From Piedraia hortae CBS 480.64 (Eukaryota), in the NCBI GenBank assembly GCA_010093745.1, contig MU005985.1:1-64000 (forward strand): a DNA stretch of 64,000 nt. Direction: 5' to 3'. The position numbers and the translations under genes were made by a program. This document shows positions 1 through 64,000 of the stretch, piece after piece. The first letter of the stretch is position 1; each line of letters opens with the position of its first letter. Under the pieces are notes generated by a model. That model did no database searches. It saw only the letters and a program-made list of their open reading frames with translations, and had not been told where the DNA came from.

Positions 1-305
1 TCTTGTCTGTTGCCAGGCTCAGAGCGCCCTGCAAGTCAGCGTTCCATGCCTCGAATGGCGTTCCAGCCTTGAGAATGACAGCTCTTTTTCTTTCGTAGCT
101 CATGGTCTCTGGAAGCTCCGCTTTCGCTTCGAGACTCAATTTGAATAGCGCTTGTTAGCGGTAGAGCCCGGGCTCATAACCTATTATAATTGTGAGCAGA
201 TGTGTACCTGCATACAAATCTCTACGGAAAACTAGTTGACGCGTGAAGTCGAGAGCCGAGCGACGGTTACTAATAATGCGCGTAATATACCGCATATTCA
301 CAACA
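1..305 (-). mobile_element. 5' end of a Ty1/copia LTR retrotransposon: short LTR (182-305), primer-binding site (170-181) and start of a gag-like ORF (ATG at 103, running off the window)
   Basis: Minus strand reads TGTTGTGAAT...AATTATAATA followed directly by GGTTATGAGCCC, the copia-type PBS. The LTR end TA is interpretable as a mutated CA. ORF MSYERKRAVILKAGTPFEAWNADLQGAL follows. Confidence 0.65.
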
Positions 306-852
306 AAGATGCGGTGCATGACGTAACGAGACGCTACACGCCTTGCAAAGTCACGCAGCAACACTTGGGACAAGATGCTGCATGACGTGCATAATCTCGC
401 AGCAAGATGTCAGGGACTTCTTGGCATCACGCAGCGACATGAAAGACAACATGCAGCATGGTGAATAAAAAGCACTAACAAATGATCAAATTTTACACAG
501 CTATTACTAAATGCCCGAGTATACTGAGTACCCCTGGGACTTAGTGGTCACCAGTGATGCTCGCACACTCGCCGCGACTTGTCCACGCTTATCTTTCTTT
601 TTCAGCCACCCAAACTCACTAAGGTCTTCGCTCAGTATCTTGTTCCTGCGAAATGAGTTGGCGACGATGCAGATGAGGCCAAGGATGTTTCACAACTTAC
701 CTTTGTGATGAGGTCAGCGCTTTGTACATCATGTCTGATGCTTGAAAGAAATCTCTGGAATCGAGGGAGACTTTCTTGGCTTTGTAACGCTGGGCTGGTT
801 AGCATTCTATATGATGGACATGATATTCGTCGCCACATAATGCTGGGCATAA

Positions 853-1912
853 TCAAACAGAAGCAGCCTCTCTCTGCTCAGCCATGCACTGCTCAGCGGT
901 AAGGTCGTTATCATCGGCGAGAGCCTTGACATCGTCCAGAAGTGGGTTTTCGAGCACCTTATCCAGGCGAGTCTTCATTTTGGGTAGGTAATCCGACCTG
1001 ACCCTTCCGATGACTTTCAACACTTCACGCCCCGGCCAGTTTGAAAGACTCCCCAACGAACAAGGGCCGCCTACAAAATGTCTATTAGTGTGGGGCTCCA
1101 ATATAACATGCTTTTGCATACCACAGTCCTTTGGCCTCTGCTCCATTCTTGATGGTCGTAGGACCAAAGCAGCTTTCCGAGCATAAGTTGCCGGCCAGTC
1201 TGTCTCATTGTCAGCCGGTACCAATGGCAGGCGTAAGATATTTACCCACCAAGTTGAAGGTGGAGAGGTAATCCGCCTGCAATACATTTGCGACCAAGCT
1301 CGTGACTTGGACTTTGACTTCGCGTAGCTCTTGGCGCAGCTCTGCGTTGTCGCGGAGGACTAGTTGCAGCCCTCGCGGTATGACTGAATTCGTGATCACG
1401 GGGGAATTTATCCCCAGGAATGTCCTCATGAAGCCTGGCTCCATCGGATTTGTGCCTTGCGCGAATGCAAGGACTTCCTCGGCAGAGGCACCCTTGTTTG
1501 AGGCCGCTGTTGGCACTTGAACATTGGGATCATTCACCAGTGTGTCGAGTCACATTTCACGACCCTGAATCGGCCGAACACCTGCAACTTCCGACTGCTG
1601 ATCAATCTCAACCTCGGCGTCGTAGTCTCCGAAATCTATCTGGTCATCTTCTGGCATGCAATCTGTGGTGATGCGGCGCCGAGAGTCGTTCTCAAGAGCG
1701 TTAACGTGCCTGGGCAGAACGAGAGAATCTTCCAACTCGGGTGTCCCGCGAGTTTTGCCTCCAGTCCTTCGACTTTTCTGCGTGTACTCAGGTGCAGTAG
1801 CTGCTCCCGAAGTTCTCTGTCGGGTGTTTCGCTGGGGAGGTGCACTTTCTGGCTGGATTTTTGCGACGCACTTGCCATTCCCTTTGCTCTTGACGCCTGT
1901 CTTTTTTGGCAT
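853..1912 (-). pseudogene. Broken low-complexity/coiled-coil ORF, probably an accessory gene of the neighbouring DNA transposon
   Basis: ORFs 1550-1912 and 1211-1537 are in the same frame and separated by a stop; ORF 853-1287 continues in another frame. Divergent from the transposase remnant. No recognisable domain. Confidence 0.35.
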
Positions 1913-2489
1913 AGTGTGTGATTTGGAGGTAATGTAAACGAGTTGGAAGACAGTGAGAGAGCTGGCACCGAGGGTATTGTTTTCTGCAAGACTGCTGAGG
2001 TCACTTTGTTCCCCTAAACTGCCGCTTAACTAGGAGTGACGGCGGACCACCGCTACTTGGTAGGTCTTTGGGCGGTTTTGGCTGCTCAACGATTTCATCT
2101 TCACCCGGATGGGTGGCATCGTCCTTCATCCATCAGTCTTATGTTGGAACAGTTCAAACTCTCAACGTCCGTGCAAAAGCATTTCTTCTCTGCCTTTCAC
2201 CACCGGAATGTAGCTTCTCAGGAGGTAGCGTCACAAAAACAGATTCACGTAGTCAAAACTCAAGTTGTTTCAAAAATACCACTTGTCGTTGATTGATCGA
2301 CATTCCCCCTATCACGGGTCCTGTCGATCAACCTTCTGACGTGTTGACGGGAAGCTTTGGGAAAACACCTTAATGATACAATCCATAGATTAGAAATATG
2401 AGAGGTTTTAACTCAAGCTGCTGCATTCCATGCGAACTATCAATAACTTCAGGCAACTCAATTAGAACATCTGATTCCTTCACCATGCA

Positions 2490-4440
2490 GAATGCTTGCC
2501 AAGCGTCATAAACACAAACTTCCGCCAAGCAACTGCCCACTGTCATGAAAAGGGCACTCATCCCACGCTGACTACTCGGGACAAAGTTTTCGGGAACATC
2601 TAGAAAGAAGCACTTGGAAAATGAACATGACAAGCAGACGACAGGTCCGGAGCTTTACCGGGAGTACTTGGATTTTGCTGAAACATATAATGCCGAAGGT
2701 GTTCGAAGAGTGATTAGAGACAAAAGAGCGGTGGAAGCTGCGGGTACTGCCGCAAGAATTGCGGAGCAAGCAGCGTCAGCCGCGGCAGAGGGTCCTTCTG
2801 GGGTAATAACCCATGCGGATACAGCGAACGACCTTGAAGAACTTGGTGCTGCGTACGCAGTAGACCAGCATTTTGAAGATGAATGTGGTGCCAGTGCGCA
2901 TCAGGTGAATCCAGAGCATAGCGACGAAGTTCGCACTTCCTTCAACGGCGAGTGTACCAACGATCAAGGGATATGATGATGAATGCGAAGTTTTCATGTC
3001 ATCCAACGCTTCTGATGATGTAATAACACTTGAGGAAGATATTGAATCTGAAGCGGAACCTATTCTTGAAGAATTGCGTAAGTCAATGGATACATTCCCT
3101 CGGTATTAGCCCGGCTGACCTTAATTCAAAGCGATTATGGAGACGGAAGGTCCGAATCCTTCAATTTTCGTGGCCCCTGAGCCTGTGAGGATTTCTCAGC
3201 CGAGTAATCCCTGGTTTCCTTTCCCCTCGAAGGAGTTCCCGCAGATATTTGTGTTCCAACATAACCATAGTCATTTGGTACGTGACAGCATAATGTCCAC
3301 CGTCCTAAACCTCATTTGTGACATCCTGGCGATGGACCACCCCGTTGAGATCCCCTCGCTGAAGGCTCTGAAGGAATATCAGGACAATATGCTCCGGCCG
3401 AAGGTGGATAAGAGAAAAAACGCAGAAAACAAACCTTTTTATCAAATCAGCATACCTGAAGTCGTCAGGGTGCAGGCAGCGAGTGACTCTTGCAAGTTAC
3501 TTGCTCAGCTTCTACAGGTGGTAGACTCTCGAAGCAGCCCGGCCACGACTGATCTTATTTAGAGCAATCATTGCTCTGAAGTGTGGTATGCAAATGAGTG
3601 CAGGTGGGAGCCTCGCTTGCTCCGCCCGATGGAAACTCAAGCCTTCCAGGGTCATGAAGTTTGGCTCGGCGATATTCTGCAGAGTTACCATGGCTCTCGC
3701 AGATATTCCTGCAGCTTCTGGTGTGATTTTCCATCAGCACACGAGTAACTGCTTTTGTCGCCATTGCTTGTTCAACAAAGCAAGTGTTACGTCGTGGCAA
3801 GATGTGGCTTCGGCGGCAGCACCCAGATCCGAATAGTACTCTCGGGCACTTGAGAGAACCGAGAATGGCATCAAGCCGCCAATCTCCTCACTACACCACT
3901 TGGAGGGATTTGATCCATACCAGGATATCCCATTTGGAATATTGCATGGTGTGCCACTGGGGTTTGTCAGAAGCCTCTGGCACCAGTCGTTGCATTCACC
4001 CGCTTGCATTTGCCTGTCAAATGCAGTGTTGGATCGTTTATGAAATGTGGTGGCCAGACTGTTTTTCCGGCCCAGATTTCTCTTGAAGTAGCTGGGTATA
4101 ACCATTCATGTCGCCATTCTTGAGGAATTTTATACAACCATACTGGAAGAAGAGCATGGCACCTTTGGGTTTCCTTTGTTGGCCTCCCATGAGCGATTCA
4201 CAACAGTGCCCATGGGCTCGATCTCCAGTGTCCTAAACGTGCAACACTTCTGCACTGTGAAATGCCGAAAAGTTTGGGTGCCTAACGCAACCAGAAGAGA
4301 ACGGGAAAGCGTTGGTTTGCTTAGAGACACCCCACAAACGGCGTATATGGCAATCGCTGGATTGACAACATCCACATGCTAACGCATGATAATTATTCCT
4401 GCTGGGCTTTTTGAGATTGAAACATGCCAGAGATTTGTAA
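2490..4440 (+). mobile_element. Decayed, internally deleted DNA transposase of a fungal CMC/EnSpm- or Plavaka-like type
   Basis: Motifs in order across stops: PWFPFPSKE, IPSLKALKEYQ, KPFYQISI, LADIPAAS..HQHTSNCFCRHC, GFDPYQDIPFGILHGVPLGFVRSLW, ISSVLNVQHFC. These match my recollection of the family pattern GDNP..H..FCR.C / DPH.DTPVEILH..LLG.VK..W / NVQH.C. Confidence 0.65.
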
Positions 4441-4476
4441 GGGGGTTTGGTATTATCTGATTTTTCTGGTGGAGAA

Positions 4477-4836
4477 AATGTTGGATTCAAGCATCGCTGC
4501 TAGCGCGTATGCGGGGCACTTGCATATCAAGTCAGCGATACCTCCTACACTACCAGCTGCACCCTAGATTTTTCCCTCACAGGTTTTCCCTCAGGTCATG
4601 TCATATGTGACATGGTGAATGCGCCCTGCTAGTGTACGAGGTGACGTCACCGGCCCACCGGCACAGAATTTTCATTCTGACGTCCCCTGATAGTGATAGA
4701 TAGTCATTTCACACTGTCATATCGACACTGGTATTAACGCATATACATCTACATCTGTCCTGTCCTTGATTCCGTCTATCGCTCCTTCCTCTTCGAGTCG
4801 CTGCGCCATCTCACCCACAGGAGCTAAATCTACAGA
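4477..4836 (-). repeat. Copy A of a ~360-bp repeat; inverted copy at 33596-33968; structured 91-nt core at 4477-4567
   Basis: Manual alignment to the reverse complement of 33878-33968 gives 88/91 identity with no gaps. Similarity with indels continues to about 4836. Confidence 0.95.
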
Positions 4837-5172
4837 ATCCACTTTGGCAAAACGGCCGTGTTCTCTTTAGACCCTTATCTGTATGTGCTTGACTTGCCAA
4901 TAGCCTTGACATGTTCGCAAAATGTCGAGATTGGTTGCCCAATCGCCGCACGACGCTGCGTCACGCAACCTACCCCGCGTGACGCAGAATCATGCCGGAG
5001 GGATGGCTGTGTATGCAGCTCTGCTGTTGCCCGCTCGTCTATCTGCTGCCTGTTTAACCTTTATCTTCCCACGCATGATTATCGTGGCCCATAATGGCTA
5101 CCTCGCCTGCGTCTTCTGCTCTTATTGCTCACATCTTTCCTCCACAACTCTTCGTCACACTCCACTTTTATC

Positions 5173-6917
5173 ATGACCAAAAATTTTTCGCCCGAACAAC
5201 GCCACTCCGTCGAGGAGCCCTCCTCCGAGAGCGGAAAGCCCTTTGGCACCGTCAAGGGATGCTCCTCCCAAGACGAGCGTGACATGGACCGCATGAGCAA
5301 AGTGCAAGAACTGCGCCGGAACTTTAGTTTTCTGCCCATCCTCGGCTTCATCTCACTGATGCAAGGCGCCTGGGAGGGCCTATTGGTGTCCAACTACCCT
5401 GGCTTGCTGAACGGCGGTAGAGCCGGTCTCTTCTGGTGCACCATTGCCGTGTGGATCTTGACCATTGGCGTCAGTGCCTCCATGGCCGAGATGGCCAGCA
5501 TGGCCCCGACTGCTGGAGGCCAGTATCATTGGGTACGTTCTCCATGCACCTCCCCACCCCGAGCTGAACTCCCGCCGCCGTCAGGTCAGTGAGTTTTCTC
5601 CGACGTCGTTGCAGCAACCTATCTCGTACCTCGTCGGCAGTTTTGGTGTTCTAAGTTGGATTGCCAGCATTCCGGCCATCTGTATCCAAACAGCCACCCT
5701 CGTACAAGGGATGGTTCTCATCACCTACCCGGACACCAACATTCAACAAAACTGGCAAGTCAGCCTCATGTCCTTTGCGGTCATTATCCTTACCGTTTGC
5801 TTCAACGTCTTCTTCGCACAACACTTGCCGCATGTGGAGGGCGTGGTCCTTTTCCTACACGTCTTTGGCTTCCTTGCGTTTATGCTTGTTTTGTGGATCA
5901 CGCCAGCAAGCCACGCATCTGCTTCTGAAGTCTTTGGAAGCTTTTAGTGAGTCCAACTTTATGGCGCCCGGTTCATGTCGCTGACTAAAACAGCAATGGT
6001 GGTGACTGGCCCAGCACTGGTCTCTCCTGTATGGTTGGCTTATTGACGCCTATCTGGTGCCTTGTCAGCACCGATGCCGGCGTCCACATGGCCGAGGAAA
6101 TGAAAGATGCGTCGGTCGAGCTGCCCCGAGCCATGATGTTCTCCATCATTGGAAACGGAATCTTAGGGTGCGCAATGCTCGTGACCTTTCTGTGCGTCCC
6201 TGCTTCGGTTTTCTCCATCCGACGGCTAACAGTTTGCTCAGATTTGCCATTACCGATGTCGAGAAGCAAATTATCAATGCCGAAAACAACGTTCCCGTTC
6301 TTTTCATCATTTACAGTGCTACGAATTCCAAAGCCGGAACCTGCATTTTGGGTACCGTCTTGCTCATCCTCGGCTTCTTCTGTGCCGTTACAACTGTTGC
6401 AAGCTCTTCGCGCCAGATTTGGGCCTTCAGCCGTGACCACGGCCTTCCCTTCGCCTCCGTCATCCGTCAGGTGCACCCCAAATGGGAAATCCCCCTCAAC
6501 GCACTCCTCATTTGCCTCGCCATTTCGCTGCTCCTTGGCGCGATCCGTTTCGGCTCAAACGTCGCCTTCAACGCCATCACCAGCGTCTGCACCTGCGCAT
6601 CCTTCTTCTCCTACATCATCTCCATTGGCTGTGTCCGCCTCAAGCGTCTGCGTGGCGAGCCGCTGCTGCCTTGCCGCTGGTCGCTCGGCCGCTGGGGTGG
6701 GGTCATCAATGACATCTCCCTCGCGTGGCTGCTCATTGGCTTCGTCTTTGCCTTCTTCCCCACCTCCGTCTACACCGGTGATGAAAACTGGTGGAGCACT
6801 TCTTGCAACTTCGCCTCCTTCATCTTCATCGCCTACTTCATCCTCACCATCACCTACTACTTCATCGGCGGCCGCGATCACTACGTCCCGCCAGTCCGGC
6901 TGGTCAAGACCGAGTGA
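5173..6917 (+). CDS. APC-superfamily amino-acid permease (GABA/choline transporter-like), multi-exon
   Basis: QELRRNFSFLPILGF, SMAEMASMAPTAGGQYHWVSEF, HMAEEMKDAS, SSSRQIWAFSRDHGLPF and many TM segments. Intron 5533-5584, further introns near 5947-5994 and 6193-6242. Confidence 0.93.
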
Positions 6918-7475
6918 CCGGCTTGCGCGCGCAACACATATCGAGACGAATGTGCACGCAACTGTTACGGTGTTAAGAGGAAAAGGTTCAATAAGTCCCA
7001 ACGAGGACAATCTGAACTGCTCTCTACTGGGAAGCTAGGATACTATAAACCAATCCAGAAGCGCCGTCCATACGCGCGTGCTAGCGAGCGTAGCTAAGAA
7101 CAAGTGGCAGGGCGCGTCGGTGTATCAAATTCCCTGTGCGCTTAGGCGGCGCGGGTCGTCCCGCACACACTCACAGCCTCGCCGTAACAGCAACTGGCGG
7201 GCGGATTGTGTGGAGGGTATGCAAGGGCTTTATGTCGTGTGGGGCTTTCTAAAGGCTTCGGCACGAGCCCACAGAAGGCGAAAAGGCATTGATTCAACAG
7301 GCGATACCGGACTAGCATTTGTTGTCCATATCCACAAGTCGGATTAGCGTATTTGTATAGAAATGTTTACTGCTGCGTCTGCCCACTCTGGCAGAGAAGA
7401 GATTCGGAGCTTAAGAGGCGCTTTGTCGTTTGGGTACTCGAGGTGATGGCGGCAGAGGACGATGCGTGCGTGTAA

Positions 7476-9035
7476 CAGTGCCCCCAAAACTGCTCATAAT
7501 CGGCATCTCACTTGGTGCAGTAGACTAGAAAATGGTACCGCCCAATAGCTCTTCCAATACGCCATCTAACGAACCTAATTTGATGTTTGTACAATACGTG
7601 TTGCATGAGATAATGTGAGTTGACTCGTAGACGACGATTTTGACACTTTTATCGGGCCAACGCGAACAACAAACATCATCACGCAAGTGAAAGCTGTCCA
7701 AAACGCGCCAAACTCCCGCAGCACGCGTCATACGTAAGGACAAAGCCAATGGCATATGTTTGGCTTGTAGTGCGCCAGTGTCGTACAATGCGGCCGCTCG
7801 AAAGGTCCAAACGCGAGAATGTCCTTTCTGGCCTTCAGCAAAGTAAATCAGAGCGCAGGATAGCCGAACAAGCAGGTTGCTCGAAAGGGTACGTTCAGAA
7901 ACAAAAGAAAAAAAAAACACCCGAAGACGTTCTCAGACGTCGAGAAAATGGTAAGAGGGCGTCCCAAAAAACTGTCAGATGTCGAAGAACGACGCACAAC
8001 GCGTCTGTTGAGAACAAGAGAGTGCAAGTCGGCAGCGGAAGTTGGTCGCCAGGTTCGTGCGAGTATTAGCACCAACATCAGCAATGAAACATTGCACCGC
8101 GTGTTCAAAGAGCATAAAATAAAGGCCATCATTCGTAAGAAGAAACCAGCCCTTACCGCCAAGCAGAGGAAAGCTCGCCTCCAGTTCGCCAACAAGTACA
8201 AGGAATGGCCCTTTGCGGACTGGTGCAAGATCCTGTTCTTGGACGAGGTGATATTTAACCGCATTGGCTCTGATGGACTTTACCGGGAATGGATCCCGCG
8301 CCATCAGGCCGGACTCGAACCACAGAATGTGGTGAAGTTCGAGGTGGGGGGAGGGGGGGCAATGTAATGCTCCTGGGCCTGATGTCCGCCGCCGGTGTCT
8401 GGCGTTTCCAATTCGCTGTTGATCGCATGAATTCTGAGCATTATGTCGAGATATTGGCTAAGAACTTGGATGACAGTCTCGAGGTTCTTGGCTACAACAT
8501 CTTCCAGCAAGACAACGACAGCAAGCACACGTCCAAGAAAACCAAAAAGCGGCTTACAGGGCACGGCTATGTCCTCTTGGACTGGCCGCCAGACTCGCCG
8601 GACTTTAATCTGATCGAGCACTTCTGAGAGGTCATCAAAAGGAAGTTGGCAAGACACGACAAGCAAGACGCAGGTGAACGCGAGCTGATGGAAAGAATCA
8701 TGGACTGTTGGGATTCAGTGACCTCGAAAAAATGTATGAACCTCATTAGGAGCATGCCGGACAGGTTGGTGGCGGTGAAGAAGGCGAAAGGGGGCGCCAC
8801 CAAGTGTTAAAGCTACCCGCCACAAAAGTGCTCACATACTTAGACAGCACAGATAGCCTCATGTCTCTTGCTATACCCATTATAAAAACATCACACTAGA
8901 TTCGTTCGTTGGATAGCGCATTGGAAGGGCTATCGAACGGCACTACTTTCTAATCTATTGCACCAAGTGAGATGTCGATTATGGACAGATTCCGTACAAG
9001 ACGCTTAATCTGTGGGGCAGTTTTGTGGGGCACTC
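7476..9035 (+). mobile_element. Tc1-type (DD34E) DNA transposon, full length but inactivated, with long imperfect TIRs
   Basis: Left end CAGTGCCCCCAAAACTGC; right end GCAGTTTTGTGGGGCACTC followed by TA. About 7495-7595 matches the reverse complement of about 8880-8983. Transposase motifs GRPKKLS, RKKKPALT, FLDE, FQQDND and WPPDSPDFNLIE, with 34 residues between the second D and E. Frameshifts at the A-run near 7905-7918 and the G-run near 8346-8359; stop at 8625-8627. Confidence 0.93.
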
Positions 9036-9216
9036 TATGCCCCATTACTTGTGCAGCCGGCCCGGCGGCGTTGCTTTTGCAGGATGAGACGGGATTGTCC
9101 CGTGGCAAAGAAGATACTTCATTGGCGCCACTGAGCTGGGGCAGTTGTCCGGTGGAATGGGAGGAAGAAAGACGTAATCTGGAGCCAATAGTCCTGCTAC
9201 ACCTGGCTTGTGCTCC

Positions 9217-9398
9217 TGGAAGAGATGCGGTCGGAGGGGACCGAAGGAGTGGACGGAGAGTGAAGGAGTGGGCCTGCGTGGGGGTATCGGCTTGCGCGGG
9301 GTGCAACCCTGCACCGTTTAACGCACATTAGGGTCTGGGCATAAGCTCATTAGGAGCTATGATCCATCCAGACGTAAAACGAAAAACAAACAAACGAA
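9217..9398 (+). mobile_element. 182-bp non-LTR retro-insert (5'-truncated LINE end or SINE) with (AAAC)n-like tail and 14-bp TSD
   Basis: CTGGCTTGTGCTCC at 9203-9216 and 9399-9412; tail AAAACGAAAAACAAACAAACGAA; stem-loop at 9333-9373. Confidence 0.8.
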
Positions 9399-9469
9399 CT
9401 GGCTTGTGCTCCAGTGGTTCACAGAGCACTAGCCAGATGTAGTATGAGTCCGTGCTCTGGAGTTATCCG

Positions 9470-12400
9470 TGCTATAGCTGGGCCGTCCGGCCATGCAGAT
9501 AGCTCTTTAACCACCGCACGAACCAGTACGGGAGGTCCTTAGCGCCCAACGTGTGCAACAGCCATAGATGGTTGACGTTGTCGAAAGCCCCCTTCAAATC
9601 TAACATCGTTAGGGACGCGCAGGCCCTGTTCTGCCAGCACGTGTAGACGCTCTCCGTGACCATTCTTATGGCGAGTTCGGTATTGCGTTTTTTTGCGGTT
9701 CCCCATTTGCATTGGGGAGAGTAGGTCCTGCTGCGCAAGACAATCGCTCGGTGATGATGGCCTCCATAATTTTTCCAACGGCAGAGGGGAGAGCTATGGG
9801 ACGGTAGGCGCCCGCCATGAGCTGCTCTTCGGACGTCTTTCCAGGCTTCTTCAGGACCACCACCTTTGCCTTCTGGAATCGGGTCGGAAAATATCCGAGG
9901 CGGAAGCTCGCTGTAGCCAAAACAGCCACCGTCTCTGCCAATGGATCGTGGCAGGCCTTGAGGAAGCCATTTGTGAGATAGTCGAGGCCTGGAGCCTTAT
10001 TGCTTTCCGTCCTGCGCATAGCTCTGTGTACGTCTGGCTGGGTCACTACGTCGGCTAACGGCACTGTCCCGCAAAAGGACTCTGGTGGAAATTCTGTTTG
10101 GGGTATAACGCTGGTGTCGACTGTGGGCTGTGGAAAGAACCGCTCTGCCAGTAGCGTCGCCTTTTCGTCGTGGGAAAATGCGGTCGGTGGATCGGTGGCT
10201 TTTCTCTTCAGGGCTGGCAAAGTTGGAGGCTCCGGCTTAGTGAAGCTCCGTAATCGTGTCCACCTCTCAAAGTTCCAAAGTTTTCTCTCGTCCTGTGCTG
10301 CCTCAGCCACTGTCTGGCGCCATGCCTTTGTCTTTTCTCGATTGATTGCCAGATTCATGTCTTTGACTGCATTTTGTAGCTCCTCCTCGCTACTCGGAGT
10401 GCGTAGGCGTCTCCAACATCTTTCACAAGCTCGAGCTTTCTTTACCTTTTGGTCGACTGCAAGAGTCCACCATAGCTGTGCCTGGCCTCTGTGGCCTTTT
10501 GTAGTGGTTTGGTTTCTTCTGGTATCATGCTAAGTGAGCGCAGCAATCGTTCTGTTTCTTCCTCGAGGGCACCTACCGTGGGGACGACTCTCGGTACCTG
10601 AATATAGTCTTTTGCAAGCGCTTTCACCCGTGTTCGGTCCATAAGGACCCAGCTATACCCAGGGAATGAAGACATTAGTGTTCATAGGTCTCCCCTACCT
10701 CTAGAAGTTGTGCTGCGTGGTCAGATCCCGCGTAATCTCTCGATCCTACATATTTAGCTCGTATGCCATCTGATACCCAGCCCAGGTCTAGGGTTGACTT
10801 GCGGTTGCCCGTCCGACGTCGTGTTGGCTCACCCCATAGGGTCAGGAGCTGCAGCTCCCAGTGCACAGCGAGTTGAAGGAGCATTTCTGCGCCGGGGCTG
10901 GTCCGTCCATGCCGATCCCACGAAGGGAGATGTGTGTTAAAGTCTCCGACTAATACTGTTCTGTGCGGTTTGCCTCGTGCTATCAGTTCCGGTAGAGGAT
11001 TGTGCCCCAGGGGAGGCACGTATACCGAAAAGACTGTGATGGCTTCTTCCCCTTCCCCAGGGTAATCGACGTCCAATTATTCCCCCCCGTCGTACGACCA
11101 GCCGGCTTGCTTTTGTTTCTTATTGATTAAGACAATCGCAGCTCCCTGTTTCAACAGTAGTTTATACTTGCCTAGTCCTGAGTGAGTCGGGGCGTCGGTT
11201 GCGCGGTTCCAGACCGGCTCCTGGATAGCGATGATATCGTAATCGTCTTTCAGTGCCTGCTGTTGCACTCGTCGGTTTTTTTGCCGGGTTCCAGTAAAGT
11301 ACTCTCAAATTCATGAGGTGCTCTCTTGGGTCGCAACTGGATTTGTCTCGATGGCCATGTCTATGTCTCCTTGCCCATCCGCAACCTCTGTTGCCCTGTA
11401 ACCTCCCTCACTACGTGGTCCGCATGTAAACCTGGTGATAGGGTGGTTTCCCTGTGCGGCTCGTTCGAAATTTGTCCGCGGTCCCTGTCGTCCGTTTCGG
11501 GTGCCTATCAATGGGCATAACTGACCCACCTTCACGCCATCGATCATAGCCATTGTTTGTAATGTATCTGGAGCCATCACCTCTTCCCGAGCTCTCTTTC
11601 TTCCGCCAGAAATGTGCGGGAAGGCGTTGACGTCCTCTCGTGCGGGGCGCTCGACGGCGTAGGCCCACTGCCCGTCTTCATATCGCCTTTGGGCGGGCTC
11701 TCGTTCCTTTGCACCTAGTTCGCAATTCCCAGAGAATGCCGGGTGCTCTCCTTCGCAGTTTGCACAGAATGGTTTATTGTTCAATGGATCCTTTTTGGTG
11801 AAGCAGTCCGACTATGGGCGCCGCTGCCGCAGTGCGGACAGGTCTGTCTATGGGAGCAGAACTTCGCTTTGTGTTCCCAACGATAACATTTATAACACTG
11901 AATTGCGTGGACTCCGGGTGCATATCGTTTGCAGCGGTACAAGCGGGCCCTGTAAACGAGACCGCGGTCGATCAGGTCCTGTGCCTCTCGTGGCGTTGGA
12001 AGCTCGACAATGACACAGATGGATGGTCTTTCCTCTGCCCGGAATCGCTTTTCGTCAAGCATGGTGGCCTTCAAAATTTTTGTTCCTGACTCGCGTCCCA
12101 TTGCCTCAATGGGGAAGGTACCATCAGAATTTCGGACCCTGGATCCACTCCCTTGACGAGGACAGCGAATGAGCGCTTTTTAAGGGATTTCCCCGCGCCA
12201 AAAGCTTTCGTCACCCAGGATTTATCGCTATTATATGTTTCCCATTTGATCTCTTCGAAAACTACATTTACATCCCCACTTGGTAGCTTGCGGACTGCAC
12301 GGACGCCGCGAATCGCCTTCCAAGAATTCACAGCCGCAAGAATGTCGACTTCGGAGCGGTTCTTCATGTCATCTGCTGTATCCGTGCAGTTTACCGTGAG

Positions 12401-12790
12401 TTGCCGGGTGAGCTTCGCTGGGAATTTGTACTCCCTGTTCGCTACTGCCGCGACCTGGGCCCAAGTCTTTATTCCCATGTCGGCTGTTTCCTTTTTGGTA
12501 TTTCCGACGGCATTCTTAACCGCCTTTGTCACTGCCCCTTCGATGCGCGTCTTGTCGCGTTTCAACGCGAGGTTTACAAGGCTCCGAACAAGGCCAGCAA
12601 TTCCTTCATCCAGTGTCTGATTATCCGATTCCCTTCTCTCCGTCACCAAGCGATAGAAGGTATTCAAGGTGCTCAAGAAAACGTCGTCGACGAAGGTCTT
12701 AATCTCTCCGTTTGCGTTGGTCGCGTGTCGCGGCGGGTGCGCCACCTTGCGAACCTGCACTACTCCTGCCCTCCTTCAGACGTGCGCGAG
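9470..12790 (-). mobile_element. Tad1-like LINE, degenerate and 3'-truncated (ORF1 gag-like, APE endonuclease, first half of RT)
   Basis: ORF1 zinc knuckles CYKCYRWEHKAKFC, CPHCGSGAH, CANCEGEHPAFSGNC. Endonuclease motifs IIAIQEP, GDFNTH, TLDL, SDH. RT motifs KAPGLD, YRPIALPSAVGKIME, LDLKGAFDNVNH. Many frameshifts. Confidence 0.92.
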
Positions 12791-12819
12791 TCGCGCGCGA
12801 CTCTTGCGACATCGTACGG

Positions 12820-13460
12820 ATGCTATCAGACTGTATTTGGATGAGATTTCACGTATTTGCGATTCTCGTGATGGGATGTTCGGGGGTACATATCCTCACG
12901 GGCCAATAACCTTGGCGCCTAGAAACCAAGATAGTTCGCCGAGATGTGTGAGCTCGAAAGTGTTGCCCAGTTGTCCCTTGCACGCTTGTGCATGCCTCTT
13001 GTCCTTTGGATGGTATGGAAAACCGATATTATCTACGTAGTAGAAGACGATGAGCCGATAATCTGTGTACAGGCACTTGATTCCCGTCAATGGTGAGGTT
13101 GGATATTATCATGCCCCTTGGAGTTATGGCGGGTTGCAAATCAGATTGCATCCAAGGTTGTGATTGCTTTTTCCATTATTTCGGAAGTGCTGCAGTGTGC
13201 CATGCTTTCTTGTAGAAGATTGTTGGCCTAAAGTTATCATTGCGCTGGGTACACCAAATGCTGAGCCGACTACCCCTATCGTGGTCACGGACCATTTCCT
13301 GTTCACCTAAGTAGCTCGAAGAAGTTCAAAGCTTATTTCCTTCGGGAAAGTCGTAAGGTGTTTGTACCAGATACTCGGTGCCTTGTTCGGCTTGCACACC
13401 TTTCAATTGTCTCCATAATCAGTCGGCTGTCCCACGTAGACTTCATCCCTTGAAGCCACT
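12820..13460 (-). mobile_element. Ty1/copia reverse-transcriptase remnant
   Basis: DEVYVGQPTDY..KVCKPNKAPSIWYKHL, LIVFYYVDNI (degenerate YVDD), LGELSWFLGAKV. Confidence 0.8.
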
Positions 13461-14044
13461 GGTTCATCCTGGTTATTTATACTCATCACGCGAGCGATGG
13501 CCGGTTGAAAGCATCGCTGTGCTTTGCGTAGGAGCTTTCTCTGAGCTGGTAGATCGCAAGCCTCTCTATCAGCATGACATGGATGCAATGAAAGTCACGC
13601 TGCTTGAAAAAGATTTTGCAGAGCGCGCCTTGCAGGCTTGAAAGAAAGCCAGATAGTTCCCATCCTCTTGCGATAGGATAGTCATGAATTGAGTGTAGCT
13701 GTAATGCAACATCTGTAGATATTGTATCCCAGCTACGGGCTGCCAGACTTCACGTCTTGTAAGGCGTGAAGTCTACCGAAGATGTGGGTGACATGTTTGT
13801 GTGCGCGGAGCAAGCATGCCCCGCGGACCCTCTCTGGGCCGGACCGCATAATTCGAAGTCACGCATTAGCATGACTGACATTTTCACAAGAGAAACCTCT
13901 GGCGCAACTTATCGGCGACGAAGGAGAATACCAAACCTTTCCCTAACAAGCCGTCCTCGGCAGTTTCTTCTTGCAAAAGCACTCGAAAAAACTGAATCTA
14001 TTCATGATATAAAAGTTTTCAACGAGATATAACATCCAGCGTAA

Positions 14045-16561
14045 TCAAACATCTTTCACTCTCAAAGCCCTCCTGCTTCCATCTACATCAAGTCCCTCGA
14101 GAGAAGGATACCGTTTGTAAAACTCCTCTTCCAAGTCATCATCTCCTGCAAGGTCCTGTTGCGCCGCAGGAGGGTAATCTGGCACACCTTCCGAGTCCTT
14201 AGCTAGAAGGGCAGCCAACCGAGAGGACTGTTGCGGTTTAGCTGCAGGCGCAGAATTAGATTTTTGTAACGGTGTCTGCCATTGTCCAGTGCGCAGAGCA
14301 GCTGCTTTGGGCGGCAACGTAGGTTTCGCCGCGGTGCGGTTCATTTGCAGCTGTGCTGGTTTGGCTTGCATGGATCTTTTGGGCACAGACAGCGGTTGGG
14401 AGTCTGTGTAGGGTCCATAGCCCTCTGCCGTTCTCTGGGGGACTGGTGACCGTCGACCTTCGTCCAGTAATGACTGCACCCTCTGTTGGATTGTGCTTGC
14501 TTTGGTTGTGGGTGCACCTCCACCTTCGGCGGCTACGCGGGCTTTGTATGCCGCTGCGGCTTCATTTACGCGCTTTTCTTCTTGAATAAGCTGTCTTCGT
14601 TCAAGCTCGCGCTTGACCTCCGCAGGCAACTCTTCTGTTGAGTCGATTGCGGATTCGACGTCTGAGTGGGTTCGAGACTCTGCTGATCCTGTTACAGCTT
14701 CCAACAGCCGTGGTATTTCTTCGCTTCTGCGTGTGTTGTTGTCATCTGCAGAGTCGCGGTCAAGGCGCTTGCCGAACTTGCCAGCAAATATGGTCTTGGC
14801 TCCTGATAGTGAGCCACCTAAACTACTGCGCTTCCGATGCATGCCAGTTTTCTCGCCGTTGCTGGACTTCCTCGAAGTTTCACCTCCCTCATTACTGCGC
14901 AAGTAATCGACTGTATTGCTGATGTGCGAGTCTGGACCCTGCGATGCTGGTCGAGAACGATTTCGCATTGATCGCGCCCGATTCAGCTCTTGATCTTTCA
15001 GAAAGTCCAAGTTAGAGTCAAAGTGGCCACTAGATGGGCGAGATAGAGGATGGGCTGATCTGTTCCTGGTCTCATTAATGCCTTTTTCAGGGCCGGGCTG
15101 AAGCGAGGCCCGTGGCTGGCTGGTTGAACGATGATGATCAGGAACTTCCCACACCGGTCTCGTAGGTATGCTGAGGTTCAAAGTACTTTGTCGAGATGCT
15201 GGGGGCGAAGGGCCAACACCTGTAGATTTGTATTGCACTCCCGGTCGAACAGAAGGCTGTTCGGGCTTTTCCACTGGGCTTGGCGCAAAGGAGAAAGGCT
15301 TCTTTTGATTTGTAATTGAAAATGTCTCTAAAGATGGAAAACGCTCTGAGGCGTTTGTGACGGTGCCTTTCGCGTCCAATGCGGCAAATGGATCTGACTG
15401 AACTGAAGACGGGGTTGTTTTAGTAGCTTGTACCGGCTGCGATGGTCTACCTCGCCTCATGGGCGTTATATCTGGGATATTCTGAGCGACTGTGGGGATC
15501 TCCACAGGACGCAGGCTAACGGACGAAGGCGGGGCCTCGTTCTGCCGAGTTTCGGAAGCGGTACGGCTGGAGTAGATGTCCTTGATGGGAATCGCAATGC
15601 CACGCATACTACACGTTTCGGCAATGACCTGATAGATGTTGGGTCGTTGTTTTGGATCTTCCCTCAGCATGCAGCCAATGAGCTTCTTCAATCTGGTGGA
15701 AAAGACGGGATACGAAGGATAGTCAAACGTCGCGTTGAGGATGGCCATTTGGCCGGCATTTTCAAACGGAGTTGTGTAGTAACACAGCTTGTACAGGAGC
15801 ACACCCAGAGCCCAGATGTCTGATTTCTCGTCAATCGGCTGTTTCCGCCAGACGTCAACCATCTCCGGACTCCGATACTGCATGGTTGTATGCTTCTGTA
15901 CATCTTCCTCAATCATGCGACCCTCTGCAGCCGTCGTAGCTGCAAGTCGTGGAGGCGCCGCACTTCCAAGATCGCACAACTTGTACGTTGGCGAGTCGGA
16001 GCCCGGGGAGCGAGAAATGAGAACATTTTCCACCTTCAAGTCTCGGTGCAAAAGTGGCGGCTTAAGGTAGTGCATTGTAGCCACACCCTCAGCCACATCG
16101 CCAAAGACCTTGAGGATCTCAGGTTCAGTCAGCCGGTGCTGGAGCCGCGTGTTCATAAAGTCTATCAACCCCCCACCGGCACAATACTCCATCAGAAGAA
16201 AAACCTCATACCCACCACCTTTGAGCTGCGATGCGTGGCTGTCCATATAGGTGACGACCTTTTGGTGGCCCCTGAGCTTCTTCATTGTCTCAACTTCGGT
16301 CCTCATATTGGCTAGGTGTTCTTTATCCGGTACAGCCACACGCTTCAGCACCGCAAGTTCATGCTTGTTGTTGTCTCGCGGCACCCGCACCACGTAGACG
16401 TGTGCAAACCCGCCCTCTGAGAGGTATTTCTCCACCGTCACGCGGTGGGATCCGACCTGGACTTTGGTGCCGGGAAGAAATGTGCCCGCTGGTTGGCGCG
16501 GGTTCGTATACGGATTGCTGATAGGTCCCCCGCGACGGGGGAGCGCTGAGGCGGCGGCCAT
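14045..16561 (-). CDS. ARK1: Ark1/Prk1-family (NAK) actin-regulating Ser/Thr kinase
   Basis: LSEGGFAHVYVV, VLKRV, PPLLHRDLKVEN, HTTMQYRSPEM, DIWALGVLLYKLCYY. Long disordered tail with DPFAAL and FYKRYPSL. Confidence 0.92.
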   Translation of the reverse strand: MAAASALPRRGGPISNPYTNPRQPAGTFLPGTKVQVGSHRVTVEKYLSEGGFAHVYVVRVPRDNNKHELAVLKRVAVPDKEHLANMRTEVETMKKLRGHQKVVTYMDSHASQLKGGGYEVFLLMEYCAGGGLIDFMNTRLQHRLTEPEILKVFGDVAEGVATMHYLKPPLLHRDLKVENVLISRSPGSDSPTYKLCDLGSAAPPRLAATTAAEGRMIEEDVQKHTTMQYRSPEMVDVWRKQPIDEKSDIWALGVLLYKLCYYTTPFENAGQMAILNATFDYPSYPVFSTRLKKLIGCMLREDPKQRPNIYQVIAETCSMRGIAIPIKDIYSSRTASETRQNEAPPSSVSLRPVEIPTVAQNIPDITPMRRGRPSQPVQATKTTPSSVQSDPFAALDAKGTVTNASERFPSLETFSITNQKKPFSFAPSPVEKPEQPSVRPGVQYKSTGVGPSPPASRQSTLNLSIPTRPVWEVPDHHRSTSQPRASLQPGPEKGINETRNRSAHPLSRPSSGHFDSNLDFLKDQELNRARSMRNRSRPASQGPDSHISNTVDYLRSNEGGETSRKSSNGEKTGMHRKRSSLGGSLSGAKTIFAGKFGKRLDRDSADDNNTRRSEEIPRLLEAVTGSAESRTHSDVESAIDSTEELPAEVKRELERRQLIQEEKRVNEAAAAYKARVAAEGGGAPTTKASTIQQRVQSLLDEGRRSPVPQRTAEGYGPYTDSQPLSVPKRSMQAKPAQLQMNRTAAKPTLPPKAAALRTGQWQTPLQKSNSAPAAKPQQSSRLAALLAKDSEGVPDYPPAAQQDLAGDDDLEEEFYKRYPSLEGLDVDGSRRALRVKDV

Positions 16562-16765
16562 AGTGTCAAGAGCGTCAGCGTATCCAGCTGTGCCAGTCTG
16601 GGTAATGCCTGGATGCCTGAGAATAAGCTCGGTCTCTGATTGGCCAGCCCCGCTCCCGGGGGGACGTTGATGGCTGTCACATGTTTACCAGGGCCAACAA
16701 CATCCCAGACTTTGAGATAACAGAGAAATACCACTACGTCGTTACATCGTATAAACACTGCCCGA

Positions 16766-18412
16766 CTACAGGTCCTGTCGACGGTAAGCATCATAGGCCT
16801 TTGCGCATCGATAAGACGCGGCTTCATTCTTGTCTCCGCCAATGTATGCAGCTACCAGCGGGTAGAGACACAAGGGCCTTGTTAACCTTGCATTATCACT
16901 GCCCCATGGAACAGTGGTGGCATGAAGTGTCTCTGGAGCTTTGTCTTGTTCAACCCACTTGATTAATGCATCAAAAACGCCTATCGGATTGGGTCCCGGC
17001 CCACCTGCGCAGTGGAAGACCCCAGGCGCCTCAAAGTAACGGTAGTAGTTGCGTACATCTGGATCACAGGCCTCAACGAGATCATAATAGCTCGAGGTTC
17101 CGTTTTTGGGGATGATCTGATCAGCAAGTCCGTGCCATGTAATCATCTTGCCCCCGGCCTTTTTGAACTCGGTCAGATCAGGGTCTGCTGTGCCGATAAC
17201 TGACGCAAATTCACTTCTTGACTTTCGAACAATATGTCTGAACATCTCTGCATCCATAGTCTCGGGGTCAAAGTCCGGGTCCTTCATCACCCAGTTGCGA
17301 ATAACATCCGTAGTGAGCGGAAATGGAACCCCATGGCAATGATCCTGTTGGGCATCGCATTCCGTCTTTGCAGTTCCGATAGATGCACCCAGCAGGACAG
17401 CTGAAGTGGGTGTATCTCGCGTGAGACCGTACCAGATCCGCCGACCATGAACATCATGAGGTCCCTTCCAGATCTTATCAACAACTTCCGCAGCTGTCCT
17501 CGAAACATAACGTTCTCGTCCCCCACACCTAAACTTATGCCCAACAAGTTCCGTCGCCGTAAAATTGCAAAGCCACTCCGCAGAAATCACCCCATCCCTC
17601 ACACCATCCAGCTCATCACAAGCATCAATAGCCCCCTGACGCAAAACCTCAAACTCACACGGAGGAAGAAAGTAGCCAGCCTCATACATGATCACATGCG
17701 GCCAGATCCCCGCAGCCCAGAACACATCCCAGTTAATCGCCGACGCCGCCGCCAAAATCCCATCATGATCGCCGGCATATCTCTGCGCAGACATCAACCC
17801 CTGACGCCCACCCGTCGAACACCCCGTCCAGTAAGAATACTTCGGCCCTTTCCCATAGAAAACCCCAACAACCTGCTTCGCAACCTTCGGCAAATCCCCT
17901 ATACTCCTCGAAGCAAAATCATTAATCCCGTACCAATTCGTATTCCCCGGACTTGTCAAGGCCCAGTCCTCCGAGTTAAAAAGATCCGCAAAAGGAACAA
18001 AAACCGAGTGCCCACCATCGGTATTCGCTGCTGCGTAACCCATAGAAACCGGTTCCGCGAGACCCCCTTCACCACCTGCTACTAGACCCCCGCCCCCAAC
18101 GCTCATGTACCGTCCATTCCAGTTGTCGTTCAGTGGCAGCCAGACGTAGATATGCACGCGATCGTTCCAGCCGGGGTGGGTTAAGCTGACGGTTACGTTG
18201 CAGAAGTCTATTGGTTTGGCTTGGGCAGGATGGTCAAGGCCTGTGGCGTAGCTTGCGTCGTTGAGGTATTGCCATTGTAGAGTTGTGGAGACGTCGAGGA
18301 TTTGGGTCCCAGGGACGGCAATCTCGGTGAAGTAGCTGGGGTCGCATCGGCTGGGGCGCCCCGCGTATGCGGAAAGGGAGAGGGAGGCGGGGAGAGGCCA
18401 GTGGGGTTTCAT
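16766..18412 (-). CDS. Tannase / feruloyl esterase family hydrolase
   Basis: WNGRYMSVGGGG, GCSTGGRQG nucleophile elbow, GGKMITWHGLAD, PGVFHCAGG, TRPLCLYP. Intronless, 548 aa. Confidence 0.93.
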   Translation of the reverse strand: MKPHWPLPASLSLSAYAGRPSRCDPSYFTEIAVPGTQILDVSTTLQWQYLNDASYATGLDHPAQAKPIDFCNVTVSLTHPGWNDRVHIYVWLPLNDNWNGRYMSVGGGGLVAGGEGGLAEPVSMGYAAANTDGGHSVFVPFADLFNSEDWALTSPGNTNWYGINDFASRSIGDLPKVAKQVVGVFYGKGPKYSYWTGCSTGGRQGLMSAQRYAGDHDGILAAASAINWDVFWAAGIWPHVIMYEAGYFLPPCEFEVLRQGAIDACDELDGVRDGVISAEWLCNFTATELVGHKFRCGGRERYVSRTAAEVVDKIWKGPHDVHGRRIWYGLTRDTPTSAVLLGASIGTAKTECDAQQDHCHGVPFPLTTDVIRNWVMKDPDFDPETMDAEMFRHIVRKSRSEFASVIGTADPDLTEFKKAGGKMITWHGLADQIIPKNGTSSYYDLVEACDPDVRNYYRYFEAPGVFHCAGGPGPNPIGVFDALIKWVEQDKAPETLHATTVPWGSDNARLTRPLCLYPLVAAYIGGDKNEAASYRCAKAYDAYRRQDL

Positions 18413-18679
18413 GATAACCGGTACGGTTTCCCCGCTCGGGCTGGATTCCTTGGTGGTGCTTTGGTTAGAGGTCTTTCATGAACTGGTGTGGTATGGTAGT
18501 GGCGTTTGTGGCGAGATGATCGCCACTGTGCCTTACATGTACATGTCCACTTTGATATATGCACGCAGAGTGTGAGACTACTTGCGTTTCACTGTGATGA
18601 TACCGCTGACTAGCAAGCTAATGTTTTAAGAGTCCATCGCTGTGAATCAGGCACCATCCCTGTATCATACGTAACCCAT

Positions 18680-19204
18680 TCAATTCTGCCTTGGTTTAAC
18701 CAGCCCATCATGAACGACATAGTAAACAATCGTGCCATCATCCTCAACCGTCGCCAGCAATAATCTCTTTGGATTCTTTAGCCTCCACGGGGAAATCTCA
18801 CTACTAATGATGCCTTCTGCCCCTTCACGCGTATCTGAAAAATGCAATTCTTTGCCCTCATCTTCACCCGGAACTTTACCTATACCATTAAACACTTGCC
18901 CTAGCGTCTTTAAATTCCACCTTTGTCTCATTTGACTCGGTAGGATCCACTCTCTTTCTGCTCTTGCGGTAGCGCCCTGTTCGAGGAGGGCGATTTGTTC
19001 GTCCGGATGCGTGTATAAGGGTTTGGGCGGAAGGCCTGACAAGAGTATCGACTCCTCTGAATTATGGATGCGCACTGCGCGCCAATTGTGTTGGTAATAG
19101 AGGTTGTGGGCGATTTGAAGGGCAAGGGCTCTGGTTGGAGGGTCATCCGGGGATGAGTTGGACTGGATGAAGGAGTCTAGTGCCGAGACCTTTTCCTTGA
19201 GCAT
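18680..19204 (-). CDS. SEN15: tRNA-splicing endonuclease subunit Sen15
   Basis: HNLYYQHNW, LSGLPPKPLYTHPDEQ, EREWILP, KRLLLATVEDDGTIVYYVVHDGLVKPRQN. First ATG at 19204. Confidence 0.88.
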   Translation of the reverse strand: MLKEKVSALDSFIQSNSSPDDPPTRALALQIAHNLYYQHNWRAVRIHNSEESILLSGLPPKPLYTHPDEQIALLEQGATARAEREWILPSQMRQRWNLKTLGQVFNGIGKVPGEDEGKELHFSDTREGAEGIISSEISPWRLKNPKRLLLATVEDDGTIVYYVVHDGLVKPRQN

Positions 19205-19375
19205 GGTTTCGGGGTGCAAAGACAGCCCGTGCTTGAGCGGACGTTGTTGCTGTTCTTGTTCCGCGACCTGACGCAGTGTTCCGCTGTCAAGGACCGGCCC
19301 GCGGCAGGAACCCTTGGTGACCCCGCACCTACTACCCTGGCGTCGCACCGTTAGTGCGGGAAGATCACACCGAGT

Positions 19376-20215
19376 TTACTTTTGCATCTCCAAGTCTTCA
19401 TCGTTCTCGACTTTGACAGCCTTCCTCCCCTCCAAGAATGCAATTAGTCCTCCAGCGGCCGCAACTCCACAAGCCAGCGCGATGAATAATCCCGTCGCCC
19501 ACGCCGGGCGGTTATACCGACTCATCCCCCACATGAACCCACACAAACACGCCTGTAGTGCCGTGTTCGCGATCTGCGCCCACACAAAGACATCCATCTT
19601 CCACATTGCGGTGGTGGGTTGTTTGTCGAGTCGGAACCAGTCGTAATAACCCGTAAGTACCCTCAACGGCTTGAGCTTCTTCTCCTTCCCAGCTCTTCTC
19701 TCGTTACATAGTCTATAGCGGAGCAAAAAATAGAGATCCCGCAATCTCCAAGGCAAGAACCCAAAACCTGTGACACAAAACAAAGCATTCAGAATCTGGG
19801 AGTCGATTTCAATCCAGACTCGTCGAGGAGAGTTGATATCGTTACAATTCCGATAACGCGGTCCTGGAATAGCGAGGGACTTTGCGGGTGAGAGATGGTG
19901 TTTGGGACGGTCAACCGGTGCCCAGCACATTGCTTTTGACGCATTGCAGAGCAGCAAGAATAGCATGCCGCCCCATGCGACTACATTCAGGCCGTAAAGC
20001 GTCCATAATATCCCTTTCGGGGTCAATAGCCATCTCAAGACCGGGCTCCATTTTGACTTGTGAGGCTTCGTTTCCGGTGTGGAGCCGAGAAGTGGTGTCG
20101 CCGTTGCAGTCGCAGCAACTTCGGCGGTCGCGGCGACGAAACCCGGCGGTGGGGCTGTGTTTAGGACTGTTTCGCCTACGCCATTGCCAAGTTTATCTGC
20201 CAATGATGTGTCCAT
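19376..20215 (-). CDS. Conserved fungal membrane protein (DUF2985-like)
   Basis: LYGLNVVAWGGMLFLLLC, CNDINSPRRVWIEIDSQILNALFCVTGFG, CGFMWGMSRYNRPAW. ATG at 20215. Confidence 0.8.
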   Translation of the reverse strand: MDTSLADKLGNGVGETVLNTAPPPGFVAATAEVAATATATPLLGSTPETKPHKSKWSPVLRWLLTPKGILWTLYGLNVVAWGGMLFLLLCNASKAMCWAPVDRPKHHLSPAKSLAIPGPRYRNCNDINSPRRVWIEIDSQILNALFCVTGFGFLPWRLRDLYFLLRYRLCNERRAGKEKKLKPLRVLTGYYDWFRLDKQPTTAMWKMDVFVWAQIANTALQACLCGFMWGMSRYNRPAWATGLFIALACGVAAAGGLIAFLEGRKAVKVENDEDLEMQK

Positions 20216-20630
20216 CTTGTTCAGCGTATCGTGATGTTTGAATGTGCGGATATGTATGTCTAGATTCGGAAACAGAAAGACATAGGAAATGCACCCGCGA
20301 TGGCTCACTTAGCACATACTTGACAGGCTTGGCAAGAAGGATAGCTGACTCTATGGTCGCGAACCATTTATTGACAGAACCTCGGATGTAGGCGGGGATT
20401 GTTAACCGTTGAGTTTGCGGATCGGACCGCTCGAGATGACATCATCATCCCCCTGTGCCAGAACGAGGGGCGTGGATGACGACGTTCTTGGACACACTTC
20501 TCGCGAGGAGATGACGAGAACATGGAAGTCCTGAAATGGATTTGCACAGTGATAGGTGGTTATTCGTCTTAATATCAACGTTCTAGATTAGTAGGTACAA
20601 AACATTAACATTTATAATGGCAGTAACGGG

Positions 20631-23381
20631 TCAAGTATTTGATGCATCCATCAAATCTAAGCCCAACCCGAGGATAGTATTTTCGTCTTCAGCAGAAGGC
20701 TCACTTTTTATACTCAGCGGATGTTGCACAGAAAGCCCAGGGGCAAGGCCCGGTGTGGTAGGCAGTCCCGGCGTAAGACCCAAACCCGTAGTGGTTGTGG
20801 TAAGACCAGAAAGGTCCTGCTGTGCTGTGTTTAAAACAGAGGACCAGTCTAGGCCGGCAAGATCGTTGTTATTGTTTTCGTCAACGAGATCTCCAAACAC
20901 GGCTGCAGGCGAGTTGAGGTTGAAAGGTGCGAGCCAGCCCGACGATAGATCGTTCCAGAAGCCGGAACCGTTGAGCCCAGTGCCCATATTAGTGATCGGT
21001 GGCCCTTGGTGCTGTGGAAAAGCCGTGTCTGAGTTGAAAAGGTCCAGCGGCGGTTGGAATGCAAAATCATTCATGCCATCATTTTCGCCGTTATCAAAGG
21101 AGTTTAGCCGTGTAAGATCAGGAAGCATATGTGTTGGACTGTGAGCGAGTAAAGGATTAATGTTGGGGAAATTGGATGGGCTGGCTTGGGAGAAGGGTTG
21201 ATGTTGTAGAGGAAAGGGAGGCAGAGTGTTGGATGATTGCTGGGCTTGCGCAGCTTGGGGAGCTTTGCTTTGCCTTCGCCGGTATAATCTCTGGTGAGGT
21301 TGGAGTTTGGAGAAATACTCCTCCACCGTCTGAAGGCCCGTATTTTGCGTCAGTGATCCTTCTGCGTGTACGTCTTCCGGGCGTCCCGGACATGGTTCCT
21401 CGTAGTCAACCCCGCTCACACCGTGGGGGTAGTGGTTGAACCAGTCCCCGTACTGATACACGCTCTGCCCATCTTGCGTTGGCCGACTCTCTCGCGCGGC
21501 ATCAGCACAGCGGCGGTACATGTCTCGTAGTATATCGGTCACGAAATGGAACATGCCCCAATAGCGTTTCATTTTCCCAAGATACTGAATGTTCCACACT
21601 AGGTTTTGTTGGCTGCTGGCTTCAAGCGAGGCATTGTTGGAAAACATGTTGTGGATGTGCACCGTGCTGCTCAGGAAAGCGCAGTATCCGGCAAAAGGGG
21701 CAGTTACAAAGTTGTTGGCAGCGTCACGAATCAACGCCGATACACGGTTCGCCGCTTCAGTCGTGGCTCGATACGAAGACTGCACAAACTCGGCCGGCAC
21801 ATCTTTGGCGAGTCCGAGTCGCGTTTTGGGAAAGGGCACGGCAAAGCGGTTCATGAAAAGGAGGATATGGTTGTGCACAATGTGCATGAAAACAAACTGG
21901 TTGGCCATCTGCTGGCTGCTGTAAATCTGCAGATTTTCTGGTGTGTTATGCAACGATAGCGGCAGTGACTCCAGCCACGCATCTGCCGACCGTCTGATGG
22001 ACTGGAAAATCGACTTCTCCTCCCATGTTGCGTATGCGTCTTTTTCCCGTCCACCCAGGTTGAAGTAGCGCGTGAGCTCGCCCCAAATGGCCACCAGACG
22101 AATTGTATAAGCAGCCACACCCAAGTTGCTCGTGTTTCCTTCCTCATCCTTTGTGCCCTCGAGATTTTCCGTTCGCCCCGAAACTTCCATGCGGAAATAA
22201 TCCTCCCTGATGGGCAAAGGCGCACGAATGTACTGGTTGGAGATGAATAGTGGCCTGTCGGTGCCTGAAGAGCTGAACCGATCCATCAAGAAGCAACTCC
22301 ACATTACGCGGCGCTGAATTTCCAGCTCCGTTACGCTGAGGTCGTTACGACCCGTGATTGGCTCATGGTCTAGATCTCGGTGTAGCTGCAGGGCGTATGC
22401 CATTCGCTGAGCCATGCCACCAAACATCCAGCTGCGGCCACCATGACAGGTTCCAAGCTCGTGCAGTGCTAGGATGAGATAGACAATAATGATTGTGATG
22501 TTGGGCGTATCGTACCGCCGGAGAGAAATCTCGCGAGCCACAGAGGCCCACTGCTCACCGCGGAGGAACGAAGGCTCCGTCTGCAGGGCCGGATGGTGCG
22601 AGAAGCGGGCGGAAATGGCGCAAACCGCCAGCACCAGAACGGGAGGTAGTGAACCCTGGGCCAGACGGCACATAAAGGTCGGCTTGTGCAGCAGATAGTA
22701 CGACTGGCCGTAAACATGATTGAAGAAGACCTCAGCTAGATGCTCTTGCAGCTTTAGCGGCGGCAGCTGGTCGGCGCCGTCGTTCAACAGGCCCGGCCCG
22801 GTAGCTGGCCGCGTTAGCAAGGCACGAGCCGGAACTCCAGCCTTGGCCCACTCGTCCAGCTCATCGCAAAACGCTTGACTGGCGCCGCGCTTTCGCCCGG
22901 CCGGTGTCTTCTGCGGCGATGCGGCTGGCTTGACAACGGCGCGACCTGTCTCGGCTGTCAGACCCTGCTCGTCTTTGGGCATCAGCTTGATGATGCGATC
23001 CTCCATGCGCTTCAGACGGCGGTCCAGCATGGCCATGTAGTCGGTGCGCGGCGCGGCCTTGTGTGTCGTGAACTTGTATACGCATGGGATGCGTGACCGT
23101 AGGCAGTGTTTGCACGCCGGCTTCTCGCCCGAGCACCGGATCTTCTTGCGACGACATGCCATGCAGGCCAACGGAAGCCGCTTGCGCTCCTTACCAGCCT
23201 TGGTCTTCAACTCACTCCACGGTGGCGGCGCTTCGACTTCGAGATCGTTGGCCTGGCTGGTCGAGTCGGCGGCGCAAAGGCTCCGCTTCGAGCTGCTCTG
23301 CTCGACTCCGACGCGGATGCCATCCGGCGGCATCTGGAGCGCGTCGGTACCGGCCGCGCGCGGCTCCGGGTCGGAAGCCAT
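20631..23381 (-). CDS. Zn(II)2Cys6 fungal transcription factor with middle-homology region
   Basis: ACMACRRKKIRCSGEKPACKHCLRSRIPC and RRVMWSCFLMDR, with an acidic/Q-rich tail. First in-frame ATG at 23381; the ORF-track start at 23522 is GTG, so the true start is uncertain. Confidence 0.93.
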   Translation of the reverse strand: MASDPEPRAAGTDALQMPPDGIRVGVEQSSSKRSLCAADSTSQANDLEVEAPPPWSELKTKAGKERKRLPLACMACRRKKIRCSGEKPACKHCLRSRIPCVYKFTTHKAAPRTDYMAMLDRRLKRMEDRIIKLMPKDEQGLTAETGRAVVKPAASPQKTPAGRKRGASQAFCDELDEWAKAGVPARALLTRPATGPGLLNDGADQLPPLKLQEHLAEVFFNHVYGQSYYLLHKPTFMCRLAQGSLPPVLVLAVCAISARFSHHPALQTEPSFLRGEQWASVAREISLRRYDTPNITIIIVYLILALHELGTCHGGRSWMFGGMAQRMAYALQLHRDLDHEPITGRNDLSVTELEIQRRVMWSCFLMDRFSSSGTDRPLFISNQYIRAPLPIREDYFRMEVSGRTENLEGTKDEEGNTSNLGVAAYTIRLVAIWGELTRYFNLGGREKDAYATWEEKSIFQSIRRSADAWLESLPLSLHNTPENLQIYSSQQMANQFVFMHIVHNHILLFMNRFAVPFPKTRLGLAKDVPAEFVQSSYRATTEAANRVSALIRDAANNFVTAPFAGYCAFLSSTVHIHNMFSNNASLEASSQQNLVWNIQYLGKMKRYWGMFHFVTDILRDMYRRCADAARESRPTQDGQSVYQYGDWFNHYPHGVSGVDYEEPCPGRPEDVHAEGSLTQNTGLQTVEEYFSKLQPHQRLYRRRQSKAPQAAQAQQSSNTLPPFPLQHQPFSQASPSNFPNINPLLAHSPTHMLPDLTRLNSFDNGENDGMNDFAFQPPLDLFNSDTAFPQHQGPPITNMGTGLNGSGFWNDLSSGWLAPFNLNSPAAVFGDLVDENNNNDLAGLDWSSVLNTAQQDLSGLTTTTTGLGLTPGLPTTPGLAPGLSVQHPLSIKSEPSAEDENTILGLGLDLMDASNT

Positions 23382-23941
23382 GAGTAAGTCGCCGTCGCGT
23401 CGTCGTCTACTACCCGAATGGCGTGCCCCAGCATCGCTCAACCAAAGGAGCTGAGGTTCAGGGGCCCAAGATGGGTCGATGAGGTGGGGTTGGGGCCGCC
23501 CTCTTCCCCGCGCCTCTTGCACCTCATCGTGCCGCGGTCCCCTCTCACCCCTCGCCTCCTCTACCCCTCCACCATTGCTGATTGCTTGTCATGTAGAGTT
23601 AGGGGCGAACGTCACCGTTGGTGATGCCTGTCAGCGGCTCTTTGTGATCAGAAAGCATGCCGCAGCACCCGATGTCATCTCACCCTCATATGATGCCAAG
23701 TGACCTGTTTCACTCCCGACCTGTCAGCGGCATATACGATTGTGGCCCAGTGTCGTGGGGTCACGTCAATTCACCAGTAGCAAATGCAGATAACTCGCTG
23801 TGCGAGGGCTCGGCAACATATAAGTGCAAATCGCTTCAGTTTTAGGATGGGGTGATATCCCACGTGGTAATCGTACCACTCAGGCACTGCGGATACCCCA
23901 CGTTGCCCTTCAACCCAAAGATGTTGAGGGACGGGTATGTA

Positions 23942-24922
23942 TCACTCCACCCTATCCAACGCATCGTTGACTAGCTTCCACAACTTCTCCGTGTCCAAAC
24001 CACGAGGAATTTTGATACCTTTAACATCAGTTCCTTCAATAATCGTCCTCCCACATTGCTCGCCCTCCGTAACCACCTTGACTCTGTAGCCAGCCTCCCC
24101 AAAATCAAAGTAGCTGGGCCAAGCTGCCGTCGCAACCGCCAGCATGTCATGCACCGGCGGGCCTTCTTTAAATCCGAACACTTCGCTATAAGTTTTGGCA
24201 AAGAACTGCAAGATCCCTGCAAAAAGCTTTCTCGTTGGCGTCAAAGGCTTGGCAATTGCCGTTCGTATCTCTTCCGTAGCCAAGAACTGATGCGTCAAAT
24301 CCAGAGGGACAAGCACTGTTCTCTCGGCAAGCTCGCGGTTTGCGAAGACAGCAGAAGCAGCTTCTGGATCACAGTAGATATTGAATTCTGCCCACGCTGT
24401 CCAATTTCCACATCCTTCCAACGGGGCTGAGGTGAAGCCACCGCTCACGGCGCCGCCCATAATGCTCAAGCCTGCAATCTTCCCTGCAAGATCTGGAAAC
24501 TGGTGAAATAGTTTCGCAACATTTGTCAACGGCCCAGTGGCCACCAACCAGGCTGGCTCATTCGACTCAACCAAGGCAGTATGCATGGCCTCGACAGCGT
24601 CATGTTTCGCCTCGATTGTTGGTGTTGGCAAAATCATGTCCCCGTCTAATCCGCTGGTGCCATGAATACTCTCTGCCGCTTGGTAATGCTGTGCAGGACG
24701 CACCCACGGCTCCCGAGAACCAGTATGCACTTCCACTTCGCCCTCTCGTCCGATGGCTTTCAACACTGCCCGCGTGTTCCATGTTGTGCATTCCAGCGGC
24801 GCGTTGCCAAACACCGTGCTAACACCTAGACATTTGATATCTGCAGGGCTGTGCGTATACAACAAAAGGGCAAAGGCGTCATCATGACCCGTGTCGCAGT
24901 CCAGCCAAAGCGGTACAGGCAT
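23942..24922 (-). CDS. URH1: Inosine/uridine-preferring nucleoside hydrolase (uridine nucleosidase)
   Basis: WLDCDTGHDDAFA, IHGTSGLDG, ATGPLTNVA, AEFNIYCDPEAA, GPPVHD. Confidence 0.92.
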   Translation of the reverse strand: MPVPLWLDCDTGHDDAFALLLYTHSPADIKCLGVSTVFGNAPLECTTWNTRAVLKAIGREGEVEVHTGSREPWVRPAQHYQAAESIHGTSGLDGDMILPTPTIEAKHDAVEAMHTALVESNEPAWLVATGPLTNVAKLFHQFPDLAGKIAGLSIMGGAVSGGFTSAPLEGCGNWTAWAEFNIYCDPEAASAVFANRELAERTVLVPLDLTHQFLATEEIRTAIAKPLTPTRKLFAGILQFFAKTYSEVFGFKEGPPVHDMLAVATAAWPSYFDFGEAGYRVKVVTEGEQCGRTIIEGTDVKGIKIPRGLDTEKLWKLVNDALDRVE

Positions 24923-25328
24923 AGTCTGACACTGTCGTGTTGAGAATAAGGTTTCAAATTATGTCATCATGCTTATGGAGTTGAGAAGGCAGTGTCGTGT
25001 GTCGGGCAGGGTCAGATCTTATACCTTGGCCTCTGCGTGTTTTAGCGTTGTGTTACCTTCACGGAAGCTATATCAGCCCCATATCTGACTCTCTTCAAGC
25101 CCGGAGATACTGCAGTCACGAATAAGATCACCACGTCATAAACCTCCGTGTGCACCTTGAAGGCAAAGACGTGGTTACTTAGCTGTAAAATGCCACCGAC
25201 GATCAGGATTCCATCATAACTCAGCAAGCCTCAAGTACTTCGATGTCGTTCGTACCCCATTGTCTCGGGAAGATAAATTTGGGGGTCCAGCCCCGCAACT
25301 TGGTATGAAGAAGCTCATGTCTTTCAAC

Positions 25329-25552
25329 CAGGGTTGTTAAGAAAGTAAAATATCATAGGAATAAATAGTGGGGCTTTCAGGCATCAGCCACAGGCATCAT
25401 GGGCCGGCCCGACCCTGTGAACTATTGAAAGTTACTGTTTGAGGAAGATCAAACTTCGATTACATCAGCAGTTCCGCATAATCTCGGGTTGGATCGATAT
25501 GTGATGCCTGAAGAAGGTCCCACAGTTTATTCCTATTTACTTAAAAGCCCTG
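25329..25552. mobile_element. hAT-type MITE, 224 bp
   Basis: Termini CAGGGTTGTTAAG and CTTAAAAGCCCTG. Inner inverted blocks ATAGGAATAAA..TTCAGGCATCA and TGATGCCTGAA..TTTATTCCTAT. Flanks CTTTCAAC (25321-25328) and CTTTTAAC (25553-25560) form an 8-bp TSD with one mismatch. Confidence 0.85.
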
Positions 25553-25731
25553 CTTTTAACACGTCACTTTCTTCCACGACTTTGGAAAAGTCACTACTAC
25601 TCGGGAGATCACCGTAATGAGCATTACATGTGCCGGAACATGGGTAACCGTTTTCTCTTTGCTTTCATTATGAAATCAGAGGAAGAATTTCCTTCCATTC
25701 TTCCACCATAAACAGCTTCAAGGAGATCAAA

Positions 25732-26370
25732 ATGTCTACTACCCAAGCGATCTACTGGCTAAAACCGGCACAACAAGCGACAATTCTGTCCCCTTTTCTT
25801 GACCAATTCCTCCAAAACGCTTTGGAAAATCCTTGAAGCCGAGCCGCGGGATGAACAGCCATCCAAGACCAAAGAGAACGAGAAAGGATCCAAGCCCTGA
25901 AATTTCAAGTCTGGAGGTGACGAGGAAGAGGCGACCGACGCGGAGGAGGGGCTATCAGACGCTACATTCCGATGGTCATTGGAGCCCTGCATCGAGCCCT
26001 AGCGAAGGTAAAGCTATGTCAATCTATGGGGAGACCCTGGAAGACCTCCTGCGCGGTGTGCAGGTTCGTGTTGAAAATAGACTTCGACAGCGTTTGGAGA
26101 ACATCAAAGATCGTCTTGCTCGGGTTGCCCGGATTGAGATGGCTCATCTTGATGACCACTGCAGGGTTGTGAATGGATTCCGACAGCGCTTGGACAGCTC
26201 GAAGGGCACTTCGCTCGGGTTGAGACGGATTATCAACACAAGATTGAGAACAGGTTCCAGTCGCTTTGGCCAGTATTGAGGGGAATTTTGTGCGGGTTGA
26301 GATGGATCATCTGGATGATCACTACAAGATTGAGAATATACAGAATATGATTGACGACCTTCTGAAATAG
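25732..26370 (+). pseudogene. Frameshifted acidic/coiled-coil gene with internal degenerate repeats
   Basis: ATG at 25732 is soon interrupted. Coding-like pieces occur in several frames, with repeat units at 26130-26174, 26216-26251 and 26293-26337. Confidence 0.4.
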
Positions 26371-26744
26371 TTGCAGGATCTGCGCAAGCGTCATTCCGTC
26401 AGGGGTGGTTGGGACAGAGAGGTATGAGACTATAGATGGATTGATGTTCGTAGCGTAATTACAGAGTTAGGGGCAAGTTCTTGCAGAGGTTCTTATTTCC
26501 ACGATCATGGTGTAACCTTTTGAAGCGAATCATACCGCAGGAATGGGCCTTTTCGTCACAAATACCTCTATCCTGATATCCGTAGCGGTATTTCCACCCT
26601 TGGAGAAACGTGTACACCGTGCCATACTGAAGAAATATGTACATCCTAGGTCTCTATCAGCTCTTTCACTGTCTACCCGCCATCTTCAAGGCGATCAACC
26701 ACACATCATAGGCCCTTCCCTGCACCTCTCGCCCACAAAAGCCC

Positions 26745-27542
26745 CTAATCCACAAAGAAATAACAAATAACAACGCAGAACGCTAGGAACATACCAACAA
26801 GAAACAGAGCCACATTACCCTCCGTCTTCTCTACTCGTCGTTCCTGAGAAGTATCCCGTTTCGGTACCGGTCTCCTTCTAATTTCCACAGGGGTTATTTG
26901 TGTAACAATCTCCTCGACTTGAGCTTCAGTTCTTTGCTCGCCGCTAGGACACTCTTCATTCGCCAGCCCCTCTTCCGGCAACCTGCAAGTCGTCGCCACC
27001 TCACTCAAAACCCCCATCTCCTCCAATAACGAACCCCTCAGAGCAAACCCTCCCTTGTCCGGAACCTCATTCTCTCCCCTTAACACTCTCAGATGGTCAC
27101 CCTCCCCCGCCACCTTACAACTCCCCCTCCCCTGCGTAATATCCCCCAAAACGCCTCCACTCCGCGTCCTCGCCACCGCCTCTTTAGCCGCAATCTTCGC
27201 ATCGTCATCATTACATCTACGCGACCTTTTTACAAAAACCCTCTTATTCGAATCTATGAAACTGCGTTGTTTGGTCGCTTTCTGGAAGAACATGTTCAGT
27301 GGATGTTTTCTTCTGCTCGTTTCGAAGTGGATGGATGCTGCTGAGCGGGCATGCGGGTAGGATGAGCTGGTGGGCGGGTGGTGGGCGGGTGGGGTTTTGA
27401 GGAGGGAGGGAGAGGTGCTGGAAGTTGATGACATGATGCTTTGCAAGAGTGATGTGATTGGGTTGGTGATGGGAGGTTTGGTGGATGTAGTCAGCTTGTA
27501 AGTCGCGACTGCCACATGTAAGGGTTTTGAGGCATCTGGCAT
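26745..27542 (-). CDS. Hypothetical protein with a single C-terminal hydrophobic anchor
   Basis: 265-aa ATG ORF ending VALFLVGMFLAFCVVICYFFVD. No recognised domain; start uncertain. Confidence 0.5.
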   Translation of the reverse strand: MPDASKPLHVAVATYKLTTSTKPPITNPITSLLQSIMSSTSSTSPSLLKTPPAHHPPTSSSYPHARSAASIHFETSRRKHPLNMFFQKATKQRSFIDSNKRVFVKRSRRCNDDDAKIAAKEAVARTRSGGVLGDITQGRGSCKVAGEGDHLRVLRGENEVPDKGGFALRGSLLEEMGVLSEVATTCRLPEEGLANEECPSGEQRTEAQVEEIVTQITPVEIRRRPVPKRDTSQERRVEKTEGNVALFLVGMFLAFCVVICYFFVD

Positions 27543-27893
27543 TGGTCGCGCCGGGTGTGGGGATGGAGCTACGGAGTTTGGGATGTGTGTAGAGGGTAAG
27601 GGTGTGGGTTGGTCGGAAGGAAGGAAGGAAGAGGTGGTGAGTGTGTAACTGTCTACTCTGTATGCAAGGGAGGGCGTTGTACGCCTGGAAAGCAGGAGCT
27701 AGTAGTTCAGAGAGGCTGTGATGAGGACCAGGTTCTTGTTGTTGGTACCATAAGTATCGCCAAATGCCATTTTCTTTGACCTTTAATCCGCCATTTTGGC
27801 ACTAAATTGGACTGCATCAGGATTGGGACATTCAGGACCTCCTGGGAAAGGCGCAGGGATTGGAGTAAGTACGAAAGGTCTATGATTCAGAGC

Positions 27894-28470
27894 TTAAGGA
27901 ATAAAAACTTCCCCGTAAACAACGATATTAAATGTTCTTGGAGGATATGTGGGTCTCTCAAGTGACAGCTGCAAGACGACCAAGCTAGACACGTCAGTAA
28001 ACCGCGAAATGGCCACGCAAAGTTGACCGAAAGAGAAGCAGGACCGTCTATGGTCCAGCCCGATCGTGTCAAGGGACTGTCTTTGGGAATTGTGGATGGT
28101 TATCGCGAAGCAGGGCTTGATCGGAAACTGCTTACGTGTGATGATCCAGGGCAGCTCATCTTCATTACTTGACAACTTCGTGCAGTATAAAATTCCTTGA
28201 TTACCGTTGAATCCACTTCCACTGATCCGAGCCTCGATGCATCTGGGATGCAGCTGCGTGATCAACAACCTCAAAGCCCTCTCGGGTGAAAATTCCGCAT
28301 CAGCATGACAGATATCCCGATCTTCAAGCGAAGATGGGATGGAGGTTGGGATGAGATTGTCAAGCTGGCAAGAAATTCTGCTGTCAATTCGTGGATTGTT
28401 TCTGCATCATCACAGTCTGCTGAGTCAACCACGTCAATGAAGTGGGCCTCAACATTTCCCAGATCCATAT
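27894..28470 (-). mobile_element. Helitron-type PIF1 helicase C-terminal remnant
   Basis: PPSHLRLKIGISVMLMRN..GL, RKQFPIKPCFAITIHNSQRQSL, FSFGQLCVAISR, NIVVYGEVF. Frameshifted, with degenerate motifs. Confidence 0.85.
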
Positions 28471-28719
28471 GAGACATCCTAGCTTTCTGTTGTACAGGAT
28501 GCGGGAGTTGTTTTGCCTGTCGCCTCTTCGCCGGTTGCGCGCAACATCCCCGACATGTCGCCCATGGCGCCTTGGACTCACACAATCGGCACCTGAGTTT
28601 GAAGTTGAACTGCTCGTATGATTTTTGGCCAACTTCTTTGTTGTAAAAGCCAAAGTCGCAATATCTGTACCTTCTGAGGTCAGGGTTCCCCAACCAGCTC
28701 TATGGTTACTTAAAAATAG

Positions 28720-29200
28720 CCTGGCAGAGGTCCCAGCCAAATGGTGCTCTGTTAGTCTGAAAAGGCTTTTTGCACAGGCATGTAACGCTTTCAGCTACGG
28801 ATTGAAGAGTTGCCAATGTTGTAGTGGTCGATACCTTTGCGCGCGTCCTGTAGCGCAGCATACATAGACGGGCACGAATCGCGCTGAGCCGGATCCTGCA
28901 ATCCTCCGTTCTGTCGAGCAATCGCAGCGTCTGGTGACTGTTGCATCTGATGCTAGCCTTGTGGCCGGGATTGTGACCGATCTTGCCCGTTATTCTCTTT
29001 CAGGTATTCTCCGCAGCATTCGACAACGCTTTTAGCTCAGCCTTAGTAGGTGAGGTGGCTACACTCTTCTGCTTTCCGGCGCGCCATCCCACTGCTCCCG
29101 CGAAAAAGGGCTGAGGACATACCTTTCTGAGCCTAGTCTGGCTCGAGGATCGTCTGCAAATGCTGCGTCGCTCGCTGCCACAAGCACCCGCTTGTCGTAT
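28720..29200 (-). mobile_element. Ty1/copia RNase H remnant
   Basis: ASDAAFADDPRARLGSERYV and GAVGWRAGKQKSVATSPTKAELKALSNAA. Confidence 0.82.
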
Positions 29201-29519
29201 AACACTGTCATTGAAATGGGATATAAATGTGAATCTTCTCTCAAATACCAATGTAACCAGATACATTGCCGACACCCGAGGGTGAAAGTACGGGCGGCAA
29301 ACCACTACACGAGCAGAGACATGAACTAAGGCCTTGGCAACATTCTTGTAACTCCTGAGGGTTCTGTCGGCCTTGGACGAGTTAATAAGGGGGGTCCTCA
29401 TTCCTGTTGTGTATGGTTGAAACTTTGCCAAGGCCATAAAGGCCTCATGGATGAGCTCAAAAGACTCGCTCGGAGACCTACCTTGTAGGGTGGCGAGAAA
29501 ACTGCGTATTCTGACCAGA

Positions 29520-29985
29520 GCCATCCCCCCTCGGGCGTAGCAGCTCGTAGGAGCTGCAAACCTCAGACTTGTTTGTACCATTTAAGATGGGTGTCAACTC
29601 CATGCGTCTGGATTCACGGGAATACGGACGATCATGTGACGAACGGTTCGATCCATCCTGAGGCTGTATGTTGCTCGTGTTGGATCTGGTTGCGGATTCT
29701 TATTTGTTCCACTGGGGGTTGGTCTTGCTGTGGTGCGCGTTGGAGAGAATCCTCTCCCCTGGGTGGCATATACGGAATTGATGGTTAGTGACTCCTCTCC
29801 TCTGCCCAGAGTGATTGACGCCCAGTTCATGCCAACTTCTGGCGACCAATTGGGAAGGAGATGCTTCTTGATTATCAGAATTGCTGCTCCTCCGCCTCCT
29901 CATACCGTTCAGTACAGCCTAGGAGTCGCGCGTCTGGGGGCGTAGTTTACGCTTCCACGCAGGCCCCTGCAGTGCGATGACGTTT
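29520..29985 (-). mobile_element. LINE APE-endonuclease remnant related to the LINE at 9470-12790
   Basis: VIALQGPAWKR..GAAILIIKK..NWASITLGRGEESLTINSVY parallels IIAIQEPVWNR..GAAIVLINKK..NWTSITLGKG-EEAITVFSVY near 11020-11240. Confidence 0.7.
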
Positions 29986-31021
29986 TACGTCTTACGTCCA
30001 TTCAGTGCTGACCCCGTGAGGCCCACTGATGCCATCTCTCCTGGTTCCATTCTGTATCTGCTGGGGTTTCGATAATCATCTATTTCACGTTCTCGTGACA
30101 TCTTAAAGGTCATCTCAAAGTTGCCTGTGCTAAATACCTTGGCATTCAGCCCATTCCTTGGAGGCCCGTCCCTCCAGTGTGAGCACGTGGTGTTACTCAG
30201 ACTTGAAGGCGAAAGCGACAAGTCTATTTCGCACACATGCTTTCAAAGCGCATTACGTCAGTTGCGCATATGTTATGATGATACCAAAGGGTGGGTGTCT
30301 CTTTTCTATGAAGTTTTCTTTATGGTGTGGTATTCGGCACGACCCATCCTCATCCATGTAAACGTCACCCTTGTCACAGATTGAGTTGGTGATCACGCAA
30401 TGCAAAACCTCCATCTCGCGCTAGACAACTTCATAGTTTTCAACTTGTGCATGTATAATAAGGAGGAAACGCACATCCATACGACGTATAATTCCAAGTG
30501 AGATGATATGTGGATGAACTGCCTTGAAATATTATAGGTGACTAAGTTTGACAGAATGACAGACAGACGACAGCTGTCGGCAGGCACTAAATCATGACAC
30601 ATCACTTCTCCAGATTACCCTTGATCTCATTTCCATACTTGCATTGCATTCTCATAGAAGACAACGATTTGGTCCCCGACCATGTTGTACCTAACATATC
30701 GTGGGTCCCCAAGACCACATGCATCACCACTGTGTGCCCTAGTGTGAGGCCCGCTCAGGTAAGCGCCTCGTTGTTGCCGCCCCGCGCGAGGCAGCGCGCA
30801 CCCGGACGATTGTGTCGGGCACGCTTCTATTTTCGCAGTGATGCATGTGGTATCGAGGACCCATGCCGTACCTCGTACTTGTATAGCCCCAGAGGGCAGC
30901 TCCCCCACATTATCTCTATCGTCCCCAGAATGTCGGCTTCGTTCCGCGTCTTGCCGACCTTGCCTTGTACTTTGTGCAAGCAACCAAGGTTATCATTCTT
31001 TGGATAGCGTTGCAAGTTTGC

Positions 31022-32185
31022 TTAATGCTGTTGCTTACTCCCGTCCTGGGAATCAGCTTGGAATACGTCTTGGTCATCGTCGTCGGAATCTTCTTCATCA
31101 CCGTCTTGAAATATTTCCTCAAAATCGTTCCCGAGATCAAGCATGGCAGCACTTTGGGGTTGATCGTCACACCGCTCAAATGGGTCCACCCGCTCACGCA
31201 GAGGGAGGACGTCAAGTTCTGCTTGTAGTGAGAACCCCCAGAGTTTCTTAAGATTGCAAAAAAGGTTTATCCAATCTGACTCGTCCACGGCGAAGACCTT
31301 TTTGCGGAGCGGCCTGTCGCGTCCCAAAATCACCAGCGTAGACAGCTCGGTCAGCTGGTTGATACATGAGAGCGCGTGCTTGTTCAGCACCGCGTCAGCA
31401 AGGTTTTCATCATCGATCCGCAAGTACATAGTCTTCAGATCAGGTACTGTGCAGAGAGCGGCAAAGAACTCTGGCGACGCATTGGTGAGGGTGACATCAA
31501 CGTGATTCAAGCCGCTCCGCACACGAGCGTAAACGGAGGAGTCGCAGCTACCTAGCCGGCGGTTGGCAAGATCCTGCAGGAGGCACCAGTGCGAGGCCTC
31601 GCTGAGTTGAACAACCTCGATATTTGGTGTTAGAATTGTCGGATTTAGGATATAGGGTGTTTTATCGTCGCTGGAGAGGTATAGGTGCGCGTCTAGCGTT
31701 TTTAGCAGTGGCATCCGGCTCATGAACTTGGCCAGTTTGGAGACCAGAAGCTTGCCACGCTCGGGCTGTTCTACTCCGTCAACGACGTCCGCAGCGAGTG
31801 ATGCGGCATTGAAATCAAGGCATAGCGACCTCACGCGCGGGAACTCTACATCCGTTTCCGCGGGGCTTCCGTCTGCTTCAGTAACGCGCACAAGGTGCTT
31901 AATGCGGTCAGCATATATCTGCTTCCGGCCTGCAGGGACCTGATTTAGCTCGGTTAGACCGGCTGTAGACCATAGAACTTCGGTCCCCGCCTCAGCACAG
32001 TCGCGGCAGACCAGAGTAAAAGCGTACAACGAAGACCAGTCGTCTGCCAAGTATCTGGCAAACTTAAGCAACAGCTCCATTGGCATGTGAATGTTTTTGG
32101 ACTTAGCAAATGAGTTTTTCTTGGGCGTAATGCACTCAATGTCCATGTCTGTGGGACCGCGAACGCTGCGACGCGTCGACTCCAT
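31022..32185 (-). CDS. F-box-like / leucine-rich-repeat-like protein with acidic tail
   Basis: MPMELLLKFARYLADDWSSLYAFTLVCRDCAEAGTEVLW resembles an F-box. LRR-like segments FPRVRSLCL, MPLLKTLDA, VPDLKTMYL, LTELSTLVI. Paralog near 51.1-52.2 kb. Confidence 0.7.
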   Translation of the reverse strand: MESTRRSVRGPTDMDIECITPKKNSFAKSKNIHMPMELLLKFARYLADDWSSLYAFTLVCRDCAEAGTEVLWSTAGLTELNQVPAGRKQIYADRIKHLVRVTEADGSPAETDVEFPRVRSLCLDFNAASLAADVVDGVEQPERGKLLVSKLAKFMSRMPLLKTLDAHLYLSSDDKTPYILNPTILTPNIEVVQLSEASHWCLLQDLANRRLGSCDSSVYARVRSGLNHVDVTLTNASPEFFAALCTVPDLKTMYLRIDDENLADAVLNKHALSCINQLTELSTLVILGRDRPLRKKVFAVDESDWINLFCNLKKLWGFSLQAELDVLPLRERVDPFERCDDQPQSAAMLDLGNDFEEIFQDGDEEDSDDDDQDVFQADSQDGSKQQH

Positions 32186-33595
32186 TGGCGCAGGCAATGT
32201 ACAATCTCGAGCGAGAGTAAGAGCGAGTATGTTTGAAAATGTCATCAAGTGCGTTGTTTGGTAGTTGGGTGTGATGATGGGAGAAGTGTTGGTGTGAAAA
32301 AATCGGTACAACATCGGAGGTGTAGAATGCCAAGCATTTCAATTTTTCCGCATGGGCGAAAACATTGGACCACGGAAAACATGCGCATGAACGTAAGCTC
32401 ATAAGATCAGTAGGTTTAAATGCTATTTACATGATGTACACAATGTCCGCTTGCTTTGCGGAAGTCAAGTATCACCCAGCCGGGTGCGAGAGAATTGTGA
32501 TGATAAAATTCGGCCCCGTAAAGTTTTGCACGCCACGTAAGATGTTTAAGCGACGCAGTGCAAGTACGCGACATGCGACTCCATTTCTCCATCTTCATAT
32601 CCCGCCGCAGTCTATTGTATCGCTTCCCGTGAATCGTCTCCTGGAAGCATGCCCCTAATACTCACAAGACCACACGCCATCTACCACAACTGCGCCACGG
32701 AGACCCTTCTCCGTCATAGTGTCAAGTCCACGTGCTGGCACGCTTGTTAAAGGCTGCTCAGTCATCTCTATCACTCAAGTAGACATTTTTCCCCCTCTAT
32801 AGTCGACCGTCGACACCCCAACATCATCTCCACGCACCTGTACACACCTGGATACGGCTGATACACGATACAACATGCAGGATCTTTATGCCAGATCGCC
32901 CCGCTATCTCCAGATCAGCCTGTATACCCGTGCAGCGTGCCACCTTTCCTCGTTGCAGAACATATATTAGGTCCAACTCTCCTCTAGCCGACCTATCCAT
33001 TCCCTTCTGCTGAAAGAATCCTTCCTTCTCCTGTCAAAGATGCCCCGACTCTTCGTGCCGAGTCGTGAACCCGCGGCTCTAGCATCTTCATCAATGCAAG
33101 TCCGTCTCGCAGTGCGGTGATCCAGCGCTGCTACAGCATCACTAACCTCGTTGGAAAGCCCGCTTCGAGGGGAGGGAGGCATGGTGCCCAGACGGCCGGG
33201 CTGTAGTAAAGTAGCCGTACAATCATCAACAGTGACATGGGCAGAACAACCATTGGGTGCCACCCACCGCGATCTTTTACTTTGACAGCGAGCTTGAAGT
33301 AACGCTTTGATGCCGAACATGTCTAATCAACGACAGCGTTATCGCGGCAGGACTCGGAAGAGGTGTCGATGTCCTGTCAATCGTGTGTCAACGACATGTC
33401 ACTTGTCATGGGCGGATTGGCCGATGAATGGACAAATAAGGTTTCCTGGGGTACAGGGTTCTTAAACAAGGTTTCAGCGAGAGGTATAGAAAACTGGCGA
33501 GTTCTATGAGAGCGTGGTGACGCCATGGATTGTGTTGATCGTAGTTACAACGTAGAGCGCCGAATGGTTCGAGCACATTTCATAGGTATGTCTAG

Positions 33596-33968
33596 TCTGT
33601 AGCGATAGGGCTCTCGTGGACGAGAGTGCGAGCGGCCCGAACTAAGAGGACGAAGCGATAGACGGAGATTGATAAATGGACAGGACAGATGCAGATGGAT
33701 ATGAGTCAATACCAGTGTCGATATGACAGTGAATGACTATCTATCTCAATGAGGGGACGTCCAGAGCAAAAATTCTGTACCGGTGGGCCGGTGACGTCAC
33801 GCCGTACACTAGCAGGGCGCATTCGCCATGTCACATATTACATGACCCTGAGGAAAAAACTCTGTGAAGGAAAAAACCTAGGGTGCAGCTGGTAGTGTAG
33901 GAGGTATCGCTGACTTGCTATGCAAGTGCCCCGCATACGCGCTAGCAGCGATACTTGAATCCACCATT
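33596..33968 (+). repeat. Copy B of the ~360-bp repeat (inverted relative to 4477-4836); core at 33878-33968
   Basis: See copy A. Shared blocks include AATACCAGTGTCGATATGACAGTG and CCGGTGGGCCGGTGACGTCAC. Confidence 0.95.
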
Positions 33969-35023
33969 GTCAACGAATGTCGCCGCATGAAGCAAAGTGG
34001 CGCTCTTGTAGACTCGGGATGGCCTTTGTGTTTGAACACAATTCGCCTTCAAAACTCTCGTTAATGCTAAGGAGCAGCGCAATGCCTCCGAAAAGCTTCA
34101 TATAGTGAAGAAGCTACAATAGTTACATAACGACAATAACATGACGGAGACGCTGATACCTGAATCCACACATTGTGAAATATCCCTGCGAAGCCTATAC
34201 CATGCCGGGTATGACAGAATGGGAATGCGAAAAAAGAACGAATACCAAATTTTGTTTTGAAAGGGCTTACTCTGCCTCGGACCATACCTGCCGAAATCGC
34301 ATGCCAGCATGATCCAGCTTCAGGAGAAGTGTCCCTTGCTTGAAGGTTGAACCAACTGTAGTTGGTTCCAAAAAGTGCTGGTAGACGGTGGTTCATTGGA
34401 GAAGAGGGTCTGGGTCAGCGCGGCTGGCGAAGCATATCTCCCCCATTGGTCCTGTGGACACGGATTAGGCAAGAGATACTTGCGTGTGCCCGTTCTCTGG
34501 CGCTGTTGGTGCGATGCATGGGAGCTAGTATCATTAAATTCTCGCTCATCGACGTGAGTTAAAGATTTGGTCCGGGCGGGATGGAGCCTGTGAACCTTAC
34601 AGAGGGTGAAAGAGGAGAGAGATGCGAGAAAATAGAGAAGGTGGTCCCTGATGTGAAGTGCTTCTCTTTGGTGATGAGGCTGCCGCCTGATGAGCATATT
34701 TGTGGGTACGGGATCCTATCTTGGTTCAATTGAAAATGGCATGGGAGATTGGTCCCTGTGAAGGGATGCAGGAACTACAGTAGGGGAAAGATCTTCCCTC
34801 CAGAAATCGTGTACCTGAGGTTTGCTGTGGGCTTGATGTGAATAACCAAACGTGGGATTTGAATCACCTCATCAGGACTTTTGCTTGATGGCAGGTGGCT
34901 TGGAATATAACGTAATTGAATGTGGAAAAGATTGACACGCTAATTTCATGCCTGCCTGTAAGTCATTTGGTCATCAAAAAGTTACATGTTCTTGTCCTGA
35001 ACTACCCATACATCGTAAACGCC

Positions 35024-36679
35024 TCATTGTTTAGAACATAGCAGCATGCGCCTCCATTTCAACTTTCCCCTCCTCCTACCGTTTTCATTTGAAACGGCCG
35101 TCCAATTTTGGCCTTCATCTGGCAGTTGTGGACGCGCAGCCGTAGTGTTTGGAGCAGGCTCTCCCCTGGAAGACGACTCACTGCTTTTACCACTAGTAGC
35201 TGGCGTGTGCTCTTTGCTTTCTGTTCCATGAGGCGGAGCTGCTTCAGAGGCTTTCCCCAGGTCTTCCCGTGAAGCTTCATTCAGGGGTTGTTGCCTTGAC
35301 ATGAGCCAGCTTCCCTGTGACCTGCGGACGCTGGCGGACCTCGCGATGAGGACTGTGCTTGTCGAATCGCCCCTGGATCGACCATCACCCGCAAATACAC
35401 CGGTCTCATCTGCATGCGCTGTAGAAACAGAAAGGGTCGAGTTTCGGTTATTGGAAGCAGTGGGTGTGAAGACACCGCTCAGTCGCCTTCTATTATTGTT
35501 GTTAGAGCCAGTAGACCTTATGCTTGCACGTTTCTCCACCATGGTTCCTCCGGGCAACGGAGAGCCCGGTGTGGATTTGGACGGCGAGGGGCCTAAACTA
35601 CCTGCACTTAATACGGAGCCAGAACGTTGTATGCCGCTGCCTGCTAACGCACTTTCGCCTCGCTGTTCGTCAAGGCGCACTACGGAAGACCAACCTTCGC
35701 GGAAAGTAACCCAAATGCCAGTCATAATGATCATTTCGCGTAGCGCGTCATTCGTGGGCGTTTCTTCTTCATCGTCCTCATAGTTAGTGCCCTTCTTGGG
35801 TGTCGATAACGGAGTCATTGCAGCAGGATCGGGATGTTTATAGTTGTCGTATATTTCAAGATAGGCTTGGCTGAGACGGGCAACTATAGGGTGTTTACGT
35901 GTGTTTGGTGCGATGGGAGAGAAGGTAAAACGGCGCTCTTGCTTCGTAGCAGAGTCCTTTGTTTTCTTCGGTACCCAACGCATGCGCAAAATTAGGCCGT
36001 GTGCATCTGTCTTGGTGAATTCGTAGCCACCACCTGTCATAGAATGGACTTCCCATTCTTGCCCATCGGCCATGCACAGTTTGGGTGTCTCATCTTTCTT
36101 AATTTTGCAGATCAAGCCCAGCACTTGTGGCTCGTCTCCATCGGCCACCTCGACTGTTTTACGATACCTTTCTGCCCGTATAACAATCAAATCATTTGGA
36201 GAAAGGGTGTGGCGAGTGCGGATAACCTTGGCCAGGGCTTTGTTCAGCCGCACACTGAAGTTGACGCCAGGAACAACCTCAAAGGCCGGCTCGGGCCGGG
36301 TAGCAGCAGAGAGTTTATGAAGCTGCAGCATCGCCCGCTGACGTCGGTGCAACTTCCTTGTTGTCGTTGTTGGCGGAGGATGGCAGATGCTGTATTTTGT
36401 CTTCGGCCGGCTCGTTTTCCGCCGAATGCTGCCCTCAGACTCGTTGGAGCCTACATTGCTGTGCACTTCGGGCTCGGAAAACATACCCGAAGCTACACTG
36501 CGCGGCGGAGACGATGAGGCCGGGTCAAAGGTACCGGAAAGAACGTCTGATGATGGCCACTTCCCGGACTCCTCGGCCGGTGTCAGGCCAAAGGGATTGA
36601 ACATGCCCAGGCTGATGTTGGGTATGCTGGGCACCCAGCGCGTGAGAGCCGAGGGCAGCTGCTCACTCACTGTCGCCAT
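35024..36679 (-). CDS. Hypothetical fungal protein (globular middle, Ser-rich disordered ends)
   Basis: 551-aa intronless ATG ORF with plausible conserved blocks YSICHPPP, MLQLHKL, RMRWVPK, IIMTGIWVTFREGW. Confidence 0.8.
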   Translation of the reverse strand: MATVSEQLPSALTRWVPSIPNISLGMFNPFGLTPAEESGKWPSSDVLSGTFDPASSSPPRSVASGMFSEPEVHSNVGSNESEGSIRRKTSRPKTKYSICHPPPTTTTRKLHRRQRAMLQLHKLSAATRPEPAFEVVPGVNFSVRLNKALAKVIRTRHTLSPNDLIVIRAERYRKTVEVADGDEPQVLGLICKIKKDETPKLCMADGQEWEVHSMTGGGYEFTKTDAHGLILRMRWVPKKTKDSATKQERRFTFSPIAPNTRKHPIVARLSQAYLEIYDNYKHPDPAAMTPLSTPKKGTNYEDDEEETPTNDALREMIIMTGIWVTFREGWSSVVRLDEQRGESALAGSGIQRSGSVLSAGSLGPSPSKSTPGSPLPGGTMVEKRASIRSTGSNNNNRRRLSGVFTPTASNNRNSTLSVSTAHADETGVFAGDGRSRGDSTSTVLIARSASVRRSQGSWLMSRQQPLNEASREDLGKASEAAPPHGTESKEHTPATSGKSSESSSRGEPAPNTTAARPQLPDEGQNWTAVSNENGRRRGKLKWRRMLLCSKQ

Positions 36680-37014
36680 TGTCGCATTGAGATGGTTATG
36701 ACATGGAACGAAGACGACCCTCGCGTTTGATCCACTGCAACGACGCGACCTGTTCCTCGTCGGACCTGTCAGAGAATACGGCGATTTTGTTTATTGTTTT
36801 GCTGCGGAAGGAGAGCCCTGTCAACCGAATCCGCGCCCTCGGTAAAGCGGATGCACCTCAGCCGGGTCCCCCGAAACCCTTGCTGACGTCATGATGCTGT
36901 TTTTGGTTTCGTCACGTGCATTAGTGGCAGCCTTCTGGTTGTCTAGGACGAAAATAGATTACCGGTGCATCTCCGGGTCTCCGGGCACCCCGATGACATG
37001 AGAAAGGTGAGAGA

Positions 37015-38303
37015 ATGTCCCACAGAGCCTCAGACCTCATAGCGCCCTTCGTTCTGTGGAAACTTCTCTTGCTCGCTGTAGCTCTGTCATGCCCGGGGCC
37101 AGGCTATGACACTTCCACGGGGATTCTCCATGGTAGTAGCGAAGCAGCTGGCCTCGCCAGGAAGGCTGCCATGCGCTTGACGCGGTGGGATGCTCTTTAT
37201 TTTTCTACAACCGCCGCGAGAGGCCACCTGTATGAGCAGGAATGGGCCTTTAGCTGGCTGCTTTCGAGATTCGTCAGTTCACTAAGCCAAGGTAGGTTAA
37301 CACTCTCGGGTAGCTAAAGCTGATGCATGTAGCCTTGCCTATCACCCAAGATTTGCTCATACAAAATGCCTTGATCGGGAGCCTGGTCGCTTGTGTCTCC
37401 CACGCCTTGGCCGTAGCCACGATTTACAAGGCGACCATCGCCTTGCTCTACTTCCTCCCTTTGCACCATAGGAAACAACTAGCTTATGCCACTGCTGTCT
37501 TTCACATATTCTCCCCGGCGGGCATTATTCTAATGGCGCCTTATGGAGAAGCGCCTTTTGCCCTGCTGCAATTTGTGGGCATGTACTGCTACGTGCGAGC
37601 AGTTAAAGCCAGGGTCGCTAGCAAAGCTGACGCTGTATACTGGACCATTCTTACAGGAATTTGCTTTGCTCTCTCAGCAACGATCAGATCTAATGGGGTA
37701 CTGAGTGGCCTGATCTTCGTCTGGGATCTTGTAGAAGCTCTAGCTCTAGGCGAGGTGAGGGAAGTATTAGCCACCGGCGTAGCAGGCACCATTTTGGCGA
37801 TTGGGTTCGCTTTTCCGCAAGTAATCGCTTTTTACGAATTCTGCACAGATAGCACGCCGCGGCCCTGGTGCTCAGCCGTACCACCTAGTATATACACCTT
37901 CGTACAACGGGAGTACTGGGATGTAGGCTTCCTAAGATACTGGAAGCTGTCAAACCTCCCGCTATTTGCCCTCGCTTTACCTATGGCATGGGTTTTGACG
38001 ACAACAGCATGGCCAGCTCTGGTGCAACCGAGGCGATTCGCTCGTCGTTTGACGAACAGCAATCAATCTGACCACAAAGCCTTTGACATAATCCTTCGTC
38101 GCTTTGCAGTGCCACAACTTGTTTTGGTCTTGTTAGCTTTGACAAGCTTTCACTGCCAAATTATCAATCGCATTAGCTCGGGATATCCACTCTGGTACTT
38201 TTGTTTGGCTATCTCGCAACAGGACCGGTGGCATCTTAGGGCTATGATTACATATGCCCTCGTCCACGCAGGACTGTATGCTGCATTCATGCCTCCTGCT
38301 TAG
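37015..38303 (+). CDS. GPI18: GPI mannosyltransferase 2 (PIG-V)
   Basis: PGPGYDTST, RLTRWDALYF, YEQEWAF, RSNG, PRPWC, YWDVGFLRYW..SNLPLF, QIINRISSGYP. A 41-nt intron at 37292-37332 joins the two ORFs in frame. Confidence 0.93.
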
Positions 38304-40179
38304 GCTCCTATGCATGGAACTAACCCAGCCTGGAGGTTGCAGGTCGTTTGGATGAAGCGACCATTCTCCATGAAAGCTCCAAAGCTCAATCTGGGCCAGC
38401 TGCAGTTGCATGCCAGCCGCAAAATGAAAACTCTGCGTGGAAAGAATGGAGGTCCTGATTGCACGCTCAGTGCACACTGCTCTCATGTGAATATCCTGAA
38501 TATCATATCATACACGGTCTCGACAAGATCCTCTCTTGCTGACCATCAGGCGGACCAACCTGACGTAGTTAAAGACGATGCATCTGCTTATCGATGTTAA
38601 GTCATAATCGTGCAGAGCAGAGCTTGACCCGCTGTCCATGATATGCGAAAACTCCCTATCAATGATCGAGTTACACAGGCCGTGTGGCTGCGTGCCTCCC
38701 GTGCAAAACAGCCACGCCGACCGGAAACCACGAATCCCACATTTTCAACACCGGGGTGCTGTCAGCTCCTCAGGTGGTGTACCAATGCGTTTGGCAAAAT
38801 CCTTCGGTTCCACGCTCTTGTGGGCTGACATCATTTCTTTGGACTTCAGGAAAGCGCACTGCTGATGGTCTCTGTTTGCAACTACATGACAGCGTTGAGG
38901 ACCTTGTATTGGAGATTGTTGGGGCAGGTCCCAAATAGTCTTCAGAAAGCTAGGGCTGTCAGTACCTGTGATACGCTGAAACGTCCATGTCGTATCGCGA
39001 ACGGAAAGGATCATCATAGCGGGACGTTGCCCCCCATCCGAACTGCGCCAACTAACCGTTGCACATCTCCACACCAATAAAGTGGCAGGAAGTCTGGAAG
39101 GATAGCAAAGGCTTTAATACGGTCATATGCGCGACCGAGATAGGTGAGCGAAATTTGTACGTTGAACAGTATGCTATACAGCAGCGATTCGTTGAGCTAC
39201 GTAATGGGGCCTTTGCATACATACATAAGAGTTAGGACCCATGCGAGCTTATTTTCCCATACAGGAGTGATCGTTCCACTGTCGGCCACCCCGCATCCTT
39301 GTGCTATACAACCGTTCCTACACCATGGACAGAGGATCAACTGCCCTGGAGACTTTGAGCGACGGCCTTTTTAAACCAATCAGGGTTGGTTGCTCGGAAA
39401 AAAGCCTCGGACCGCTTTTTTCTTTTTGTGAGTCAAAGCGAGCAGTGATTGGTCAACACCGCGAACATAGATCGAACTTTGGAAGGAATCAAGTCAACCA
39501 AACACACCGTATTGTACTAGCCATGGTCTACACCTCGAATATTACCTTATACATTGAGGTATTTTGTCATCATGGTGGGCCACGCCCGCGGCTCATTGCT
39601 GTACCACGCCTATGCCGACCTTATAGTATCGGCTGATACTCACATCATTTGACTTTTGGAACTTTAACAGTTAGATGATCAACCGTCCAAGTAGACAGAA
39701 GCTCTCGCAGAAGTATGTGTATTTTGCTGGCATTCTGGAGCCGGAAAAGCAATCTCCGTAACACGAGGAGGCTATCACAAAAACGTCGCTAATGTTTCAA
39801 ACTTCTGTGGCTCTACTTTACCAGCATCCTGATGGCATGAGCCAAGAGACCGCCCCTAGACGGCATGAGTTACTTAATCGGAACTTTTATCTTCATTTGC
39901 GGCAAACGTCAGTATGCGGCCCTATATGGCAATCACAGCAGTTGCAGCACAACATGAATGGAGCAGACCTCGTTAAAGGAGTGCGAGTCCCAAAAATGGC
40001 TTGTCGCTATGTTGAATACCGCAGGAAGCCATCCATGAGGGCAATGTCAGCGAAGCAATAACTGTTTCGGGACCGGCTGGTGGCTCATGATTGCTGCTGT
40101 TCACTTCATGTTACGGTGCTGACCCCATTACTTTTTCATTCGCTCTTACATATCACCTTCGCTTGGTTACTTGAGAACG

Positions 40180-41971
40180 ATGGTGCTTGGAACCATCATC
40201 GGCCTTTGTTTGGCCACCTTTGTTTGCGTATCCTATGGAGCTGCAGCAACTAGACCACGCAATGTTAGGGATCCTGATCGTGTGCATGGTCCTCGGAACA
40301 GACACCATTGAGGTGGTGACTACGATGTTACCTCTGATTTTGATTTAGTGCCATACCACTATTAGGCCTTCAGTTACTGAAATTGTTTCAGAAAGTTCCC
40401 AATCACGAAGAAGGTTGTCACTTATGACTTGAGCATCACAAACAGCACCTGCGACCCTGATGGCAATGGACCTAGGCCTTGTATGCTGATCAATAATCAG
40501 TATCCTGGTCCTACTATCCGTGCCAGCTGGGGCAATCTTTTAATCGTAAATGTACAAATCATGCTGGAAAACAACGGGACCAGCATTCACTGGCATGGTG
40601 TTCGCCAATTGTACAGCACAGTGTCAGACGGGACTGGCGGAATTACCGAGTGCCCGATTGCTCCGGGCGACTCGAAGACATACAGCTTCCGGGTGACCCA
40701 ACTTGGGACATCGTGGTATCACAGCCATTTTTCCTCACAGTACGGAGACGGAGTCCTTGGTCCCATCATCTTCGATGACCCAGCAACAGCCAACTATGAC
40801 GAAGGCCTGGGCCCGTACATACTCAATGGCTGGTACTACCAGACTACCTTTCAGATCAACTCGATAGCGTTGCTGCAAAGTTTACAGACGCAACCTCCGT
40901 CTATACCACCCGCAGGGGACAATATCTAGATCAATGGCACCAACGTCAAAACAGCTGTGGTGGTGGTCAATATGGGCGAGCCAAACTTCAATCGGGTAAA
41001 AAGTATCGCCTGCGCCTCATCAACAGTGCTGTAGACAACTTCTACTATGTTTCGCTCGACAAACACCCTCTACAACCCATCGCTAGCGATTCTAACCCAA
41101 TCGAACCCATTGTGGTGGAAACCCTATTGGTTGCCATCGGCCAGCGTTATGATGTTATCATCGATGCCACGCAAACGCCAGGAAACTACTGGTTCCACGC
41201 CGCAGTTGCCACACCGTATGGTTCTAGAAATGGTAATTGGGAGGGTAGATCCATCTTCACATACGAAGGTGCCAACTTTACCGAGCCCACCAGCACCAGA
41301 TACGTTCCGCCTCAGCCTTGTGACGACTTGCCGAATCTCACGCCTCACTGGAAGCAGTCCGTGCCACGGGAAGGTTTCGAAGCTTCCCCCGGGGAGATGG
41401 ACATCGATATCAAGGAGATGTCTCCCACATGCAACGGCGATATGGTGGCGGCCTGGACGCTGGGCGATGTCCCCTTGAACATTGAATGGAACAATCCCAC
41501 ACTGCAGTATGTATTGAATGGCAGTTTTACTTTCCCGCCACGGTACAACATGTAACCAACGGCAGAAGCCGGTAAATGGAACTTTTGGATCATTCAGCCA
41601 GCTAACAGTAACGCCCCACCAGCGGCGCACCCAGTCCACTTGCACGGCCATAAATTCTTTGTCCTCGGTCAGCGCGCCAACGACCACTTTAACAGCAACT
41701 CAATCGACTCTCTTGACTTTGACAACCCTCCACGCCGTGATACTGCCACCATACCGCCCAAAGGCTGGATAGTGATTGCTTTTCCCACAACCCCGGCGTC
41801 TGGCTTCTGCACTGCCACACCGCCTGGCACGTGGCCGACGGCTTCGGGAACCAGTTCCTCGAGCTTCCAGAGCAGATTAGAGTCGACAGAGCTGCATTCG
41901 ATAAAACCTGCACTAACTGGAGAAACTATATCAAGAGAGACAGAGTTCAGAAGCAAAATTCGGAGTTGTGA
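40180..41971 (+). pseudogene. Laccase pseudogene, tandem paralog of 43121-44950
   Basis: Copper motifs HWHG, WYHSH, HPVHLHGH and HCHTAWH remain, but there are stops at 40309-40311, 40927-40929 and 41553-41555 plus frameshifts. C-terminus is NSEL instead of DSGL. Confidence 0.9.
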
Positions 41972-43120
41972 GTGATTTGGTTCGCAATTGAGGTACTATT
42001 CTGTCACTGTCATTCTTAGTCTCTGAATATGCTTTGGGGTTCTGCACCTTCCTTATAGGAAGGAAGATCCTCTGAGTAGAAGGGAAAGCACTTTATGTGG
42101 AAGCAAGGGCTATAAACACCTGTGCATCCGATTTCTATGAACTGTCTCGCCCTTGGATTGATACGAGGTGAGTACCCATGTTTATTTTGCTACTCCCTGC
42201 CAGCCAGGCCACAGGGTGATGTTGTTGCTTGCGCGGAAAGTTTCCGCAGTGGGCTTTCCGAGCGTGCCCGACCTCACATCGATTGGACATCGCTTGATCA
42301 TCGCAGAAGAAGGGTTACAGGCTGACGCTTGCCTTGGAAAGTGCTCTGAATCTGATCATGTGAGGCTGGACGTCGCTTAACTTTCGAGCAGAAGGAGCTC
42401 GGCAGATCAGCCTTCGAAAATGTTGTCCCGAAAACAGGCATAATGGGATTGTTGGTATAACATACTGAAACGATTGGTAGACTGAGCGATATGATTTACT
42501 AAATTGGGGTAATAGAGTGGGCGAACTTGCTTTCACCAAGGTTCATTGAAGTAAGGCTATCACACGTCATATAGCGCAAGATGTGTTCCTGGCATACTTA
42601 CAGGGATTACTTCCACTTGATGCATACGTCGAGCCGAAGACTACGATACTAGGAGGTGAATGAGCTGCATGAATGCCTAAGCATATGTCATGTCGGCACT
42701 TTTTCTCGGCACGAAGACGCCGACAGTGAACGTGGTCGTTGTACATCGATCTTGACGGAACCAATCGAATAATGTATATGCAGTAGCCGAGAGGTATCTT
42801 TTACCTTTTCAATTTCCCTTCCTTCGGTGCACCCGATTTCTCAGTTTGTCTCTACGCGAGGTGCTTATCGGAAGGGCGACGATGATGTGTCGGATTCGGC
42901 TTTGCCCAGCGGCTGACGCCCCGGGCTCGACGATAATCTTCAAGGCCTAGGAGTCCTCCTTCAGGCTATGCTGAGGAGCCAGAGACGGTTTTATTAACCG
43001 AATGGCGAGGGGACATCTTCTACCGTCCATTATATAGAGGGCGATGTTGGTCCTGTCTCTTGGTCATTCACCATCTGCATTCGCTTTTAAACCATACAAT
43101 CGCTTGATAACCGCAACAAG

Positions 43121-44950
43121 ATGAAATTTCAAGCCCTCACATGCCTTTGCCTGGTCAGTTATGCTTCCAAATCTTATGGATATGCATTGCCTGCTCCACT
43201 GGTTGCTCCACTGGCGATCAATCCACTTCAAGGACCCCAAGCTGATAACTCTTCGTGTGTATATGGTCCTAACAACAGACAATGCTGGGCCAGTGGTTAC
43301 AGTGTTGATGCCGATTTTGACCAGTAAGTGGTTTGATATAATCATCGATTCGTTTACTGATGGAAGTTCAGAAACTACCCAATCACCAATGGCACTGTTG
43401 TGTACAATTTGACGATCACTAACAGCACCTGCAATCCTGATGGCAATGGCCCTAGGCCTTGTATGCTGATCAATAATCAGTATCCTGGTCCTACCATTCG
43501 TGCCAGCTGGGGTGATCGTCTTATCATTAATGTACACAACCAGTTGCAAAATAATGGGACCAGCATCCACTGGCATGGTGTTCGTCAGCTGAACAGTACA
43601 GAGTCAGATGGTGTTGGCGGTATCACCGAGTGTCCAATTGCTCCGGGCGACTCGAAGACATACAGCTTCCGGGTGACCCAATTCGGGACGTCGTGGTATC
43701 ACAGCCACTTTTCCTCGCAGTACGGCGACGGAGTCATTGGGCCTATGATCTTTGAAGGACCAGCATCAGCCAACTATGATGAAGACCTGGGTCCTTATAT
43801 GCTCAACGAATGGTACTACCAGACTGCCTCCCAAATCAACTCGATAGCGATGAAGCTTTTGCAGACAAATCCTCCGTCTCTCCCACCTCCAGCAGACAAC
43901 ATCCTCATCAACGGCACGAATATTAACCACAATGGCGCTGGCAATTACGGGCGAGTTAGCATGCAGGCCGGCAAGAGGTATCGTTTGCGCCTCATCAACA
44001 GTGCGGTGGATAATCACTATCACGTCTCGCTCGACAACCACAACATGACAATTATCGCCAGTGACTTCATCCCAATCAACCCCATCACCGTTACGACTTT
44101 ACTCATCGCCATTGGACAACGTTACGATGTAGTCATCCACGCCAACCAGAGGCCCGGAAACTACTGGTTCCGAGCAAGCGTAGCCCAGGAGTGCGGCTTT
44201 GACAACAAGCAACTCGAGGGCCGATCAATCTTCACTTACAACAACATCACCTTCGCCGAACCAAACACCACAGCATACACGTGGCCACGCACCTGCGATG
44301 AATCCATGCGTCTCGAACCAACATGGTACCAACCTGTACCAAGCGACAGCTTCATCCAAACGATCCAGCAAATGGACGTCAACCTCACGAGCGTGAACCC
44401 CCCCTTCAACGGCGACATGGTCAACGCCTGGACTTTAGGCGGCTCGCCCCTGAACATCGAATGGGACAGACCAACCCTCCAATACATCCTAGACAACAAC
44501 TCAAGCTACCCACCACGCTACAACGTGCACACGACCCGGAGCCGCAACGCATGGAACTACTGGATCATCCAACAAGGTCCCGGAGCACCGCCAGCAGCGC
44601 ATCCCATCCACCTCCACGGCCACGACTTCTTCGTCCTGGGTCGGCAAGATAACTCCACGTTTGACCGCACCTCGTCAGTCAGCCTTCTCAACTTTAACAC
44701 CCCGCCGCGGCGCGATACCGCAACCGTGCCCTCTAGGGGCTGGATGGTTATTGCGTTCCCGACGAATAACCCCGGCGCGTGGCTCATGCATTGTCATATT
44801 GCGTGGCATGTTGCTGGGGGTCTGGGGAGTCAGTTTATCGAACTGCCCGGTGAGATTACGGTGAACAGAGATGCGTTTGATCAGACGTGTAAGAATTGGA
44901 AGGAGTATGTTGCGAAAGATGCGGTGCAGAAGGAGGATTCGGGTTTGTAA
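43121..44950 (+). CDS. Secreted laccase (multicopper oxidase, AA1)
   Basis: Signal peptide; HWHG, WYHSHF, HPIHLHGH, HCHIAWH; ascomycete C-terminal DSGL. Intron 43324-43371 restores the frame. Confidence 0.96.
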
Positions 44951-45148
44951 CTCTGGGACCTTTTCTTTTCATCTCCGGGGAATTGATAGTATTGAACTCT
45001 GTATATTTGTAGCTATGTAACCTCCGTCTTCACATTTTGCTTAGTTTGTGGTATCCTCTGTCCAAGAATTCTCATCTACACCCCGATTGTACGTCAGATG
45101 AGAATGTTGTCAGAAACCGCCAGCGCACGCTTACGTAATTCCTTCAAA

Positions 45149-45190
45149 GCGCGACGCGCGCATTTCGCATTCGCAGCGCGTCGCGCGCGT
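45149..45190. promoter_or_regulatory. CGCG-rich 11-bp inverted repeat with MCB-like cores upstream of centrin
   Basis: GCGCGACGCGC (45149-45159) and GCGCGTCGCGC (45176-45186), about 100 bp before the ATG. Confidence 0.45.
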
Positions 45191-45287
45191 TTTCTCACCC
45201 CCCAAAAAAGCCTCCGCAACGAACGTCTCTTTTCAATCTGCGCGCACAAGAGTCCTCACGAGCTACGCGTACTGTGGAATAAAAGAA

Positions 45288-46010
45288 ATGGCATCCAACC
45301 CTTTTGGTCGTACCCACGGTCTTAATCTCCGCGGCGGACATCATCATCAACCGACCGCGCAACCGGCGGTAACGACACAGCAGACGCAAGGACAAGCAGC
45401 GCAGAGGTACGATCGCGAGCGCAGAGGGGGGAATTTGGAGGAGCCGAATTTGTTGGATTCGCTGAGTGAAGAGCAGAGGGATGAGGTTAATGAAGCTGTA
45501 AGTGGTTTGCTTTGAGGGAAGAGGGTAGGGGATTGATGGTATCAGTTTACGCTGTTCGATCTGGACAAAGACGGCATGATCGACTATCACGAGACAAAAG
45601 TCGCGCTGAAAGCGCTTGGGTTTGATCTTTCGAAATCTGAGATTTTGCAGATTTTGCAGACATATGGACAGCAAAGCGCCGCGGGCGGGGCAGGGAGACA
45701 AGGTGGTGGACAGCATGCTGCGGCTACATTTACGGGCCCAAACAGGATCCTTCTTTCTGCCGCGGCGTTTCGACAGGTTGCGGCTAGGAAAATCTTGGAT
45801 AGAGATCCCAAAGAGGAGATTATGCGTGCCTTTGACCTCTTCGACGCAGATAATAAAGGCATTATTGATTTGGAGGATCTGAGGAGAGTCGCGAGGGAGC
45901 TTGGAGAGGGACTGCAAGAGGAGGAGCTGGAGGCTATGATTGCAGAATTTGATATCAGGGGCGATGGAGGCATTGATAGGGATGCATTCTTGGGCATCTG
46001 TCTTGGTTGA
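45288..46010 (+). CDS. CDC31: Centrin (EF-hand spindle pole body protein)
   Basis: [53 protein letters not shown]. Intron 45498-45545. Confidence 0.93.
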
Positions 46011-47363
46011 TGGTACTGGTGTTCGAAAGGGCGTTTGGTTTGTTTGATGAGATGGTTAATGGTTCACTTCAGCAGGCCCCTGGCTTGATATCATTGTGTA
46101 GACATTAGCTACTTACTGAATCTGTAATAGTCAGTTTTCCTCTTCGTGAACAGTAGAAGTCGCTATTCGATCATCAGATAGGCATGAATGGTAATAAATG
46201 GTTGTCTCGGCATGGCAGAGAGCCAATAAGACTCGTCATCAAGTATCATCATGACATCGGTGAAGTAAATGCTCAAGACTTACCCTGCTTTCTGTCAGCC
46301 ATTGTTGCGTAAGTGTATCGTACAGGTAAATGGGTGCATCAGTGGACGAGGTTTTCTAGGCCTGTCAAAAAGCGGCATGTCGCTCATATAGATTCGGAGC
46401 CCAGTGCCAATTCATCACACAAGTCTTTGTGGAGAGGTTTTGCTTACAAGATAATATTGAAGGGGTGCTATCCTTCGTCAAGTCGTCATCGTGTGAAGCT
46501 GATTAATGTTAGCAGACATTCTGCACGAACATCTAGGATACTGCAAGGTATTCTCAGAAAAACAGGCCTGTCAAAGCCATTTCATCAATGCAGTCAACTG
46601 CTATGTCGACCGTCGTGAGATGTTTTAGAATTCATCATGTTAAGAAAGTAAAGCAGGGTATGACCTTACCATGATTTGCGTCGGACAGCTCTAGCTGCAA
46701 TCGTTAGCCAAGTTCAAACAACATAGTCCACCCAAAGATTAAAGATCAGAATATCGAATCTCGTCTTAGCCGTGACCAGCTTGGACATATGCTTGTCTTT
46801 TGATGATGTTTCATCACGCAAAAGGTTGGGTGTGTAACGCTTACACTGTACACTGCTATCCTTATCCTGCAACAGTTAGCTCCGCTAAAACCCTCAAAGT
46901 TGCAGATGCAGGATGCAGGTATTCGATCAGACAGGCCTAAGATGTCCGCAAAGACGAAGAGTCTCAGTCGGTAATTCCATGTATAGCGTATATGTTTGGT
47001 GTTCATCACGAGAAGGAGGGACAAGGCTGAGCGCTTACCAAAGTGACTTGCATCTGCCGATTGTTAGCGCTGTCGCAAACAGATTGACAATGAGCTTTAC
47101 GTGCAATCAGACTGACGTAGCATGAGTTTCATACCCCGAAGGATCAAAGACTCTAGTTTGTTTGCGGTTTGCTATTTCATCATGGAGGGGCGGAGGGATA
47201 GAACTTACGCTGTACGCTTGTGTGCTACGCGTTGGTGTGGTGCAGATAAAAGTTGCGGAAGAATTTCTGGCCGGCAGTTCCGCGGCAAGCTTGGCGTTGG
47301 CCTGAGGCATCAAATATGACGTCACTCAGACAGCCAACACGAGGGCTGCGAGTGAAGACGCCC

Positions 47364-48670
47364 ATGATGCCTCTAACGGTGCTTCGAGATGCGGACGTCG
47401 ACCGTATTCTACACTCGTACACGCGCGAAGATATCTTGGAACTGTATGCTTTCGCCAATATCGCCGCCCTCGACTAACTTCCTTCAGTCAGCGAACCTTG
47501 GCCGACGCTTTGCACTGGTACTCGACGTCCAGTGACGCAAACGACTACTGCTCGGACTTCCAGCCAGAGCGCATTGCGCTGAACCGGAAGGATGGCTCAA
47601 CCACGTTCTTCATGCCCGCCAGCTGCATAGATGGCCAGGCCGTCAAGGTCATTAACCTTTCAGGCTGTGTTAACCCAAAGCCTTCATCAAATGCAAGCGA
47701 AAAATACGTCGACGGAGAAAGACTGGATGCGAAAGGAGCAATCAGCGGGTCACTAACACTTATGGACAGTGCTGGAAACACCACCGGTCTCGTTCATGCT
47801 ACAGAACTCACCGCTTTCCGCACTGCGCTGGCATCGACCATGCTGTTAAAAAAGCGAAGTAGTGTACATACATTGACCGTCTTTGGTGCCGGCCTTCAGG
47901 CGTATTGGCACATTCGTCTGGCAATGTTACTGCGGCCGGGCGAGATCCATCATCTCAATGTTATCACACGCAATTTTGAACGAGCTACTAAATGTTTGAT
48001 TCGACTGTACGACCCACAACCAAATGACCCGAATTTTACCAATAATGTCGATGAACGCTACAACAGCAAAACTAAATCAACCATTCTCACCACGGTCCAT
48101 TCCGAGTTTCAGCGATTGCGAAAGAATCACATTCGCTCGGCCGATGTCATTTTTTGCTGCACACCGTCCACAACGCCTCTTTTCCCGGCAGAATGTCTTA
48201 CCAACCCCGAAGGGCAGAAAAAGGGGAGATATGTCGCCTGCATTGGAAGCTACAAGCCTGACATGATAGAGCTAGACCCAGATGTGTTACGATTTGCTGT
48301 GAGTCAACCGCAGAAACATCATCGCTTGCACAGGCGATCAAGGGAGGGCGGTGCAGTCATCGTGGACACGGTGACGGGAGCGCTGTCACAAGCGGGAGAA
48401 ATTGTGCAGGCCAAGTTGCTGCCCGAGCAAGTTGTCGAATTGGGGGAGCTCGTGATGTTGAGCAAAGAGGCCAAGGCAAGAAGGGCCGCGGTAGGGCAGA
48501 GCGTGGACGAGGGTTGCAACTTCCAGGACGATGAGGCTTTGCAAGACTGGGTGACCCGTGGCAATGTCCTGTATAAGTCTGTCGGCTTGGGTCTTGTCGA
48601 TGTCGTGGTTGGGAACGAAGTGATTGATCGAGCAAGGCAAACTGACATTGGTGTTACGATTGATTTCTGA
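47364..48670 (+). CDS. Ornithine cyclodeaminase / mu-crystallin family protein (PrnX-like)
   Basis: TTFFMPA, ELTAFRTALAS, VFGAGLQAYWH, ADVIFCCTPS, IGSYKPDMIE, YKSVGLG. Intron 47444-47487. Confidence 0.9.
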
Positions 48671-49302
48671 TTTGTTAACGAGTAAGGATGGCCGGATCCC
48701 CTAGTCTTGGACTGGAGGGGCTGTGATGATTTCTGTAGTTATCTCGATCTAGAAGCTATAATCTGACGACGAATTATGTCCATGCATTCGCAGAGGAAGC
48801 AGTTCTATGAACTGACATGACATCCATGAGCAAACTCCCCTTGGCAGCAGCAGTCGATTGACAAACCTGCGATGAATATAAGCGTCTTTATTGCTTTTCG
48901 TTGAATCGCAAGCCTGTCGGAAAGAGGTGGGGGACAGAATTAAAGTATTTCATTGCTCATTCTACTTTCCAACCCCTATTTGAGTCAGACGCAGTCAATT
49001 TTTGAGTTTAGCTTTGATATACGGAAATTTCGTTTTCTGTGAACCTTAAATTGACCAACGGGATTTGATAATCCGCTTTTGGAAGAAGATAGGATGTGGT
49101 CTCATCTGTTGTTATGGACATGTAGCAGATCCCTCTAGGCACCAACGTCTTCCCAGGCCTAGTGAATGCTTCACTGCATCCAGACGCCAGTGTACGAATA
49201 TGGGAACAATTGCGATGGCGGGTATACATCTCTGACAGGGAAGATCCACGAGAGGCAGACAATGGCCTTAAGGTTATGTACATCCGAAGACAACACTTAG
49301 AA

Positions 49303-49868
49303 TTATTCGTACACAGCATGACCCGTCTCAACCTCCTCCACAACATCCACTTCCATCTCCACTGGCAAATCTTGACTGCCCGAAGGCGCGGCGGAGTCGG
49401 CACCAACTCGGGGAGCAAATCTGGCAGACCCTTCAGCCGGGCCAGGCGCCTTTCTCTTCTTGCCGCCACCGCAACAGAGCTCACAGCGGCAGGGGCGCGG
49501 CTTGCCCTCATAAAGCCATAACAGGTGGGGCAAAAAGCGAACGTAGGAGCGGAAGGGCAACCCCGAAGGGTGCCCAAACATGTAATGGTGTACGCCCTTC
49601 CCCGGGGCGTCAAACCCTGCGTAGCCCTTGGGTAGGCCGGCGAGAACGTACGTGTGCCTGCGGCGCTTGGCCACGCTCTTGCCCCGACAGCAAAGTTGAC
49701 CCATGCCGGCGAGCCAGGCCAGGTCGTTGGGCGTATACTTTAAGACTGGCGCCGGGCGGCAGGATTCTAGGTCGGCATTAGCATTGTGAACAGGTAAGCG
49801 CGTGGGTGGATGAGCGTACCATTCCCGTCGGAGACGAGGGGCGTGCGAAGGTACCGCACGGGAGCCAT
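49303..49868 (-). CDS. Small protein made only of a Clr2 (cryptic loci regulator 2) N-terminal-like domain, 170 aa
   Basis: Exon 1 (49868-49820, MAPVRYLRTPLVSDGN) splices in frame across intron 49819-49767 (GTACGC..CTAAT..TAG) to LAGLPKGY..YMFGHPSGLPFRSYVRFLPHLLWL..CRCELC. Confidence 0.8.
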
Positions 49869-50350
49869 GCTTGCTGCGTGCTTGGTGTTTGCTCGAGGAA
49901 CAAAGAGAACCATGCAGACTAGACGCCACCGCCGAGAAATTAAGTGCGGTGTTGAGAGTCTCGGCGCAGCGACATCATGCCCTCATGTGAGTAGCCTCCC
50001 AGATGAAGTGAAAAAGATGGTCTCATGGATATGTGTGGATGTCAGATTTCCACACATCTCATCATCGGTTCTTGATTACTCGAAAGGATCGGCACAGTGG
50101 GTACTGTGTGAAGAACACGAAGTGTTATACTATGCCAGTGACCAACCAAGAAGTGGACTGCTGTACTTGCCCATAATATCATCGAGTCCAGACCCGTTGA
50201 AGCCTGTCTTTATGATAGCTCACTATACTGCCGAGTTCTGTTAGGAATTATCGAGTGGTGTCTCAAGTTGACCGGGCCACTGCAGGCCATAAGGTGCAAG
50301 TATCTATCCAAGCTCGTAGCAACCTCCTCGGTAGCAGTAGAAAATACGGT

Positions 50351-50371
50351 CAACAACAACAACAACAACAA
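50351..50371 (+). repeat. (CAA)7 microsatellite
   Basis: Read directly from the sequence. Confidence 0.9.
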
Positions 50372-51129
50372 CACCTTGGTCTTAAAGCGCTAAGCGCATC
50401 ACCCATCCTTGAATATTTGTTATTTGTAGTCGGGCCAAGGACTCGTGCTGGAGGAGTCTAGAATATGACAGACGTGGTGCTTCGTTTAGCCAGCCTCGAC
50501 CCCCATCTTCGAGCGACGTAGGTGGGCCCTGTCGGTTGTTCATTGTTGTCACCCATAACTCTCTACTCGTTTTGTTGACCACTCTCCTTGGGCATACTCA
50601 GCCATAAGTAAGCCGAGTAGTCAAGCCGTTCCTAAAAGCCTCTGATGCGGCTACTAATTATTATCAAGCGCTGTGCAGCTTGGGAGCCGAGCTGGCCTTG
50701 ATCTCCTTCAGCTGCGCCCCTCAACCCATAATAGAGCCTCCCGCAAAGCTCCGACGCGTTCGTGAATCTTTAACGTGTATGGCAGGAAGCTTTAACTCGT
50801 AAGGCGTAATTCCCGGCTTCCCGGACCAATTGGTATTTCACCCCGAGCATATCAATGCCATACCTTTTATCATGTTGTGCGCCCTCAAGGTTGAAACACA
50901 GAGGAACTAAAACGGGCGTTGTTGACACAGTGGCAAGAGTACACGCGCCAAGAGCTTTAGTGTCGGATCGATCCGCAAACCACCTTTAAAGTTTTCGATG
51001 CGTCATAGAGAGGGACCACACGTAATGCAGCTAGTCAACATGGGCACAACAAATGAAGGCATATCTCGTAACAGAACTATTGGCTATCTAACAAAGATAA
51101 TAGACACTCAACAGCTTTGACATATGTAA

Positions 51130-52240
51130 TGAACCAGACCTCCAGCATCTTGAAGTTGATCATCGCATCTCTCAAAGGGATCTACCCGCTCACATAGGGC
51201 AAGAACATCGAACTCCGCGTTCAGGGAAAACTCCCATAACTTCCCGAACTTCACGAAGCGGTCCACCTAGTCTGCGTCGTCGACAGCGAAGACTCTTCTC
51301 CGGAGCGGCCGATCGCATCCCAAGATCGCCAGCGTTGACAGCTCAGTCAGCTGGCTGATACATGAGAGCGCGTGCTTGTTCAGCACCGCGTCCGCGAGGT
51401 TTTCGTCGTCAATGCGCAGGTACGTACATCGTCTTCAGATCAGGTACTGTGCAAAGAGCGGCAAAGAATTCTGGTGATGCATTGGTTGGGGCGACATCGA
51501 CGTGATTTAAGCCGCTCCGCACGCGGGCGTAGATGGAGGAATCGCAGCTGCCTGGCCGGCGGCTTGCGAGATCCTGAGGGAGGCACTAGTGTGAGGCCTC
51601 GCTGAGTTGGACAACCTCGTTATTTGACGTCAAGATTGATGAGACCAGAACGTCTGGCGTCTGGCAATGTTCTGCAAGAGGTTCCAGTGGGTGGCCTCAT
51701 TATGGTGGACTACTTCATATTTGGTGCCGAGATTGATGAAACCAAGATGTCTGTCGTTTTGCCATCGTTTAAGAAGACCCTGGATGCGCACCTCTAGGTA
51801 GAGACGCGCACCTAAGGTCTTCATTGTCTGCAATTGTCTCATAAACGCGGCTAGTTTAGAGTCCTGGACGCTACCTACCAAGGGCGTTTCACCTTCTTCG
51901 ACAACGCCCTTGCTGAGTGTGCGGCATTGACGAACTGACTAGTGGAGACCACACTCCCGTCTCCGCAAGGTCGCTGTCCACCTTCGTCGTACGCAGAAGG
52001 TGTTTGATGTGGTTGGCGTAATTCCGCTTATGCCCCATATAGACACGATTCAGCTCCGCAAGGCCGGCTGTGATTTACAAGACTTTGCTTCCCGATCCGG
52101 CCCAGTTACGGCTGATCCTGGTGATGGCGAACGAAGAAGGCCTGTGGCCTTACAAGCAGCCGGAGAATCCGAATAGAAGCTCTGTTGGAATATGGGTTTT
52201 CTTAGACATTGCGTCGGAGTTTGAATTGGGCCATGTCAAG
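51130..52240 (-). pseudogene. Pseudogene paralog of the F-box-like gene at 31022-32185
   Basis: About 51270-51625 aligns closely with about 31275-31626, e.g. the shared TGATACATGAGAGCGCGTGCTTGTTCAGCACCGCGTC. In-frame TAG codons replace Trp codons and there is a frameshift near 51420-51430. Confidence 0.88.
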
Positions 52241-52869
52241 GTGCAGATAGGGAAATGAGCACTGTCCACTGGTACTAGCAACCCGCAATCACACGCAAAA
52301 GTACGTGAGTGCAATGTTCGATCACTGCGATGAGTGTGCGGTGGTGATGCGAAGCGTTCCGACCACACTGGGATAGATACCGCTATGTACATTACATAAA
52401 AATTGGGTTATGCATCTTTTTTAGTGGGAGTCACGTACCCCCTTGTGGGTGGAGGAGGTGCGCACACAAATTTGGTTTGCTTCGTGAGTTTATTATCGTC
52501 ATTATGAATGGAGGATATATCACAGAGGATTTTGCAGAAGACTAGAGATTGGCTGGCTCAGCCGTGGAGATGGAGACTGCCTGCGAAGAGGCAATGTTGG
52601 ACGACATGGATAGTGGGATGACAGGATGGGAATATAGTTGTCTGTATGTAACGACTCAAAAACCCCCTAAACATCTTGCAACTTTCTTGCAAATATGGAG
52701 GCTATCGTGCGTCTGTCTTGCGCAAGCTTGCACTGTCACCTGCCCATTTGCTCTGCCCATCGGTCTTGTACACCCGAAAAGCGAACAAAAAGATAACACT
52801 ATCCCCATACGCTGAGTCCTATGCTAAACACCTCGATGACCTGATCCCCAACTCCTCGCTCAAAAGACA

Positions 52870-54260
52870 CTACCTCCCCTCCCTCAATACCCTGATAGCA
52901 TCATCCGGCGAGTAGCCAATAAACACAGGGCCCGTGAAAACCAACTTTTTCCCATTACCATTTCCATTCCCCTCATCCACGCCACCAACGCCATCAAGGT
53001 ACTCCACGGGAACAGAGATCCCCCATGGTCTGGTCGGGGACTCTCCCACTCTAATTTCGCGGAGCGTTGTATCTCCCTCTTGGGTCGTATTCCCCGCTTC
53101 ACGGGACCTCGTCTTCCTCATAGGGAACTTTTTCTCATTCGTTTCTTGCTTCCCATTTCTGTCGTCACGATGAGGGCTCATCCCACTCACAGGATACTTC
53201 GCCTCATCCCCCTTGGCTTCGTTACGACCTTTCTGCGTCACCCTACTGACAGGACACTTCAACTCCTCCTCAAGCGGCACACTCTCCGCCCACCTCTTTA
53301 TATCCTGATGCCCATCCCCATTGATTAATAAATCCTGATGCTTCTCCCCCAACCCCTTAATCATAGACACAAGATTTCCATACTTCTCATCCAGCTCTTT
53401 GACGCGGGGGTCATCAACGCGGTAGCGTTTCACACAAGCCGTATGGCTTTGCGGGAGCTCGTGCTTATGCCTCTCAAAGTACGACGCGACTTCCTCGGGG
53501 GAGTGTTGGTCTAGGAAGCGCATTGGACAGAGCGCTGCGGTGGCGGTGGCGGTAGGATCTTCGTTAGCTTCCCCCTCCTTATCCGCATACTCCTCCGTAG
53601 AGAACTCCTTATCGACGAGACTACCGCGCCATAAACTCCCCCTTCTCATCTGCGCGTCCCCGCACGCAGCCTCCTTATTATACCTACTCCAGATACTCGC
53701 CGCGTGCGACGACGGATTGTGTGGTCTTGCAAAAGGACAGCCCAGCACACTGGGCCTACCAGGCACTGTGAAATCCTTTTCCAAATCAGACTCAGAAATC
53801 GCCGGCATTGACGGCCTTCCTCCGCCAATCTTCCCCCTCAGGACCTTGACCGCGGTATTCGCATCGCGAACTTTGCGACCGGTGTCAGGCGGACAGCCAC
53901 GTAGTGTATAGACGGCATCTTCCTCGTGGCGCCCATTCTCGCCCGGCAGAGGCGATGGGGACGATGAAGGCGAAGGCGAGAGATTCAGTACAGGGGCGGG
54001 ATATTTCTTTGCTAGTTCGTTGTACTGTACGCGTCAGTTTTACTCTCAGAGATTGTATATGCTTTATCTTCAATGGAATATTGCAGATCTAGAGCTATGG
54101 TGTACTCATCATAGAGGGAGGCTGTGCGTACCTGTTCACGGGCGGTGGCGAGTTTGCGTTCAAGGCCTTTGGTGTGGCTGAAGAGTATTCGGTAGGCTGC
54201 TTGGAGAGCGTCGAAGCCGGACGAGAGTTGGGAGATGAGATGAACGGTCGATTGTTCCAT
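52870..54260 (-). CDS. Conserved fungal protein of unknown function with Cys-Pro motifs; multi-exon
   Basis: Exon 1 MEQST..LERKLATAREQ ends at a GTACGC donor. The main exon has CPMRFLDQHSPEEVASYFERHKHELPQSHTACVKRY, REIRVGESPTRPWGISVP and FTGPVFIGY. Exon structure at 53.8-54.1 kb not resolved. Confidence 0.8.
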
Positions 54261-54689
54261 TAAAATTGGAGGTGAGCGAGGACGTCATGGGGTGAGGTTG
54301 TTGATGCCTTAGGCTGGAAGATAGCTTGGAGAGCCTAATCCTATTTCGGAGGACGACCACAACGAGATGGCATTAACCATATGAAGTCACTAGCTGTTCC
54401 TTGGGATTGGGTCTTTAATCTCATATACATTCCCGCTTGAGACGCATCAAGTACATATTAACGCCTCTTTTTGAAATTCTCTAGGAAGCGCCGTCTGGCC
54501 AACCTGGCATTGAAATTTGCGATGGACTTTGGCCGCACTCGCACTGCACTCACACTGTGTGACGGCCTCTCGTCTCACTCGTAACCGTAAGATTTGGAAG
54601 TGTGGAGGCTTTCCTCTGTCGTTTGCCCAATCATGGCCCCGATCACAACGCGACCTTACTTGCCATTGTCGTATTCTTCAACGAAACTT

Positions 54690-55020
54690 TTTCCTATGTA
54701 TGGGCCAGCGTCGATTGCCACCTCTTAGTGACTGGTAGCTTAAGTGAGATGGCTTTCTTCAGGTCAACCTTCTTCTGCACCTCCTTTACATGCGCGTACG
54801 CCAGGTGGTGGTTGCGTAACCGCTTGTCAATGCCAGTCGCAATGGCAAGGAGGTATTCCACTCCGGCTTCCTTTTGTAAAAGCAATTCACGGAACCTTGT
54901 TGACGGAATGACCAACCATTGAGCGTCACGGGAGATTTGGCTCTTACAACCATTGCGGATGGGGAGCAGACACCCATTGCAATGTCATCGCGCCAGGCCT
55001 TCGAAATCCCGCTTGGCACA
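54690..55020 (-). mobile_element. hAT-like transposase remnant
   Basis: KSPVTLNGWS resembles hAT SLTLDGWTS; ISLKLPVTKRWQST resembles the TRWNST motif. Heavily deleted. Confidence 0.45.
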
Positions 55021-55189
55021 CTGCTCTGCTTGCCTTCAGGTGTGACTGGATAGTGCCCTTGAGAGTTGAGACTGGCGGAACATCTTCAGCGCTGGGTGAT
55101 TTTCAACTGCCATCAAGACAATCAACGATACTTGCGGAATCAAGTTACTCTCAGCCTTTCTTGTGCAACGATATCAAGCCCTGTCGGTA

Positions 55190-55400
55190 TTATCCACCAT
55201 CGTCGTCGGACATGTATGCAACTATAATCTGTCCATCAATGGCTTCAAGCGAGTCTTGAGCATGCTTGTCCGCTGGATTGAGAAACTCTTCGACGTTCAC
55301 CACTCCTGAAATGATGTTAGTATCGGTCAGCTGCTCCAATGCCCGTCGAACATCTGACTCCGCGGACTTTAGGTAATGCGGACGGATTGCCACGAGGGCC
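55190..55400 (-). mobile_element. pogo/CENP-B-like transposase C-terminal remnant
   Basis: VVNVEEFLNPADKHAQDSLEAIDGQII resembles the acidic C-terminus of fungal pogo-like transposases. Confidence 0.45.
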
Positions 55401-55449
55401 TTTTCTAAGGCAAGCCACAATGGTGTCAGTGCGGACGTCCTAGTCCCAC

Positions 55450-56450
55450 GCGGTAATGGCCCGTCCTATCGCCAGCAATGGCAGATTGTTCCTGCCGAGA
55501 GGCGGAGATGCAAGAGTTAGTATGCGAGAAAGAGATTGTGAAAGGGTGGGTTCGCCAAAAAAACGTTCATGTTCTTTGGGATTGACCCACGAGTGTTATT
55601 GGCTGCGCAGAAGTCTCTCCGCTTCTTGTCAGCGATGTGTGCTGCCACTCGGTGGAGGCATTTGCTGCCATTGCTGCGGGGGTCCTTGTTGGAAATATGT
55701 TGGCTGTGGCGGCGGTGCTCACAGCATCTCCTCTTGCCTCTTCTCGATAGCTTCTTCGCAAACCCGCCCCACATTGATGGATCAGGCGCTCTGGCCCGGT
55801 CTTGCAGGCCGACGAGCCCTGGTGTTCTCGTTCCGCCGGTCAATGCGTCCACTAGCAACTCCTTTTGAGGATGACGCCTGAGGTCTGGTTGATGCTTCAC
55901 TTATTCCAGTAGTAGCTGCGCCCCCGGTGCCTTGCGCTAGCAGCTCCGCACCTTCCTCGTCCAGTGAGAACTCCCGTTTCATATCAACCAAGTACCCAGA
56001 CGACACAGAAGCAGCACCTCGAGGCCCCCGTCTCCATCCACGCGGATCATTCCCATTGCATCTCTTTCACAGTATTAGAACGCTCATTCCATGGATCAGC
56101 TGCCAGTCCAGCGAAGAGAAAGTTGATTTGCCATCAGATCAGCCTCCAGATGTCTCTCAAGTCCGTGAACAGGGCGGATTCGCCCATGAAACTCATGGCG
56201 TGTTGTAGGTGCTTCCACCGGGCCCGGTGAGACTGTCGCTAAGGGTTGGGTATAGCTCCGTCCATCCTTTGTAATTGTTCTAGGGACGTTGAGATTTGCA
56301 GAGCAACAGCGTCTATCAGACGCTGGGCCACCGGCTGTGCATTGTGTTCGTCTCTGGAGTATGGTTGGTCATACACTTCATCGATCGAATGCCAGGCCAT
56401 CTGTCTTGGTATGGCCTTCGCGAAGCCCTTATATGCTCCACGCCCACCCA
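55450..56450 (-). pseudogene. Decayed coding-like sequence, possibly gag-like
   Basis: Protein-like fragments broken by stops (P/Q-rich APPPQPTYFQQGPPQQWQQ) lying among TE remnants. No diagnostic motif. Confidence 0.25.
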
Positions 56451-56739
56451 AAAGACAAACTCATGAAGGTTGAACAAATCTCCAAGCCCGTTGTCATATC
56501 CCCTTTCAGAGCACCAGAAAAAAATATCTCAAAGTTTCAGTACTCAGTGAATTCTCCATGAGATTACTGGTTCTCCAGATATCTCAGCATCTCTATCGTC
56601 CGTCGGACTTTGCAAAGCAGCCTGATGAGGTCGACTTCATCAACCCAACTTTAGCCCAGAACCAGGCGTTATGACATGCGGAAACGACGAGACAATCACA
56701 ACACAGCCAGCCCAATCCGCCGTCGCCGTCGCGCTCTAT

Positions 56740-57600
56740 GTTGTGCCAGCGCCGATCATCATCTCGTGCGCTGCGTTTATGACGGTCATCCCAGTCGAAT
56801 GACCGTCGAAGAGTAGGAGCTTCTCCGCCGTATCATTGAGCCCCAGCGAGATGCGTGCTGTGCAAATTCTGCGATGTATTCGGAAAACCTTCACTTCCCC
56901 TGTGTCTCTGAGTTGCTCTGTCCCTTGTCTTTGCGCTGTCCCCTGGATCCTCTGGACCGCCAAAACCGGCCTCCCAGAAATCTTGCATGGTGGTGACTAG
57001 GCAGGTGCCATTGGATAGACCCCAATGGCGTTACAATTTCTTCAAACCGCTGTCCCGCAACGTGAAATAGCAATAGGCTATTTTCACCCTATCGGTTCGG
57101 AACCAATCTACATTTACTTACGTATCATATCCATAGGAAGAAGTTCCCAACTCCTGGGAATTCCTTCTCACGTATACCCCCGCCAAGAAAAGGACACTGG
57201 GTCCGCATACTTCTTTGAGGACATGGTTGGCGTTGGGACCCGCCATTGCACATTGCAGTGTCACGATGTAGTCCTATTTCCAGAGAGACTGGCATTTCCT
57301 CTTTCATGATTGTTTCATCCATGTTGAGATTCCCTGACGTTGTCAGAAGAAAGTGTAGACGCTGGGCTTTGCTGCATGTCCGCCCTCCAACTTCGCTAAT
57401 GGAGAGGAAGGGTTGAATTTTCACAAAACCATCGTGATAAAGTCCCTTGCAGATAGGTGTGCAAGCTCTGAAAAATACGCAGAGTTTCGATTCCCGTAAT
57501 CGTGCTCTCCTCGCGAGGTCGGTGAGTTAACTGTCCGCAGTCTGGGAATGGCTTTCCGTCGCGAGGGCGTCGATTTGAAAACCGGGAGAGCAAGCCCAAT
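56740..57600 (-). mobile_element. Fot1/pogo (DDE_1) transposase remnant
   Basis: LLSRFSNRRP (WVSRF..RHP-like), TLSRWF, NLNMDET and KLLLFDGHS occur in the expected order across frameshifts. Confidence 0.7.
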
Positions 57601-58258
57601 ACCAATCCATCCAGAGCTACGCTCACAAATAGCCACTGAAAATTCGGAACCCTCTAGAAATTTTTCAAGTGATTGGTGTTCTTTCAAGAGGGTGCGAATT
57701 CTTCACAACCTCTTTGAATCCGAAGGAGCAAGTTCACCGATCCATCCAGAGCTATACCCACAAACAGACCCAGCCGAGTCCTTAGGTGGTTCCGCCTTTA
57801 CATATGCCCTGCGGAACCACAGACCAGATATGCTGTGTCTCTTGGGGAAGGAGGTGACGTTGACGTCATCCCCACAACCCAAATTTCTCACTCCGCGCCG
57901 TGATCCCACAGAAAAGTTTTCCCGCCCGTCGCAGTATCCCAGAATTACATAGATTGTAGAGAATGTGCTAAAGGATCCCAAAGACGAGTGTCCAGTACCA
58001 CAGATGAGATACAACTCCCCACTGCTTTCCTAGCCGTGCTCGAAGGTGAAGAATACAGGGAAAATGTAATCACAGTCCATCGGGTCGCCTACACATCTAC
58101 CATCTCCGATACACGTGTGGGTAATGTGCAATGGGAGTGAAGGCTACACACCCCATCCTGTCCAACCCGTTAGGTAAATCAGCACAACCACCGCAAACGC
58201 TGAAAACGATACCCTCTAAAGAGCCGAGCACTTCGTCTCTATATACACTTCTCATTCA

Positions 58259-61200
58259 TTACGGTTTACTGAGCTGTTCCTTTCTGAAGAACGTAAAATA
58301 ACCGATTGGAATCGCCAGTTGGGAAACCAGACAAATCCAGAACCAACAGTTTGCCAGTCCGCCCAAACCGCCCGCAATGCTAGGGAACGTAGGACCGGGT
58401 CCGACTGAATTGAGTCCATCCGCACGGGCAATAATAGTGGCAATAGATCCAATGACCTGCGCTGCCATTAGGGCCCATGTAATGTGTGCGCGGACCATGG
58501 TTTGAAGGAGGAGCATGCCGATGCCGACGCCTTGGATCTAGGAAGATAGTTAGCAATGAAGGGATTTGGGGGATGCAATTTTCTTACTTCGTCAAGAAGA
58601 CCAAGCCAGAGCCAGAGACTGCGTCCGAGGATGGCAGAGGCAATGGGCCCGCCGGCCCAAGGGAGGTACGAGCCCATTGTGCTTGAAGCCCACCATTCCT
58701 GTGCCCAGCGGGGAGCCAGCAAACCCACGGCGAAGAGAGGCAAGAACCAGCTGTGCGTGTCTGATAGGCGTGAGGCGTACCATAGGAACGCAGCCCAGAA
58801 GACACCGAAGAATAAAAAGACTAATCCAACCGTGGCCCCGTCGCTGAGATGTTTCGATGAGAAGAGATAGGACCATGTGCGTCCGTACTGTGCCGAGAGG
58901 AAGATATTCTGTACAAAGGTTGCGATCCAGAACCAGAGGACGATCTTGCGGCGCATGATGGAGCTGTAGAAGTCGGGCACGGCACCGGGCTTTTGACGGT
59001 AGAAATCTGATAGACCCAGGAAGAGCATGGCGCCTACGCCCCACATGAGAAGGGAGATGGGAATGCCGATAGCGGTGAGGCCGGCGCCGAGGTTCTGTGT
59101 CTTGCCTGCGGCGCTCATGCTGGTTAACTTGTCGCCCCAGGCCCACAAGCCGACCGCGTAGAGCTGCTGTGTGCCCTGGATGGCACAGGCACGGAACGCC
59201 CAATCCTTGACCGGTGCAGAGCCGACGCTGCCGAAATTCTGGGCAAAGAAAAGAGAACCAGAGGAAGAGGCGATAGCGTACATACCCGTGGCCACGTTCT
59301 GTACCCAGGCGCGAGAACCCTTTGATGATGACCAGGGGGCAAAGGCCAAGAGGAAAAAGGCCAGACCGTAGAAGACAAACGGAATGGAAAGGGCGAAGCG
59401 AGAAGCCAGACGCCTAAACATGAACCACCAGATCAGAGTCGTGATCAGGTAGATTCCGGCGATGGCATATAGCTGCTCTGCCTTTTGACCAACCTGACCC
59501 GTAATGAGCGTAATCTGGTAAGAGTTGGCAGCTATGATCTGGCCCAGAGCCAGAAGGAACGAGTAAAGCGGCCAATCACCAACCTTGGTCATCAACAGCC
59601 TTCGCACGCCCGTAGGCGGCTGATAATTCTCAGGCAAAAGGAACTGCGACATGGACTCGTCAGTGTCGATGCCCTCGTAGATGGAACCAGCCGGCGTCGT
59701 CGCCTTGGATGCACCTGGAGTGTTATTCCGGCTCATCTTGGCAATGTGAAGACGGTTGAACCACTCCTTCTCCGACTTCTCCAGATACTCCTCAATGCAC
59801 AACTGACTCTCCGAATTCTTGCCATTCAAACTCTCCAGCCGCTTCTCAAACGTCTTGTAATACAAGCCGGTCGGATCCGTGAAGAAAGGCGTGAGTTCCT
59901 GCGGCTGACCCTTCTTCTCGTCCATAACACGTTCAGTTGCGAGCGGCTCCTGCGACATCATGGGCATTTCCTCCCTGAGGGGCGTATGTGGATGTGACAG
60001 GAACGGGTAGTTGCTGCCAGCCCCGTCGCTGCCTGTGATGTTGATTCGAGGCACATTCGGATTGGTCTGAACATCATCACGAGTGCCGTCGCGGAGCTCG
60101 AAGTTAAATTCCGAGTTGAGAGCACCAAGACGCGACCGCCGCTTGGCTTCTTCGGCACGTTCTGTCGAGATAATTTCCTCATCTTCATTTCCATTACGCA
60201 TGCGTCTCCTCTGCCGGTCCTCCTCGTCAAATGAAGAGCGGCGAGCGAGTGCAGCGGCATTGGGTAACGGCCCGCGTTGTGTAGGAAGCGGTGGAGGCTG
60301 CTCGGGAACGTGTCCAGGGCCATGGCGCATACCCAGGGACAATGCACCGTTCCGCGGCGTTGAAGTGCCCGAGCCACCGGTAGGAGAAGACGAACGGGTG
60401 CCCGGACGGCTTGCTGTAGGTGTAGTCATGCCCGTGGGAGTGGCCCAACCGCTACGAGGCGTCATCCAGCCCGGCAAATTAGGAGTGTTCCATCCGCTGG
60501 AAGCCGCACTGCCAGTGTCCATGCCCATACGACGAGCCGAGATCTTGTCCATCTGCTTCTTATGAATCTGGATAGATGCCGTCTGCAGAATCTCGAGGTC
60601 CTCCTTCCACTGAGCAACAGGGAACCGCTGCTTGGCAGAACGAGCACGCATGAGCGCACGGGTTTCATAACTAGACTTGAGTGCACCGGCAATAGCCATC
60701 TTGAACTGATGCATCTGGTGCTTTGTCGTAGTCGACTCAATAGTGTACCACCAACCCGGCATCTGTCCCAAACCACCCACTCGAGAGCCAACGCCAAGCG
60801 CGCCTTTGCGGCCAAACTCGACGGCGACCAAGCCAAAGGGCTCGTCTCGACTGGGGATAAGGGCAAATTCAGCTCCACTAAAGATGAACGGCGGGAGGGC
60901 AGTGAACACGGGCTTGGAGTAGACCCGACCAGGGTACTTCTTCATCATCGTTTCCAGCTTCAGAGCTGCAAACTTTCCGTACAGATCAATTGTTGGCCCG
61001 ACGCACAGCAGCTGCGTATGCGGATATTGCTCAAGCACCGCGGGAAACACGTCGGCGATAAGGTCGATTCCCTTTTGCATGGACCAACGGCCGACAAAGA
61101 CGAAGAGATCGGCGTCTTCCCTCTGCTCGAGACCAGCCCATTCTTGTGCCTGCTGCTTGAGCGCCGCACGCCCGCTCTCGTACACCGGATCGATCGTAAC

Positions 61201-64000
61201 GGCATTAGGATCGGCCAGCTTCTTGTCCCATTCAGCAACATCAGACGGATCAGGGTTGGGCAGAGCGCCAATCTTCTTGAGACCCCAGAAAATGGGATAA
61301 CGGGCCCAGGAACGCTTGCCGTACTTTTTGCTCACACCAACAGCGCCGAAACCCTTTTGATGGATGCGCAGAATGCTGGCGCCAGCATGTAACAAGTTGA
61401 AAACCTCGCCGAATTGGACATACCGCTGCACAACAGGTTGGGGCAGGTTGTAGACGGAGCAAATTTCTTCCACCTCCTTGGGGTTCCGCATGGGCCAGAG
61501 ACCCTGAAACTCGGCATTGTGCAGAGACAGACAGCAGGGAATGGTATCTGGGAGCAGATACAGCGGAGCAATGGTGCCGTGGTAGTCGTTGATGTGGTAG
61601 AGATCGATAGGGAAGCGACGCATAGCCTCAGCGATACACTGATTCCACGCAGAGTAGTAGATGGCGCTGTCCAAATCGTCCATGCGTGCAGGATAGGGCT
61701 CCTCCTTTGTCTGACGACGGAAGACGGGAGCATCAAGCAGCATGTACGTGATGTTGTTGAGCTTGTGGTACTGCACCTGCACCTCGTAGGTGCGTCCGAG
61801 AATGGTAACATCAATGGGAAGCCCAGGAGTGTCGACGGGATATTCAACTCCGCCGGCACAGGGGACAACCCAGACAAGGTCCTGATGCTGAAGGTTCTTA
61901 CCCATCAGCTGGGCCATGACTCCGAGTCCACCGATCTTGATTTTGATATTCCAGTCAGAAATGTCGTACTCCATGGTGCCAATCAGCACCGTCCGACGCT
62001 TGCCACCAACAGCAGCCCCCGTGCCGTCATTGTCCTGCACAACACCCGCACCCAGAGGAGTCGTCGGGCTGAGTGGCCGAAGGGCAGAGAGGTTGCCGTC
62101 ATCGCTGTCAGCCTTTTCGCCACGGTGGAACACTCGCTTGACAGCCGCAACAGGCATGACATCCTTCTTATCAGACAGACCAATCTGGTTGAACTTGACG
62201 CCATAAAAGGCACGCACGTAGACCACCACGCCGAGGATAGCCGAAAGCACTGGCACGATGATGAACAGGCACCAGATGATCAGCTGCAAGTAACGATTTC
62301 CGATCGGATGCAGGCGGTAGCGGTAATCACCGTCATTGAAGAGGATACGCCAACCAAGGTAGGGCGATGGTGGGCCCAGATCGGTGATGTTGGTGACCAG
62401 CATCTGGAGGGAAGTTGGTGGAATGCGGTCGAGAACGGTATCGTTATCAACATCTCCAAAGGCATGGCTGACGTCTGGACTGCCATCCTTGGCCATACCC
62501 CAGACGTTTAACTGGAACTGCGACGGCCATTCATCCATAAAGTCAAAGTTCCAGATGCCATGCTTGTCCTGGTGCATGCGGTTGGGCCTGCCCGCGTCGT
62601 AGCCGTACTGATTGAAGCTGCCATGGACAAACATGTGCGGGAAGCGGCGAACGGGATGCTTGCTGCCAACAACATCACCTTCAACCATGTGGTCGCTGCT
62701 CCCGGCAGCCGAAGACCAATATTGCACTTGAACGTGGTCACCCTTCCAACCCTGGCCTTTCTGGCCCTTCCACTCCTGCGCTGGCAGTGCAACGCGGCCC
62801 GGCTTGTAAGGCATCCAATCAGACCAGACGGCTCCAAACGACATGCTGAAGCGCCACTTGTCGGCACCGGGAGCCTTGTGCTGGATGTAAAAGCCGGAGA
62901 AGTCCTTTGACACTGGGTGGCTATCGATTGAACGAGTAGTCTTGTCATTGCGGTACAGAAGTGACGTGCTGTAATTGGCAGACTTGGGGAAGACAAGCGG
63001 GTTATCGGCATGGCCTACACGAAGCATAAAGTGGTTGCGGCCACCGGTGCTACCGTTACCGGCTTGAGTGGTCATATTGTCGACTGTGAGAACGTGGATG
63101 CCATCATACACGTCTTTGAGGGAAAATTTGGCACGCCACACCGACGGGACCGGACCATGGTAGTAGGTCTCGTTGATGGCATCAATTGACAGACAGTCCA
63201 TGGTGCTCTCATCCACCGTTGCATTGGTGTTCTGCTCCGTGTGAGACGTAACGCTTAATGCATTCTTCAGTCCATTGCAGTCCATGGGCTGAGAGAAGCG
63301 AATCTCGACATCTACAGACATGGAGCCACCGACAGACGCCGCCGACAGGATACGGGCATCGTGTCCCGGCAAGAACTTTGTGATGACGGGAGACGGCTCA
63401 GACCATTCATCAATGGGCACAAACGCCTTCCACCCGTACATAGGCATGTCCACCGACTTGAGACAACCGGTGGAAAGGCCGTCGTACTCGGCAATATCAA
63501 CCTTGCGGCCCGATTTGTCCAACGTATACTCCTCAAACGGATACACAAGGTTCTTCACAGTCGTGCCGTCTTGGAAGGGCGCCACAATGGCATCATGGCT
63601 GTCACAGTCTCCTGAATACGTGCGGGAGCCGTTGTAGTTGGTATAAAGCATCCAGACCGGCTGGTTCCCGTGGCCCTTGCCGTCAAGGTCTTGGGCGCCA
63701 GGGATGCGAGCGCGGAAGACGCTCCAGAGACCCGTCTCTGTGGGCGTATTGAACGAGCCCGGAAGAGTGTAGTTAAATGTCTGGTTGGAAAGCTGCGTTA
63801 GATTCCAGCCATCGTTGAGGACTGGATAGCGATCTCGGAGCTCAAACATGTGCTTCAAAAAGCCGTAGAGCGGCGCAGAGGGATCGCGGTGGTCGAGACT
63901 GACGCTGTCGTCCTGGCAGCCGTGACGTGTGCTGTTGAATGGCGCATTGTGCAAATTGATGTCTTCCACGTAATGGCAGCCGTGATTCTGCCACGCCTGG
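58259..64000 (-). CDS. AGS1: Alpha-1,3-glucan synthase (5' part outside the window)
   Basis: Over 1800 aa: end of the extracellular region, a TM helix, a glycogen/starch-synthase-like domain (KIKIGGLG, YHINDYHG, FVGRWSMQKG, PSRDEPFGLV) and a multi-TM C-terminus. Intron 58587-58538 joins the last exon, ending FFRKEQLSKP. Confidence 0.96.

What the first reader, a model, noticed from the sequence alone, without database searches (positions are those of the whole stretch)
33878..33968. Duplicated 91-nt core folding into a three-way junction: candidate unannotated structured ncRNA or element terminus
Seen: this core and its inverted copy (4477-4567) are 88/91 identical without gaps, while the adjoining ~270 bp of the same repeat has many substitutions and indels. 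On this strand GTATCGCTG pairs with CAGCGATAC and encloses two hairpins, ACTTGC-TAT-GCAAGT and CGC-ATAC-GCG. One of the three differences turns a U-A pair into a tolerated U-G pair on this strand only. TAGTGTAGGAGG resembles a Pol III A box, CTTGAATCC a degenerate B box, and copy A is followed by TTTT. Inference: the uneven conservation suggests selection on a small tRNA-like Pol III RNA duplicated with its upstream region, or on a structured transposon end. I cannot match it to any RNA family I know.
Basis: partly seen in the sequence, partly recalled or inferred. Interest (0 to 1): 0.7.

Follow-up and report, generated by a model that had tools for sequence, protein, structure and literature searches.

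The report
U3 end of fungal Copia LTR
The two near-identical 91-base stretches are one end, read backwards, of leftover terminal repeats (solo LTRs) of a jumping gene scattered through this fungal genome, so the duplication is real but ordinary, and the proposed folded small RNA finds no support.

Summary
The 88/91 match is real. Both copies are the first 89 bases (U3 end, read antisense) of ~360-bp solo LTRs of a Ty1/Copia family: window 33598-33966 (-) and 4479-4834 (+). A 20-mer from the core occurs 224 times in the 16.9-Mb genome. Of 82 near-full copies, 75 end TG...CA and 38 have perfect 5-bp target duplications (null 0.17%). One 5,027-bp element between two such LTRs has gag, protease-integrase-RT, a polypurine tract and a 14-nt half-tRNA(iMet) primer site, all on the strand opposite the finding. 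The ncRNA reading fails: no Rfam or tRNA match, three-way-junction probability about 1e-7, no covariation, B box in 0/82 copies, and the TTTT is target-site DNA. The core is the most conserved part of the family, but only in subfamily-level variants (5/69 vs 72/280 columns). Single-copy mutations hit it at the normal rate, so the constraint likely acts on transposing masters, not on host copies. Conservation highest at U3 is unusual and unexplained. An ENE-like U-rich hairpin begins at the core's edge on the element strand. Earlier scan notes report similar solo-LTR cores and ENE-like hairpins elsewhere in this genome.

The parts
33598..33966 (-). Solo LTR, copy B (369 bp) of a Ty1/Copia family; element sense is the minus strand; 5' end TGGTGGA (family TGTTGGA), 3' end CTACA
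   Evidence: orientation from the full-length element in L047
33878..33966 (-). The finding's core: LTR positions 1-89 (distal U3, including the integrase end motif); most conserved block of the family
33593..33597 (+). Target-site duplication, left copy TAGTC
   Evidence: 4/5 match to 33967-33971
33967..33971 (+). Target-site duplication, right copy TTGTC (holds the last two bases of the finding)
33845..33884 (-). ENE-like hairpin (lower stem, facing U-runs, short upper stem), partly decayed in this copy; its 5' stem strand overlaps the first 7 bases of the finding; function untested
33792..33799 (.). TGACGTCA palindrome (CRE-like, name recalled), present in 66 of 82 copies; candidate promoter element of U3
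4479..4834 (+). Solo LTR, copy A (356 bp), same family, different subfamily cluster; TGTTGGA...CTACA
4479..4567 (+). Core of copy A (LTR positions 1-89)
4474..4478 (+).
4561..4596 (+). Decayed ENE-like hairpin of copy A

Best explanation
The 91-nt core is the U3 end, read antisense, of two independent solo LTRs of a multi-copy fungal Ty1/Copia retrotransposon family, and it likely stays uniform because of constraint or homogenisation in the transposing source elements rather than selection on these copies. Shown: family membership, termini, 5-bp target duplications, orientation, a full-length element with Copia domain order, primer site and polypurine tract, and the split between subfamily-level and single-copy variation. 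From established retrotransposon biology: an element was reverse-transcribed from a cleaved initiator tRNA, integrated with a 5-bp duplication, and later lost its interior by LTR-LTR recombination. Inferred: the first ~10-15 bp are held by integrase recognition next to the polypurine tract; the remaining ~75 bp would be held by a cis role in the element (upstream promoter DNA in the 5' LTR, or 3'-UTR RNA leading into the ENE-like hairpin in the 3' LTR), or by exchange of this block among subfamilies. Copies A and B are decaying relics.
For: 224 matches of a core 20-mer vs 1 control; 40 near-full-length matches among 396 candidates, 40 scored. Of 82 near-full copies (337-409 bp), 75 end TG...CA and 69 start TGTTRNR, the integrase motif given in PMC3601003 (passages). 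Perfect 5-bp duplications in 38/82 and 4/5 in 8/82, against 0.17% and 1.8% for mismatched flank pairs. G000:C3:100446-105472(-) is a 5,027-bp element between two such LTRs, with PF14223 gag, then PF22936, PF00665, PF25597, PF07727 in Copia order. Its primer site is a perfect 14-nt complement to three host tRNA-Met(CAT) genes up to sequential position 39, and GAGGGGGAC precedes the 3' LTR. Nearest pol relatives are Copia-type polyproteins, best 52% over residues 560-1050, named from Exophiala dermatitidis. Core diversity 0.056 vs 0.093, 0.158, 0.157 further along. Singletons 46/5649 vs 163/22076 (P=0.55); columns with shared variants 5/69 vs 72/280 (P=0.0006). Between the three largest subfamily clusters the 3' half differs by 12-20% and the core by 4-6%.
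Against: Only one full-length element was found. Its LTRs differ at 38/358 sites, all beyond position 96, and its flanks do not match, so it is a recombinant; the link between LTR family and interior rests on this one copy. The window copies have imperfect duplications (4/5 and 3/5). 36 of 82 copies match at 3/5 or less. In the 31 copies chosen by whole-LTR similarity alone, the shared-variant contrast is weaker (5/69 vs 47/280, P=0.058). [quoted passage not shown]
Confidence: 0.93

Rival explanations
1. The LTR carries a captured, degenerate tRNA-derived Pol III unit on its antisense strand (Helenus-like), which would make a small RNA or recruit TFIIIC.
For: A loose A-box-like pattern is met in 70/82 copies on the finding's strand. 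A cloverleaf-like fold can be drawn with D-arm and anticodon-arm spacing; 97.3% of cells pair, and 1/500 shuffles reach its number of pair types and 9/500 its covariation score. Precedent: Helenus LTRs hold tRNA-like sequence, also in fungi (PMC10886601, passages).
Against: That cloverleaf was drawn by me from the sequences, and its signal rests on 2 single-copy double transitions among 1132 cells; C>T is the commonest change (425 of 1042). Best local alignment to 29 distinct host tRNA sequences equals chance (54% of shuffles score as high). No Rfam or ARAGORN hit. Helenus box A (TRGCY..YGG) 0/82 and box B (GGTTC) 0/82 in the core on that strand. The B-box look-alike overlaps the integrase end motif TGTTGGA.
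Confidence: 0.04
2. The core is a host-selected structured ncRNA or ribozyme (three-way junction) that was duplicated.
For: Core more conserved than the rest of the repeat; outer stem pairs with probability 0.70-0.95 on the finding's strand, and its commonest variants are wobbles on that strand.
Against: Junction probability about 1e-7; median z -0.06 (finding strand) and +0.72 (element strand) over 21 copies. Covariation score reached by 144/500 shuffles, 1 double change in 1273 cells. Rare variants hit paired and unpaired sites alike (66/2864 vs 73/2785, P=0.49). Singleton rate equals the rest of the LTR. Hammerhead CUGANGA in 4/82 LTRs on one strand, 0 on the other. RNAalifold gives a different, weak consensus (-8.6 kcal/mol).
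Confidence: 0.02
3. The core's uniformity is purely historical: one U3 block spread through several subfamilies by template switching or gene conversion, with no special function beyond the terminal bases. This concerns the cause of conservation only and is compatible with the solo-LTR identity.
For: The full-length element's 3' LTR is a mosaic that switches partner within or just after the core. Four neighbouring inverted LTR pairs have swapped target duplications, which shows recombination between copies. Core differences between subfamilies (4-6%) are about the same as within the older subfamilies (5-7%).
Against: The one clear core variant (position 35) tracks subfamily (21/22 in the youngest cluster vs 1/14 and 1/11), so the block is not freely shuffled; recombination may follow from the identity rather than cause it.
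Confidence: 0.35

Closest known systems
Solo LTRs of Ty1/Copia (Pseudoviridae) retrotransposons primed from the tRNA-iMet anticodon stem-loop: Ty5, Drosophila copia (genus Hemivirus)
   Same: TG...CA ends with TGTTGGA start (Ty1: TGTTGGAATA, PMC3601003), 5-bp duplications, integrase before RT, primer site pairing to the anticodon arm of tRNA-Met (Hemiviruses start at nucleotide 40, PMC1181622), solo LTRs far outnumber full elements.
   Different: No tree with Ty5 or copia was built, and half-tRNA priming does not define one clade (PMC1181622). Conservation is highest at the U3 end. The one full copy has gag and pol in one frame with a single stop between them.
Fungal Copia clades GalEa and FunCo1 (Donnart et al. 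2017, PMC5445492)
   Same: Copia elements of filamentous ascomycetes; GalEa has TGT...CA LTRs and 5-bp duplications.
   Different: GalEa lacks a primer site (hairpin instead) and has QTDD in RT; FunCo1 has ATTAAGAGTCT. This element has GGTTATGAGCCCGG and YVDD (read), so it fits neither.
Helenus and Cassandra TRIMs with Pol III promoters in their LTRs (Kojima 2024, PMC10886601)
   Different: Helenus boxes are recognisable (TRGCY, YGG, GGTTC) and the interior is tiny; here the boxes are absent, would lie antisense, and the interior is a 4.3-kb coding region.
ENE triple-helix elements of KSHV PAN RNA and of plant and fungal retrotransposons (Evade ENE, PMC12501189; review PMC13541005)
   Same: A U-rich internal loop closed by G-C pairs between two short stems, on the element's RNA strand and upstream of where the poly(A) tail would be, at LTR positions 83-122.
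   Different: It lies beside, not in, the finding (7-base overlap); single-domain; decayed in both window copies; triple-helix formation untested.

Membership tests
Solo LTR of an LTR retrotransposon | TG...CA termini with short inverted end motif | tested here: met
   75/82 TG...CA, 69/82 TGTTRNR
Solo LTR of an LTR retrotransposon | 4-6 bp target-site duplication around one LTR | tested here: met
   38/82 perfect 5-bp, null 0.17%; window copies 4/5 and 3/5
Solo LTR of an LTR retrotransposon | Same repeat occurs as a direct pair around a gag-pol interior | tested here: met
   L047 1947-6973; one case only, and a recombinant
Ty1/Copia (Pseudoviridae) | Domain order gag-PR-INT-RT with RVT_2-type RT | tested here: met
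   Pfam PF14223; PF22936, PF00665, PF25597, PF07727
Ty1/Copia (Pseudoviridae) | Primer site after the 5' LTR and polypurine tract before the 3' LTR | tested here: met
   14-nt complement to host tRNA-Met; GAGGGGGAC
Hemivirus (Ty5/copia type) | Primer site complementary to the tRNA-iMet anticodon stem-loop, ending at nucleotide 40 | tested here: met
   Pairs to sequential position 39, which is standard position 40 because the D-loop has 7 bases (numbering recalled)
Hemivirus (Ty5/copia type) | RT phylogeny with Ty5 or copia | not tested
   No tree built; reference sequences were not fetched
Fungal GalEa | No primer site, conserved hairpin site; QTDD in RT | tested here: not met
   Primer site present, YVDD
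FunCo1 | Primer site ATTAAGAGTCT | tested here: not met
Helenus-type Pol III TRIM or tRNA-derived SINE | Box A TRGCY..YGG and box B GGTTC | tested here: not met
   0/82 and 0/82 in the core on the finding's strand
Helenus-type Pol III TRIM or tRNA-derived SINE | Detectable similarity to tRNA | tested here: not met
   (29 distinct sequences from 30 of 60 listed host tRNA loci plus 3 Met loci)
Helenus-type Pol III TRIM or tRNA-derived SINE | Pol III occupancy or transcript | not testable with these tools
   Only assembled contigs of one run were available
Structured ncRNA or ribozyme | Covariation supporting one fold | tested here: not met
   copies are ~95% identical, so power is low
ENE element (adjacent hairpin) | U-rich internal loop with flanking G-C pairs between two stems, on the RNA strand | tested here: met
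   My descriptor is met in 42/82 copies on the element strand, 0/82 on the other, 0/2000 shuffles (descriptor written after seeing the sequence); not met in either window copy
ENE element (adjacent hairpin) | Covariation in the stems | tested here: inconclusive
   88% of cells paired, 24/500 shuffles reach the score, slid controls show as many double changes
ENE element (adjacent hairpin) | Triple helix with poly(A) and RNA stabilisation | not testable with these tools
   needs melting and reporter assays as in PMC12501189

The most novel reading that the evidence does not exclude
The distal 89 bp of U3, almost unchanged across subfamilies that differ by 12-20% in the 3' half of the LTR, is an undescribed cis-acting module of fungal Copia elements: either a 3'-UTR RNA or protein-binding element working with the adjacent ENE-like hairpin, or a degenerate tRNA-derived antisense Pol III or TFIIIC site.
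Probability: 0.12. Interest if true: 0.5.

Novelty: new member of a known kind. Interest (0 to 1): 0.14.

Why it matters
It removes a false ncRNA candidate: a conserved core in two copies of a repeat can come from constraint on the transposon's source lineage, which a singleton-versus-shared-variant count separates from host selection. What remains of interest is modest: a reversed LTR conservation gradient, a candidate single-domain ENE in a fungal Copia LTR, and local rearrangements between neighbouring LTRs. If the frozen block proved to be a cis module, it would give a small testable handle on how fungal Copia RNAs are expressed or stabilised.

Tried and rejected
Rfam: whole window at gathering thresholds gave only two snoRNAs elsewhere; 33500-34200 at E<=5 and 33870-33975 at E<=10 gave nothing. 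ARAGORN: no gene in the window. tRNA ancestry: chance-level. Helitron, SINE or MITE ends: rejected on TG...CA termini, 5-bp duplications and the gag-pol element. Pairing of the core with the primer tRNA (bipartite primer site, recalled from Ty3) or with the element's 5' region: no better than shuffles (57-94% of shuffles as strong); pairing with the 150 nt upstream reached 2% of shuffles, one of five tests, not followed up. Coding constraint: pol ends about 146 nt before the 3' LTR. RIP-type bias: C>T rates similar in CA, CC, CT and CG contexts (0.024-0.039). Homologues elsewhere: one exact 23-mer scan of metagenome contigs found 0; the genome has no relatives in the tool; earlier-findings search by sequence found nothing. 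Expression: no RNA holder listed on record. The one run, X1, has a GT..AG joint at 37289-37331 and so looks like RNA, and holds contigs matching the LTR, but contigs give no strand, ends or level, so I draw nothing from depth. Candidate direct LTR pairs at C7 and C20 have their own duplications or unmatched flanks, and none of the 16 interior matches falls at those places. The primary ENE survey (Tycowski 2016) was not available; I rely on PMC12501189 and PMC13541005.

Full report
Observation. The two stretches are 88/91 identical without gaps, with differences at 33918, 33953 and 33964. They belong to a longer inverted repeat, which differs at 38 of 262 aligned sites outside the core against 3 of 89 inside (P=0.004). 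The window is fungal: it holds snoRNAs matching Afu_513 and snR75 and a PIG-V gene. The proposed three-way junction is not the predicted fold: z -0.51 and -0.43 for the two copies, energy -21.1 against -29.7 kcal/mol and probability about 1e-7, with only the outer stem well populated.

A dispersed family. A DNA search of the own genome (16.9 Mb) gave 396 candidates, 40 scored, 43 matches. A core 20-mer with up to 2 mismatches occurs 224 times against 1 for the control. I fetched 30 loci, 60 regions around places from the 100 listed and other stretches. These gave 161 BLAST hits, 123 distinct, of which 82 were near full length with both ends in view; 41 partial or edge hits were dropped. A few of the 82 are segmental duplicates of each other (L019, L046, L058). 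Lengths are 337-409 bp, 75/82 end TG...CA and 69/82 start TGTTRNR. Five-base flanks match perfectly in 38/82 and at 4/5 in 8/82; mismatched flank pairs give 0.17% and 1.8%. These are solo LTRs. Copy B is 33598-33966 (flanks TAGTC/TTGTC) and copy A is 4479-4834 (GAAAA/GAATC). No interior sequence lies in the window.

The parent element and the strand. Integrase and RVT_2 matches share a 1058-aa frame at G000:C3 between two copies of this LTR. The element is 5,027 bp (C3:100446-105472, minus). It carries a 304-aa gag (PF14223), then protease-region, integrase, SH3 and RT domains in Copia order. GGTTATGAGCCCGG follows the 5' LTR and is a perfect 14-nt complement to three host tRNA-Met(CAT) genes up to sequential position 39, the Ty5/copia type of priming (PMC1181622, passages). 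GAGGGGGAC precedes the 3' LTR. All of this reads on the strand opposite the finding, so the core is LTR positions 1-89, the U3 end, read backwards. Its 'B box' overlaps TGTTGGA, the integrase end motif (Ty1 TGTTGGAATA; PMC3601003, passages). Nearest pol relatives are Copia-type polyproteins at 52% or less, many with gag and pol in one frame (120 of 1360 hits listed). Caveats: this is the only full copy found (16 matches, the others 66-86% fragments); its LTRs differ at 38/358 sites, none in positions 1-96, its 3' LTR equals a neighbouring inverted copy over 42-225, and its flanks do not match. It is a recombinant. Its 5' LTR is 0-2% from several solo LTRs with perfect duplications.

Why the core is uniform. 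The pair A/B is not special: mean core difference is 5.0, and 1125 of 3321 pairs differ by 3 or fewer. Mutations seen in one copy only are as frequent in the core as elsewhere (46/5649 vs 163/22076, P=0.55), while columns with variants shared by 5 or more copies are rare (5/69 vs 72/280, P=0.0006). Split by how copies were chosen, singleton rates stay equal (P=0.60, 0.54); the shared contrast is strong in the 51 others (1/69 vs 55/280) and weaker in the 31 similarity-chosen copies (P=0.058). Subfamily clusters differ by 12-20% in the 3' half and 4-6% in the core. I infer that copies decay neutrally after insertion and that the block is held in the source lineages. PMC3601003 says R and U5 are generally the more conserved parts, so this gradient is unusual. 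Integrase recognition explains only the terminal 8-15 bp (same paper). The rest is unexplained; promoter function, a 3'-UTR role, or exchange among subfamilies remain open.

Tests of the RNA reading. Power is low at 95% identity. One result leans the other way: a tRNA-like cloverleaf that I drew scored 1/500 on pair types and 9/500 on covariation, but this rests on two single-copy double transitions. Rfam and ARAGORN find nothing, alignment to 29 host tRNA sequences is at chance, and the box motifs that define Helenus LTRs (PMC10886601, passages) are absent from the core on that strand (0/82 each), although a loose A-box pattern is met in 70/82.

An adjacent ENE-like hairpin. Earlier scan notes (e1-7586356 and e1-7646274) pointed to ENE-like hairpins in LTRs of this genome. 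I tested this. On the element strand, positions 83-122 form a stem, facing U-runs and a short upper stem; my descriptor is met in 42/82 copies, 0/82 on the other strand and 0/2000 shuffles (written after seeing the sequence). Young copies fold this way (z -2.46, -1.69); the window copies are decayed (z -1.46, +0.76). Covariation is inconclusive. ENEs are known in plant and fungal LTR elements and stabilise Evade RNA (PMC12501189, first fifth of the text; PMC13541005, passages). The first 7 bases of the finding are the antisense of its 5' stem strand.

Comparison and verdict. It works like, and on the tested features is, a solo LTR of a Ty1/Copia element with anticodon-loop priming. It does not fit fungal GalEa or FunCo1 (PMC5445492, passages and section 10); no tree was built. 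I did not search repeat libraries, so whether this family is already catalogued is unknown; six literature searches were for features, not for this family. Supplements were not read. Earlier notes describe similar solo-LTR cores elsewhere in this genome. Verdict: real observation, ordinary object, new member of a known kind; interest 0.14.

Noticed in passing
L004; L058 with L019 (C109); L044; L059: Four pairs of neighbouring, oppositely oriented LTRs have swapped target duplications (two of them reciprocal at 4/5); 4 of 5 exact cross-matches among 36 unmatched copies are between neighbours. This suggests small inversions by LTR-LTR recombination. Window copies A and B show no swap.
   Followed up: partly
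L047:5630-5632 (-): gag and pol of the one full-length element lie in one frame with a single stop between them, as in Tca2 of Candida albicans (PMC2194720, abstract). Many close relatives have one open frame and no second copy covers the junction, so lesion or programmed bypass is undecided.
   Followed up: partly
window 1-305 (-): 5' end of a second, very young Copia family cut by the contig start: 124-bp LTR (182-305, 98-100% identical to several other copies), the same tRNA-iMet primer site at about 168-181, and a likely gag start.
   Followed up: partly
G000 contig ends: Many of the 67 primer-site 10-mer matches lie within a few hundred bases of contig ends, which suggests that young element interiors are collapsed or missing in the assembly.
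   Followed up: no
L047:2329-2428 (-): The 3' UTR between pol and the polypurine tract folds with z about -5 (sense) and -6 (antisense) in a C/U-rich stretch; one copy only.
   Followed up: partly
window 46172-46422 (-): Two adjacent C/D-box snoRNAs, snR75 and Afu_513, over Rfam thresholds.
   Followed up: no
window 40429-41196 and 43409-44171; 31147-31638 and 51143-51638: Two local direct duplications at 70-86% identity, likely paralogous genes.
   Followed up: no
window 37289-37331: A 41-base GT..AG skip in run X1 at the start of the PIG-V gene, a very short intron.
   Followed up: no
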